Notes under the pieces: generated by a model
The model's input: the letters and a program-made list of their open reading frames with translations, nothing else
Databases searched by the model: none
Told to the model about the DNA's origin: nothing
Made by a program: the position numbers and the translations under genes
Assembly (NCBI GenBank): GCA_039545335.1
Contig: BCIN01000002.1
Coordinates: 248,001-312,000, forward strand
Reading direction: 5' to 3'
DNA: 64,000 bases
Origin: Kondoa subrosea
Taxonomy: Eukaryota
Shown here: positions 1-64,000 of the stretch, piece after piece
Position numbering within the stretch: position 1 is the first letter of the stretch
Layout: every line of letters begins with the position of its first letter

Positions 1-147
1 ACGGTCATTATGAACCTGCAATGGGAATGGACAGGCAAAAGTGAGCGTCTTCCGACAATTTGAGAACGTATCTGATCTGTTTCCAGGAAACCCAACCTAC
101 GCCTACAACAGCGGCAATTGAAGGAGCTGGTCTCTGTAGAAGTTTAG
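1..147 (+). CDS. Possible 3' end of an upstream spliced gene (product unknown)
   Basis: GTGAG...CTGAT...CCAG intron at ~41-86 followed by a short terminal open frame; reading frame ambiguous. Confidence 0.3.
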
Positions 148-492
148 AAGGCGCTGTGCGCTCACAACCAGTCGTTTAGTTTTTCAAGTTGCATTGCATC
201 AGTCGTGAGGGATATGTCTTTTGTTGACTGCGAAGAATGCTCGTTGCGCCTGCTCTTCACTTGTGTACTTCGTAGCTACGGCGATATCTCGCTGGCGCTT
301 TTTCAAGTTTCGCTTGGGTCTCTTGTTTTGAACGAGCGTCCCGAGATACCAGAACTTTGGCGTGCTATATCACCTTGCTCAGATATCTACTAGCTGGCTC
401 TTTCACTGTCCACTCGTCAAGGTTTAGCTGCCTTGAAACGTTGAAACGATTGAGACCTTGTTCTGGCTCTTACCTCTCGTCTACTCGCAATC

Positions 493-1642
493 ATGTCCCG
501 CGATTCACATCCTGAGCTAGTCCAAGAAGCGCGAGCGATAGCTGATCAATACTTACAAGAGCCTCTGCGCACGACATTTGAAGCAAGAATCGAGCGTCAA
601 AAGCTTTGGTCTTGCAGCATAGAGAATATGTCTTCAGAAGTAGTCAGAGTACTTGCGCTCAGATTCAATATCTCAAGGGCTCCCTGGCTCTTTCTCGCAG
701 ATGTTGAAGCTCAGGCCGGCCTCTTTATTTCGCGCTCTGAACATGTACCAGCAATAGGTTGGGCACTCAGCGTCAAGAGGGCCGCAAAAGAAGAGTACTA
801 TTTAGCTGGTGTACCATTGGAATTGAGTAGAGACCTGCGTTTCCTTGGACATCTTCGTCACTTCCCTCCGGCTTATGTGAAAAGGATGTTTGTGGTGCTG
901 TTGTTGCTCTTGGAAAGGTTTATGCAATGTTCTTGTTCAGATGAAGGCAGGCCGGAGAAATTGGAACGGGCTGGAGCCAAGTTTTTATCTGTGATTGTGG
1001 AAAGCGCCTACAAGTTGTATTCTTCGAATCCTGTTTCTTGTCAAGAAGCCTTCGACACGACACAGGACCAAGCATCTCCTCTATCCGCACTATTGCGACT
1101 TTGCGCGGTCATTGATAGGGATATGGCGAAGCCCTTATCATCCCGAGATGAATGGGAAGATTTGGCCTCGCTGGGGGCTGCGAATCTTGTCTTCCTTCGA
1201 TACCCACTCCAAACCTTCCGATCAAAGCCTGACTTCTTCCAGTCTTGTTTCAAGATAGAAGATCCGATTCGGCGGCCAGAGCTCTTCAAAACCTTCCCAA
1301 GGAGAAAAGCTCGACAGATTTGCATAGACTTCACAAAGCTGACGAGAATTTTATCGCTGCTTGTAACACCTGCGGGATTTGGGAGGAAGGTTGTGACGCT
1401 GCAAAGATGATCAAGCCATGCTCCGACTGTGCGGGAATGAGCTATTGTAGTGAGTGTTCTGGCATACTTTCTGCTCCCCTGGCTTATATTCTGTAAAGGC
1501 AGAGCATGACAGAAAGCTGGTTCGTGACTGCTTCCTATTATATACTGACACTGATGCCTTTGTAGATTGGCATCAGCATAAATATCAGTGCTCGAAAATC
1601 AGCAAGAATTTAGAACGTTCTGCATGGTCGCTTCTCGCATGA
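493..1642 (+). CDS. MYND-type zinc finger protein (multi-exon)
   Basis: Long first ORF from ATG 493, then spliced C-terminal CNTC...CSDC...YCS..(intron)..DWHQHKYQC, the MYND pattern. Confidence 0.7.
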
Positions 1643-2321
1643 TTTATTGTCACTCCAGCTTCTTCAATGGAATTCTTCTGGTATTGTGCGTTGTAGTTCT
1701 GCCAGGCGATCTTTCTCTGTTATTCTATTCGTCCTGTGTTTTCCACGACAGACTTTGTTGCTGCCAGACGTAATCCCACGTTCATTTGAATCTCCGAATG
1801 TCTGTCGAGACATACACTACACGTTGTGATGGCCGGCTCAGTAGGCGCTGGTGTCACGCTTTTCGTAAATGCGCAGGACGTCTCCTGCCTGACATTCTAG
1901 CTTGTTCTGCTCTGGCCAGTATGAGCTTGATGGTCTGTGCAGAATCTCCAGTCAGCGTTCTTCTACATTATCTCTGCGCCAGGGATAGCTCTATGCTCCG
2001 AGGGGGGCATTTTTTGCGCGTGCCAGCTTTCAGAATCAGTCAAGCGCATTTATTGGCCAAACCTGTCTTGGCTCGAAAAGGCCTTCACGCACGAAAATCG
2101 AAGGTTTTACGACGGCACGTCAAAACGTCAACTAGTGCAGTCCAACAATCCCTTTCGATATTTTCGCGGAACTTGAATTGGGTCCTAAGTGTTTCTTTGC
2201 ATGCTATGTGTGATAAACGTTTTGATACCTTTTCCATCCTCCTTCTTATCCATCATCCAAACCAAGTAATTCACTCCTCCTCGTCTCTGCTGTCTCCTCT
2301 AGTGCATCGTGCGAATTACAT

Positions 2322-2526
2322 GTTTCCGCAGGAAAAAAAAATTCCTGTGCGAATCTGGCTGTGATGCATCAGGCTCCTAGGAAGAGTGGTATGGCGTGCA
2401 AAAAGAAGCCTGGAAGCGGGACGAGAAAAGTAACCAAAAAATTTTCCGCCAAAAAATCCTGTTGCGAATCTGGCTGTGATGCTAGGAAGAGTGGTATGGC
2501 GTGCAAAAAGAAGCCTGAAGCGGGAC
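2322..2526. repeat. Imperfect tandem duplication (~100-120 bp period) covering the tRNA 3' end, terminator and downstream flank
   Basis: gcgaatctggctgtgatgc...ctaggaagagtggtatggcgtgcaaaaagaagcctg(g)aagcgggac occurs at ~2349-2422 and ~2464-2526, with small indels. Confidence 0.85.
2505..2509 (-). terminator. Pol III T-run terminator of the tRNA-Lys gene
   Basis: TTCTTTTT directly after the discriminator base on the minus strand. Confidence 0.65.
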
Positions 2527-2695
2527 TCGAACCCTGTAGAACATTTTTAGAATTTGGAAAATTTCGGGAAAGAAATGGCTAGACATACCGCAGCCTTTCG
2601 ATTAAAAGTCGAATGCTCTAGCCAATTGAGCTACCCTATATTTGTTTAGGCATGAGTAAACGAAGTCGGGTGGAGGGGTTGTTAATTTACCGGGC
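2512..2695 (-). tRNA. tRNA-Lys(UUU) split by two 55-nt GT-AG introns (exons 2695-2691, 2635-2589, 2533-2512)
   Basis: Joined exons read GCCCGGG TA GCTC AATTGGCTA GAGC A TTCGA CTTTTAA TCGAA AGGCT GCGGG TTCGAGT CCCGC TTCAGGC T. D, anticodon and T stems pair fully; acceptor stem has C4.A69 and two G.U pairs; A and B boxes intact. Confidence 0.8.
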
Positions 2696-2812
2696 AGGGG
2701 TCAACTGGTCTGATGTGGAGCGGAATTCCAAAAACACATATGAATATTCAACCAATTGGTTGTAGGGCATTTTGTACACACGACAGGCCGTAGTCAGTGC
2801 TGTATGCCTTAG

Positions 2813-3561
2813 TGCTCAGTAAGACCTGGCAAAGACAATCGAGAATCTGTTTCATCTTTCATCGAGATTTTGCAAAGACAACTAAGAATTTCGTTCATCG
2901 TTCAATTTCGGTCTATAGAGGACTGAGTAGAGCTCACCTCAATTATATTTGCATCAGAACTGCAATCGATAGCCGTTACTAGCCTTTTTTGGATGTAGTG
3001 ACAGCCTCAAGCTCTGAAGACTTTGTCAGATTGATTCGCGGCCAATCTTCTTTTGACACGATTGCATTGATAGAGTAAAGCATGATATAATGGAATCATA
3101 TTGAAGAGACTGTGCAGATGTGCTTGAGCAACGTTAGAATGAGGGGATTGAATGTTCTGAGACAGGTTTAAGCCAGTGTGACAATGACTTGCAGAAAGGA
3201 GCATTGCCATCATAAATGTCTGTTTAAGGAGTAGCTCGATAGCGTGGTGCAATAGCAACTGCCGAGTTTAGGCTGACCGAGCAGTTATGGAGGCATAGTT
3301 TTTGCACATGATCCGAACAACAGTCGAGAAACGAGACGGGATCATCGCGGCATAGCGAAGTCATTTGAAAGAGAAGGTAGTGCGTTGTAGTCGACTGTAA
3401 GGCGAATTACTGCTGATCTTTGGTTTGATGGCCCGCCGAACAAGTGTTGACATCGAAGTCACAGCAATGCAATCGATTCCGCATGTCGTACCACTTGAAT
3501 GAGGTAGCGAGGGTGCTCGTGGATAGCACTCTTGAAGAGTCAAGAATCGCAGAACGTACAT
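2813..3561 (-). CDS. Possible small multi-exon gene of unknown function
   Basis: Several GT..AG intron-like segments and protein-like pieces (e.g. LCRDDPVSFLDCCSDHVQKLCLHNCS); no recognisable family. Confidence 0.2.
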
Positions 3562-3611
3562 CGCATCGCTAAATCTCGAGACGAGAATTTAGGCAGCTGC
3601 TGATTGATTGG

Positions 3612-6600
3612 ATGTCTGCAGATATTTCACTATTGCCTGCAACCGTACGCGAGAACAATGCAGAGACGAAGGCGCAATCTGCAAGTCGTCGAAGCAGCTT
3701 TGCAGGCTCAAGGTCACAGAAGCAGACGAAAGGCAAGAGGCAGAGCATCAGAGCGTGCAAAGCGCGAATAGAGAAGACAAGACAACAAATGCTAGCGAAT
3801 TGCCGCACACCATGGTTCCAGGACAAGGTCTCCCTTCAATTTGCTTTGGGAATGCTTCTCTTCCTACATCGGCCAGTCCGACTCACTAAGAAGCGTTCAT
3901 GACTCGACAGCTCACCCACGGTCGAAAGCGCAAGCATGCCTTGTCTAGACAGAACTCTGCAGCTGTGAGCTCTGCTGCCAACTTGGCTGATGTCGAGGAA
4001 GGCAACAACAAGGTGTGTTCCTGCTCTCAACGCTTCATAAACAACTCACATGATGCTCAACAGAGACCCAAGCTCTTGACTCGAGGCAATCACAGCAGCG
4101 AGCCCGATTTGCGTGAATCATCTCGCAAGCGACACCGTACTTCCTCTTCATCAGGCAATGCAGGAGAGACTGCGCAAGAGGAGCTTGATCGTACTGTTCG
4201 TCGGCGCGAGCTAGAGGACAAGACGAGACTTGCGAATGTATTACCAGCTAAGACCGACAACGACAAATCTACACCCTTGCCAGCTTCTTCACCCGCTAGA
4301 GCTTTGCGTTCACCAATTCGGCAAACTCGAGTTCATGCTTCAGCTAAATCACCTCGTTTCAGTCATCGCCGACGTTTGACGATTTACAGTGATCAGACTT
4401 TTCGTCCGGGAACCAATGTTCCTGGTACACCTTTTGTCGACTCTTTTGCTCAAGCAGCATTTCAATCTCCTTTACCTTTATCCCAGTCTGAATCCTTGTT
4501 GGAGGATTTAGATTCGAAATTGAATCGTTTCCCACCTATTTTTCGTCATTCTTCAATAGATCAGTCTATGAACAGCAGTATTGTTTTCGAACAGCAAGAA
4601 GAGGATGTAGAGATGCAATCAGTAGCAGATTCAAGAAGAATTCTGCCGTTGATTTTCGATTTTGATCCGATTCCTAAAGTGGTTGCTCATTCTCGTTTCA
4701 CCCAAGAAGAAGAAGAGGAACAAAGAGTTGTGTTACCAGAATCTTCACCTTCTAATGGAGGAACAGGAGCGGATTCAGTTGGTGAAAGGCAATCACCTTC
4801 ACCTGATCGACCTGTCTCTGCACCAGTCTTTATACCAAGACTCACTACTTTGGTTACAGGAGGAAGAGGAGTGAGACCTAGATTGTACCGAAAGGGAAAG
4901 TATGACTCTTCTTCAGATATCGAATTGAAAGAGGAAGGGAATGGCACGACGAGCGAGGATGAATTAGCTAATCAATTGGGTTCGGTGGTTTTGCAAGACG
5001 ATGAAGGACGTTTTAGAGAAAAGATGAAACGAAGAGTTGGTCAAGGTGGTAGAAAGAGCGAAGGATTGAAAGGTTTGAGCGAAGCAGTTCTCTCCTCAAA
5101 TTTACAGAAATACTGATTTCTTTGGGTTTGGAAAGGCAAGAAGACGCTGCGAATGAAGATCTTGCCAGAACCATACAAGAATGGTGATCAGACTTCAAGC
5201 GATCCTTTGGCTCGATTTGCTGATCAGACCATTCGCTGATGTGTCGACCAAGCGCAATCAAAGGGAAAGGAATCTGGGTTGCGGTGTTTATAATGGGATT
5301 CGCGAGTTTCATGTGCTGATACAAGTGCAATTCCACGCTTTTTGTATGATCTTACGCATAATTTGAGACCGCAGCATTTTCGAGTGTTGAACTTCTTGAA
5401 AGCGCGTGAATGGCTTCTTCTTCTGTTCCCATTCACAATCTTGTAATTATGCCTCCGAAACCTGCAGCAACACCTAAAGCGGTGCCTCGTGATCCAGCAA
5501 CGGATCAGCTTGTGTTTGTTCTCCTCAAAGTGCCTTTGCATGAAATTGCTTCTGATGATTTTCTTGCAGTCATCGCGCTTTGAGTCAGGCAGGCAAGAAT
5601 CTCGCTGCCGCTCTACAACTACAAGGTAAGCTGTCCCTAGCCATCTACAATATAGGTCTGACCCTCTGTCCAATGTCAAACAGAACAAGTCATTCGGCAC
5701 AGAGAGCTGTTACCAAAGTACATGCTTCTACTTTGCTTGCAAAACCTGTAGCTGATCAGTGTGGTATCAATTTCCAGCGCCTTCGCCTATGCCGAGTATT
5801 CGAACCGCACGGAACCATTAGATCCTCAATCAGATGAATACTTGGCTTACTCCAAAGACATCTTTGTCAAGTCTCGAGGGAACGATATGAGAATCATCTG
5901 GCAGGAGATTATGCAATTAGCTAGTCGCGAAGAACGAATAGCCTTACGAGATACGAATAAACTCTGTCATGAGTGAGTTCTTCCTCTGTACTGGTTTTGA
6001 GCGAAAGCTGTAGTCTTATGTGGCTTTTACATCAGCATCTATGAGGAAATGGAATTCCGCGAACTGACTTTGAAGAAAGTCGTCTTCAATGCTAGATCAT
6101 CAAGTGAAATCTTGACTTTGGATTGGAGAGCGAGAAGAATCAATCCACCAGCCAAACCGAAACTCTTCTCTACCAGTCAGATTCCACCTACATTCAAAGC
6201 TGTTCCTATTCTCAGGCCGACGAAATGGTATGAGAGGGATAAAATCGTTATTAATCAAGTTTATTTCGAAACCATTGTGTTTGAAGGTGAGCAGGACATT
6301 CTCAGATTTGGGTTCGTCTTGGTTCTGAGAAAGCTTTTCACAGAGTTCCGTCGACCTTCCTACATCGACTCATTAGACTGGACATCAAAGGCATCCTTCC
6401 ATGTTGGCGTCGAAGTCCCCTCTGGTCATGTTCTGCTTGAATCCTCTTTAGTGTCTGAGCCGTTGTATGTCGCGCCTGGTCATGAACATGCGTCTGTTCT
6501 GGTCGAAAGATGGACAGCGTATGAAAACCGGGAATGGATCGAAGAAGGTGAAGTTGGAATAGATGAAGATGAGGAAGAGGAGGAAGAGGAGGAAGAGGAA

Positions 6601-7739
6601 GCAGGAACTGAATCTGAGGAAGAGGACGGATCAACCGAAGGAGGAGAAGAAGATATCTCAACTGAAGAAGATGAATCAAGACCTACTAGTCCCCATTCGG
6701 AAGCAGATCATTTCGATGTGCACACAAATGAAGATGGATCTCTAGAATCAGACAACACTTCTTTAGCTTCAAATTGTCCTATTCTGGAAGAGAAAGCACT
6801 CGCTCTACCAACTCCTATTCCTGCTCCAATTGCAGAACCTCAAACAAAAGCCGCAACATCATCAAATCCTTTTGCTTCAGCTCTTACCAATAAGGGTAAA
6901 CGTCGCGAAGGCGAGACAACAAAGCGAAGAAAAGCTATTGCACCCGTAGAACTGATTACTGGTTTCAGCATTGAAAGTATTTCACAAATTGTCGCTGGCC
7001 GATATAAAGGTGTTCCTGGTGAACAACATCCTTTACTTGGACCTGCTTCTCCTCATGTAGTGTACGACTCATCTTGGAATCGAGGATTGGCAAGAACTTC
7101 AAGAGCTTGGAAGAAGAAAGGTCCACTTTACCTCTTCATGGTGGATCGACCGGGAGGATGGATGCCTGTCGATGCTTGCGATCCAATCATCCTTAATCAG
7201 ATGAGCGAGATTATGCAGACTTTCACTTTGCAACATTTGGAATCGTAAGTGCTGTTTGACATATCCCTGCTGTTTTTTAAGCTAAGAGCAACGTATGGCG
7301 AACACAGTCTTTCTTCTTACCTCAACCTTCCTGCTCTTCCTCCGCCAGCCAAATGTCGTAATCCTTCTGTATCACCTCAAGACTTTCTGTGGAAGACATT
7401 CCTTCAAACGAATCCAGGTGAGCATTTCGGTTTTTTGATGATGTATTGTGCTGAATAAGCCGAGGGCTATCAGACGAGACCGCCGCTCTACCCAAGAACT
7501 TGCGAGACGCTATCATCGGTATGGTCATCGAAGCCTGGCGTCGTACTCTACTTTCTTCGCCTGTTTCACGCGATTCACCATTCTGCACTCATTGCTCCAG
7601 CTTGATCTGCGAGAAAGCAGCAGATCTGGAACCTTCGCTCAAGATTCTCAAAAAGGAAGCGGCCAAGTTGAGAAGGTAGATCAAGACCTCTGCTGTAGCG
7701 ATTATTGTTCGCTTACTATGAAGGCTTTCGGATTTATAG
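3612..7739 (+). CDS. Large multi-exon hypothetical protein: disordered Ser/Arg-rich N-half, possible F-box-like segment, acidic tract
   Basis: Long ORFs 3899-5116 and 6049-7248 joined by short exons; GTAAGT donor at ~7245 continues the frame into exons encoding ...PFCTHCSSLICEK...; start uncertain. Confidence 0.55.
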
Positions 7740-8166
7740 GGCTACTAATCTCTTGCGTAAATACAAATCGCAGAGCGTCGGATGCCCTTGCACAGTAAGT
7801 TCCAACGTATCGAAAAGGAAGCACTCAAACCTGACACGCAATCTTGATAGGTATGCAGAAGAAGTTATATGAGAACGCAAGTACCATAGTAATCAAAATT
7901 AATGCATTGTCGTTCAGACCCTCTCTTCTTTGTTTTGTTGCTGGTCCCGCTATGTCAGCCTTGCATTTGACGTTTACAACTTTACTCTTCTCTCCGTTTT
8001 ATGAGAGGCGTATTATGAGCCGATGTGATGTATTTCAAATGAGCGTTATGCTTGAGACGTGTATGCTATGCAGTTTTGAACCCGAGATCCCTAATAATTT
8101 ACACCTAATGACCTTTCCAATGTAGCTTGATAAAAGAAAATCCAAAAATGAGCGTGATAAAGATAT

Positions 8167-9685
8167 TTAGACCATAGTCTTCTCGCTATCAACAGAGATG
8201 ACCATGTCTTTGTCGACCAAGGAATCGTCTACAGATTTTGTATCCGAATCTTTGTCGTGGTGCTTTACAGTAGTAGAAGAGATGTGGATCTGAGAGAAAT
8301 CGGTCTTCTAGAAACACAGTCGTCAGTCACACAGTTGAGAAGTACTGATCAACGGGGAAAGATTTACTTTGGGTGATCCGACAGGGTGGCCAAAAGAACT
8401 GTGAACATGCTTGCTGGATCGGCGACCGCTTGACAGTTCAGAAAAGACGGTGCCAGAATTTGTTCCAGATGAACCAGAGTTAGAGCCAGAGCCGTTTGAT
8501 TTGCTGCTTGCATAACCTTCATTCGAGCGGCGACCGTATAGCCAGACGAGAAGCGTGAGCATGTAATCTACAAAGAAATGAGTCAGAAGAGGTCAATGTG
8601 CAGTATCTGTAGACGGACAATCACTGCTTGGAAGAGTCAAAGCCCTATCGATCATCGTTAGGCAAAGCTCAGCGTGAGAGCGAAGAAGCAGACTTACCAG
8701 AAAGCATTGGTAGCTTGCATCGAAGTAACAAGGAGAAGAATACAATAGCCAGTAGTAAGAGCATTGCTAGTGACAGTCAATACAACAAGTCTTCCCACGA
8801 TTCTGCCGCAATGATCAGTATACGGTTCCTTCGATGTTAAGAGATTTTGGTGCTTACCTTCCAACACCTTGTTCAGAGCCTAAAGCATTGGCTTTGTAGA
8901 GAGCGTAAAGAGTAAAGCCAGTAATAAATACGTCAATGGTAATTGCAGCAATCTGAAATATCATGGATCAGACTTTCGATGGAAGGACCGAAAGGCAGCC
9001 GTACATATGGTAATCGCATGAACAAGAAACTTTCTTGCGTCTGGGCGTTGGTCATAAACATGGCAGGATTTGACGAATTGTAGGCAACAAGTTGAGCTGT
9101 TACTTGACTTGCGAAAGCAAAGAGGATGAGAATGCCAAAGAAGATGACCAATATGATGCGATTTCCAAGCAGACGATAGCAGCGCCATGCATAGAAGGAC
9201 TAGTATTATGACAAATCAAATCAGCAGGGTTATGAGATATCCCAGACTGAAGTAACTCACCTGCACCAAGCAGGCAAGAGTAGCACCAATGACGTGATTT
9301 GTGACATAAGAGGGTGAGAGAGAATATAGGCTGTCCACGTTGCCAAAGTGGATACCGAAAGCTCGAATAAGGTCACCAAAAGCCAATAATGCATGAATGA
9401 GCACCAAAGCGGAAGCGACAGCGGCGATGCGGCGGAAAATTGGTCTGTCGACAGTTGTTGCAACGTAGTATCCGCCTATCGTTTTCACATCAGTCTGACA
9501 GTATACAGAGAAAGGTTGTGGATATACCTGCTACTGACAGCGCAGAACCGAACGCTAAACTGAACAAGTCGCCAAGAAGGTAAGTAGTCTGAAAGCTCAA
9601 GTATTCAGCGAAGGGCTGAAGTGGAGGAGAGAACCAGACTGACTGCGACATCAGTCACTTCTTTGTCAATGATTACAGCTGACAT
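8167..9685 (-). CDS. Multi-pass membrane protein, DUF6534-like basidiomycete family
   Basis: Hydrophobic exons (IAAVASALVLIHALLAFG; VIFFGILILFAFASQV; DVFITGFTLYALYKA) and a Ser/Gly-rich tail; ATG at 9685. Confidence 0.55.
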
Positions 9686-10228
9686 ATTGAAGTTGGGAAC
9701 GAGTGTAGGAGGAAGAGCTGATGACAATTGTGTCGTCAAGTGCAATTGTTCCCAGAGACTTCGAAAGACAGCAGAGCGGAAGGTCGTGAAGGAGAGAGAA
9801 AGAAAAGCGGGTAGGCCAATTTATTACAAGTTGTAGTGGTATAAAGTTCGGGGATGGAGAGGAGCGGGAAGACCGTGCGCAACCTTGATGCTAGACTGAG
9901 TCTCGACGTAAAGGAAAAGTGACGACGAAAGTCAAACGGGCGCGCAATTTGCCCAGAGTCAACACAGCCGTTGACGCGCTTTTGCGTACAAATCGCGCGA
10001 AAGAAGAGTACTGGAGCTATAGCAATAGCAGCAGCATAGTAGAGCAACAAGTTCAAAGCAATTGGCTTGAGATTTGATAAGCAGAAGAAGAGGAAAGTTG
10101 CAAGCGGGGACCTGACCGGCGGAACCTCAATACATGGCTAGGCAGAACAGTCGAGACACGCATTAGTCAGCGGTAAATGAATCCTCGTAAAGACACTACT
10201 AGCACAGCAGGAAGACAAAGTCAGGCGG

Positions 10229-11323
10229 TCAGAATTTTTCTTGGCTTGGTCGCAAGTCGAGCTCTTGCGTAAAGCATGATCTGTCTTGCTGACTTAAGTA
10301 GAGATAGCTGTTGGCGATAGCATCGGGATCCAGCACCGATGTAGGATCTTCGTCGTACTTGGCTTTTGCAGCTGGTCGAAGTCTATCAGTTTTAATAATG
10401 CCATCAACGCTATAAAATTCATCAGCCCTAAACGACAATCGTACAATGTCAACGACAGGATGAGACATACATTGAATGAGCGACGTGTATGCCTTGAGAC
10501 CCAAACTCTCTTGCAAGTGATTGCGACAGAGCCCGGATTGAGAACTTTCCAATGGCGAAAGCAGCAAAATTAGAGCTGCCTCGTAGAGCTGCAGATGCTC
10601 CAGTGCTACCACTTCGTCAGCTTTGAGGCGATATCGAGCGTTTCACTCACAAGATCAAAGTCCCGCGGGCTGACTTGTCGGTAGTTTCTCTGTCCAGCTA
10701 GATCAGAACTGCAGTGCCACAATACAGGTTTTGCGCCTCACGATGAGTTGAGGAAAGCCTTGATGGATTCTTGAGCAAAGACCCATGCAGGTAGTACAGC
10801 TTGATCAAAGGTGTTGTGCAGATCGGACGAAGTAAGGGATAGGAAATTGCCCTATTGAATTAGCGTGAGGATGAGGAAGAAGACAACGAAGAGCAAGGTA
10901 TACCATCGACCAGAGTCCGCCATTGTATAAGGCAAAGCGGACTGGAACTCCAGGATGATCATCCTTCACTGAGCGAAAGAGAGATTGGATAGAGCTTTCG
11001 CTATAGTCGGACAAAGAATAAGCTGAAATTGATGGCTCAATACAAGAATCAGAAGGAAAAAGCGAGCACACTCACGCTTCGCTTCACCTCCAGCTTGAGT
11101 AATCTCATTGACTACTTTAGTCAATCCATCCATTTGCCTGCCAGCAACCGCAATAGTGAATCCAGCGCGTGCAAAGATTCTCGCAGTAGATGCTCCGGTG
11201 CCAGCTGTTGCGTATTATCGTGAGTCAGATTACACAATAACAAACAGATCTGCAACTTGTCTGCAACTTACAGCCAAGTCCGACTCCCAGGATCACAGCA
11301 AGACGTTTAGTAGAGGTCGCCAT
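10229..11323 (-). CDS. Short-chain dehydrogenase/reductase
   Basis: N-terminal Rossmann motif VILGVGLG..GTGASTARIFARAGF and C-terminal DPDAIANSYLYLSQQDRSCFTQELDLRP. Confidence 0.85.
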
Positions 11324-11460
11324 TATTCCGCTCAAGTCCGCTGTGTTGCTCGATCAAAGAACAAAGAGCAGCATTAAATAATTACTAAGAGGTCACCTCA
11401 CCGGCGTTTGGTCCATAGATAGCTTCCTTTCGTATCTATAGCTGCACTCCGAGTAGTTAT

Positions 11461-13529
11461 ATGCGAATTGGTCTGCAATTACGTCGTTCTATTGCCCGAA
11501 GAGCCATCGACAGCATGTCACTGCCTTTCCCAGTTTCTGAGCGATTGGCTCCAGAGATGAATAAGCTTGATGGTGAGTTTTCTCTGCATCCGTTGTGTGC
11601 TTGTCTCATGTGACTTTTAGTTTGGAGCGTCTTCAGGTCCGTCAGAACTTGATAGCCTTACAGAATGAAATCTGACTCGTCATAGTCCTTTGTCTGGATA
11701 CGTACCGAAGGACTCTATCAATCTTGGACAAGGCTTCATGAATTGGAAACCCTTCCCGGAAGCAGCCCATGCAGCGTAAGTTTCGTCGACCTTGCAATTT
11801 TGCTGTCTTTCAACCTCTTGTCTACAGAGAAGCGGCGTAAGCTTATTTGTGATGCAACAATATCTGCTGATATCTGCTTAGCCTAGATGACGTAGCGAGT
11901 AATCACTATTCTCTGCCAAAGGGTCGAATAGCACTTCGGCGGGCTTTGAGCAAGCACTATTCGCCTTCTTTCGGTTTGAAGCGAGATCTAGATCCAGAGA
12001 GAGAAATAGCAATCTTTTCTGGTGCAAATGTAGCAATCCTCTCTGTTCTGACTGCCTTTATCAATGCTGGAGATGAAGTAGTAATCATTGAACGCAAGTC
12101 TTCGCTCTTCTCATTTATGTGCCTCGGCTCATTATCTAGTACTGTGCAGCTTTCTTCGATCAATATCTTGTTAGTCTGCTATTGTGCTTGTCATGGAAGC
12201 TTCGCTAATGTTCACTCTCACAGGCCAACATCACCTTCCAAGGTGGTGTACCTCGTTTTGTGCCAATGCGACCTCCACCCAAATCAAAAGATGGCAAACC
12301 TTCTTCTGCTTCTGAATGGACTTTAGACTTGAATGAATTACGCTCTGCTATCAATTCGAAGACGAAATGCATTATCCTCAATACGCCTTCAAATCCACTA
12401 GTAAGTCAGACAACTAGCTGTCGCACGTTTAATACTGAATAAGTATCGTACCGCAGGGAAAAGTCTTTACTGAAAAAGAACTGATAGATATTGGCACAAT
12501 AGCAGAAGAAAACAACCTCATTATTATCTCAGATGAAGTCTATGACTGTTTAGCATTCCCTCCAGCTCAACATATTCGAACCGCTTCCCTCAAGTCATTC
12601 TGGGATCGAACAATAACAGTTGGTTCTGCTGGCAAATCGTTTTCTGCAACGGGATGGCGAGTATGTTCAAGAGCCTCTTCACTAGCAGAAAAGTTCGCTC
12701 ATATCTATGTTTCTTGCCTGTCATAGGTGGGTTGGGCACTTGGACCTGAACATCTCGTAAAACCAGCAACTGCTGCATCGACAAGATTAGTCTTTTGTGC
12801 AAGTCTTTTTGTCAAGTCATGTGAAGATTCAACTCATTCTCTTAATCCTTTAGTCTGTATCACCATTACAGGAGGCTGTAGCGGGAGCATTTGAAAAACA
12901 AGGCAATTTCTTTGCTGATCAGAATAAGGCCTATATCGAAAGAAGGGAGGTTTTGACTCAAGCACTGGATCGCTTAAGGATTGGCTAGTACGTTTCTTCC
13001 TTCGTGGACCAAAAGAGCGCCGTACTAATCATGACAATAGTACTCAACCGGATGGAGCTTGCGAGTCATTTTCATCTTTCGGTAACCAAATAACCTAATC
13101 TAGTACATCGCCAGACTTCATCTTCGTGGACATTGAAAAGCTCAGGATTCCAGACGATTTTGAAACCCTTGATATCATCAAAGATCGAACAAGGGATTGG
13201 AGAGCAGCTTGGTTCATTGCAAAGACTTGCGGAGTAGTCGTGGTATGTCGGAAGATTTGAGTCGATGTTTTCACTCATATGTCGAGCAGATTCCTCCTAC
13301 TGACTTCTACTCAAAAGAGCATGGTAGGACTTATCCTCTTGCAATCCTCAGACAGCCTCATAGTGTGCTCCGCTAGCTGATATTGGCGCAAACTACATAC
13401 GTCTGGCTTTTTGCAAGGATATAGAAACTCTGCAGAAAGCAGGGGAGAGGTGAGCAACCCTCACATGTTTCGATGGCGTCCTTAAACAAGTATTCCAGAT
13501 TACAAAAGCTTGCACCATACCTAGAGTGA
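11461..13529 (+). CDS. PLP-dependent class I aminotransferase, kynurenine aminotransferase (BNA3/KAT-like)
   Basis: INLGQGF, EPFFDQY, LNTPSNP, ISDEVY, GSAGKSFSATGWRVG, RLAFCK motifs over ~15 exons. Confidence 0.92.
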
Positions 13530-13548
13530 AATGCAGATACAATGATAA

Positions 13549-16500
13549 CTAGATTTCCTGTTGCTGCAACACGACGTCTATAACATCTCTTTGCTTGATT
13601 CGCAAGACCAGATCTGCTGGAATTCGTTTTGCCAAATAGCCGGCAAGTAGAACTCGTCCTTCAGCTTCTGCCAAGTCTTCTGCCTTCACATCTAATTGTG
13701 CTCTAGTTGCCTTAGGCAGGTGAGTGTACTGTACGGCAAAGCTGTCAGATAAGTTCACGATTACATGGCGACAACTCACATAGTGCAATAGTATTGCGTC
13801 ATCATGGTGTACACTTCCATTAAGCAGCCCCTTCTGCTTGCCAAGCTTTGCGATGACTTTGATGAAGCTTTTGCCCTGCAATTCCCTTAGCGGCTGCAAT
13901 TCCCACTTTCTTTGTACAATCATTTCGCCTGCAGGCAAGAGCGAGGGCGATCCGTGACTATCGATCTGTGTGCAGCCTAGTCCTGCCAGCTCATCCAAGG
14001 CTTGATCAACTTTCCGGGACGCAAAGACGTTCTTGCTTAAATCTGCTGGACATCCGTAGTAACTAGGATTAGAATGAAGTCGTCTAGCCCAGAATGTCGT
14101 AGACAGTGTTTTGAGTAGATCATGACGGCTCGATGGTTTTTCCGTCAAAGATTGCAGTAAGAAGAGTTGGAAATGGTTGTCTTGGCTGAAGGGAGATTCG
14201 AGAAGAAGACCGTCTCTTAGGAAACGGGAATATATATCAGCTTGAGAGGGTTGACATAGAATCAGACATTGGTTGTTGATTCCTGAAGAAGCCGCTGCAG
14301 CGCAACTCTGCATTTGGAGAAGATCGTTGATATCGTAGTCACGCAGCGTCCTTGAGCCCTCTTTGTCTACGATGGCATCTTGTGTTCCTGCGACGATCAC
14401 GAGAGGTGCAACAAGATCGTCTAACCAAGAACAGCCTTTTGTTGCGATCAGAAGCCTAGCGGCGCCAGCTTTCCAAGTTTGCAGCATTAATTTCTTTTCC
14501 ATTGGTGCCATTCCTTCGTAAAAGAGAGCTATTCCATGCAGTAGGGCCTCTTTCGAGTCATGATCCCTGATCTGCTGACTGCACAGCTCCAATACTTCCC
14601 CATTTCCGACAAAAGCCAAGGTTTCCAGATCAGAGCCGGAATGTTTGATCAGTGAGAGGGCGGCAATCAAACATTGATTGCGAGAGGAGACGAAGCAGAT
14701 TGCTGATGTGCCACTCGCTTGGACAGCGTGATGAATAGGTTTAATCATGTTGCGAAGTAAAGTAGTGGGATTCGTAGTAGACGAGAACGTTTGAAAGCTT
14801 GTCTCCAGCGAAGTTGGTCGATCTGCACTTGCGAAGGAATATACGTGTTCGCTTCGGCAATGCAGCCAAGCAGCTTGATCCAGTGGGTTCAACATTGGCG
14901 CGGAAAGACATATTCGCCGTAGCGAAGTAGGTAGACGTGAGAGAACGCTCTCGTATGCACTATTCAGGCTGTGAACCTCGTCGGCTATGACCAAAGACAC
15001 GCCGTCACCGAGACTGTCAAGTAGCGCGAGCGGTTGATCGGCTAGGATGTAAGGATTGGCAATAAAGCAGCGTGGACCGCTGTCTGAATCTTTTTTGAAA
15101 GCCTGAATGTCGTTTGCAGATATTAACACCTTGCAACGTATTCCAATGGAATTGAAATATTGTTTGATTGTACGATTGATGATAAGTGCGGTTCTCGGCA
15201 AAGATAGAATGAGTATGGATGCATTGGAAGATTTAGTGATACAATTCCTAGTAAAGCTTTAGATTTGGCTTCGCGTGCCTGTCTGAAGACTGACCAGATG
15301 CTCAACAATATGATTTGCATGCGATTGAAATGATCGGGTATGCACAAAAGGCAATTAGCCGTGGTATGACAGATTGAATGATATGTTTGCGTTTCTATTG
15401 GATCCAGACTGCCAGGATTGCCGATGAGACACTTGCGTAAACCCGGAACCTCAGAAACGTTAAATAAGGGGATGTCTTCTTGTAATGGTGTCTTGTATGT
15501 TGATTGCACTGGCATGTGCACCCCTTCGCAGGGCACTATCACGATTTCGTCGCTGTCCATCCATCGATCGGAATTGAGATGAACATTGAAGTGCGAAGGG
15601 AGCTTTGGTACTGTCGTCAAGAAGTCGTACGTAAGCTGACTCATCGAAGCTTGTAGCTGTACATTTGTTATTTGTAGTATGTTGATGTCGTCGGCATCCG
15701 ATAACCACAGCCAGAACATTTCCATATTTCCATGAATTTTATTTGTCCAAGTGAAGTCTTTCGTAGCCACTACTTGAATCCGTAACAGATCGGAAGCCAA
15801 TGGTTCCAACACGAATTCGAAAGTAAAACGAGGTAGATGTGAGGCAGCTTCTTGAGCTATTGTTCCAAGCCGTTCGTTCAGATGTATGAGCTCTCCAAGC
15901 TCTTTAGGTGGTAGGGCAGCAAGATCGCGCGCATCCCAGTCATCAGCGTATTGGCTAATGTTGTAAACTATATCCGCCGGAACCTCAAATTGGCCGATCG
16001 GATTGTCGAAGGGCCACATGCGACCTGGGTTGTACTCAGTATATGCTTCTCACCGATAGATTGAACTCACGCTCAATGGCTTTGCAAAGCGAAAGGATGA
16101 CACGCGATGATTCAGACCATTTTCGGCTCATTGCAATCTCAAACATTGCTCGCGCAATACGTGCCGCGTTTTGAGCAACATATGCAGAGTCACTAACTAG
16201 GGCAAAGTCTTCGATGAAGCGCCGGGAGATATAGCTCTGTAGCAAGACATTGACTTTGCCCTGCGTTGTTTGGACAGCCCCCTGTGCAAGGTCAGCAATA
16301 CACGTAGAATGGTATGACAACGTACTCTGATGTCGCAAGGCGCACTTTCCGATAGGGTCTTCAATTCCGGCACTTCTGAATCGCGCACAGCAATCTGCTC
16401 GAACTCGTGGCTTTGGCTGAGCACCCAAAGTGTATCGGCTTCGGTCATTCGTGGCTTGAAGATGGGATTGAAGGTTTCGATACTCTTTGCATTTAGATAA

Positions 16501-19500
16501 AATTTCGATGCCGTGATGCCTAAATCTGTTGACGTGAGCGAGCCACTGTCTGGGTCGAAGATAACCATCTCATAAGAGGCCAATTGCTTAGCTGCTATAG
16601 TCATGAGCTGGAACCTCTTGCTGCCCAACGAGGGATCGTTTTCGACATCGACTTGAGTTAGACCGTAAACCCTGAACGATAAATGAGCATAGTCGGTATT
16701 GGGCTCGGAAATCTCACATGGGATTCTTGCGCATTCTGACAAACAAGAAGGTATAACCAATCCACCGAACACCTTCATCGATTGATGAAACTGTTCCAAG
16801 AGCTATTTCTGCATTCAAAGCATTGAGAATGCCTTGTACGAATCTATAGGATGATGAGAAATTGTCGTGGACTAGGCCAATGCGACTTACTTCGATTCGA
16901 TAGGATGTTGCTCAGTTATAGCTGAAACGTAGTGGTCTACTTTATCGGCTGTAGTGCAGATGTAGCCGACACCGTGCGTCTCATATTGAGGTCGACCAGC
17001 ACGACCAAAAATCTATCAAAGAGCTATGCGTAAGCTTTCTTGATCCAAGACAGAGAGCTGAGACTGACTTGTAATACATCGAGTATTGATAAATCGACAA
17101 AGCTACCTTTCGAGGCATCGTAGATCTGAGTGCCTTTGATGACAACTGCATAGGCTGGGAGATTGACTCCCCAAGCTAAAGTAGCTGTGCAGACAAGGAC
17201 CTGCTCTCAAAGTCAGGAATCGACCTCTACTCTCAAGGAAAGACCTCGCTTTGGTAACATTCTGCTCAAACATCCTTTCGCTAAGTGTACGGTCAGACCT
17301 CAGCATGCCTGCATGATGTATACTGCCAAAATCTATATCAGTAACGAAACTGAAATAGCCTGAACCACGGACCCAAAGCCATCCAGAAACAGCTCGCGCA
17401 TTTCGCGATTTCTGGATCCGCCAACATCCCGCTTGAACAGGTTGTATTTATCATTTAGTGTGGCATCCACTAGATCATGTAGACCTTCAGCTTTCACACA
17501 ATCTCGTAACATCATAGCAGTCTTGACTGTTTCTTTCCGAGCATGAACAAAGACCATAACTTGATGACCATCCCGCAGCAGATCAGCGACCTGTCGAGTC
17601 ATCCTTTACATTGAGACGATTCTGATGTCTCGAGCAGTGCTACAACCGACCTTGTCGAATGTAGCGATATCAAGATTTTCCCTTGAGGCGGAACTATTGA
17701 CCTTTCCTTTGACCCCAATGAAATGTTGCTCAAGTGGTACAGGTCTGAAGCTTTGATCGAAGTAGAAGAGACCCTGATATCGATTGACTCTGCAAAGGGA
17801 ATCACTGCCACTCGGTAGAGGGTTGAGTGTTCAGAACATACCCTAAGAAGTCTGCCACATCAATATAATTGGGAAGAGTAGCTGACAGACCAACAATACG
17901 TATAAGTAATTGACTAGATTCGACCTATGTTGGCTTGTGAGTCAAAGACCTTGATTTTGATCATAGATTGCTTACCATGCGCAGTGTTCTTGCGACAATC
18001 GTTTCTATCACAGCTCCACGATCATCATGTAGTAAGTGGACTTCATCGATGATCAGAAGTCGGACTTTCTGCTTTGACTATTAGTAACAATCTCCGAACT
18101 GCTGATCAACTGACCGATGTCAATTCCTCTTCCGAGCTGCTCTTATTCGTCACGACAGCCCATTTCTCAGGTGTGGTCACAATAACCTGAGTTTCACTGA
18201 TTTCTTTTCTTGTCAGTTGCATATCACCTTGTTTCAATGAATTTCATCAGGCTTTCGTCTTCTCTTTCGCTCGAATCCCTTACCAGTCAATTCTTTCACC
18301 TGTACACCGATCCATCCAAGACGTTTACTCATCTTTTTGGTAATTTCAGCAGCCAGAGCTTTCATAGGTGCAACATAAACGATTTTGAAATCATACGAAG
18401 ATAAACGAGTTCGACCAGCGGAAGTTGGACCTGGTAAAATGAGCGAAGAGTTTTGTGATATAGCTCGAAGAACAGCTAAAACGGCAACATCGGTTTTACC
18501 CTGTTATTAGGATGAGTAAAAGGCCCTCAGGAGTCGGGTAGAAAGGGAAATAAGGACGAACAGCACCTGTTGGCGCGCAGACCAACATATTCTCATTTGA
18601 TTCGTATGCGACAGGGTAGACAACTGATTGTAATCGATTAAGAGTAGTATACCCCTGGTAAGACTGTGAGCATAATCTGATGCGGCAAGCTTGTAGGCAC
18701 CAACAGGAAAGGAGCCTCGAGCTAGCGGATCTAGTTCTGATATGTTTCGTAATCGTTCTTCCGATCGCATCGGCATGATTGAAGGAGTTGGTATAATGAC
18801 TTCTTCGTATTTCTGTCAGTAAATGGACTAAGTCAGGAAGCTGACAAGACATCCTTCAGTACTGACCTCATGAGCTATACGTTTTGTCCCTGTTGGCAAA
18901 CTGTATTTCTGGCCGCTGAAGGAAAGCGTGCTTCCGCTTTGTGTTGCAGCATAAATATGTGGATATTTTGGTTCTTCAGGAACGCCTCTCTATGATAGAG
19001 ACACTTCATCAGCTTCCCTCTGCAGGAAAATTGTGTCTACTCACATCCTTACCGCTCGCTAATGGTCGAGAGCTAGCAGCTTGCAATTCTGCTTCGCGAA
19101 TGCGTTGCATCTCGTTGAAAGTCAAGACAGGTTCAGCAGCACTCTTTTGTTGGGCATGATTATGCCTCTTCGCTTCATTTCTAGCTCTCTTAGCTTCTGC
19201 TTTGCTTTGCAAGGTTTCGAAAATGATCTGCGCTTGCGGAACATATCCACCTCTTGCAGCTGCTGAAACGTTCGTAGATACTACAGGTAGTGGTGGTAGT
19301 AGTGTTTGTTCGCGAGAAGAAGGTTCCCAAAGAGCAGCCTTTGGGTTCAGAGGTGAAATCGATTTGACATTCTCCCGCTTCAGAGTATTGCGATGAGACA
19401 AAGCTTGAGGAATAGTGTCTATACGATCATAGCCGACCAATTCAACTAGTTGTACTGCTATCACATCGTCCGAAGTTTCAGAAGTGAGTAGTTGTAGAGC

Positions 19501-19856
19501 TTGTTTGCGATTGTCTTCGTTGGGAATAGTCCTATTAGTCAATAGATCAGTACGATTACTATGCCTGTACATGAAACACACAATTCGAGCCAAGCAGAAG
19601 CTGTCAAGCTATCTGTTAAATGTTCCAAGGTTGTTTTTGAAGTGCTAGCAAAGGGAGGCCAGACATCTTGATCGATCGCTGGTTCGGAAGCGAGACCATT
19701 CGTATGCGGCCTGCTATTGTCCAGGTTAGCACAGCTCTGGGACTTCCGCTTGAGAAATGACCTGTTGCTCGACTTCAATTTTTGCTCTATGTCATTCCAA
19801 ATATCGCCTGAGGCAACTGATGCGGGGTATAGCAGCTCTTCTAGGCTGAAAGACAT
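13549..19856 (-). CDS. SLH1: Ski2-like Sec63-domain helicase, Slh1/Rqt2/ASCC3 type
   Basis: [61 protein letters not shown], and Sec63 region [13 protein letters not shown]; degenerate second cassette. Confidence 0.88.
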
Positions 19857-20106
19857 ACTCCAGATGTTCTTCCAGGCGCTTCAATGGGTTATACTCCTCG
19901 TTGCTAGTTTCGAACAGCTTGTTCTCAAGCCGTGACCATCAATGGATCTGTGAACACCTTGCTCTGCACGATTCAGAACAAGCTCATCACTCTCCGATTG
20001 AGATCTCTGCTTCTATCTTTGCTGTCCCTTTGTCATTTCGAGTTTGTCCATTCTAGGTAACTCATGGGAGTTGATATGGCTTGCTCCTTACGTTCCCTCA
20101 ACCACT

Positions 20107-22339
20107 ATGTCGACTGCGCGTCCTTCCAAAGTACCTCAATCTCTTCTGTATTTGCTCTTACTTCCCCCACGACAGAATCTCCTGCCTTTCATTCATGCTG
20201 GGCCAGAGCATGTTCGCTTTTTGCCTCGTCAAGATCCCCATCAAGCTAGACAGCTAGATCTTACGACGCCTAAACTGTATCTAGACAATGCACAATTACA
20301 TCAGCCGCTCATGAGTCAAGAAATGATGTCGGTGATTGATAGCCAGATATTCTACCAAGATTGGAAATACTTGCAAATTACGAACGAGACAACAGCCCCT
20401 GATCATCAAATGCGCTACGCTCAAGCTTTGCTGAACAGAACCATACGGTTTCGACAGGTCTGGAGTCTGCTTTTTCGGCTCTCCGATCCTAATCAACCTT
20501 CGCCTCAAATTCATGTCTTTTGGGCTCAAGTATCTGCTGCCGGCAATTCCAAGTCGCATAGCTACATAGAGGCCCGTTTGATGTACTGGATGCTTATCAG
20601 GGAAGCTAGGAAGTTCTTAAACCTTTTTCTTCCAAGGCATCCAATGCTGGATTTCACTGATCAGCAAATCTTGGAGCATATTGGTAGTCTCTTCTATCAT
20701 AACCACCATCCCCTCTTTCTCTTTCTTTTAGCTGCGGATGGCGCGTATGCTCACTTGCAAATTAATGGCAACCTAGATTTGAAGCTCGCGAATCATGAAG
20801 ATGAAGAGGTACTGCGCTTATTGCAAGAGCAACGTCGAAACCCACAAGACGGTCAGCATATAGTGCCATGGGATCGCCGTCTGCTGTGTCGTCATCCTAT
20901 CTTGGTCGCCATGAATGCTGCTACTATGTTTATCTTAACTCATAACAGAGACCTTCCGTTAGATCTACGCAATCTTGCTGAAACATACTTGAATCAAGCA
21001 AAGGTCGTTACCAATTGCGTCAAAGATTTGTCTTCTCATCATTGCGCCACGGTTTTCTACTCTGGAGCGCCCGAGCATATCTTCGAGGGAGTACACATTA
21101 TTAAAAACCATCAGATATATCACCTTGGCGTTCAGCGAGGTTTTGGATTTTATCCTGGCGAGTAAGCCAACGAAAGCTGAGCCACGTTCTGAACTCATCA
21201 TAGAGCTCTCGCATAGCGTTCTCGTATTGGTTTATGGTCGTGACTCGCATGTTGTGACGGTAGGACATGTGCCTGAACATTCTCAATCCGGTTACGTCAA
21301 TATGCAAGTCTTCAGCATGGATGCACAAAGCGGAATTGCCGGAAGTCTGAGCCTTTCTCGCTTCTTCCGTGCCCAAGGGCCTCTGAAAACTCTGGTAAAT
21401 GAAACCTGACCAGGTAGCGAACCTGCTCTAACGTTTTCTGTACAGACCGCGATTCAAGTACACCGCTTACCTTGGTTCACTCAATACCTCTCTACTGCGC
21501 CTACCCGGAGTGTGATACGGGAGCTATCTATTGAGGAATGTGTCCCATTGTGGGGTAAGCTAATGACCTTTGTTTTCGAAATCCTTTAATCAAATCCAAA
21601 CAGATCAAGCTGATGCGCGAGCTGGAGTGGATCGAAGATATGGTTATTTGTCTTATTTGGCACGTCCACCATCTCCGACGATGGAAGAACGGGAACTGGT
21701 CGAGGTCAGGAGTCTTACATTGAGCAGTGTTGGCCGGCGGCAAGCTTCCGTTGAGGCTCATCAGTCCATTCGCTTCTCAAGTTCGTGCTATGTCTTCAAG
21801 TACGCATTCTTGAGCTAATTTTTGGCCCTACAGCACCTATATCGCATGAGCTGCGCACTCCAACACCCTTTTCCCGGCAAAGCCCTGCTCCGGCGCAATT
21901 TACGCAACATCGAGATGACTTCCATCTTCCTCCTCATTCTCTGATAGATGGCTCTCCAATGAAATCTAATCAGCCGCATGGATATATTGTTCCAGCTGGA
22001 TCGGTAGCAGCGCTTGTAACTCGAAACAATCGTCTGGCTGCACCTCCTCCGCCTTTACAAAGAGTAAGATCTCATGGACTGCTGTCAGCAGATCCTCGTA
22101 CTCGTGCTTTTCTTGGACCCTTCGATCCGCCTCCGCCTCAGCAGAGAAATGTACAAGAAGCTGCTGCTGGCAGCTTAACATCAAGCCTACAGCAAAATAG
22201 GAAACGAAGGGGAGGAACACCTCCCTCCGGTTCACATCGAGCTCCTCCTCCGCCTCCTACCATTGGGTCTTCTGCAGGTGGAAGACTTACTTCTCCGTCT
22301 TCTTCATGGAGCGACAGACTCCGGCGGAGGAGGTACTAG
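20107..22339 (+). CDS. Hypothetical protein, weak resemblance to the fungal transcription-factor middle homology region; Pro-rich tail
   Basis: 373-aa ORF plus spliced downstream exons; EARKFLNLFLPRHPMLD and PILVAMNAA...AETYLNQAK segments. Confidence 0.5.
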
Positions 22340-22564
22340 ATTAGTTCACAATGGCTATCGGTATAACAGGTCTTCATGTAACTTATGCGCGCAAATGCAT
22401 TTCAGCCGAGACTTGTATACAATCTCAACAAGACCCGCAATGCAAGTCTTGCTCGAGGTTTGTGCGTTAGAAGATGTCATCGCATGACACATTCTGTTGC
22501 CGCGCTTGACCTCAAGCCATCATTTCGTCTACATTCTCTGAAGACAGCAGATCTATTTAGAAGC

Positions 22565-25355
22565 ATGACAACCAATCACGTTGATCCTCGAGATGTGCCA
22601 GATCCAGCAAGCAACAGTAACTTCTACGAAGCAGTCACTACACACTTGCATTTGGATTGGACTGTTGACTTTGCAGCAAAGCTCATTCATGGTTCAGCTG
22701 AGCATACAGTCTCAATCAAGAAGGACAACGTAGACACTTTCATCCTGGACACGAGCTATCTCAAATTAGACAAAGTACAAGTCGAAGGCAAGCAAGTGCA
22801 GTACAAGTTACAGGAGAGAGCCGCTGTGTTTGGGTCCACGCTCCATGTCCCTCTTGGTCCAGCGACAAAGAAAGGGCAGAACCTGAAAGTCAAGATCTCC
22901 TATTCGACAACTTCTGAATGTACCGCTCTAGGATGGCTCGAGAAAGAGCAGACATCAGATGGTACTCATCCTTTCGTCTACTCTCAATGTCAAGTCAGTT
23001 TCGCATTGTTCTCGTTTGGCTTGAGCTTATGTTGAATACTTACGTGCATAGGCAATTCATGCTCGAAGTCTGTTCCCTTGTCAAGATACTCCAGCAGTTA
23101 AATTCACCTACTCCGCTGCTGTTCAATCTTCTCTTGATGGATGCTCTGTTCTCCTTTCAGCTCAACGTGTTTCTCCCCCTTCAACTGAATCAGCAGGTAA
23201 AGCTGGAACGATTTATCACTACAATCAGCCTGTTTGTCTACTCTTTAGTGTCTATAAAAGCTATTTAAATAAAGTTAAAATAGGTTCCGATGCCTTCGTA
23301 CCTTGTCGCGATCGCTGGAGGAAGCCTAGCTTACTCATCGCTCGGAAAGAGAAGCGGAGTATGGGCTGAGCCGAGTGTACTGAAAGCTGCTGCTGTATGT
23401 ACTCTTTCACTTTTCTAAGCGGTATACTGATATTTGATGAATCTAAGTGGGAATTTGAGTCTACCGAGACATTTGTCGATACGGCTGAGAAACTAGTTGG
23501 CAAGTATGAATGGGGAACATACGATGTGGTACGCTACTCCATGCTGTGTATCTCTATTTTGCTAATAGCTGCGCTTACTACAGCTCGTTCTGCCAAAATC
23601 TTTCCCTTATGGTGGAATGGAGGTGAGACCAAACAATAAATTCTTTTGTCTTCAGGACTAATGTTGTTACAGAACACTAACTTGACATTCCTTACTCCCA
23701 CCCTGCTAGCTGGTGATAAATCATTGACCGATGTCATTGCGCACGAAGCTTCTCACTCGTGGTTCGGAAACCTCATCGGCTGTCATGTTTGTCGATGATT
23801 CATTTTTACTGGTCAAGTCTGATCTTGCGCCCACTATAGGACTGGCAATCATTCTGGCTCAACGAAGGTGCGACCATTATAGGAACTGGTAATGAAAATT
23901 TCACCACTTACTGAATTTACAAAGGCTTCACCACTTATCTTGAAAGACTTATTCAACGAGAATTATATGGCGAAGCAGCTCGAGGTTTCTCATATATTAT
24001 TGGTTATCGAGCTTTAGTCGCTTCCCTCAAGGAATTCAACAAGACACCGAGGTGTAGGTTTGTCAATAGAGCGAGATCCCTTTCCAACCTTTCTCTTGCA
24101 GATCAAAGACTGCATATTGATTATGAACATGGGACAGATCCTGATGATGCTTTCTGTATGTCCTCCTCCTTGCTAGCCATATCAGTCCATGCTAATCTGA
24201 AAGCAGCAACTGTACCATACGACAGTGAGCTCTGCACTAACGCTCGCGTAACACAGATGCTTAAATATGCTTCCAGAGGGCTCCAACTTTTTGCTCTACT
24301 TGGAAAGAACAGTTGGCGGACTAGACCTCTTCTTACCTTACATTCGAAACTACGTACAGACATTCCGCAATACCGCTATCACCACGCAGATGTTCAAGGA
24401 TCATTTGTTGAACTATTTCGCTAAAAATCATGGAGATGAAGTCAGCAACAAGCTAAATCAAATTGACTGGAATGTAAGCTTGCTGCTTCTGCCGAACGAA
24501 TCATGTGCTTAAGCGATACCTTCTGAAGGCTTGGTTGTTTGGCGAAGGAGTTGTAAGTGTTGTAACCCAACCTGGAAGCGCAACAATGGCTTACTGTCCA
24601 AAACAGACGCTTCCTGTGCAGATGACCTATGACACTTCGCTCGGTGCGTCCAATTGGTTCGTATGCTGTGATCCAGCTTACTGAAGTCAATATACAGCCG
24701 ACAAAGCTTACGCTCTCGCCGACCGATGGAATCAAGCTCGTTCGAGCGAAGCAAAGGCTTCTGAATTTAGCAGGCAGGACCTGAAAGACTTCAATTCCAA
24801 TCAAGTCGGTACGTGGATGGAAGAAGATCGAGTCTCGCGCTCATACTTTTCTCCATTTGGTGTACAGTCGTTTTCCTCGAGCGTTTAGAAGGCATGGATC
24901 CATTCTCTGCTCAGCTTCTAGATAGAATGGAAGCGGTCTATGGATTCGATAGCACTTCTTCATCTGAGATCCGTTTACGTTGGTACAATTTGTCTCTACA
25001 GCCTGAATCCGGCGGAAAGTATGCCCGTTCGGCTTGCGAATGGTTAGTTTGCGCTATGAGCACGAATCTGGCGCTAATTCGTGGGGACTGACAGGGTTGC
25101 CGATAAGGGAAGAATGAAGTGAGCAGTCTTTACCAAAGCGGTCTTCCTGTTTTCTTACGAGTCGGTATAGATTCTGCCGACCTATCTATCGTCAATGCTT
25201 TGCACTGGACAAAGAGCTTGCCCGGAAAACATTCAAAGCCAACGAAACGTTCTACCATCCAATTGCGCGAGCGATGATAGCGAAGGTCAGGCCTGCTCAC
25301 ATCATGAACGAATATTTGCTAAATTTATTTGCGTCAGGATTTGGGACTAAACTGA
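22565..25355 (+). CDS. LAP2: Leukotriene A4 hydrolase-like M1 aminopeptidase
   Basis: [37 protein letters not shown] and GRMKFCRP motifs. Confidence 0.92.
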
Positions 25356-25405
25356 ATGCTTAAGTGATACAATTACCATGCAATATGATTTACAACAATT
25401 TATCG

Positions 25406-26808
25406 TTACGAAGATGCAGGATACTTTCCTTGCGTATCAACAGCTTTGACAATCCCACTGCTGACCAATCGTTGAAACTCCTGATCCTTTTCTTTTCCCA
25501 GCTTTTTCGCTAATACTTTAGCTGTTTCTACCAACACTGGAGTACATTCTATATCTAGTCTTAGATCAGGTGAAGCTAGTGGATCTCCCCTTGAAGCGCC
25601 GACGTTGAGTAGACAGACGTTCTGATTCTTGTCCGCTATGCCTTTCACGAGTCTGTGAACTCCGTTCAGATGCCTTCACCCGCAGTAGAGGGCAAAACAT
25701 ACCTGTATGCCGAATACGTAGCCAAAGAACTTCCGACCACAAGTATCTGACTAGCGTTTTGAACTAATTCCGCACTGAGATCTTTCACTTCTTTGCTAAT
25801 GTTCTCTCCAAAGAATACAACTGATGGCTTGATGATGCCCGAGCCGCACGAAGGACATTCAGGAACTTTGAAGGTGTCATAAGATCTATTCCTTAGATCC
25901 ACGTCGCCTAACACAAGACCTCGATCAGTAAGAGTCCGAGAGCTTTTACAAGCGAAAAGACTTACCATCTGGATTCTGCCGTGGTTCTTTACCTGTCTCT
26001 TCCAGCGATTTAGCATATTCTGCCCATTCTGGATTGAGTTCCGATAATTGGTCTTGAAGCTCATTCCGATCATGTGTATGCTTGCAACCTGCTCTTCGTC
26101 TCAAATTGAAGCAGATGTGGAGAGACAGAACATACTGAGACATATTACGGTCTTGAGTGTCCCGTGCAGTTCTAAAATATCAGGCATCGAAGTCGGTGGA
26201 AAAGCTTTATGATGCAGCCTATCGACGTTCTGACTAATAAATTAGCCTTAAGAGACAGATGGAGAGCATGGACTTGCCTGGGTAATAAGATGTCGATAGA
26301 CGCCTAATCGATGCAGAGCTGCAATAGCGAAATGACTCTTGTTCGCTTCCGCTACTCGAACTGGTGGATAACCTAGATAACTTCTAGCCCAGTAACGTTG
26401 TCGAAAAGCTTCACTGATAGCCGGGGTAATGAGGCTAGATCGTGTTTGATTTAACGAAAGACGAACCTGGCTGTGAATCTTCAAGGGATAAGCAGAAGTA
26501 GGATTAAGGTGAAGAAGATTAGCTCACTCGTGAAAGAAGATGGGTCGATAGCTCTTATTGATTGTGTAACTCTACGACCTTGAAATCAGTATGACGATCC
26601 GATTAGCATTTGAGCAATAACACACTCCATATTGACCTCTGTACGCTCGAATGCCGGAGTCTACAGATATACCAGCACCCGTGAGGACTAGCGTGCGGCC
26701 ATCGCCTTGCAACAGAAAGGTAGAGAGTCTTTCGATCGCTTCAAGCAACACAACAGGTGGAGCCGAAGAGAGAGAAGAAGACGGTATCTGGGGCATTGAG
26801 ATTCTCAT
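25406..26808 (-). CDS. Class II (SIRT4-like) NAD-dependent sirtuin
   Basis: LTGAGISVDSGIRAYRG, RQRYWARSYLG, TQNVDRLHHKA, ELHGT, CPSCG, KPSVVFFGE, VGSSL. Confidence 0.9.
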
Positions 26809-27093
26809 GATGGATGCCTTGCGTCGCGCTGCGGAGGCGGCGACAATATATACAAAGAAAAGCAAACGCAACTTGCTTGACCTGCATCAATCACTGGGAA
26901 ATTTGCACAAAATCTTGATTGTCTCGTTTCACTGCTTGCAAGACCTCATTCGGCTCCTGATCTATCCTATTATTTCATCTTTTCTCTGTCAAAATTCCTC
27001 TGTTCAAGAAAAAGTTGCCGTTTTTCGCTTGGAGTTGTTCTTGTCAAAAGCTCTCTCCATCTCTAGAAGCACAGCAGCACTTGGCTGTTCAGG

Positions 27094-30000
27094 ATGAAGA
27101 GGGCACTCAACAGTGATAACCCTTTTGGTCTTGCTGCAACATACAAGCCGCAGCCTCAAACTTATCCAGCTCCTCCAAGTGGTTCTTCTCCGAGTGCCTA
27201 CGGTTTGCCTTTGCCTGAAGGTCAACCGCCTAATTTCAATCAACCTCCTCCTCCCCCAACGGATGCTTCATCAATATCTATGTCTGCTCCGAGCACGCCT
27301 GCTCAAGCAAATGCACCAGACCCTTGGCGCAATTATGGATGTGCGCTTTTCTTCATTTCCTTTTGCATTTGAGCTTGCATATTTATTTCACTGTGTTTCT
27401 TCTTTTCTCTTTTTGACTTTATGCAGATGGAAACCAGATGCAAAGACCTGCTTCAGCTCATGCGGGTTATCAACCTTCCGCTCCGGGTGTTTACTCTCCT
27501 TCAACTTCTTCTGGTCCTTCTCAAACTCCCTCTTATAACCCTCAACCGGGTCAAGCTAACTCAGGAATGCCACCTCCGCCTCCTCCTTCTTCAATGCCAG
27601 GACAATTTAGTCAAGGAAATTCTATGCCTGGCCAATTCGCTCAAGGCAATCCGCGCTATGGTATGCCTCAACACATGCCACCTCCCCCGCCACCTCCTCA
27701 TATGCAGAATCGACAAGGTTCAGCGCCATTTTACCCACCACCTCCTCCAGGTCAATTCAACAATCCAGGAATGATGCCAAATTATGGATCTTTTCCACCT
27801 CCTCCACCGCTTGGCTATCAAGGTAACAATCAAGAAATGCATCCAGCAAAGAAAGCTCGACTCAATGGCCCGCCAATGCAACATATAGGACCACCTCCTG
27901 CTGCTTTACCTTATGTTCTTCCAGCTCGAGGTCCACCTAATAACCAGAACTTCAACAACCGACCTCCTCCTTTGAATATGCCTCCTCCTCCACCGCCTAT
28001 GAATTTCTCTGGTTCACCACCTCCTTCTTCCAATGGATTGAACAGAAGTCAAAACAGTCCACCTTTATCTTCTAGACCTTTAAGCGCCAGTTTACCTCCT
28101 CCTTCTATTCCTTTACCACCTAAACCTGTTATGGATGTCAACAGACCAAATCGGGGTGTATACGAAAGGAAGAATCCTCAATCACCTAACAATAACAATA
28201 ATAATGGTCGTCAAAATGGTCCATCTCAACAAGGAGGAGGAGGAGGTCGATATAGAGATGGAAGAGGTAGAAATGATGGATTACCTAGGAACGGAAATCA
28301 AAGGAATTCAAATAACGGTGGAGGTGGAAGAAGAGATCGAAACAATAATGATAGAAGAGGTGCAACCAATACTACTAACGCTAGAAGAAATCGAACTTGG
28401 GGTGCTGGTGCTTCAAAGAATGGTGGAAGTGGTAGTATGAATGGTGGAGGAGATGAAAGGCAAGGTAGTCCTTTCAATGAAAGAAAAGGAGCAGGAGGAG
28501 AAAAGTTGAAAGAGCAGAGAAAAACGTTGACTGATTTCAGAATCGTTGGTCTAGAAATCAGAGAATTGGAATGGAGTTGGAAAGCAGACCCACACCATGA
28601 ACATGATCAAGCAGAACAAAAGATTCGAGAAATTAAAGCGGAAACTGGCGATATGTCCCTAGATAGCATTCGACCAGAAACGCTGGATCAAGTCAAGGAA
28701 GAACCTTCTGCTGAAAAGGAGGAAGAAGACGACAAGCCAGTGGACCCAGAAGTATCAGCTCCGGAGAAGATCGACACTTCGGAAGTAGCTGAACTTTCGA
28801 CCGAACAACCGAGAACTGAGTCGACTAATAAGCATGCTCGAGACGAAGACGATGATGAAGATACTCGCTTGGAAGTTGAAGGCAAAGGCAAAAAGATTCG
28901 CTCAGAACTTGATCCCGGTCCCTCTTCAGCTCTTCTCGAACCTCAAGTCGTTCTACCCTCCGCCTCGCCAGTATCCGTCTTTGACGATGCTGCATCACTC
29001 AAGAATCAAGAATCTACTTTGCATCTCCCGCCTGCTAACAGAGAGAATTCTCGTCTACGCATTTATTTCTGTGCCCCTATTTCTGACAACACGGAAGCCA
29101 TGACTCATTTGCAAAAAGCTGTCTCGAAGACCTCCATATCATCTGCTGATCTTAACGTCCCTGTTCCGGCTCTTGATTCGACTGAAGATACTCACGCCAA
29201 AGTGGAACCATCGGAAGACGCCAACGAAATCTTGCCACGAATCGAAGATATTATCGCTGCTGTGAATGCTAGCAAGACCGAAGATCATGACGAAGAAACG
29301 GAAGACGCGGATGTCCTCGGTTCTTTGACCGCCAAATTACAGGATACAGCGGCGACAGCAGACGAAGATAAGCCTGCTGCCGCGGATCTTCAACAGGATC
29401 AAGGACCTGGAGATCAATCCACACCTGACCGCATCTCTATCTCATATGCTCGCAATTCTCGACGTCTGATCCTGGACTCGACCATTGTTTCAGAAATCAA
29501 AATCTTCCGTCGAGAAGGAAGAATAGAGTTACTTGTCGAGGTTTCTCCAGCTTCCACAGCTACTGTTGTAGACGATCTCAGAATTTGCAAAGGCTTGCTG
29601 GTCTGTGTCTTTGCCGTCTGACGTAAATACATCCTTATGAACTAAAGCAGGTCGAAGCTTTCGATCCTCAGACCGACGATTACTACATTGTGGACCGTGC
29701 AGCTATCGAGGAAGGCTGGGACACGTCAGACGAGCAAGAAAAGGCTGATAGCATTCCTTTACTTCCACCTTTGCACCGATTAGCCTCGTTAAAGACCGCT
29801 GAAGAAGGCTCAACAAGTCCGGCCTCGCAAATGGTTACGATTGTGGCATACTTGGATACAGAGAATCCGCTCACCGAGGCAAGATGGGTGAGGTCAGGGG
29901 AATCCGATGCCTGGAGTATCGTGCCAGTGCCAACAGCCAAGGGTGGCATGACTACAGCCGAGTCCGGCTGGTTTGGCAAGATACATGTGGCTGATCCAGA

Positions 30001-30526
30001 TCCCGTATGCAATTCGTTTCGATTTTTTCGTCCTAATCTGACAGTATGCTAGACAACAACATTTGACGAAGTTGCTCATCATTGGGTCGAGCAACGAGGC
30101 GACGTATCTCAAGACTCGCTGAACAAGTTCATCAGTTCGCAATTCACAGACCTGAATAACATCATCGAAATCTTCCTCTTTGTTGTCCGAATGGGCGAGA
30201 ACTCAGTTGGTCGAACACCTCCAGCTCGCAGTAATGCTGAGCTCAGGCAAGATAATATCAGCCGCGCGGTTCTTCTTGGCGCCCCTGCGCCGCTCCAGCA
30301 GACCTCCCTATCGCTTACTGCTTTCCAGGTCTTCAAATTTGCTCTGGATATGGCAACAAAAGCTGGTTTGTCGACCGAAGAGACCGTCTCTCGATTGAGA
30401 GATATCATGAGACAACTTCCACCACAAACATTCTATAAAGCCTTGGATGCTCAATTCACTCTTTGGCTTCAAGATCAGGAAGGAGAAGTCGCGGACAAGT
30501 TGAACGGATCGGCATCGAGTCTTTGA
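27094..30526 (+). CDS. Pro/Asn/Gly/Arg-rich low-complexity protein with a folded C-terminal region, function unknown
   Basis: 727-aa exon with PPPP, NNN and RG tracts; globular blocks ENSRLRIYF, DRISISYARNSRRLILD, LTEARWVRSG. Confidence 0.75.
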
Positions 30527-30792
30527 CTGGATTAGGGACGGTTTGGCTAAATAGCAGACATGTAATAGAGAGGAACCACCCAAAGATAATCTTCAACTCC
30601 TTCTCTTACATATGTAGTGATCCTATTCTGTCCTCCGATATGCTGAGGCCTTGCTGATTTTCCGGAGCAAAGTGTCAGTCAAAATATACAAATGGAAGCA
30701 CAGATTGACAAGTTGATGCCAGACATTGAGCGCGCAAGGTCAGCGTTTCTTTGTCTGCATGAGGATCAGCTCGATTCTCGATATACACTGTT

Positions 30793-33595
30793 TCACTCTT
30801 CAACATAATCTGAATCGTCTAGGGCGTTTGAGAAGCATGGACATGATCAGACACGACAACAGCAACTGAAAGCCTTCAGCATACCTGGATACAATAATCG
30901 TGACACCTCCAGCAAGACCCGGAAGCAATAGCTTGAACCCATCACATCAGCATGTTTAGTTCTAGCAGAATCCATAGCTACTTACCTAGCCATGTCCGCC
31001 CTTCTCCACTTTGGCTTTGTGTCAGAGCTATTAAGCAAAGGTATCCGAAAGCACGTACGTTCTGTATAGCCCAGTCTTTGCCGTTCGAAGCGATGAGCTT
31101 GGCCAAATGATCGTGAGCTCCTTGGCCATCAGGTGTGCCTTCAAAGAAAGCCATGATATCATAAAGGTCAGAGTAGTCACTATTAGAAAGTCAACTCGCG
31201 ATCCCGAAATTAATCGAAGTCCGTACACTTTGACCGGAACTTGAATTGTCACAAATAAGCAAATGCAAGAGTCAGTGATCAGATTATAGCTTGCCGTAAT
31301 GCCACCACGGTATTACTTTCGAGCAGCAAATTAGTCAATCTGGCTTCATTGGAAAGCCCTTGCTCACATCTTTGCGCATACCACTCGGGAAACACGGTGG
31401 ACTATTGAATCAATTATAAAGAGGCGTCAATGAAGAAAAAGGATCGCCGGTGTTCACCTTCAGCACTAAGCTGTTGCTCCATAGAAGTCTATGGAAACGC
31501 CCTGACCATCTGATGGCTGCTTCAGCTTCCATAGAAGTTCAACTGTTCGAGCTCACCCGTTTCCATCCACATCCATCATGTATCTATACAAGTGAAGATA
31601 CTTCAGGCACAAAGGAATCAATTGAAGACGTTCTGGACCTACTTATATCGAAAAGAGGCGTCAAGCCCTTGCGTGTCTGCGAAAGCAATCTCCTTCTTCA
31701 TGAGCTTGCAAGTTACGGGATCGCATTGAGCAGGTTGCCCAGAGAACGAGGTATCCATATATCGCTCATTCAGTTCAGAGGCACTATACTCGACGAGCTT
31801 GCCATTATCGTTAGCGTCAGTTGTCAGTATCCTTCGCGTTCCATCTAATACGCTTTGCCGATCAGCAAAGCAGAAAGGTGGCTGCCAGAATCAGCTTACT
31901 TGTTTCTTTAGTCATAAAATGCAACCTCGCTCTCTGTGATTGACGCCAGGCGTATCCTTGCTTGAAATGCGCGCCAGTAGTGCTTCCTCGCCAAAGCAGC
32001 TTTGCTATGCTCTTATCTTCCCATTTCGGATCGAATCCTTCATCTAGCACAAGTATGTAAGTGTCCGACAAAGAGCGCATAGGAGGCACTTACAATAGTC
32101 CCAATACTGCTCGAGCGGGGTGACGAGCAGGTCTGAATGAGTCTTCATCTTTGCAAAGGTGTAGAGAGGTATAAGAGGAGTGAGTTCCGTCTCGTTTGTG
32201 CTGGTGTAACCATGAAGTTCCCGAATCTCAGGATGTTGGCAAAGATCATTTGACTTGTCTGCGTCCCAGACGAACGATTTCTTCCCTTGCTGTTTTTCTA
32301 GTTCTGGATTCCGTTCACCCAATTCCGATCTTCGCAAAGCTGAATTTGGAGGACATGCCAGTGCAAAAGTACTGAGTGATGTGTCGGTGTGATCTATGTA
32401 GTCAGATGGCCCGAAATCTGTTTCATAAAATTGAGTATGGACGAATCTACAGCAAAACAAGTAGCCTACATTCGCCTTCAAGAGCTACCTCTGTCATGCG
32501 AGATCTTAGTTCACTTGGTAAGGCTATTGCCGGCCGATCATCGATGGTGAAGGTCATTGTCAGATTGTGCGGAAGATAAGGAGCGAATGATTCGATCAGG
32601 CTGGCCATTTCGTCTGCTCGTGAAATATTCTGGTATGATCCGCCAATATTGACAGAAGTAGTAGTAGGGTCAATATGTAAGTTGAAAGTCAGATCGCGCT
32701 CCTGCAGAACCGTGTAGCGATGTTTAAAGTCCGCAGGATCGAGAGCCGCGAAAGGCAAGATATCGTGATTGATCTGATCATATTCATCCACTAGCTTGAC
32801 GTCGTTCTCCTTGGCGAAAGCCCACCTTTTATCGAGAAGCTTTAGCATATGTAAGATTTCATGGAGCAGAACTGACCACTTCTCGAACCCTGCAGGTGGA
32901 TTTCGTCTATACCTCCTTCTATACTCTTTGGAAGCCTCAGCCAAATTTTTGCTCTGTCTCGCTACCAGAGTCTCCCAATCCTTCTTGCCCTTCTCTATTA
33001 ATGTCAAGATTGGGTGCTTTTGTCCTTCCTCTGCCATCATGAGGCCGTTGTTATGCATGGATTGTTCATGACGGGGAGCCAAACCAGGAATATTGACTTT
33101 AGGCAAGTGATGTCGATCGTGCTGTCTGTACAGAGGATCATTCTTCTTGATTTTCAAACCAGGGCCAGGCTGATCTGAATGTTGCGCGTGCAAAGGATCG
33201 CGTAAGGCTCTTTCCGCTTTTTCATGAGCAATGCGAGCTTTGAGGACAGGATCCATAGGTGGATTTAGGATTAGGTATGCGACAAGAACAAGAAAAGACA
33301 AGACTGAAAGAGAGAAGAAACCCTTGATAGATCGGAACCATCGAGGGAAGAGAATATTTGGAAGATGTTTGATAATGTCTAGAGCTCGTGTTGTCCAATT
33401 TGAAGAAGGACTTCCACTCTTGAGCGATAAACTGACATTGCGTCCATGTTTGCGGCCAAACGGCTTGATCCTCAGTGAAGAGGTCGAGCGTTTCGTGCTG
33501 ATCCGAGGAGGTGAGTCGGGCGAGTCAGCTCTAGCACTCACCGCGAAGACATCGGTACTTTGAGTCGCGACGTGTTGTCTTCGAAAGAAGGCCAT
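30793..33595 (-). CDS. Glycosyltransferase family 90 (CAP10/CXT1-like xylosyltransferase)
   Basis: Type II TM anchor; [42 protein letters not shown] motifs. Confidence 0.88.
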
Positions 33596-33843
33596 GGACG
33601 CGCTAGGGAGAAGGATATCTGAGTATATTACGCCTGCAAAGCGTCTGACATGCGTGATATTGCAGTAATTGGATGTAACTGAGAAAGAATGGGAAATTCT
33701 CAATTGCGCGAATTCGGAGTCAGGCTTCGGTGGCCGCCTCGCCTTCAGGACAGGAAGTTACTTCATTGGCAGACAAGCAATGCAGTTTCAAAGATGATTA
33801 TACAAGTGAAATAATATGCTATGCAGGAATGACGTTCAATGCT

Positions 33844-36832
33844 TCAATCGATATGCAAATACGTACAAGCTTCTCCTTTGCGACAACGACCTTTTGCGTA
33901 GAATGTACACAGTTCGACTTTGTGAGGTGACTCGTAATTGTCCCATTTCGGTTTCTTCTTCGTATGCACTTCATTGTATTCTTTGCTTGAGGCACCCCAG
34001 GATCTCTTGCCTAGCTGTTCGGACCGAGTTGGATCTGATGGACGAGCTTCTTGGATGAAATGCTGGTGGGTACTTGGCGCTGGTTCAGGCAAAGGTGAAA
34101 GGACGGGAGTAGTTGAAGCCTTGCATTCCATATGAATTTATCGACGATAGGATGAGTAGAAAGGATCGCCTACTTGTGAAGTGGGAGGATACAAGGATCC
34201 AGCATTGGAAATGGTGGAAAGCAGGTCATTCAAACTGCTTGCGCTAGGTATTGGTGGCACAGGAGGGGCAAAAGAAGTCGTAGGTAAAAGCTGAGCAAGT
34301 AATTGCTGAATCTTTGGGTCCTCAGCCAACATAGCTGGATTCGCAATCTGATGAACATGATCAAGTGCCATCTTGAATTCTGAATCATTCATCAAATCCG
34401 GTCCGAGCTCCATAACTAAACTCTTGCTCTCTTCTTGAGGCACATATAGCGGCTCATCTGGTGAGGGAGGCATAGAATAGATATCTTCGTAAATGACAGG
34501 AGCAGTTTTGGCTTCTCTTTCTTGTTGAATTTCAGCTTCGGTCTTTGGGCGTGCTTCAGTTAGAAAATCGGAGCGTGGGTAGATTCTCTGCAATAGGTCC
34601 TCTTCGCTCAATGTTTGCAGCAGTTCTGTAAGTAGAGACATTTAGTAGCAATCGACTTCGCGTAAGTGGAAAATCACCTTCTGGTTCGTTCCATTGCATC
34701 TCTTCCTTGATAGAAGCTGAGTGGAGAGTAGCACCCTCGTCATGATTCATTGAAGCCAAATCAACATGGTTGTCATCCTGTATCACCTTATTCAGTAAAT
34801 TGTGTCAAAAGCGAGATATCGGGAAGCAAACACACATGTGCAATATCATCAACGCCCTCAATATTCGGAGCTCGGTCGATCCAGCACACATCTTCCAAGA
34901 CCTCATCCGCGACCCATTTCACACGCAGGTTTTTCCTCTTCTTAGCACCTTTGATGCCACCCGATGCACCGACGGAAGTGGACAAGGAAGAAGTCTTAGT
35001 CGTTCCGTTCTCATATGCAGGTACAGGAGCAGCAGGTTTCTGAAAAATCTTCATAGCTTCCATAAAAGCACCTGCTACTGCAGCAGAAGGTGCACTTGTC
35101 CCTCCAGCAGTAGCAGTAACATTATTCACCCCTCCTCCTTCTACTTTCGCGACTTTACCAATCTTTGACATGGCAGATAGATTGGGCCCTTTCTTGAGTA
35201 TTGCAGATACATCAGGTTTCACATCTTCTTTTTTCGCCGGATCAACCTTTTGCTTCTTTCTAGCGTCTGTCATGTCATTGTTCCTCAGCAACGATCCTGA
35301 TATGTCGTGACATCACGCACCTTCAGTAGTGGGAGTTCCAGCTCTCTTCTTGCTACCTTCCTCGACTTTGACTTTGACCAAAGGTTTCTTTTCCTCTTGA
35401 GCTTTCTTAGCAGCTTCTTTGGCATCATCTGCTTTCTTTCGAGCCTCGAGCATCTTGCGCCAGTCTTGTTGGAGTTTTGTAGCTATTTCTACAGCGTCTG
35501 GTAATTCGCATGCATATACATGAGTTGCGTCAAAAAGGAAGAAGAAGAAGAAGAAAACTAACCCTTGGGATATTTGCTCGAATGAGCACTAAGACGTTGA
35601 CACACTCGACCCAGACTTGTACTGCGAAGAAGATCGATCGTGATTGGCAATTTCGCGGTAATCTGTACAACAGAGACAAGCCAAAGTCAGCAATTCTGTT
35701 CTAGCGCAAAGACGTTCATACAGCGTGTGCTCTCTCTCTCTCTCACACACAGAGATTTGGGGATAGAAAAAGGGCAAATATGTTCAGGAAACGATTTATG
35801 GTAATGTTATGCCCAAATTCGCTCTGTCTCTTCAGAGTAAAGAAATTACATTTACCTTAAGGAGAGGCGAGATAGTAGCAACCAAATCTGGTTCTGGTTC
35901 TATCCTAATTTCTTTTGCTTTGCCTTTAGCAATCCCATTACTATTTGTTGTAGCTCTTGGAGCGATAGCGTAAACAGCATCATTGACCCAAAGATCGATG
36001 ATAGCCAAACCAGCAGCTGACTTATGTTCAATCCAAGCAGACCAGAAATCATTCGAAGCACGTTTGAGTAGAGTTTCAGCAATTTCCAATCGAGCGGAAG
36101 CAGGAATAGCAGTTGCTGGATCTTCCAGTGACCCGAAAGCAGACAAAAGATCGACTAGCTTGCCTGTAGTTGCTCTTGGTGCTTTGGCCATCAATGTCGG
36201 ATCCATGTTCTGCTTGACTTCGGAAGCAACACGAAGCCAAGCAGCAGAAACGACTGGAGGTGTAGAAGATCGAGATGTACCAGGAGCGGGAGAAGCACGG
36301 CGCACTTGCGCTGATGGAGCTGCTCTAGCTGCTGGTTTGAGCATCATAACGGATGGATCAATGTAATTTTGTTGCTGAGGCGAGGCTGTTGTGGTTTTGA
36401 GGTAAGGATCAGGTTTAGATGCATGACTTAGTTTAGCTGGATTGACATAGACTTGTTGCGTTTGCTGTTGAGGCGCGGCTGACGATACAGTAGGCGACTT
36501 TGGAGTACCTGCAGCCAATCTGTTGCGAACGTAGTCGACCAATAATTGACCTGCAGGAATAGGCGAGGTTGTGAGTTGGCCATTAAGCCACTCTCTGAAG
36601 GGTTGATTGGCAACAAAATTAGTGTCCCATTCTGTCTTGACCAGGCTAGCAAGCAATCTGTCGAGACAAGCGACGAAATCCCAATCAGCTTCAACATTCT
36701 CGGCAAAACATCAAGCCGAAAATTCCAATCTTTGTGACAAAGTCTCGTTATATGTATTGCGCGAGACAGAGAAATCTGTGACAGGACGGCATCTAGGCTA
36801 GTATGTAAAACAGTGACTCACGGGTGATCCAT
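33844..36832 (-). CDS. PNUTS/PPP1R10 (Ppn1)-like PP1 regulatory subunit
   Basis: Helical segment resembling a TFIIS N-terminal domain (GLAIIDLWV...LLK), basic RVxW motif KRKNLRVKW, C-terminal CCCH finger CTFYAKGRCRKGEACTYLH. Confidence 0.7.
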
Positions 36833-38673
36833 AGCGAGGCAGAAAAGTGCCGTAAAAGTGGCGATCGCTGTTTTGAAACCTGCGAAAGCACAACGTGAGT
36901 TTGGAGGTGAAGCGTCTCTAGGAGACAAGTAGACACCTTTTAGACGTGAAGGCAAGCAAGACTTGATTCGAGCCCAAATACAAATTTCCCCTTTGAAGCA
37001 ATCGTTCTTCCAAGCAATCTCTGGCTCGAGACACCCTTATGAAGCTCGATTGCGCGGCAAGCAACACGATCACAGGTGATTCCCCGTCTTTTAATGAGGC
37101 CCTGAGTCAACCCTGCTCGCTTCCCCAAACTCAGTTATTGGCGGGTCAAAGCAGGCTTATACGCTGCTCCGACTACGCGTGGGCGGGTCTCAAGATAGTC
37201 TATAGGCTACAGATAGCCGCTGCAAAGAAGTCGAGGTATTGGTATGGAAGCAAGCCTTGAAACCAGCAAATCGCTGCTTTTGAAACCGCTTCGGATGTTG
37301 TTCCCAATCCGTTCCGTGTCTGTTGTTTGCATGCTGCAATCTCCCAATGCGTGCTGCATGCTTTGCGAGTATTCCGAGCTGCCCCAGTCCTGTATCTTGT
37401 CATATATCCGTTGTGCTACAAAGTGGTCAGCAATTTACCTGCTCGCTTCACGCTATGCTCTGTCCACCATCTTTTCATACACTCAATGTCTCTTTGCCTC
37501 GACTCTGATGGCAGCAGCCTTAGCTGACGTGGATCCGCCTGGCAAACGTACAACAGAAACAGGGCATTGCTTGCTTTCCTTCCGCTGTGATTACCGACAT
37601 AGCTTTCGATTTGCTCTGGATATCTCTACCTCTCCTTCTTACTCATGATTCATGCAGTGACTTCCAGTATATCCGGATGTTGCCATCGGATGCAAGTATA
37701 GTCTGCCCCTATCGGTAATGCTTTGACTTGCAACATCATACCACACCTCAAGACAGCTCTGACAACACAGTCTGCTAGAATAGATCATTGTCTCATCACT
37801 GTGAACAGGCGAGACATATATCGAGCTCAAGCTATACGTAGCTTTCTATGGTCAGCTCTCTTTGAACTCTATCTCTGCTTCCGAGAGGCATGTCTACATT
37901 TTCTGTGAGCGAAAGTTTCTTTGCGAAGCAGTCCAAGCTTGTTGTCATGGTAGATTGATGCAGCAAATTCTTTACTTCGGTCTGCCCTTCTCGCAAGTGG
38001 CAAACGTATGATGCCAAGCCCAGCTAGCTGGATTGAAGCTATAGTCACCACGATCGGGTATAAGAAATCAAAAATGATTGACTACAGCTGTGCTTTATTT
38101 CAGAATCATTTCTCTGAAAAGAGTATAACACATTTTCTTTTCCAAGGAGGTGTTACACCTCATGCCTTCACTTTGCGTTTCTTCCCCTTTTCATGTCAGA
38201 AAGTGTACAAAAATGGGTTACGAAGTTTGAATTTGTAAGGCCAGATTAGGCTAAGTTTCACCTTAGAGACCTTTTTTCGACCGAAAAAACGGATCGCCCT
38301 TACGCCACCCTTACCCGGATAAGTCGGTTCAATCCGTTTTGAACCTCGCCTTGAAGAAAAATCTTCACTCCTTTTCCGTTTCAACCACTTTTTCTTAAAG
38401 TCATTACAACTTCAACAATTCCAAACCCAAAGTAAGTCTTCAAGTCTTGTCATGCCTTATAATTTCAACAACATCAAACACTTTTGCCTTTCTCTGTTCG
38501 TCGCTTTTGCGCAATCTTTGCAAATGCCTTGCAGCGCTTACAGGTTCCTCTGCCATCCCTTTTTTCTGTGTTTCACTCGACAACATCTACCCACACTCAT
38601 TCCTCCTTCTCCTTCTCGTTTGCGTGTGAAGACTTGATACTAATGATATTGCTGTAGACAGAACATATCAAAG

Positions 38674-39847
38674 ATGCCTACCGACGGTCAACTTAGTGCC
38701 AAAACCAAAGTGAGTGAAAGTCCATTGCTTCTCTACCTTCATCACTAATTAGTGGTGGTTTCAGATGGTCACCGACTACCTCTTGCTTGCTCAGAGCCTC
38801 CACCAAGCTGCCGATTCAATGAACGCCTATGTCGCTGTTTTGGCTTCCACTTCAACTCATGCCGACACTGTCAGCTTACTCATTCCTCCTCCTCAGCTCC
38901 CTCCTATTGCTCCTTATCAGCCAGATGGTGGTGCTGCTATTCGTTTGCCAAACTTAGGTCAAGCTCATGGTCACACCGATTCGGATGAAGATGACAAGTC
39001 AAAGAAACGTCGTCGTCAATCTAATGCTGGTACTAAAGAGAAGAAGGAAAAGAAGCCTAAAGATCCAAACGCTCCTAAACGTCCTGCTTCTGGTTACATT
39101 GCTTATCAAAACGCTGTTCGAGCTAATGTCAAGGCTGAGAACCCCGATATGCCCGCCAAAGAAATCCAAAGCAAGATTGCTTCTGATTGGGCCTCTCTTG
39201 ATGCTGAAAAGAAGAAGGTGAGTAACAGATCGAAGTCTTCTGCACTGTCTTGTGCTAAGATTCATGTCTTCTCTCACAGGTCTTCACTGATGATGCTGCT
39301 GCTGCTTTAGAAGAATGGAAGTCCAAGACTGCCGACTACGAAGCTACTAAAGGTGGTGCTCCTATTGAAGTCAAGGATGCCAAAGAGCCCGTCAAGTCTA
39401 AAGCCAAAGCCTCAACTTCTAAACCTTCGAAGGTCAGTCACTGCTGCTCCTTCCGCTCAGCGAATCCTTATTTGTTTTGTCACTTACAGCCCGAGCCTGC
39501 TCCCGCTCCTGTTTTAAAAGCAGAGCAGATTGAAGCTTCTACTGATGATGAAGAGGAGAGTGAAGAGGAGACTGCTGCTCAGGTTGTTCCCAACAAGAAC
39601 AGACCTATTATTGCCCAGCCTGAGGTTTGTCTTCTATTTTTCTTATCCTCGATTCTGAGTCTGATTTTGTGATCTCTTGTGCTTGCAGACTTCTGAAGAT
39701 GAGGATGAGGAAGAAGATGATGAAGACGTTTCTATGGAAGAGCCTCCTGCTAAGAAGAGCAAGAAAGCTGCCACTCCTCCTCCAAAGCCCGTTTCCAAAA
39801 AGGCTGAAAAGGAAAAGTCTGAAAAGAAGAAGAAGAACAAGGCTTGA
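38674..39847 (+). CDS. HMG-box chromatin protein (Hmo1/HMGB-like) with acidic and Lys-rich tail
   Basis: KPKDPNAPKRPASGYIAYQ...KIASDWASLDAEKKK HMG box; 5'-UTR intron ~38432-38657. Confidence 0.9.
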
Positions 39848-40240
39848 ATGGAATTGGTCGTCTAAAAACATTGAACTGACAACGGGATTTGGGTATGCAG
39901 GGCAAAATCGTACATATAGGGGTTTTCTTCTTTCGTAAAGCAATACCTTGTAGTGCTTTCGCATTGGTAGTCTGTATCCGCTTTCGCTTCTAGCTTCACT
40001 TGACGTTTGCGCTGTCTTCGTTCATTCTGCGACTTTTGCGACATTGGTTTGACCGGCAAGTTGTCTTGTGCTCTTGTCAACACAACGATCTTGGGTCAAG
40101 ATTTTCGCGTTTAGAGGCGTCTTGAGGCCTTGTCTAGCTAGGCCTGCCAGCTGCTTGCGTCGTGAGCCTGCCTCTCTGTTTCTTGAGTCTTCGCATGCCG
40201 ATCTATTGTTTTGGTGCTTCCAGCATTCATTGCCTCGAAG

Positions 40241-42909
40241 ATGCATAATGTGACTGTCATTTCAGACTCTGAACCAGAACGACTAGCAGCGCCAACGCGA
40301 AAGGGGAAAGCTAGAGCTCAGGAAATCAACCTCAACGATCAGGAGAGCGATTCTCAATGGACTTTGCCTACTCCAGCTCAACGAACTCGAGTGTCTTCCA
40401 CTGCTTCTTCTGCTTCTTCTGCTTCTTCTGTGAAGAAAGTCTCGCGCTCTGTCAAGAAGAGCAAGAACAGCTTCACTTCTGCCGGTAAAGTGTTGAAACA
40501 GCAAGAAAAGATCAAACTCACTGCTGTCACAAAGCCTGTAGCTTTCACTTCTTCCAAATCTACGCCCTTGGACTTCAGCGATGATGATGGATTACCGCCG
40601 CCTTTGTCTGAAGTCTGGTCTTCAACTTCAGCTACACAGTCCCAGTCTCAAGCAACAGAAGCAGCAGACGAAGACATGAAGGGGGAATCTCCTCGTGGCA
40701 CATTTGCTCGTTCAATGAGTTCTCGATTCACTTACGATCCTAACGTCAAAGCATCTACTTCCACCTCAACCAAACCAAACTATTTCAAGCGAGAACCATC
40801 TGATTCATCTCTTCCCGTAGCATCTACTTCGAAAGTTCTTCCGACATCAGCAGCAACAGTACAAGTAAAGAAAACCGAAGCAATCCCTCTTCCTTTGATC
40901 GCTTTATTGGATGACTGCCCAGTTTGTAATTTGAAATGGACCAGCAAGAAATCTTCTCCTGTCAAACTCTCACATATTCTCAAGTGCGCTAAAAGTCAAG
41001 ATTGGGAAATGGCGACTGTTTTGAAAGTAGTCAAACGTCATGTTCAAAGTTTGAAAGATATAGAAGATAGCAAAAAGCTGGATCTGGAAAGAGAAAGAAC
41101 TTTGTTTGATGGTGTACTTGCTGGAAAGAAAGTGGATGTAAATGTCGTTGGTGTTGATTTGGATGCGAAGCTGGTTTCGAGCACTCAAGGTGGATCAATT
41201 ACTCTTGGGTCTATCAGGGCTACGAAGAATGCCGTGGAAGATGAATTGAATGCTAAGAAGAAGAAAGCAAAAAAAGCTACTTCTTCCGATCCGAAATTGG
41301 CTAAAGCGTTGAAAATCATTGAACTCGATCCCATAGTACCTACTCAAATGTCTACTGCTTCTTTTTCAGTCAGCAAAGGCAAAAAACCGGCATTGCAGAC
41401 TTTCGAACAAAGTAAAGACAAGATCGGAAAACGAGCGAAAGAAATGATTGATTCCTTTGGAGGTTCTGGTTTGACTCAAGTGCCTGCTGAGTCAACTCAA
41501 TCAAGTAGTGCGAACAAAGAAATTATTGATCTCGACGCCTTCGATGACACAAGTATGGATATCGATGAAATCTTGCCATCAATTGGGAAAAGAGTGGCTT
41601 CTTCAGTTCCTAAACTTGGTCAAGCTCCATTAGACAAAGACAGCCGCGCCAAAGCTTTCGAGATCGCCGCTTCGCTGTATAGACCTGGCGATATCCTTCA
41701 AGCTGCAAGGGATGCTTCCAGAAGCAACGCAGAGACAAGTTTGTGGAATCTAGCAACTTGCGAGGAAGATGTTTCGGAACGTACTGATAAGGTCTAGAAT
41801 TTCCTTTGACATTGAGACGCAGGCTTACTGACCGTCGATACTAGCCTTATCCTTCCCTTACTACCTCTGCTGCCAATATTGACTTTACTTCACCTTCTAA
41901 ACATTTCGTTCATACAAATAGCTCAAGAGAAGGATTCATCAGGCCCTCTTCTCCGATCGAGCAGCGCGCGGCGGCAGCTCCGAAGAAGAAAACAAAAGAC
42001 CCCGGTACAACTACTACAACAGCAGTACCAAAGAAAGCAAAAGCCAGCACTACAAAGGGGAAAGCAGCGACAGTAGCGCCTGAAGATACACCTTCTCCAC
42101 CCAAATCATCGACGAAGGGCAAGATGCCAGATTACAGCTCTTGGTCTATCGGTGAATTGCAAAAACAAGCTAGCAAATTTGGGTACAAAGTGTCAAGTGA
42201 GAAATCTGTCAATATATCGCGTCTGACTCAAGTGTGGGAAGCTTTACATCCACCTGCTTCAGCCTCTTCTCCTACTAAAGCGGTTCCAGCCAAGTCTACT
42301 AAAACCAAATCTCAGACAACTAAAGTCGCGCCTAAAACGAAAGCTAAACCTGTTACCCCTCGTGCCTCCGATACTTCTTCTGATACCCCTCTGTCTAAAT
42401 CACCCGTGTCACCGAGAAAACGAGCAGCAGCTAAACCTAAAGAACCAGCTATTCGAAAGAAGAAAGCCGTGAGCAGGTCTTCAGATAATGAAGCTAGTGC
42501 AGGTGAATTTATGGACGAAGAAGAGGAAGAAGTCGTTGTTGTCAGAGGGAAAGGCAAAGGAAAAGCGAAAGCTAAGACCAAAGATGAAACTTCAGCGGAA
42601 TTTGTAAGCAAAATGAGGGATCTGGTGCACGAGAATTCGGTTTTGTGGCATCGAATTCTAAGATATGAGGTGAGCTTCCATGTTGCTGTGTTACGACCTG
42701 GCTGATGAGATTTAAAGCCTGTCCTGTTTGATGATTTCGTCGCTTTGGCTAAGGAAAAGGATCTAAAGCATACTGCTATTGGAATGCGCAACTTCTTGGA
42801 CAAGATGACTATTTCTTTCTACTTCGATCAGACAAAAGGTCGCAATGCGGAAGGTGGCAGAGGGAGAACAAGGAAAAAAAAAGCTGTATCTAAAACTGCT
42901 AAGAAGTAG
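40241..42909 (+). CDS. SLX4: Structure-specific endonuclease scaffold Slx4
   Basis: SAP-like MPDYSSWSIGELQKQASKFGYK, C-terminal LWHRILRYEPVLFDDF...FLDKMTISF, zinc-finger-like CPVC...HILKC. Confidence 0.8.
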
Positions 42910-43096
42910 CGCTTGAAATCATTGTACCACTTGGAGCATTGCATAGCATTTAATTCATATACACCAGCCTTATTTGTACACTTGGCTGCTTTTGACTTTG
43001 TTTTCCAATATCCTTTGTGACTCTTTATCTGTCACTCTTCGTCAATTTCCATCATTTCTTTGGTCTCTAGACAGCCGCAACATCGCCTTGGCTTGC

Positions 43097-46000
43097 CTAG
43101 TCACCTTTCTTGAGAATATCAAGAATTCCTGGGAAATTTGGTGTTCCAAAGCCGGTCTTTACGAGACAACATCAGTAGCTGCAAGCAACTAGACGATCCG
43201 AGGAGACTCACGATCGCATCCCAACCTGTGACAGCAGGGAAGCCGATTGTGGAGCATCCGAAGGAAGAACCATTTTTACTGAACAAGAACTCAGTCGAGC
43301 GTTTCACAGAAACGAGAAGGCATACATGTCCGTCTGCATGTAGAGGCTCAGTATAAGCTCTATAGATTATGCAGCTTCACTCACGAAAGAAGGGTACAGC
43401 TTTTTGTAAAGAAGAGGATTCATGAACCCAAGAGTAGATTTGCCGTTCTCAATGAGGTAGTCATTGACTTGAGAGAACACAGCAGCGACTGCTGGTGAAG
43501 AGGAAGAAGTACCGCCGATCAAGCCCCATCCGAAGGTGTTCTACACGCGTAGTTCGAGCAGATGAGTATTCTTCCGAACAGGTCAGATAGAGTCAGCTGT
43601 AACTAACCTGGTCACGTGGATTATAAAAGCCAGGCACATAGATTGCCCATCTGTCTGCAATACCAGCTAAATCAGGGTAAGCTCTACCAGAGCTGTTGAA
43701 CAGGTTCTGAGCGTTGTATGATGAAAGGAGAGAGGCGTTCTGAGAGTTCAAGGTGTCGAGGTAGCCTTGAACAGCGTTCATCTGGTAGCTTGGCATGGCG
43801 AAGTCTGTAAGGGAAATCCAAATGTCAGAACCGATTCAACTTGAACTTGAACGAGGGGAAGCCACAGTTTGAGAATCCACCGCCTAAAGTCATTGTCAGT
43901 GAGCAGGATACAGTGAAAACCGGAAGTCGGCATACCTGAAGGGAAACGAGTGGTGGCCCGTTCCTAATAGCGAAAATTGTTAGTGAAATCTGAGACATAA
44001 TCGAAGCGAAACTTGCATTCTAGCAAAGGAAATCAGTATAACGATGAGGAAATTTCGGAGATGCTCACAGGAATGTTTTGAGTACCACCAACGGTAGTGA
44101 CGTAAGGACTGGTGAGTCTATTAGCGCAACGCCCTATGAGATGAAATAAGTAAAATACATACCAACTGGCTGGGAAAGATGGCAAGAACTGGGTGACGTT
44201 GGAGACTTGCTATATTCGATACGAAGCATCAGCAGATGTCCATTAAGCTGAAACATGTGATCATACGTTTTTGCCTGTAGAATATTGATCAATCTTTGAT
44301 GAGGATTTGATGTGACAGGTACTTACAGTCAGCGATATCAGCTGGACCAACACTAGACAATTCAAGAAGTAGAAAGATTAGCGAAAAGCCTTTTGCTGCT
44401 GAAAAGGCTCATAGCGTACCCGGCGTCACCGCTTGAGAAGAAGAGTGTGATGCCTTGCGAGCCGAGCTGCAGACCACATCAGCCTGAGAACTGATTGTAG
44501 CTATGCTACTTACTTGAGCGAAGCCATCGCAAACTCTTTGGGCGTAATATTCTGGAACCGAGCTCTCACTGCACGGCAAAGTGAGAAATGATCTCGTCTC
44601 AGAAGAGCGAAAGCTGACTCGTCTCCGTATGAGGTCGAGACTAGGAAGTCGATTGAGCTCACGAACACGTCCAACTAAGGAATAAAAGACTTACTGACTT
44701 GTGGAACCTTCTTCTTATCGCTGGATAGCTGACTCATGACATAGTTGAGCCATTCGAGGTAAGGTTCGCTAGTGTCGGGGTTAGCGAGAGTCATGAAGAC
44801 TTAGCGAAAGTTATGGCATACCTAGTGTTGGGATCCAACTGGTAATTTTTTATTTCAGCAGCATTCCCTCCTGAAAGTAGCTGTGAGGCTTACAGTGGAC
44901 GGAGGTCGGCCAGCAGTAGAGTAGAAGTCCTAATCCAATGTTAGTTTAGACAGATACAAGCTTCGCAGATATGCTTACAATCGGAGTTGGGTAAGCGATA
45001 CCTGAAACCAGCTGAATATCAAGTCCGGCCTCGCTATAAAACCATTCAGAAAGGTAAGGTCACTAATCTAGGGCAGAACTGACGCAGTTCCGGAAGAGTT
45101 AGTAGGGTAATCAGTGTCTTGAGGATTGGTTCCGCCATTGACAAGGTATTCAGTGAAAGTTGTTCCGACAGCTTCTGGACGTTGTGCAGCCTGTAGTCCA
45201 AGTCAGCATCGGTGAGTTAGGGGACAGTCAAAGTAAGACATACAAGGTAAACTTGAAGATCTTTTCGGTTAGCTACTTCTTCCAAGTAGGCCGTGACACC
45301 CAATCTGTTGCCGTTGCTCTTCGATGCAGTGTAATTGGTCAATCTAGGAGCATTTCAGCGTTAGTCTATATCGAGACAGTAGAGATGGACCGACCCGTAT
45401 AGATCCCTAATGCAGTCTACTGAGACGGTAGAATTGCAGTAAAAGTCAGTGAGAGGGAAAGCAGGTCGAGTGTAAAGTGATTGTCCAGTGAAGACTGCGT
45501 TGTCGGCGATCTGGGCCATGTCTTCTTTGCTGAAAGGAACTGGACCAGCTTTGTGAGCTTGCATACCGCTGAAGTAGGTAGTAGGTTGAATAGTATCGAT
45601 GCTGTCAAGCAAGTCAGTATGGTCTAGAATAGACAAAGAGGTACTTACTGCTCGTGCAGATGCAATGGCAGAGAGTAGGATTCAGTACGAACAACGGCGT
45701 TTCCATCGCGAGTGTAGTGCATGAAGTCAGTGTCGAGCAAGAAGTTGGCCAATTCCACGGGTACTCTGACGAACTGTACATCTCTCAAGCTTAAGCATTC
45801 AATTTCCAACTTCCTTGGGACACATCGACTTACAGCCCAATCTTGAGCAGCAGAGTATTTGACATGCTGTTCTCCAAGACCGTGTTCAGCCAACCAAGAA
45901 GAAACCGCATCCAAAGTAGCTGAGTGAGGTCGAACTCTAGCATTGGCTTCTTCAGCAGTCAAATGCTTGCCGTAATCTGCATGATCTGGATCTGAAGTTT

Positions 46001-46278
46001 CTGCTAAACGATCTTTGAGTCCTTGAATATCAGATTGCTTCAAAGCGATTTGCTGTAATCAATGATTTCATGAGCAATCAATCCCGGCAATAGATTTGAA
46101 AACCGAAATGACAGACCAGATTCAAGATCGTGTTTCCATCAGCTGCTTGTTGGCTAGACCAACCTCTTGGAGCAGGAGCTGATTCTTTGATAGCGTATCC
46201 ACGTCGTTTAGATCTGACTGGAGATGCTGTAGCTTCGAAAGCTAACCCAAGACCGAGTAAGAGAGTGCTCAATTTCAT
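43097..46278 (-). CDS. Secreted sedolisin/tripeptidyl peptidase (S53) with pro-domain
   Basis: Signal peptide; SDPDHADYGKHLT prodomain; EAGLDIQ, SSGDAG, VTTVGGT, SGGGFSN, GRAYPD, GGTSSSSP, GWDA motifs. Confidence 0.92.
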
Positions 46279-47379
46279 CTTGAGAGAGACTTTGGTTGGA
46301 GAGAGAAAGAGAAGAGAGCTTGTGGAGAATCAAAGAACACAGGAGTGGGCCGGTACAAGTTACACGAATAGCATGACATATCGATTTGAAAGCATGTGAT
46401 GATTGACTAGTTCTGTCTCGGAGAATAGGCACCTTTCCTTATCGCGATTTTTGCGTGATACCGTCTCCGCAGGGCAGGAAAGACAGAGCTGAGCCGGTTC
46501 ATTGAATCAAGCATGGGAGGAGAGCGAGGTTGGTCTAATGCGATAAGGCAGAGGAATGCACAATCTTTGACCGGTAGACTGCTGCGGATCAGCCTCAAGG
46601 AAGTCCGAATATATGATAGCTGCGAATCGTCTTTGATCAATTTGTACTGAAAAGCGAGGCATTGCATTGCGACGTGCAAGTTCGAGTAATAGCATTGCCT
46701 ACGTGAACTTCAAGAGCAAGTAAAATTCGCATTCTGGAATTCTCATCACACAATATAAGCTGTACCGCAAGGCATGCGACTGGAGTAAAATGAAAGGGAG
46801 ACTAGAGAAATGACTTCAGATTGTTTGGCAAAAGTTGCAAAACGCGTTGTCAGGACAACAATAAGACACGAATGGACAAAAGTTTGTGGACCAAAGCAAG
46901 CCTATATAGTATCTAGAGCGGCCAAGGGCTTTGACAGATCGCGTTCTGAAACAATGCAGAGGTAGCACCCGCATAGGCATACATTCGCCTGTTGACTTAT
47001 GTCAATGACTTTTGTGTGCAAATTTGACCAGAGCTGCCTGTCGTGAAGGTCCTAGAGATCACTAGCCAGAGCACACCCAGAAGATATCAGAAGAACCAAG
47101 CGGTTGACCAAGTGCAAGCAACAAAAGCGACAACTGGCTCTTTCTGAAGCCTTGACTCGAGAGGCAGTGGATCAGCACGTCTTACAGCACCTTTCATATT
47201 ACTTTACAGCCATCAGCGGCCTGATTCTGGTCATCCGGCCACACATTATTTGGAATGCTAAGAAGAACGAATTGAAATCCAAGCTCAAGCTCTACATCAG
47301 CTATCCTGGCTGTCCGGCCTTGCTCTAGATTGACTTGGTGTGACATCCGATGGCTGTTTATGCCGCAATAACAGCTACA

Positions 47380-50300
47380 ATGACTGATCAACGCTCTTCT
47401 CATCGAAAGAAACAAAGCTCAACTTCATCCAGCTTTCATCTACCCAGTCATCATAGGCAGAGGCCTTCATCGGAATGGTCTTCAAGCGTCACAGACTCTC
47501 CGCCGTTGGCTGATTCGGGCTTTCCATCGAACGCTTCATCCGCTACTACTTCATATAGTTTCATGTCAACCGCAATGGATGGTGAGGATCAGCTGTCGCC
47601 TTTGTCTGATAAGCCTCCTCCGCAACGTAAACCATCCTTCTATGGCGCCGCGTCGCAATCTGGTAACTCAATTCCACCACCTCCTTCCGCTCCTCTTCCA
47701 GCTATTCCAGTCTCCCTGCCGCCTGCTATACCAATACCAGGTCCATCAAGACTGCCAGAACAAAGTAATACATCATCATATCGATTTCCCGCTACTACGC
47801 GCTCTCCTCCTTTCTTGCCAAGCGAATATCAGCAGCAACGCAGACCGTCAATAGCTGCCTCTATGGCTTCAGAGTCTGGCAATACTTCTCCTGATCTCGC
47901 TCCGCATCCCTACAGCGCTTTCTCTTCACCTCAATCGCAATATCGAAAAGATTCAGCCATATCTCAATACAACGTACCACCCTCTACCCACCAAAGGAAT
48001 ATGAGGTCGCCTTCAATGCCAATGCAATACCGAGAATCTCGAGAATTGCCAACAGGTTCGTAATATATATGACAAATATAGCTTTAATTTAACTATTTCT
48101 GACTTTGACAATACAGAAAGCTCAGATCGATTAGGAGCTGTAACACCTACAGCAGGACGTAAGAAATCACTAGGGTCAATGTTAAATCATCGACCGTCTT
48201 CTTCCTCTTCAGCTTCTCAACAACAGCAACAAAGAAATCGATCCGCTTCTACTCCTGCAACACAACAAGAACAACCTCTTTCTCCTCCTCCTCCTCCATC
48301 TCAAGTACCAGCATCACCTACTTCTTCCAAATCAGTTCTCACTATCGCTTTGCAAAAAGCTCAATCTGCCGTTCTACTCGACGCGGCGAACAATACTCAA
48401 GCGGCTATAGCAGCTTACACTCAATCTGTTCGTCTACTGAAAGAAGTAATGGCTCGAGTAGAAGAAGGAACAGGGAATTGGAGAGCTAAAGAATTAAGTA
48501 GGATCCATTCGATGAAAGAAGAAATTCGATATGGGGATGGTACTGAAGAAATTAAGAGGGAGTTGAAGAGAAGGGAAGAGAAGTTGGAGAAAAGGGAAAG
48601 AGCGAGAATGGAAGAAGGAAGGAGGCTGAAAGTTATTGTGAGCCTTCTTTAGGGTTGAAAGTTTCGAGAAGAGATTCTGATTAAGCTGAACAGCATGACA
48701 CGTATGAGGAAAGAGTCAAGATGCTTATTGCTGAAGAATCTGCTGCTTCAGATGGTACTTCTAATCTACCTGCCGACAATGACACGACCCCGCAAGCTAG
48801 CGAACGTGGATTGGGATCAATCACTTCTCTTTCGTCTGATACGAGCGACACCACCATTGCTATGATGCCTGCTACACCAACAGATGTCTCGCCTCCTTCT
48901 TCCGGTGACTCGGTGAGCGCCATACCTCTCGAAGACCAGCGAAGAAGATCTCGACCTCTTTCTACTACTTTTCCAGCCGCACCTGCTCCTACTCCCGATA
49001 AGAACGGTCTTTCTCCTGGACCTACTCCTGAACGAAATTATAAACTATCATTAGATGTTTCTCCTATCAACTTAAGCTTATCTCCTGCATTCAAGAACCA
49101 ATCAGACGAAGAATTTGAAGATGCTCATTCTGACGAAGAAGAAAGACATCCTTATGCAGCTCCTTCGTCTTCGCGCATCGACTATGCTGATGAAGACTTG
49201 CCCGATTGGCCTGCTGGTGACTCCATTGAAGAATCTCGGCATCTCAGAAAACCTTCATTAGGAATAGGCGATGAGCTGGATCATTCTGAGCGGCAAGCAG
49301 TAACAAACAAACGCAATACCCTGCGACTTTCGGATCCTCAATTCACTTATCCTACCAATAGATCTTCTTCTGGAACGCCTACACCTAGACCTGAACAAGA
49401 GGGTCAGCACCTTACTATAACTTCTCCTCCGTCTTCCGAGACTTCTACACCACCTCCTCTTCCTTCGAAACCTGCTTCGCCTACCAGAGACTCACTCAAT
49501 GTGCCTGCAAATACTTCTAGACCGCCTTCGCCAAACTCGAAAGTGTCAGAACGACTCCTGGTGAATACTTCTACCTCTCAAGGAACAATTAGTCAGAGGC
49601 GTAAATCACCTTTGGCTGACCTCGACAATATGTACAGCGCTTCTCAAACGGGATACAGCAGCACCCGAACATCATCAGAAATGGACGATGATGAATCGTC
49701 GACGACAACGAACCGCAAATTCAGCAGTGCCTCCTCCTTATCTGTTGGTCATGGTCAACCACCTCGCATTCGAGCAGTCTCTACACCTTTGTCTGATTTC
49801 CGATCAAGCGAAGAATCAGGGGTGCAAGAAACGATCGCGTCATCTGAGAAATCAGCCAGTCAGCGAAAAGCTTCTATGCCACCTTCTTTCCGAGCTTCAG
49901 TAGATCCGCCAAGTGGAGGCTATTCAAGCGAAAACTCTTTCACTGATGCTGATACTTCTTCTCGCTCTTTATCACCTTTCTCTCATGCAGCAACACCGGA
50001 TACATCGATGCAATCACCCACTGTCTCCTACTTCCCTCGGTCGTACAGTCCAATCATCTCGACAAATCAACTTAGTGAAAGTCAAACGCTCATGCCTTTC
50101 CAGGAGAACATGTTCATGCCCGTTTCACCTCAGCGCAAACCTTTCCAAGTCATGCAGCGTTTTAGGCATAGTATTGCTTCCGGATGTTACTTGACACCTA
50201 AACTTTATGCACCACGATCGATTTGGGAACAAGCTGGGATCAAATTAGCAGCAGTGGAAACCAAAGTTCGAATGGTGGAACTACTCTTGACAGGTTTAGA

Positions 50301-50978
50301 AAGTCTAGACAAAGCCGGAGAACTTTTATTGGTTGCTCGTGCAGCGGATCAACCGACGACTTCTAAAGCTACTGCAGAGCGTTTCGCAAAGGAATTGGAT
50401 GCTTTCGATGGTCTGCTCGAAGGAATTCAAAGCACTCTAGCGAAGAAATTAGGCTATGTCGAAGTTGCCAAAGGGAAGAAAGGCGGTCAAGTGAGATCAC
50501 CCCGTATTGTTCGGACAGACAATACTGACAATCGCATCGTAGAGCTCTTTTGGCGCCTGGTCTTCCAAAATCTCTCGGTCACTGGACAGAATGACAAATG
50601 TAAAAGGGTGAGCTGCTTTCTAGATTTTAATGATTCCCTGGCTCACTGGTATCTTAGCTTGGATTCGCCCGCTCTATACGTCGATACTTTATGCCGTCTG
50701 TTCACCGATGCGCAGATTCTCGGTCAGTCGCGTCCTTGCGCGTAATTTGCATGTGCTGATTGATTACAACCTCAGATCGGCATCTAGCACTCATATCAAG
50801 CGACTCGCAGACAAGTGTATATGCGCTCCTGCCGCCGCCGACGAGGTCGAGAATAGAGCAACGTCTGCGCAGGGCGTCAGATTTCTTCGGCTCAGTGATA
50901 TGCAAGTTTGTTCTGAAAGATGTTGGTGTACTACTGGACAAGCACGTCAAGCGAGGAGCAGTAGCAGTTATGGAATGA
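47380..50978 (+). CDS. MIT-domain protein with Ser/Pro-rich linker and conserved C-terminal helical domain
   Basis: LTIALQKAQSAVLLDAANNTQAAIAAYTQSVRLL (MIT); GCYLTPKLYAPRSIW and FFGSVICKFVLKDVGVLLDKHVKRG blocks. Confidence 0.8.
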
Positions 50979-51081
50979 TCGTCGTTAGTATTATTGTATT
51001 TCGCATTTAGGGGATCTGTTTGGGCTACTTGAGTGAACTGTAACGGTAGATTTAAACAGAGAATGCATTGTATCGTTTTTT

Positions 51082-53155
51082 TCAGCCTTTTGAACTTCGA
51101 TGCCATCGTTTATGTTTCTCGTAACTTCCTTGCATCAGCTTTGCGCCGCATTTCGGCCAATCGCATGGAATGAGTCCAGTCTCTGATTTGCCTTTCTTGC
51201 TCTTCTTGGTTTTAGGTAGATTCATGGATTTGCGGATCTCAGCAGCTATTTCAGGCGGGAGTTCGTCTAGTGTAGATTCGTCAATCTCCGTGTTTTTTAT
51301 TTCAGTCCAGGCTTCCTGTGTCGATCTTGGTCTTTTCGGTTTGTTTTCAGATAGAAGATGCCTGACATCTATCCCTGGCTTTTCTGTTGAGAAATTGATG
51401 GCAGCTATATTGATGATTCGCAGATGAGAGCTCTTTGTTGTTCCGACTATCTTCTGTAATAGAGTCGCAAGACCGTGATTGACGAGTATGTCAGATCGTT
51501 GCTGAGGAGTCAAAGACAGATCAAAGATCTCAGAGGGAGCTTTAATGGTCTGACTTTCTCTACTGTTTCTGTCGATTCTTGTAGTCAAGCGAATATTTTC
51601 AGCATAGCGAACGAAAGATTTCTTGCTTGTAGATGAGACTGGTGATAAGAATGCAGGCTCGTCCACCAACTCAAGCTGCAGACGCTTGACCAGAGCGGTC
51701 GCGAGTTCGCGAAGGTTTGCCATCGCTTCATCAAGAGATGACATTTCTAGCAAGTCCGTCAGCATCATCAGCCGTATGATATATGAAGTTTTTACGCACT
51801 AGGGTAGCTGTCTTCTACCGATATCGTTGCTGGATATTCTGGCGCATTTGATACCGGTTCAGGATCTTCGCCTAACAGCAGACCCCAGAGCTTTACGCCC
51901 AATCGCTCACCAAACCATTGCTTGTACTGAAATTCCGTAGCAGAAAATAAGACATCCTGAACCGTCAATGGCGAAGCTGTATTGAGCGCTTCTGCTTCAA
52001 CCCATTGTTCGTACGGATGAGCTGTTTCCGGCGCGTCGGTAAAAGCGCCTGCGTTTGGTAGATCTTCGCCAAAGAGGTGATGACGAATGATTTTGACCGT
52101 CTTGAAGCCATAGCCTTGTATTCTGCAGACTTATCAGCTATGATTTCAATGCTCTTGTATTGTCGAACATACTTCCGCAGCTCATAAGGCAGCATGAAGG
52201 CTTGTCTAGCTTCTGCATTATCTTCTTCAGGATACCAAGTTGTTTGCTTGGCAGGTTTATTGATGGATGCCTGCAATTATTAAAATCAGTCTCGATCGTT
52301 TAATCAGCATTCAAAATGCGCACAATAAGCTTTGAAAACAGCTTGCTATGAGATACCCCTGCCGATGTAGTGAAACCAAGATCTTTGTGTATTTTCTCAC
52401 GTATGTATGCAGCCAGATGAGAGCCAACGCGCAATCGAAGATGATCTGTCGTGGCTTTCGCTTCTGAGACTTCTACATCCGGTACAGAGTGGCCATTGAT
52501 TGCCAATGGGTCGTAGTAGAAGCCATTCGAGCGATCTTGTACTGTTGACCGATTGGTGTTCAGGTTGAAGAAAGCTTTGCTAGTTGATTCATCTGTACTT
52601 TCGAGTTCCCGTAGATGTTGATCTATCATATCTGTAACATCACAAAACACTGTACACGTCGATCACGTGAGTATCAGATGCTGATGAGATGGAAGCCGCA
52701 AGCCTACATTCATCCATGCCCAATTTCTCGATGTTTCCTCCGCATATCGATCTGACCAATCTCCAGATCTTGCGTGAATACGCTCGGTAGTGAGTCAGAT
52801 CTTCTCCTGAATGTCGGACTGCATTAGAAGAGCTTGGTTTGCTATAGCATGAACTAACCGTTGACTATGATCAAGCCCGGACAGACTTTCTTTGCATCTC
52901 TGACAAGTTGAAGTTTGCCAACTCCGAGTGCTCTAGCTTCGTAACTAGCAGTTGCCAGAACTACAAAGGAAATCTCGTCAAAACACAATCAAGCTTGAAT
53001 TCCTAAGCTGACTCACTCTGCTTCTGCTGTATACCAACTGGTTTTCCACATAAAGACGGATCTCGAAGACGTTCGCAAGCACAATAGAAGTTATCTAAGT
53101 CGAATGCTAGAATGATGCGTTTCTTTACTGGTTGGGCAGAGCGAGAGGAAAACAT
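51082..53155 (-). CDS. Y-family translesion DNA polymerase (fungal iota-like)
   Basis: FDLDNFYCACE, ATASYEARALGVGK, GEDLTHYR, GMDE.FCDVT, SAGVSHSKLFSKL, NKPAKQT; C-terminal C2H2-like CDWPKC...HKRWH. Confidence 0.88.
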
Positions 53156-53446
53156 TCGATGGGAATTGCGAGGCTACCAGAGATTGAGTCTACCGCAACC
53201 GCAAGCAGCAGATTCTACTCTTGACGACTACAGAGCAACAAATAGTGGAACCCTTCAGATCAGATAATCGAGACTAGAGGTTGCTTGCTGCTTGATTGAG
53301 CTGAAAGTGCGCGGAGCGAAGCACTGGGATATACAGTGCTATGGTATGGCAGTCTTTGGAAGAGGCAGAAAATCCGCGGTCGAGAGAGAAAGTGCTTCCA
53401 CAAATAGACAAAGCAAGGCATACTAGAGGCATGTGAGGACAATAAT

Positions 53447-54645
53447 TTAGGTGCTACATCTCAACAGACTATCTACAAACGAATTCTTCCTTGTTTCTCG
53501 TCAATCGAATTCCCTTCAAATAGCAGCCTGACCTCTCACATCCGAAGTTTGCCATTTCAATTCCCTCTCAGCAGCAATGTTGAGCAGATTCAACGACGCT
53601 CTGAACTTCTCCGATTCGCTTGGNNNNNNNNNNNNNNNNNNNNNNNNNNNNNNNNNNNNNNNNNNNNNNNNNNNNNNNNNNNNNNNNNNNNNNNNNNNNN
53701 NNNNNNNNNNNNNNNNNNNNNNNNNNNNNNNNNNNNNNNNNNNNNNNNNNNNNNNNNNNNNNNNNNNNNNNNNNNNNNNNNNNNNNNNNNNNNNNNNNNN
53801 NNNNNNNNNNNNNNNNNNNNNNNNNNNNNNNNNNNNNNNNNNNNNNNNNNNNNNNNNNNNNNNNNNNNNNNNNNNNNNNNNNNNNNNNNNNNNNNNNNNN
53901 NNNNNNNNNNNNNNNNNNNNNNNNNNNNNNNNNNNNNNNNNNNNNNNNNNNNNNNNNNNNNNNNNNNNNNNNNNNNNNNNNNNNNNNNNNNNNNNNNNNN
54001 NNNNNNNNNNNNNNNNNNNNNNNNNNNNNNNNNNNNNNNNNNNNNNNNNNNNNNNNNNNNNNNNNNNNNNNNNNNNNNNNNNNNNNNNNNNNNNNNNNNN
54101 NNNNNNNNNNNNNNNNNNNNNNNNNNNNNNNNNNNNNNNNNNNNNNNNNNNNNNNNNNNNNNNNNNNNNNNNNNNNNNNNNNNNNNNNNNNNNNNNNNNN
54201 NNNNNNNNNNNNNNNNNNNNNNNNNNNNNNNNNNNNNNNNNNNNNNNNNNNNNNNNNNNNNNNNNNNNNNNNNNNNNNNNNNNNNNNNNNNNNNNNNNNN
54301 NNNNNNNNNNNNNNNNNNNNNNNNNNNNNNNNNNNNNNNNNNNNNNNNNNNNNNNNNNNNNNNNNNNNNNNNNNNNNNNNNNNNNNNNNNNNNNNNNNNN
54401 NNNNNNNNNNNNNNNNNNNNNNNNNNNNNNNNNNNNNNNNNNNNNNNNNNNNNNNNNNNNNNNNNNNNNNNNNNNNNNNNNNNNNNNNNNNNNNNNNNNN
54501 NNNGCTTTCGCAAAAACATCGAAATCTTTATTTTCAGACTTTTGGCTGATAAATTGCCGCCGGTTCGGGAATCTTTGCACTGCCTGCCTTTGTGTGGGTA
54601 TTGGTGGGAGAGATGAATAATGATGTAGTGAGGGAAGAGGAGTAT
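53447..54645 (-). repeat. Left arm of an inverted duplication (copy of ~56965-58487), interior unsequenced
   Basis: 53516-53623 is the reverse complement of 58313-58420 and 54504-54630 of ~56985-57110, with few substitutions. Confidence 0.9.
53624..54503. other. Assembly gap (880 N)
   Basis: Run of N. Confidence 1.
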
Positions 54646-54898
54646 GCCTGTTGCTATTGAGATACAAGAAGAAGAATACTGGAATACTGCGATGCAATCA
54701 GGAAGCAAAAGCATCTGGTGCTGATAGTGATGAATACTGACTGTAGCGATTGGGTCCTTCCTATGCGAATGCAGATGTGTGAATGGCAGTATGAAATAGG
54801 CGAATTGACCATTTCCGAGCTTTTGTCGAGACAGAGTTCTTGCATTTTCTCTGAAATGATATTCACATAACTTGCAACACCTCAAATTTCAGATTTGA

Positions 54899-56368
54899 TC
54901 ATACTGCCCTCTCCTCTCTTCCCTTTGCCAGTCTGTTGCAGTTCTTTTTGTGACCGTTTTCCCAAGATTGCTTCTGACATTCTGAAGAGCAGTACATCGC
55001 CGTTGCACAATAAGAGCAATTTTTGAATTGCTTGAAAAGTGGATCCTCTACGCTGTAGAGCTTTTCGGAAGATAAGGGTGATCTGACGCGTTTATGGTGT
55101 TTGAGGCATACTACGCAAACTGTTTGACCAGTGGTTGGTGTAGATATGGCTGAGCAAGCTGGATCTGAGCGAATACGCTCTAGTCGAGCAGATGGTGTAG
55201 TAAGACGACTAGCGCGGGATAAGCGATCTCCTGTTGGACCTATCGAAGTATTGGTAGGTCGATACCATCCGTGAATTGCTCGGAAGATCGAAAGATGTAG
55301 AGTGATGGAACGACGTTTCCTTGCCTCTGAGCAGAATTTTGCTTCGTACAATGAGAGATATTGACTTGTAAGGTCTTGGATTTTGAGATGATGCGGATCT
55401 GTTTTCACGAGCTTATCGCACAATTCTGCATGACGGGCGACCAGGAATATCGTATTGATCAGAGGTGACATTATCTGAGCTGCAAGCAGTCTTTCTGGCA
55501 GCGATTCTGCGAAGACAGTGTCGATGTGTAACACGCTTGTCAGAACTTCCAACTCGACGATAATGGCTGTGCGCAGAAGAGAAGGCATAGTTGGATGATA
55601 CGAAAGGCACTTGAAGCCCGATGTAGCCATGTTCGCATTGGAGAGCATATCTTTCCAAGCTCGGCGCAATCTTGTCCATTGCAGTATTAGCACATTTCGG
55701 ATACGCTGATCCATCCGGAGGAACTAGATCCATCAGAGGTTGCAAATCTTCAGAAGCGAAGACTTTGATTGCGGCCAGGAAGCAGTGAAACTCGTCCACA
55801 CTCTTGGGCTTTTGATTATCAAAGAATTGAAGTGTCTTAGGCCAATCCTTTTCCTGGAAGCTGGTGCGAATGAAGAGAGCTTGTCCTTGGACAGTTGCTG
55901 CGAGCGCTGGCGAAGCCTGCTGCCTGCATGCAGGTTCCAGATTTTTTGAAGGCCGAAGTCGACAGCATCAAGGCATTACATAGAGGCAGATTGTAATGGG
56001 ATATAGCAAGTGCGCAAGGTATATTCTATGATGACACGCAGCTTCTGCAAGTGCTGTTCGAGAAGAAGCCTCCGAATTTGAAGATGCATCTTAATCTGGT
56101 GCAGCCGACAAATGGCAAGGGACCGATTCCAGTATATACCTGAGTGTGATACCTTCATCGTCAATCGGAATGAAGTGGAGACACCTGTAGACTTGCACGA
56201 GAAAGAAAGTACAGCTTCGATTCAGCGTTTAAGAGGGTGCATGTAGGGTGAAGTGATACTCGTACAGACAATGAGGTGAATTGTTCTGCATACAGCTAGC
56301 TAATCCATGCTAATTGTCATCCCACACGCTAGTCGTTCAAAGCAAGGAGCAGTCCTCTCCTTCTTCAT
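54899..56368 (-). CDS. MYND-type zinc finger protein
   Basis: CVVC...CSYCATAMYCSSECQKQSWENGHKKNC at the C-terminus; spliced upstream exons; start approximate. Confidence 0.8.
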
Positions 56369-56964
56369 GTCTTCTGTCAGACCTATTGCAGGCTGCTTGA
56401 GAGATGGTCTATCTCCGTGGGGGAATGAGGCAGGCCTTCGAATCGAATGTAAGCCAATATTGTACTCTGCTTAAAGGCCTGTGCTAAAGCAGGCCTGTTT
56501 AGAATTCTGATGATGAAGCGTTTGATTTGGCTGCTCACACGCCAGAACGTCTTCTCAGTCTATCACAAACACCGACCGGCTGGTCGCTGAGTATTGGCAC
56601 AGGCGTCAGGATCGCAGCGGTCACTTTGCTAGTAGCTTGGCCAAACGTCAGCCTTCAACAGAACAACCTATTCTCTTTGATCTCTAACACTGATGGTTCA
56701 ACTGTATCTACATCTAACGGATCTGCTGACAACGCTGTTCTTCCGCCTTACTCTCTTCAATGCGTCACAAATTCGCCGAGATGGATCAATGTCTTGCAGC
56801 TTCCTTGCGATTGCTGCGTTTCTCCTTATACAGAGATCTATTCTGCAAATAGTTCTATGTCTCCTGTCAACCCATCAGCATAAATTGCCAAATTTTCCCG
56901 TTCCCATCTCTGGCGAAGTAATCATTCTCAGTATAGATCTTTCGCGTTGTTCAGGCAGCAGTAA

Positions 56965-58487
56965 CTGGGGCTACTTCTTTCCTTACTACATCATTATTCA
57001 TCTATCCCACCAATCCCCACACAAAGGCAGGCAGTGCAAAGATTCCCGAACCGGCGGCAATTTATCAGCCAAAAGTCTGAAAATAAAGATTTCGATGTTT
57101 TTGCGAAAGCGACATTCAATCGTCAAAGTGAAGCAGGGTATACAAGGAATGCATGCGCAGGCAATGACAAACGACCGAGAAGCTGTTTTCATCCCTTTGT
57201 GCACAGTCAAGACTTGCGATTCGTTTTTAGGTGCCAAGAGCTAGGCTAAGAATAAAGCTTGGTAAAAAGGCTTCTTGACTTTGCACCTATTTGCTCTCTT
57301 GTCCTTGGTCAACGTGTTGAATCTTCATTCGAGCTTTCATCGTCGCAAAACACCGCAAGACAGCAGCACTCTTTCGCAAGACTTCAAATATCTTTTTATA
57401 TCTCTCGCAAGCTCGTCGGGTTCATTTTAGCATATAGCATCATCATGACCGAGATCCCTCTACTTCCACAAGCTCTGCTCGACTTGGCTGTTACTGCCGT
57501 TCGAGGCAAACCTTCAACTTTGGGCGCGGGACACGATTGCACTCCTTCTATGCAATCTATTCTTGACGCTTTCAAGACTCAAGGCAACAATGATCGAGCT
57601 ATGTTGTTGGCTTTGTTGCAAGCAAAGAAAGCAGAGGATGAGGTGAGATTCCTTCCAATTTCAAGGTTGTTGCGCACGAAACTGAGGTGATCTCTTTCGC
57701 GTTGCGATAGCGCTTGGCAGCATTGAGCTACGCTTTGGCCGTGCAAGCGTTGACGGTAGTAGCAAGTCAGCAGGTTGCAACTCCTCAGCATCTCTTTGTT
57801 CCAGGTCAGTAATAGTGTCCTGCCTCTAGATGCCAAGACATTTTTGCTCACCTTTGTCTTGTGTCCTGATAGAACAATCTCGTTCAAGCTCTGTTGCTTC
57901 ACTCTCTTCTCGTCAATCTGTTCGCTCTTCTGCTTCAGATGAAGAATCNGTCGCAACAAGCATCTCAAGAAGATCGTCTCAAACCAGTCAAACTTCCCGC
58001 AAACGCAAATCACCGGCTCCACTTGAAGGTCCATTATCTCATTCGGACGTCATGAATGCCTTGCAAGCCAAGTTGAAAGCTCGTTCCAATTCCCCTCCTC
58101 CTTCCTCTTCTTCTTCGCTTCCCGCCGAACCACTTCCGAAACGTCGCAAATCAGCTACTCCTCCTTCTTCCAGCCGTACTACTCCTTTAGCAATGCAACT
58201 CCCTCCTCTTCCTTCTCTATCACCTCGCTCTGTCGCCGCTCCTCGTTATCAGCTGCCCCTTTCTTCGACTGATTCAGCTCGTCAGTCGCCTCGCCCCGCG
58301 GCGTCAGCCACACCAAGCGAATCGGAGAAGTTCAGAGCGTCGTTGAATCTGCTCAACATTGCTGCTGAGAGGGAATTGAAATGGCAAACTTCGGATGTGA
58401 GAGGTCAAGCTGCTGTTTGAAGGGATTTCGATCGAGGAGAAGGCAGAAAATGTTTGTAGATAGCTGCTTTAAATGTAGTACTTCTAA
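56965..58487 (+). repeat. Right arm of the inverted duplication
   Basis: Matches the left arm at both sequenced ends. Confidence 0.9.
57445..58420 (+). CDS. Small Ser/Pro-rich protein with an N-terminal helical block (ILDAFKTQGNNDRAMLLALLQAKKAEDER); second copy inferred in the left arm
   Basis: ATG 57445, two ~60-70 nt introns, C-terminus ...LNLLNIAAERELKWQTSDVRGQAAV (AAI in the inverted copy). Confidence 0.7.
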
Positions 58488-58914
58488 ACCATTGCGACCG
58501 CAGTCTCTTCCGAGTATTCTTAGTTGCCAGTGATCACAAGACACGCGCATTGTAGTGCTTTACCTGCAACCAAATTTGTTCCGCATCTGTCTAGCGTTCA
58601 TCATGTCTTACGATACCTCTACTCGTCCACTGGTAGCCTTCTTCAGCAGTACTATGCCTTCTCGAGCTCAATCCAAACGAGATTGGAGTGCGTTGCAATT
58701 GTTTCTGCATTTGCATGGCTTACAGAGCTCACAACAGCTGCTCGTGGTGGATTCCTTGCTTCCAAATCTGCTCTCCTTGATCAACAGCACCGCATTCTCA
58801 TTGACTATTTCATTACCGATGTTAGCGTTTATTGCCCTTTGATTGAAAGGTCAGCTTCCTGGACTATAGCCACATGCATATAGCTGATACATTGACAGAT
58901 TATGCGCTATTGAC

Positions 58915-59823
58915 ATGCCTATCATTTCCCTTGAGGAATTTGCCAAAGTACTTGATCGAATGCCTTTACTCAATTCTCCAGCTTGTTTCACTTCTTCGCC
59001 GTCTTCTTACAATCAGCTTATTCCAATTGCCGATACTGTTCGATCAGCTCTTGTACCTATTGCTTCACCAAAAAAGAAGAAGCAGAAATCTGTTCGCTTT
59101 TCTGATCAACCACCAACAGTTCATCCGTCTGCACCTAGAAGTAGATTGCAACCTCCAACTCCTCCTAAGAAGAAAAGACATGAAGATTCAACCCATCCAG
59201 ACTCTCCTTTGCCAGTTGTTGTAGAGCATTATGATGATCCCATCCATGAATGCTCCTCTCGTTCTTTGCAGCGACGAGCCCAAACTCCAGCTTATGCTTT
59301 GAATGATGCTGTTAAAATTGAATGTGACGATGGAAAGAAAGAAATGTTTGACGAGTATGTGAATGATGAGAACGTTTTCAATGATTCGGGTTTTGGAAGT
59401 GAAGAAGAGGGAAAAAGCAAACGCGAACAAGAACAAGAAGAGGAAGAGGTTGTAACTTTGATTTCACCTAAACCTGCTGGAATTCCTATGATCACCTATT
59501 CTGAACTGGATGATGTCAAGATTGAGAAAGCTTCGCCTTTCACAGGCGCTTATCATGCTTTCCAACCTTACAATGACACGGAAATGGTAGATTATGGTCA
59601 GCACGTGTTCCGCTCGAATCAAATTGCCCACATGTCCAATGCCAAACCTATGGAATTGGGTTCACCGATCAAATTACACTCCGTCAAGAGGTCTCGAGCG
59701 GAATTTGAGATCTATCCATCACCTAAGAAGGTCAAAGATCAATCTCCTAGACGTAAGATGCCAAAGCTGGAGACTATCGAGATTGAAGTACCTGTTTTGA
59801 GATTTGAAGATCAGATTTTGTAG
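58915..59823 (+). CDS. Apparently intronless 302-aa low-complexity protein with basic clusters and a KSVRF motif
   Basis: Uninterrupted ATG-to-stop ORF with protein-like composition. Confidence 0.7.
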   Translation: MPIISLEEFAKVLDRMPLLNSPACFTSSPSSYNQLIPIADTVRSALVPIASPKKKKQKSVRFSDQPPTVHPSAPRSRLQPPTPPKKKRHEDSTHPDSPLPVVVEHYDDPIHECSSRSLQRRAQTPAYALNDAVKIECDDGKKEMFDEYVNDENVFNDSGFGSEEEGKSKREQEQEEEEVVTLISPKPAGIPMITYSELDDVKIEKASPFTGAYHAFQPYNDTEMVDYGQHVFRSNQIAHMSNAKPMELGSPIKLHSVKRSRAEFEIYPSPKKVKDQSPRRKMPKLETIEIEVPVLRFEDQIL

Positions 59824-60194
59824 TACCGGTCTCAATGAGGTTAGGAAATTACTGCTGCGGTTCGTTAAAGCTTACATATATATCCTTACAGGTGATAGAA
59901 CATTTGTATCCTCAAGCTAAAGAAGCAATGTAATACTGCACAGATTCGCTTTCCCTTGCTCTTTTTTCAGTCTTACTCCCTCGGCTGTTTCCATGGAAAC
60001 GATCGCTGCTCTAAAATCGTCATAGTGTGATACTGGCCTCGATTCTGGTCTCACGTGATGAAATATGTTGCGCTCTTCATACCTCAGAAGACATCTTCTC
60101 GTCTTATTGTTTGCCTTTCGTCCGTCAAGTGTTCTCATTCCGAACGGTCACACTTTCTGCTCTAAGCAATTGATACTATACGACGGTGATTTTC

Positions 60195-61838
60195 ATGCTA
60201 TATGTTCTGCCTGCTTTGTCTTTGCTTTGCCGCCTTTGCCCTAGCACAACAAGATCGAGAAGTATCCAAAGGCCCTGGTGACAACTCAAATACCACAACG
60301 TCAGATGGTACAGTCAGAGAAGGTGCAGCTCTGGTAGCCGCGATTATAGGGATATCGTAAGTTCACTTCTTGCTTTACCTGGATATGGCTCTGATGTTTC
60401 TGCCACAAGGATTGGATTGTTTCTTCTTGGAGTAGGAAGAAGAGGTTGGAGAGTTACTTGCGCTCTTTCTGGATTCGTAGCAACTTCACTCGTCTTTTGG
60501 GCAGCTCTATCCCATGCCGTTAATGGCAGCGGTCATGATGTAGCGCTTGCCGTAATCGTTGGAAGTTTAGCATTGGTTGTGGCGCTTCTTTGCTGGTTTA
60601 ATTGGTTAGCTGGACTGTTATTGACGGGTGCATTAGGAGGATTGAGCTTCGGGGTAACGCTGTTGTTGCTGGAGGAGAATTTGGCAATTAGTAATAAGTG
60701 AGTATATTCTCTTCACGGTGTGCTTCCAAGCTGAGTCAGATGCAGAGGAGGAAGAACAGCTGTGCTTGTGCTTTTGGCTCTGATTGGAACGTTTGCTGTC
60801 TTATGGGTGAGATCTATCTTGCTGCTAAAATCATCTCAATCTGACAGTATATAATCAGACAAGACATCGTGCGACAACAGTTGCTTGTTGCTTGACAGGA
60901 GCTTGCCTAGTAGCTCTTGGCCTTGACTACTGTGTAAACGGAAATGATGGATCCAGTGCAGGCTTGAAACGCCTATTTATCGATGTGAGTAGCATAGCCA
61001 TGCAGAGGATATGGCTGATACTCGATCTTAGTCATTAAGTCAGTACTCTGCATCAAGAACTTCGAAGATTATTTTAGGCTCAAGTTTCATTTTCGCGTAA
61101 GTCTGGGCGTTATTTACTCCAGCCAAGAGGTGCTGACTCAAACTTAGCCTGGTTGGAATGTCACTTCAAATCTGGCTGTACAAGGATGCGCCGTTCATCA
61201 GAACAGACGAAGTCTTGAACGAGAAGAAAGTAGAACTTCACGAACCACTATCTCAGAGCGCAACATGGTCAAGGATGCAAAGTGTGAAGCATCGTTTGTC
61301 TTGGCAGCAGCCAAAATCGCCTACCCCGATCTCCGGCATGACACTTCCCTCGAACACAAAACTAAAGATGCCGTCTCACCAATCTATGGTCGAACGAGCA
61401 GCACATCCTTCTCCAATGCCAGAGAAGGCCGACAAGCGACATACAGTTGCGAATGTCGTGCACGATAGCTCAGGTAGTGTGCCAGCCATGACCAAGGCAT
61501 CCAGACCTGAGCGGCAAACACAATTGCAAGACCGTGCAACGATCCCGCAAACAAAGCTGAGACGCAATACGCATCATACTGGCGGTAAAGAACTATCTAC
61601 AACCCAGAACAATCGACTATCGTCTCCAACACCGCTGTTTCTTCCGTTGTCTCCCCAGGAGCAGCTCCTTACACCTGTTTTGCTTCCATCGACAAGTGTT
61701 CCATCTCCAGCCCGCGTGAATGCGATACTTGACAAGCCTCTTCCACAGCCGCGACTGTCCTACAGGCCTGACAGTCGTCGGCAAAGTACTTGGGCAGGCG
61801 TATTTGACACTGTGAATGGCGAAAGATTCATTGCATAA
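60195..61838 (+). CDS. TMEM198/TM7S3 (DUF4203)-like membrane protein with signal peptide
   Basis: Signal peptide, GLFLLGVGRRGWR, GALGGLSFG, LTGACLVALGLDY TM segments, disordered tail. Confidence 0.7.
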
Positions 61839-61846
61839 CCAAGATA

Positions 61847-64000
61847 TCACTTTGGCGGTATGAATTTATCAAGTGCGGCTTGTAGCTCTATAGAAAGAAG
61901 TTGTGAAATAGTCCCAAATGCACCTCATATAACACTCACCGTTGATCAGTAGTGGTTTACTCAAGAAATGCTGCATGCCGGCACGCACTGATGGATAACT
62001 TCAGCTGTGCGGCTCCGCAAAAGAGCTAGTTACGTACTGCATTTGAGCTCGCTCTCGGTACTGACATTTGCAGTGAGAGCTATTATCGGTATACATCCTG
62101 CGCACGGATCAGCTCTGCCCAGGAAAGTAAATCCACGTAGAATCTGACCTTCCAGACGGCCATCGCTTTCCATCTGACGAATGCATCTATGAAGTAGCGG
62201 TCAGATACTGTACGAAATCGACCAGCTAGGATTCCAGCTTACTGTGTAGCCTCAAAGCCGTTCATAATGGGCATGTTCATGTCCATAAGAACGCAGTCTG
62301 CCTTTAATTGCTCCGCCTCCAGCATATCGACTGCCTCTTTGCCGTTACTGGCTAATCTTGTGTCGTACCCAAGCTTTGACAGGATTCGGGCACCTAGGCG
62401 CTGATTGATAGGATTATCTGACGTGCAGGTTAGTTACTCAAACAAGTGTGATACTTCAGTCAGCATACCCTCAACAAGAAGCACGAGCGCTTTCATTGCT
62501 TTCATTTCTGCCGACGAAGTTCGGGGAGGAGTAGTTGAAGCTCGAGCGATCTGAGTCGATTCCAAGCTGCTGGGCTCTTCGTTCGCTTCCTTTTGATACT
62601 CAGTCGCATCTAAAACGGCTGCTCTGCTTAAGCTGTCATATCGGAGTGTCGTGTCTTCGTCGTCTGGCTCTGTAGAAGCGAACCGTACAAGCTTAAGGCG
62701 TTCTGTCTTCGTTGGAGCTGGAGACAGGTAAGGCAAAGGATTTTGCATGAGTTGCAGAGTTTTTTCGAAGAAGAAAGGCCGTTTGAGACGCAAGACATTG
62801 CTGGCAGTCATAAGAGCCGGAGATACAGCGAATTGTTCCGTATCATTGTAAGGTAGGCAGATGATAGGGCGGGGAATGGTATTCCTTTTGTCTTCGACTT
62901 TATCGTTCGAGAGAAGTATAGTATCGAGCACAGTAAGATTATCGTGGATCCAAGCGAAGTCCAGAAAGATGCTATAGAGACAATGTTGAGTTTGAATTAT
63001 CATCGTTCAAGTTAAGAGTGTACTCACAAATCCGCATCGGCCAAGTCTTTGCTTTGAGAACTTGTTTCGTTCCATTCGGTCACATCAAATTGATATCTTC
63101 TCCAGATTGCTGCCATCTTTGTCTTCACTTCTGGACTACCAGAGCAAATATGTAGCGTAACTTCCGATTTCGGTGTGATATCGTGACCTTCGCTAGTAGT
63201 TCTGCCAGACTGTTGCAGGCGCGCCAGCTGCTTTGAGGTAGGCAGCTTCATAGCGAGATTTATGGAGTCTTTGACTACTTGAGGAGCATCTTCTGCTATA
63301 TCTCTCGCAAAGCCCGCCGCAGGATCTTCTAAGTCTTCGGCTTGACTTGTCGCAAGAGGCAAGATTAATTGTCCATCTTGGATGACGGCATCGTCTTTGA
63401 TATCCGGGTCCTCAAACGTAACTGGCACACAAAGAGGTAGACGAATGGTAAAAGTTGTCTAGTCGCTATGTCAGATCGACAATCAACGGAAAACAATGCA
63501 ATACCTACCCCCTTGCCTTCGATGGAGTCCACATTAATGGAACCGCTCAGGCGTGTCACCAGCTGTTGTACGATGGCTAGTCCAAGACCGGTACCAGCAT
63601 GGGGGCGAGTCAAACTTTGACTAGGCAGTGTGCGTTAGAAGTCGTCGACCTCAAGGCTGGCTTGACATTGCTTACTCCGCTTGGCTAAAGGCGTTCCAAA
63701 GATTTGGTATAAACTTTCTAGGGATGCCTATACCTAATAAAGATGGCGTAAGCACGACTTGTAGGCTTTGTATTGGCTAAGAGACCAACCAGAATCGCTG
63801 ACTTCAAATTTAAGCTCTTTCCCGTCATTGACTACCTCTAATTCGATCAGAATATAGCCTTGCTGAGTGAACCTGCAGAAACTTAAGCGATATGCAGGAA
63901 AGCCACTACATCACAGGGGACTAACTTTAGCGAATTGGACGTCAGGTTCATCACTATCCGGCTGACATAGGTCTCATCTATGAAGACCGTTTCGGGTACA
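61847..64000 (-). CDS. Hybrid sensor histidine kinase, 3' part (HATPase_c plus receiver)
   Basis: KFTQQG, VSDSGIGIP, AFSQAD..LTRPHAGTGLGLAI, VEDNPINQ, VLMDMNMPIMNGFEAT, IIALTANV, FLSKP. Confidence 0.92.

Follow-up and report, generated by a model that had tools for sequence, protein, structure and literature searches.

In an intron-dense basidiomycete yeast, a nuclear gene for tRNA-Lys(UUU) appears to be interrupted by two spliceosomal introns. The locus lies on the minus strand of the window, by which we mean the whole 64-kb stretch of DNA that was analysed, and is composed of exons of 5, 47 and 22 nt, which give a tRNA of 74 nt once two inserts of 55 nt each are removed. Judging from the sequence, we lean with slightly more than even confidence towards the reading that this gene gained two U2-type GT-AG spliceosomal introns and is functional. 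The split gene is a real observation and probably a novel one. The preliminary description of the locus had stated that no tRNA spliced by the spliceosome was described, and a full-text literature search likewise found no tRNA gene with spliceosomal introns. The host has Pucciniomycotina red yeasts as its nearest named relatives by protein: seven of the eight named matches to the LTA4H-like protein of the window, among ten listed, are in Pucciniomycotina, with Rhodosporidiobolus among the matched genera.

All parts of the gene are read on the minus strand. Exon 1 (2695-2691, 5 nt) contains tRNA positions 1-5, the 5′ strand of the acceptor stem, and pairs with the acceptor 3′ strand at four of five positions, position 4 forming a C·A mismatch. 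It is followed by intron 1 (2690-2636, 55 nt), which is located between tRNA positions 5 and 6, within the acceptor stem, starts with GTAAAT and ends with TATAG. Exon 2 (2635-2589, 47 nt) corresponds to positions 6-51 and extends from the final two pairs of the acceptor stem through the D arm, the anticodon arm with the TTT anticodon (2606-2604) and the variable loop to the third base of the T stem; it also includes the A box (2633-2622). Intron 2 (2588-2534, 55 nt), with a GTATGT start and a CTACAG end, is inserted between positions 51 and 52, within the T stem. Exon 3 (2533-2512, 22 nt), corresponding to positions 52-73, supplies the remaining T arm, the 3′ strand of the acceptor stem and, as discriminator, a T; it harbors the B box (2533-2523). 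A T5 run (2509-2505) starts 3 nt past the last tRNA base and resembles a Pol III terminator, a role that we presume from general Pol III biology. The minus-strand sequence agrees exactly with the exon and insert coordinates first proposed, and with the statement that the canonical 37/38 site is free of an insert: the anticodon loop is uninterrupted, and the inserts are located at 5/6 and 51/52. Both insert boundaries slide by one base either way with the product unchanged, GT-AG being one of three equivalent registers.

Removal of both inserts had been predicted to restore a tRNA-Lys(UUU) with an intact T stem, and only the fully spliced form behaved in this way. ARAGORN accepted the doubly spliced 74-nt product as tRNA-Lys(ttt) with a 5-bp T stem and intact D and anticodon stems, and the product contains the conserved bases T8, A14, G18 G19, T33, G53 T54 T55 C56, A58 and C61. 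Its acceptor stem has two G·U pairs besides the C4·A69 mismatch, and its discriminator is T; these features may reflect decay at an early stage. ARAGORN called no tRNA in the unspliced locus or in the products of either single removal, including when anticodon-loop introns were allowed. In the raw 64-kb window ARAGORN returned zero tRNAs, and the Rfam tRNA family (RF00005) matched only exon 2 in the genomic DNA (2561-2640), at 28.4 bits compared with a gathering score of 29. This is what had been anticipated, namely that standard finders miss the gene.

Throughout the window and on both strands, 14,716 single and 121,643 paired removals of GT..AG segments of 40-70 nt were scanned. A tRNA was obtained from four of the 136,359 constructs, all four of which overlap the split tRNA-Lys locus. 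ARAGORN, Rfam, the removal scan and searches with A- and B-box patterns found no other tRNA gene, split or whole, within the 64-kb window. An A box, a B box and a T-run terminator are consensus features of Pol III type 2 genes, and the A-box-like pattern (zero mismatches) and the B-box pattern are each unique to this locus within the window. The two boxes are uninterrupted but located 88 nt apart, and exon 1 is 57 nt upstream of the A box.

We compared the inserts with a reference set of 31 homology-supported mRNA introns in the same window, of which 15 were found with all five helicase homologues and 16 with all seven LTA4H-like homologues; both spliced gene models are open, with zero stops. 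The reference introns are 44-61 nt long with a median of 52 nt, and both 55-nt inserts fall inside this range. The GTATGT donor of intron 2 scores 8.4, higher than 30 of the 31 reference introns, and its CAG acceptor, with a score of 7.8, exceeds all 31. Branch sites were sought as CTNAY 6-25 nt upstream of the 3′ end in combination with a YAG acceptor. The branch-like TCTAAA of intron 2 contains CTAAA, which is not a strict CTNAY, and a strict CTNAY is present in 24 reference introns and missing from seven. Intron 1 has the branch-like ACTCAT, which fits CTNAY and places the A 18 nt from the 3′ end, and its TAG acceptor scores above 26 of the 31. Its GTAAAT donor has a PWM score of 3.5, which belongs to the lowest tenth (three of 31 are lower). 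The donor form typical of the reference introns is GTNNGT, with G at +5 in 30 of 31, and the A found at +5 in intron 1 occurs in none of them. Compared with the U1-complementary consensus CAG/GTAAGT, intron 1 matches at seven of nine positions, equal to the reference maximum. The longest T-runs in the two introns (3 and 4 T, compared with 2-5 in the reference set) are uninformative.

As a control for chance, 400,000 random window segments of intron length were scored: 1,502 have GT..AG ends, 21 score like intron 1 or better, and none scores like intron 2. The inserts are indistinguishable from mRNA introns in length and acceptor, and they match them only partly in donor and branch site. The original claim that the inserts resemble mRNA introns stands for length, for the acceptors, for the donor of intron 2 and for the branch site of intron 1; it holds only in part for the donor of intron 1, with its +5 A, and intron 2 has CTAAA in place of the strict branch motif. 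An introner would be marked by many near-identical copies and by target-site duplications; no other copy of an insert was found in the 64-kb window, and no duplication extends beyond 1 nt. Introns 1 and 2 show no similarity to each other.

The locus was also found in two contig sets, which are both derived from one sample, the probable source of the window, and are hence not independent. In each set, one contig runs across the locus (2488/2489-2848) with zero differences from the window and at single-copy depth, including both inserts. No second or intronless copy of the exons that is at least 80% alike was found in about 19 Mb of contigs, which is weak evidence as the records were filtered, and further Lys(UUU) genes may lie outside this filtered comparison. 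Since the contigs are unbroken through the 47-nt exon, no 31-mer of this exon is repeated elsewhere. AAA accounts for 43 of the 75 Lys codons in the helicase and LTA4H-like gene models, so that a tRNA with a UUU anticodon is needed. Given the usual copy numbers, it would be unusual for a yeast to read its commoner Lys codon with just one gene that is interrupted twice. On the basis of the sequence, we regard as possible but rather unlikely the wider proposal that the spliceosome is a routine tRNA-maturation enzyme in this lineage, in which the split gene would be the sole source of tRNA-Lys(UUU) and many other tRNA genes would likewise be split and unseen by finders.

Related sequences were searched for in other collections. 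The exact 47-nt exon had zero matches in viral contigs, and its exact 42-nt core had zero in metagenome contigs and zero in prokaryote genome contigs. A degenerate pattern, consisting of a Lys(UUU) anticodon loop and then a GT..AG insert just before a B box, retrieved ten metagenome loci. These were rejected as split relatives, being ordinary uninterrupted tRNA genes located 3′ of a chance CTTTTAA; one of the ten, L002, is a tRNA-Lys with an anticodon-loop insert and is not a relative either.

The surroundings of the gene contain two kinds of repeat. A tandem duplication on the minus strand (2526-2451 and 2422-2337) comprises the last 15 nt of the tRNA and the trailer, and contigs break at this duplication (2337..2526). 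A dispersed repeat at 2783..2866, 88-171 nt upstream of the tRNA, was recognized by contig depth: in contig sets X1 and X2 the summed depth amounts to about 6-11 times that of single-copy sequence. It has no second copy in the 64-kb window and no Rfam match. A search of the flanks (2200-3400) with Rfam returned the exon 2 match alone. The ORFs near the tRNA locus (454-1410, 1786-2364 and 3890-5116) gave no Pfam families, and an Atlas look-up of 454-1410 yielded weak leads only (below 0.9).

The arrangement of the promoter elements bears on how such a gene could be expressed. Because the A box is located downstream of intron 1, exon 1 needs an upstream start. Pol III directed by an A box starts about 20 nt upstream, which here would fall inside intron 1 and omit exon 1 together with its donor. 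Intron 1 has at its start a TAAATTAA stretch, in the place that TFIIIB would occupy under such an A-box-directed start. Further upstream, a TATA-like AT-rich stretch read from the sequence (2748-2737 on the minus strand, 42-53 nt 5′ of tRNA position 1) is a candidate for directing a start far enough upstream to take in exon 1. We propose that the precursor would start upstream of exon 1, transcribed either by Pol III via the TATA-like site or by Pol II, and that the spliceosome would recognize each 55-nt intron by intron definition and excise both. The acceptor and T stems would form only after splicing, and RNase P, RNase Z and CCA addition would then finish the tRNA. As to their origin, the introns would most likely derive from excised introns that were reverse-spliced into the tRNA or its precursor, the product then being reverse-transcribed and recombined into the genome. 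The A at +5 of intron 1, the non-strict branch site of intron 2, the C4·A69 mismatch and the position of the A box count against the functional reading.

Several of these features are also grounds for regarding the locus as an inactivated copy, in which introns or intron-derived DNA reside in one of several Lys(UUU) genes, so that a young pseudogene is left unspliced and the other genes supply the tRNA. We hold this to be quite possible, though short of probable. The mismatch with the two G·U pairs and the discriminator T, and the atypical +5 A of the first donor, would be in keeping with decay; with the A box 3′ of intron 1, a normal Pol III start would miss exon 1 according to the general geometry; and the 3′ end was recently duplicated in tandem, which suggests that the locus is changing. 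However, if the first intron had been fatal, it would be difficult to account for a second, independent gain within the same 74-bp gene, and all stems but one pair, the conserved bases, the A and B boxes and every splice signal are intact. The lack of any other match of at least 80% to the 47-nt exon in the contigs of about 19 Mb also speaks against a pseudogene, if weakly, given the filtered records.

Other accounts place the product of the locus or its inserts in another class. It is improbable that the gene specifies a Pol II-transcribed, spliced non-coding RNA with a tRNA-like module that is not engaged in decoding. It is normally on Pol II transcripts that the signals of the spliceosome are read, a literature passage placing them in mRNAs and other such transcripts, exon 1 requires an upstream start, and the TATA-like stretch is found at -53 to -42. 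Yet splicing yields a full cloverleaf of the standard kind, in which the anticodon loop and promoter boxes are intact, the T5 run directly follows the 3′ end, and the minus strand is without a flanking exon or ORF that points to a longer transcript. Very improbable is a reading of the inserts as non-canonical tRNA introns cut by the tRNA splicing endonuclease and joined by a ligase, as in C. merolae or nucleomorphs, with GT-AG ends by coincidence. This endonuclease is not known to act in stems, where both inserts sit. Ectopic and multiple nuclear tRNA introns are described in C. merolae (PMC3728597), and nucleomorph tRNA introns are reported, in the passages concerned, to be mostly without a bulge-helix-bulge. 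In opposition to this reading, both inserts are unstructured (z-scores of +0.4 and +1.3). The central helix of a bulge-helix-bulge, for which we used the usual geometry, consistent with passages of the C. merolae paper (PMC3728597), forms 0, 0 and 0 of four pairs in intron 1 and 1, 2 and 0 of four in intron 2 in the three registers, with no flanking-helix pattern. Moreover, the donor, branch site, acceptor and length resemble those of mRNA introns far beyond chance, and both inserts are located in stems of the mature domain, which the eukaryal enzyme, according to the literature passages, probably needs for recognition. An assembly artefact or a chance resemblance is scarcely credible. Both runs with the locus come from one sample, possibly that of the window, but the contigs of both span it with zero differences at single-copy depth, and coincidence is opposed by the scan of 136,359 removals and the control of 400,000 segments.

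If RNA evidence confirms that the split tRNA-Lys is spliced, the spliceosome would be a tRNA-processing enzyme, acting on a tRNA precursor that cannot take up its mature fold before it is spliced. The boundary between eukaryotic intron classes would be crossed by a tRNA gene that works despite spliceosomal introns. The tRNA would join U6, U2, U1, U5, U3 and rRNA, the structural RNAs into which mRNA-type introns are so far known to have moved. The view that such invasion needs nearness to the catalytic centre of the spliceosome would be weakened. Tools of the tRNAscan-SE and ARAGORN type may count too few tRNA genes in intron-dense fungi, and the split gene provides a compact, testable setting for the study of intron gain and of the function of a split Pol III promoter. 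If the lineage-wide proposal were true, AAA decoding would depend on two spliceosomal events on a small, possibly Pol III-made RNA. [quoted passage not shown]

In the passages on eukaryotic introns that we consulted, the intron classes are portrayed as separate, with spliceosomal introns in Pol II transcripts and tRNA introns at 37/38 removed by a protein endonuclease. Canonical 37/38 introns, which are processed by the SEN/TSEN endonuclease and a ligase, resemble the present inserts in that a nuclear tRNA gene is interrupted and its product can function only once they are gone, but differ from them in position, structure and sequence signals. The lineage with spliceosomal rRNA introns is ascomycetous, in contrast to the basidiomycete analysed here. 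For some ascomycetes, spliceosomal introns were reported in the genes for rRNA (Bhattacharya et al., 2000), likewise a case of the spliceosomal type in a structural RNA gene not transcribed by Pol II, although the host RNA and the polymerase differ. As described in passages on C. merolae (PMC3728597) and cryptomonad nucleomorphs, more than one intron can occur per tRNA gene, away from 37/38, and finders miss such genes, as is the case here. The C. merolae introns carry a bulge-helix-bulge and are cut by the tRNA splicing endonuclease according to the same paper (PMC3728597), whereas the present inserts lack this motif and carry spliceosome signals.

Spliceosomal introns are described in the fungal U6, U2, U5 and U1 snRNA genes, in the U3 snoRNA genes of many fungi and in rRNA genes. 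The sole U6 gene of S. pombe contains an intron excised by the spliceosome, and the abstract of a preprint names U6 as the Pol III-transcribed snRNA. Introns in U6, U2, U1 and U5 are reported from Rhodotorula hasegawae (= Erythrobasidium hasegawianum), which belongs to Pucciniomycotina according to a taxonomy look-up, like the best named relatives of the LTA4H-like protein. According to a passage from 2017, frequent interruption is known among small structured RNAs for U3 and U6 only, and a reverse-splicing origin was proposed in the literature for the introns of fungal snRNA genes. In the passages describing them, the introns of fungal snRNA and U3 genes are short, with canonical splice and branch sites, are otherwise unconserved and lie inside a conserved structural RNA, like the inserts of the split tRNA-Lys gene. 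Fungal U6 is described with up to four such introns in one gene, compared with two in one tRNA gene here. In contrast to the snRNA cases, the host here is a tRNA, which is outside the spliceosome, away from its active site, and has its own dedicated splicing pathway, and both introns cut helices that are required before the tRNA end-processing enzymes act.

The minus strand of the window carries a tRNA-Lys(UUU) gene that is interrupted twice. Exon 1 (2695-2691, 5 nt) is followed by insert 1 (2690-2636, 55 nt, between tRNA positions 5/6), exon 2 (2635-2589, 47 nt), insert 2 (2588-2534, 55 nt, between positions 51/52) and exon 3 (2533-2512, 22 nt), in agreement with the coordinates of the preliminary description. 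When the three exons were joined by script, ARAGORN called a 74 nt tRNA-Lys(ttt) in which the D, anticodon and T arms are all intact and the seven pairs of the acceptor stem include a C.A mismatch at 4.69 and two G.U pairs; removal of both inserts restores the tRNA as proposed. With anticodon-loop introns permitted, the same program found no tRNA in the unspliced locus or in constructs lacking one insert alone, and the raw 64 kb window yielded none. Rfam gave no match in the window at gathering thresholds, and at lax thresholds the sole tRNA match was exon 2, which at 28.4 bits falls just short of the cut-off (29). Standard finders therefore overlook the gene, as had been anticipated, and only its spliced form is called. 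The anticodon loop is unbroken, which bears out the placement of the inserts away from 37/38. The GT-AG termini represent one of three equivalent registers, as each boundary slides by 1 base either way with the product unchanged. These results confirm the observation of a doubly interrupted tRNA-Lys gene. The mature junctions (2691/2635 and 2589/2533) share the local tRNA context CG/GGT, and insertion may therefore favour sites of this kind.

To check for misassembly, we used two DNA contig sets of ~19 Mb each (X1 and X2), which come from one sample, possibly the window's own source, and are not independent of it. In both sets a contig spans 2,488/2,489-2,848 without a single difference, and contig depth across the locus equals that of the single-copy flanks. 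Contigs end at a 3′ tandem duplication and an upstream dispersed repeat, not at exon edges. At 80% likeness, neither set contained a second sequence on the exons or a joint skipping an insert; pieces down to 45 nt with six differences were matched at the upstream repeat, which shows that short matches are within reach, yet a gap proves nothing. This argues against both a misassembly and a second copy of the 47 nt exon, within the limit that X1 and X2 are not independent of the source. The tandem duplication (2337-2526, minus strand) comprises the final 15 nt of the tRNA and ~60-70 nt of trailer in copies 2526-2451 and 2422-2337, the second of which has 1 nt and 10 nt insertions; each copy has the T5 run, and short contigs break at the duplication. 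The dispersed repeat (2783-2866) occupies the interval from 88 to 171 nt upstream of the tRNA. In X1 and X2 its summed contig depth is ~6-11 times that of single-copy sequence, and pieces of several long contigs match it at ~85-95%. It has no second copy in the window and no Rfam match, and may be either the end of a mobile element or an upstream element that is shared.

We compared the inserts with mRNA introns of the window, located with a purpose-written program for spliced alignment of proteins to DNA; the aligner permitted GT-AG introns only, so that the reference termini are not an independent result. The Sec63/Brr2-like helicase gene (~13.5-19.9 kb, minus strand) provided 15 introns found with 5/5 homologues, those supported by fewer than 4/5 being excluded, and the LTA4-hydrolase-like gene (22,601-25,192, plus strand) provided 16 found with 7/7 homologues. 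Both gene models are open after intron removal, with no stops. Intron density is extreme: the latter gene has 16 introns (48-59 nt each) for a coding sequence of 1,737 nt, and the former 15 for 2,917 nt (15295-18985, minus strand). The 31 reference introns are 44-61 nt long (median 52) and have G at +5 (30/31), T at +6 (21/31), C or T at -3 (26/31) and a CTNAY motif 6-25 nt from the 3′ end (24/31).

Insert 2 starts with GTATGT and ends with CAG; its donor scores higher than 30 of the 31 reference introns and its acceptor higher than all of them, while its branch-like motif, CTAAA, fails strict CTNAY, as do seven reference introns. Insert 1 starts with GTAAAT, ends with TAG and holds the branch hexamer ACTCAT, also present in the helicase intron 18,501-18,561. 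Its acceptor outscores 26/31 reference introns, but its donor only 3/31 because of an A at +5, which occurs in none of them; insert 1 agrees with the U1-complementary consensus at 7/9 positions, the maximum among the reference introns. Both inserts are unstructured (folding z-scores against mononucleotide shuffles, +0.4 and +1.3 for inserts 1 and 2), and they share no similarity with each other or with the rest of the window. The likeness to local mRNA introns claimed earlier holds for length, both acceptors, the insert 2 donor and the insert 1 branch, and in part for the insert 1 donor with its +5 A and for the insert 2 branch motif, which departs from strict CTNAY. Apart from these two blemishes, the inserts are predicted to be spliceosomal-type introns on all sequence tests applied.

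Chance was controlled for by removing every GT..AG stretch of 40-70 nt from both window strands before running ARAGORN. Among 14,716 single and 121,643 nearby-pair constructs, four yielded a tRNA; all four overlap this locus, and only one is the clean 74 nt form. GT..AG ends were present in 1,502 of 400,000 random window segments of intron-like length; both of two arbitrary inserts showing such ends would be rare. Random segments scored as well as insert 1 in 21/400,000 cases and as well as insert 2 in none. The bulge-helix-bulge geometry applied to the cleavage sites was general background, consistent with the description in PMC3728597. In the central 4 bp helix, insert 1 forms no pair in any of the three registers, and insert 2 forms 1, 2 and 0. 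Positions 5/6 and 51/52 and the missing bulge-helix-bulge rule out endonuclease-type introns, as judged from sequence. A degenerate-pattern search for split Lys(UUU) genes returned a metagenome contig (L002, match 401-476) with a tRNA-Lys(UUU)-like gene and a ~45 nt insert directly after the anticodon loop motif; the insert resembles a normal anticodon-loop intron of archaeal type, and the gene is unrelated to the window.

The window represents nuclear DNA from a fungus whose genes are dense in introns. Its GC content is ~46%, with an apparent dip at 52-56 kb that coincides with a masked stretch of 880 N (53624-54503); a single N occurs at 57949. Pfam detected pieces of a Sec63-domain helicase, M1 peptidase, Sir2, HMG box, sedolisin pro-domain, Y-family polymerase and MYND finger. 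The LTA4H-like protein has 10 relatives, 8 with and 2 without an organism name; seven of the eight are from Rhodosporidiobolus, Sporobolomyces, Rhodotorula and Puccinia (42-49% identity) and the eighth from Sympodiomycopsis. Placement in Pucciniomycotina was checked in the taxonomy for one of the relatives' genera, and we take the remaining genera of those seven to belong there. The tRNA locus is antisense to the two plus-strand reading frames that flank it, and no minus-strand gene carrying the tRNA pieces as exons was found around it. The reading frames 3,890-5,116 (plus strand) and 13549-15258 (minus strand) each have just one relative among the proteins searched: P0162 (48% identity) for the first and P0001 (73%) for the second. 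The longest contig given for both relatives is 57,633 nt, which suggests that they come from one syntenic contig of a related organism.

The A box (2,633-2,622) and B box (2,533-2,523), both on the minus strand, are uninterrupted and spaced by 88 nt, and a run of five T begins 3 nt past the gene end; these putative elements are consistent with Pol III transcription. Just 2 nt separate insert 1 from the A box downstream of it. Pol III is expected to start ~20 nt before the A box, at a point that would lie inside insert 1, so that exon 1 and its donor would be lost; in a working gene, transcription must thus begin upstream of 2,695. Pol III might be directed there by a TATA-like stretch (2,748-2,737, minus strand, -53 to -42), or Pol II might transcribe the locus from such an upstream start. 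Spliceosomal splicing of a Pol III product has precedent. Removal of both introns would allow the acceptor and T stems to form, followed by the usual end processing. The AT-rich TAAATTAA at the start of intron 1 (2682-2689, minus strand) is 49-56 nt ahead of the A box, presumably close to the place that TFIIIB would occupy if transcription began within the intron.

We lean slightly towards the introns being spliced and the tRNA being used. A serious rival, possible if on the doubtful side, is that the locus is a young pseudogene. The +5 A of insert 1, the non-strict branch motif of insert 2, the C4.A69 mismatch, a T discriminator and the position of exon 1 upstream of the expected A-box-directed start all speak against function. 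AAA accounts for 43/75 lysine codons in the two gene models and requires a UUU-anticodon tRNA, which must therefore exist somewhere in the genome, and it would be odd for a single, doubly split gene to serve this commoner codon. Against a pseudogene, decay is limited to one base pair with nothing else lost, and once a first intron had killed the gene, the gain of a second would be unlikely.

Our full-text literature search, with most subscription journals outside its coverage, found no spliceosomal intron described in a tRNA gene, in line with the preliminary description. Nuclear tRNA introns are located at 37/38 according to PMC3728597, which considers this limited location crucial for the eukaryal enzyme and describes ectopic tRNA introns of Cyanidioschyzon merolae processed via bulge-helix-bulge motifs; the present inserts differ from the former in position and from the latter in lacking the motif. 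The 2025 preprint 10.1101/2025.06.17.660180 divides eukaryotic introns into three types without kinship to one another and assigns spliceosomal introns to Pol II transcripts. The U6 review PMC5855946 reports spliceosomal introns in U6, U2, U5, U1 and rRNA genes, with up to four in a single fungal U6 gene, and discusses a reverse-splicing origin; PMC5832005, on fungal U3, gives U3 and U6 as the only small structured RNAs known to be interrupted often. If spliced and used, the tRNA-Lys gene would surprise tRNA and splicing specialists as a new class of host for mRNA-type introns, a phenomenon already known from structural RNA genes of fungi. Rhodotorula hasegawae, the yeast with introns in U6, U2, U1 and U5, is a species of Pucciniomycotina, the subphylum of the window's best named protein relatives.

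Follow-up and report, generated by a model that had tools for sequence, protein, structure and literature searches.

A tRNA-Lys(UUU) sequence split by two inserts lies on the minus strand of the window (the whole 64,000-nt stretch of DNA that was analysed). Read directly, the whole split unit covers 2695-2512. The original prediction had given 2523-2633, a span that runs only from the A box to the B box and is part of the larger unit, 2512-2695. The two inserts are referred to here as intron 1 and intron 2. The unit and its neighbours are as follows.

2691..2695, minus strand: exon 1, GCCCG, tRNA positions 1-5, the 5' strand of the acceptor stem; GT follows directly, and ARAGORN requires this exon.
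2636..2690, minus strand: intron 1, 55 nt, GTAAAT..TATAG with the acceptor TAG; read directly and backed by the motif score.
2589..2635, minus strand: exon 2, 47 nt, tRNA positions 6-51, with the D arm, the anticodon arm, the variable loop and nucleotides 1-3 of the T stem; from the partial Rfam RF00005 match and ARAGORN.
2622..2633, minus strand: A box, TAGCTCAATTGG; read directly, the box positions 8-19 being those given in PMC3978253.
2604..2606, minus strand: anticodon TTT (Lys, reads AAA); from ARAGORN after removal of both inserts.
2534..2588, minus strand: intron 2, 55 nt, GTATGT..TACAG with the acceptor CAG; read directly and backed by the motif score.
2512..2533, minus strand: exon 3, 22 nt, the remainder of the T arm, the acceptor 3' strand TTCAGGC and the discriminator T; read directly and from ARAGORN.
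2523..2533, minus strand: B box, GGTTCGAGTCC; read directly.
2505..2509, minus strand: T5 run, Pol III terminator-like, 2 nt (TC) after the discriminator.
2336..2427, minus strand: partial tandem copy, from the T loop onwards, of the tRNA 3' end together with about 90 nt of trailer, its partner being 2451-2531; from a repeat search and blastn.
2785..2865, no strand assigned: multi-copy repeat 90-170 nt upstream of exon 1; pieces of several other contigs match 2788-2865.

Intron 1 interrupts the acceptor stem at 5|6, and intron 2 the T stem at 51|52. The close layout holds as originally described. Intron 1 ends 2 nt (GG, 2635-2634) before the A box at 2633-2622, intron 2 adjoins the B box at 2533-2523 with no gap, and CG|GG stands at both exon junctions. 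T runs reach at most 3 in intron 1 and 4 in intron 2, and the T5 lies downstream of the gene.

Removal of both inserts rebuilds the tRNA precisely, and both removals are needed. When the two inserts were cut out by their coordinates, ARAGORN called a tRNA-Lys(ttt) of 74 nt; it made no call in the other three variants, with no insert or either single insert removed. On the raw window ARAGORN reported 0 tRNA, and it gave no match when anticodon-loop introns of 0-100 nt were allowed. Rfam in gathering mode returned 0 matches over the whole window. At a looser threshold RF00005 matched 2561-2640; its 28.4 bits fall short of the gathering score of 29, and the match covered the D and anticodon arms only. 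Over the whole window, the E-value mode of Rfam gave a partial tRNA match and no other split RNA gene. In the rebuilt molecule all four arms pair except at 4:69, and the A box, the B box and the T5 are perfect; the acceptor stem, as drawn by ARAGORN, has four Watson-Crick pairs, two G.U pairs and one C4.A69 mismatch. The inserts, at 5|6 and 51|52, are not canonical eukaryotic tRNA introns, which need to sit at 37/38 in the anticodon loop.

The stretch of about 2.2 kb around the tRNA (1410-3600) seems to be free of protein genes. On the plus strand, 1774-2361 holds 196 open codons when no start is required; they are rich in Cys, Arg, Leu and Ser, with neither a coding signal nor a Pfam match. 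The two tandem copies downstream agree by blastn at 97.8% over 46 nt and 100% over 20 nt, are separated by a 10-nt indel, and differ further in one extra C in the acceptor strand of the second copy. The contig pieces that match the upstream repeat differ from it by 3-9 letters, and depth there rises up to about 11-fold; within the window, blastn found no second copy of 2785-2865. This repeat could be what is left of a transposon or an LTR, or else an upstream element that is shared. It also holds a 40-nt tandem pair, 2822-2861 and 2865-2904, whose members are 75% alike.

Elsewhere in the window, the predicted proteins carry fungus-like domains (a MYND finger, a sedolisin pro-domain, Sir2 and an HMG box), and their named matches are weak, with E 2e-7 for a Microbotryomycetes sp. 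and E 1e-4 for two Agaricomycetes. The source organism is probably a basidiomycete. A 57,633-nt contig of a relative bears homologs (P0001 and P0158) of two window genes that lie 12 kb apart, at 73% and 53% identity; a syntenic relative thus exists, with both homologs on one contig. The window also contains N runs, namely an 880-base assembly gap at 53624-54503 and a single N at 57949. The low G+C at 52-56 kb and the "ORFs" that are open in all six frames there are due to these N runs.

The inserts were compared with introns of a protein gene in the same window. The profile was taken from a helicase gene on the minus strand at 13.5-19.9 kb (13500-19950), which encodes Sec63 and DEAD domains of the Brr2/Slh1-like kind and has at least 14 introns of 44-61 nt. 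The nearest relatives of its last large exon are 31-37% identical among 1.8 billion representatives, barring one fragment that is 73% identical. A first intron finder, based on ORF junctions alone, was too noisy, and a homology-based finder was used instead. In it, each of 1,714 GT..AG candidates of 38-120 nt was removed in turn and retained only where a homolog then showed an ungapped alignment over the new junction. This gave 39 non-overlapping junction candidates, from which the 14 introns with a blastp score of at least 100 bits across the junction were used; a fifteenth candidate at this level was dropped, as it adjoins another so closely that an exon of 1 nt would result. The selection was blind to splice motifs.

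These host introns are 44-61 nt long, with a median of 50. GTNNGT opens 10 of the 14, G stands at +5 in 13 of 14, and YAG ends 13 of 14. A CTNAN motif was found 6-35 nt from the 3' end in 13 of 14. The two tRNA inserts, each of 55 nt, fall inside the length range of 44-61 nt, and both run from GT to AG with a pyrimidine before the AG. The donor of intron 2, GTATGT, fits the host GTNNGT; that of intron 1, GTAAAT, has A at +5, which is seen in 1 of the 14 host introns. Intron 1 carries the branch motifs CTCAT, 17 nt from its 3' end, and CTAAA, 10 nt from it; intron 2 carries CTAAA at 13 nt. The branch motifs of both inserts thus lie at the host distance. CTAAA lacks the pyrimidine at the last position that 9 of the 13 motif-bearing host introns have in the copy nearest the 3' end. 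In addition, the TTTACTCAT stretch of intron 1 recurs in the helicase-gene intron 18561-18501.

A simple position-weight score built from the 14 host introns gave 10.6 for intron 1 and 8.8 for intron 2, within the leave-one-out host range of -1.9 to 11.8. Intron 1 lies in the top 0.7%, and intron 2 in the top 2.0%, of the 8,621 GT..AG segments that the window contains at lengths of 44-61 nt, the real introns among them. The combination of GT..YAG, GTRNNT and a CTNAN branch motif occurs in 10 of the 127,890 window 55-mers. The inserts are probably of the spliceosomal type, judging by their host-like length, branch motif and YAG, the host-like 5' site of intron 2, their rarity by chance and their lack of a bulge-helix-bulge; in this respect the original prediction holds up. 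Two points speak against such a reading, namely that exon 1 is just 5 nt long and that intron 1 has A at +5.

Introns at positions other than 37/38, several to one tRNA gene, are known in Cyanidioschyzon merolae (PMC3978253). Such non-canonical introns of the archaeal or red-algal type, cut by the tRNA splicing endonuclease, were considered together with transposon-like "introner" copies. A bulge-helix-bulge was sought as two 3-nt bulges that hold the cut sites with a 4-bp helix between them. A 4-bp central helix with a flanking helix was found in none of the 16 registers; the best register of each intron forms 3 of the 4 central and 2 of the 3 outer pairs. Of the 3 inverted-repeat pairs reported for 1500-4000, none is placed at the ends of the inserts. 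Contigs of two DNA runs of one sample, probably the source assembly (about 19 Mb in total), were compared over 2300-2900 at 80% likeness, and none other than the contig of the locus itself lies on 2531-2782 at that likeness or above. The inserts are thus not members of a recent repeat family. A tRNA-derived SINE or an introner family would be expected to show many related copies and was rejected on this account; absence of further cover is weak evidence in such a comparison, and a filter may conceal records. An origin of these introns in the endonuclease system or in introner copying is consequently an extremely remote prospect. No paralogous tRNA-Lys and no second copy of either intron were seen in those contigs in pieces of at least 45 nt, a minimum under which a tRNA-Lys paralog with an anticodon-loop intron would fall into shorter pieces and so escape.

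The idea that the two introns are duplicates of each other was also rejected, and the originally suggested origin by duplication is not supported. They share 19 of 55 positions, a level equalled by 49% of shuffles, and no other contig of the two runs covers 2531-2782 at 80% likeness or above. Introns that serve a protein frame were rejected as well: all reading frames of the spliced unit meet a stop within the tRNA, and 1400-3700 contains no coding signal, so the introns serve no protein. A metagenome locus, the one locus found with a 23-letter exon 2 pattern, was dismissed as a relative. It is a cluster of uninterrupted tRNA-Lys and tRNA-Arg, and its acceptor stem and D arm differ from those of the split tRNA-Lys.

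The locus could also be an ordinary dead tRNA pseudogene that suffered two unrelated insertions, or a 5' truncation and one insertion, and looks intron-like by chance. The 5-nt exon 1 would suit such a history, as would the acceptor-stem mismatch and the local duplication; moreover, GCCTAAA within intron 1 (2650-2644) also pairs with the acceptor 3' strand at 6 of 7 positions. To gauge how easily intron 1 could arise by chance, an intron-1-like solution was defined as a GT..AG segment of 40-100 nt that, once taken out, leaves at least 6 of the 7 acceptor pairs restored. Random upstream sequence gives such a solution in 0.8% of cases with shuffles and 2.0% with random window pieces, and in 0.03% of cases when splice motifs are also required. 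The real upstream 217 nt contain exactly one such GT..AG solution, which is intron 1. This rarity, together with that of the joint intron features among the window 55-mers, the place of both inserts in the top 2% of GT..AG segments, their common length of 55 nt and their common CG|GG context, makes a chance resemblance very unlikely.

The junction context is not random, as originally suspected. The spliced tRNA has 73 internal sites, 7 of them G|G and 2 of them CG|GG, and the introns occupy both of the CG|GG sites. This points to sequence-directed insertion or to selection for good exon context. The split tRNA itself is confirmed as a real and statistically solid observation.

The further suggestion that the introns were filtered for promoter integrity fared differently. 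Since 52 of the 73 sites spare both boxes, two random sites would do so with a probability of 0.51, and the sparing of the boxes is at chance level. The same applies to the T runs: 96% of window 55-mers have no T5, which gives 0.93 for two, and none of the 14 ordinary host introns has a T run longer than 4 either.

How such a gene would be transcribed is a separate question. The elements of a tRNA gene with a type 2 Pol III promoter are present (A box at 2633-2622, B box at 2533-2523, T5 at 2509-2505), and the spacing of 88 nt from A box to B box is within the tolerance of TFIIIC. Intron 1, however, puts 55 nt between tRNA position 5 and the A box. The A box is thus too far from the mature 5' end, and a start measured from it would not lie upstream of position 1. 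At the usual distance from the A box, Pol III would begin near 2645-2660, which lies within intron 1. Exon 1 and the donor of intron 1 would then not be transcribed, and the classical tRNA route could not give the whole tRNA. A full tRNA would probably come only from a start directed from upstream, by Pol II or by a TATA-directed Pol III. The measurement from the A box refers to the ruler function that the tauA part of TFIIIC has for the start site (PMC11724288). The evidence for this ruler comes from budding-yeast work, and upstream elements weigh more in other lineages (PMC3978253). In a red alga, the permuted tRNA genes have been suggested to use TATA-like promoters that lie upstream (PMC3978253). 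At the present locus, the region 40-67 nt upstream of exon 1 (2735-2762, minus strand) contains a CCAATTGG palindrome and a TATA-like stretch rich in AT. The palindrome occupies 2749-2762, and CAATTGG is common to it and the A box.

These considerations bear directly on the model put forward at the outset, in which Pol III transcribes the gene from its internal A and B boxes and the spliceosome removes both introns from the primary transcript. The perfect boxes, the T5 after the gene and the tolerable box spacing agree with it, and U6 offers a precedent for a spliced Pol III transcript. Against it, the start measured from the A box would lie in intron 1 and leave exon 1 out (PMC11724288), and the supposed signals of filtering are what chance would give (0.51 and 0.93). 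Of this model, the spliceosomal-type introns and the CG|GG context stand, promoter filtering and an origin by duplication are not supported, and transcription from the internal promoter alone is very improbable.

A working gene that depends on the spliceosome would avoid the difficulty with the start. Here, transcription would begin upstream, by Pol II or by Pol III through a TATA-like element, and the transcript would be spliced twice. The spliced RNA would fold as a tRNA, be cut by RNase P and RNase Z, gain CCA and decode AAA. Good host-typical signals in both introns, the intact cloverleaf, boxes and T5, the placement of both introns at G|G sites, which are favourable for splicing, and the TATA-like stretch with its palindrome all agree with this picture. 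The otherwise intact exons also favour a gene that works, and two gains in a single target of 74 nt make more sense for a gene that remained in use. Precedents exist in the spliced U6 (PMC5855946) and in the tRNA-Sec of Trypanosoma brucei, which is made by Pol II (PMC2943599). On the other side stand the C4.A69 mismatch and two G.U pairs in the acceptor stem, and no precedent for a tRNA was found in the literature searched. The U discriminator counts against it as well. A U at this position would be unusual for a tRNA-Lys. That the locus is a live tRNA-Lys(UUU) gene, possibly the only AAA decoder of the genome, whose RNA is spliced twice before release by RNase P and RNase Z, is possible on these grounds and somewhat doubtful; the same holds for upstream-started, spliceosome-dependent expression in general.

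A redundant or decaying copy is the likelier reading of the locus, ahead of a working gene. Decay or redundancy is suggested by the C4.A69 mismatch and the partial tandem duplication of the 3' end of the gene; the problem of the start site, the discriminator T and the general redundancy of tRNA genes are also counted on this side. The preferred reading, to which a probability of about 0.5 is given, is that of a nuclear tRNA-Lys(UUU) gene with two inserted U2-type (GT-AG) introns that is now a redundant copy. The odds that the locus is not a main source of tRNA-Lys are about even. The introns would have entered at the RNA level, by reverse splicing into the abundant tRNA-Lys RNA at G|G sites, and the invaded RNA would have been copied back into the genome by reverse transcription and recombination. 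The redundant copy would have been caught after this invasion; it may now be silent, or may yield tRNA only from transcripts that begin upstream of 2695. A transcript started there would have to undergo two splicings, folding, and trimming by RNase P and RNase Z. Reverse splicing is a putative origin of the introns, of which the locus bears no direct trace.

Introns of the mRNA type in U6 snRNA genes were reportedly described by Tani and Ohshima in 1989 and 1991. The U6 genes of Schizosaccharomyces pombe and other fungi hold up to four canonical spliceosomal introns per gene, and splicing of a Pol III transcript has been described for the U6 of fission yeast and other fungi (PMC5855946). Like the tRNA-Lys locus, these are small RNA genes of the Pol III class with short GT-AG introns and canonical 5', branch and 3' sites. 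The U6 introns are not conserved in sequence, and reverse splicing is their proposed origin (PMC5855946), as it is here. [quoted passage not shown] For most intron-bearing U6 genes, expression and splicing await experimental validation (PMC5855946).

Spliceosomal introns are found in other non-coding RNA genes of fungi too. Rhodotorula hasegawae is a basidiomycete yeast and so belongs to the phylum to which the proteins of the window weakly point. Its U1, U2 and U5 snRNA genes contain spliceosomal introns (PMC5855946), as do fungal U3 snoRNA genes and ascomycete rDNA (PMC5855946, PMC5832005). These cases share with the tRNA-Lys locus that they are non-coding RNA genes of fungi, and they differ in the class of the host RNA; the passages of PMC5855946 and PMC5832005 on such introns do not mention tRNA. 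The tRNA genes of Archaea and C. merolae resemble the locus in carrying multiple introns outside 37/38 that standard finders miss (PMC3978253). Those introns have a bulge-helix-bulge and are cut by the tRNA endonuclease, in contrast to the GT..AG, the branch motif and the host intron length seen here.

Some tRNA-shaped RNAs arise without the classical internal-promoter Pol III route, as the tRNA-Lys locus would have to do. One is mascRNA, a tRNA-like unit released from MALAT1; another is the Pol II-made tRNA-Sec of T. brucei. Unlike the tRNA-Lys locus, neither carries spliceosomal introns within the tRNA itself. In the literature searched, a body that leaves most subscription journals outside, no report described a tRNA gene with spliceosomal introns. 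The locus is best classed under a known and rare phenomenon, spliceosomal introns in non-coding RNA genes, with tRNA as a new class of host.

Non-coding RNA genes seldom carry such introns, and the known cases have served as evidence that introns can be gained through reverse splicing. The earlier cases are mostly RNAs within the spliceosome; tRNA is abundant but stands outside it. Host-typical introns at the sole two CG|GG sites of a tRNA would thus be a clean natural case of sequence-directed insertion. Split genes of this kind are invisible to ARAGORN and fall just under the Rfam threshold, and in intron-rich fungi they may be overlooked by censuses of tRNA genes. Should the gene work, it would link the world of Pol III and the tRNA endonuclease with that of the spliceosome, which have been thought separate. 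It would then be the first tRNA that depends on the spliceosome, and spliceosomal introns would be able to settle in tRNA genes.
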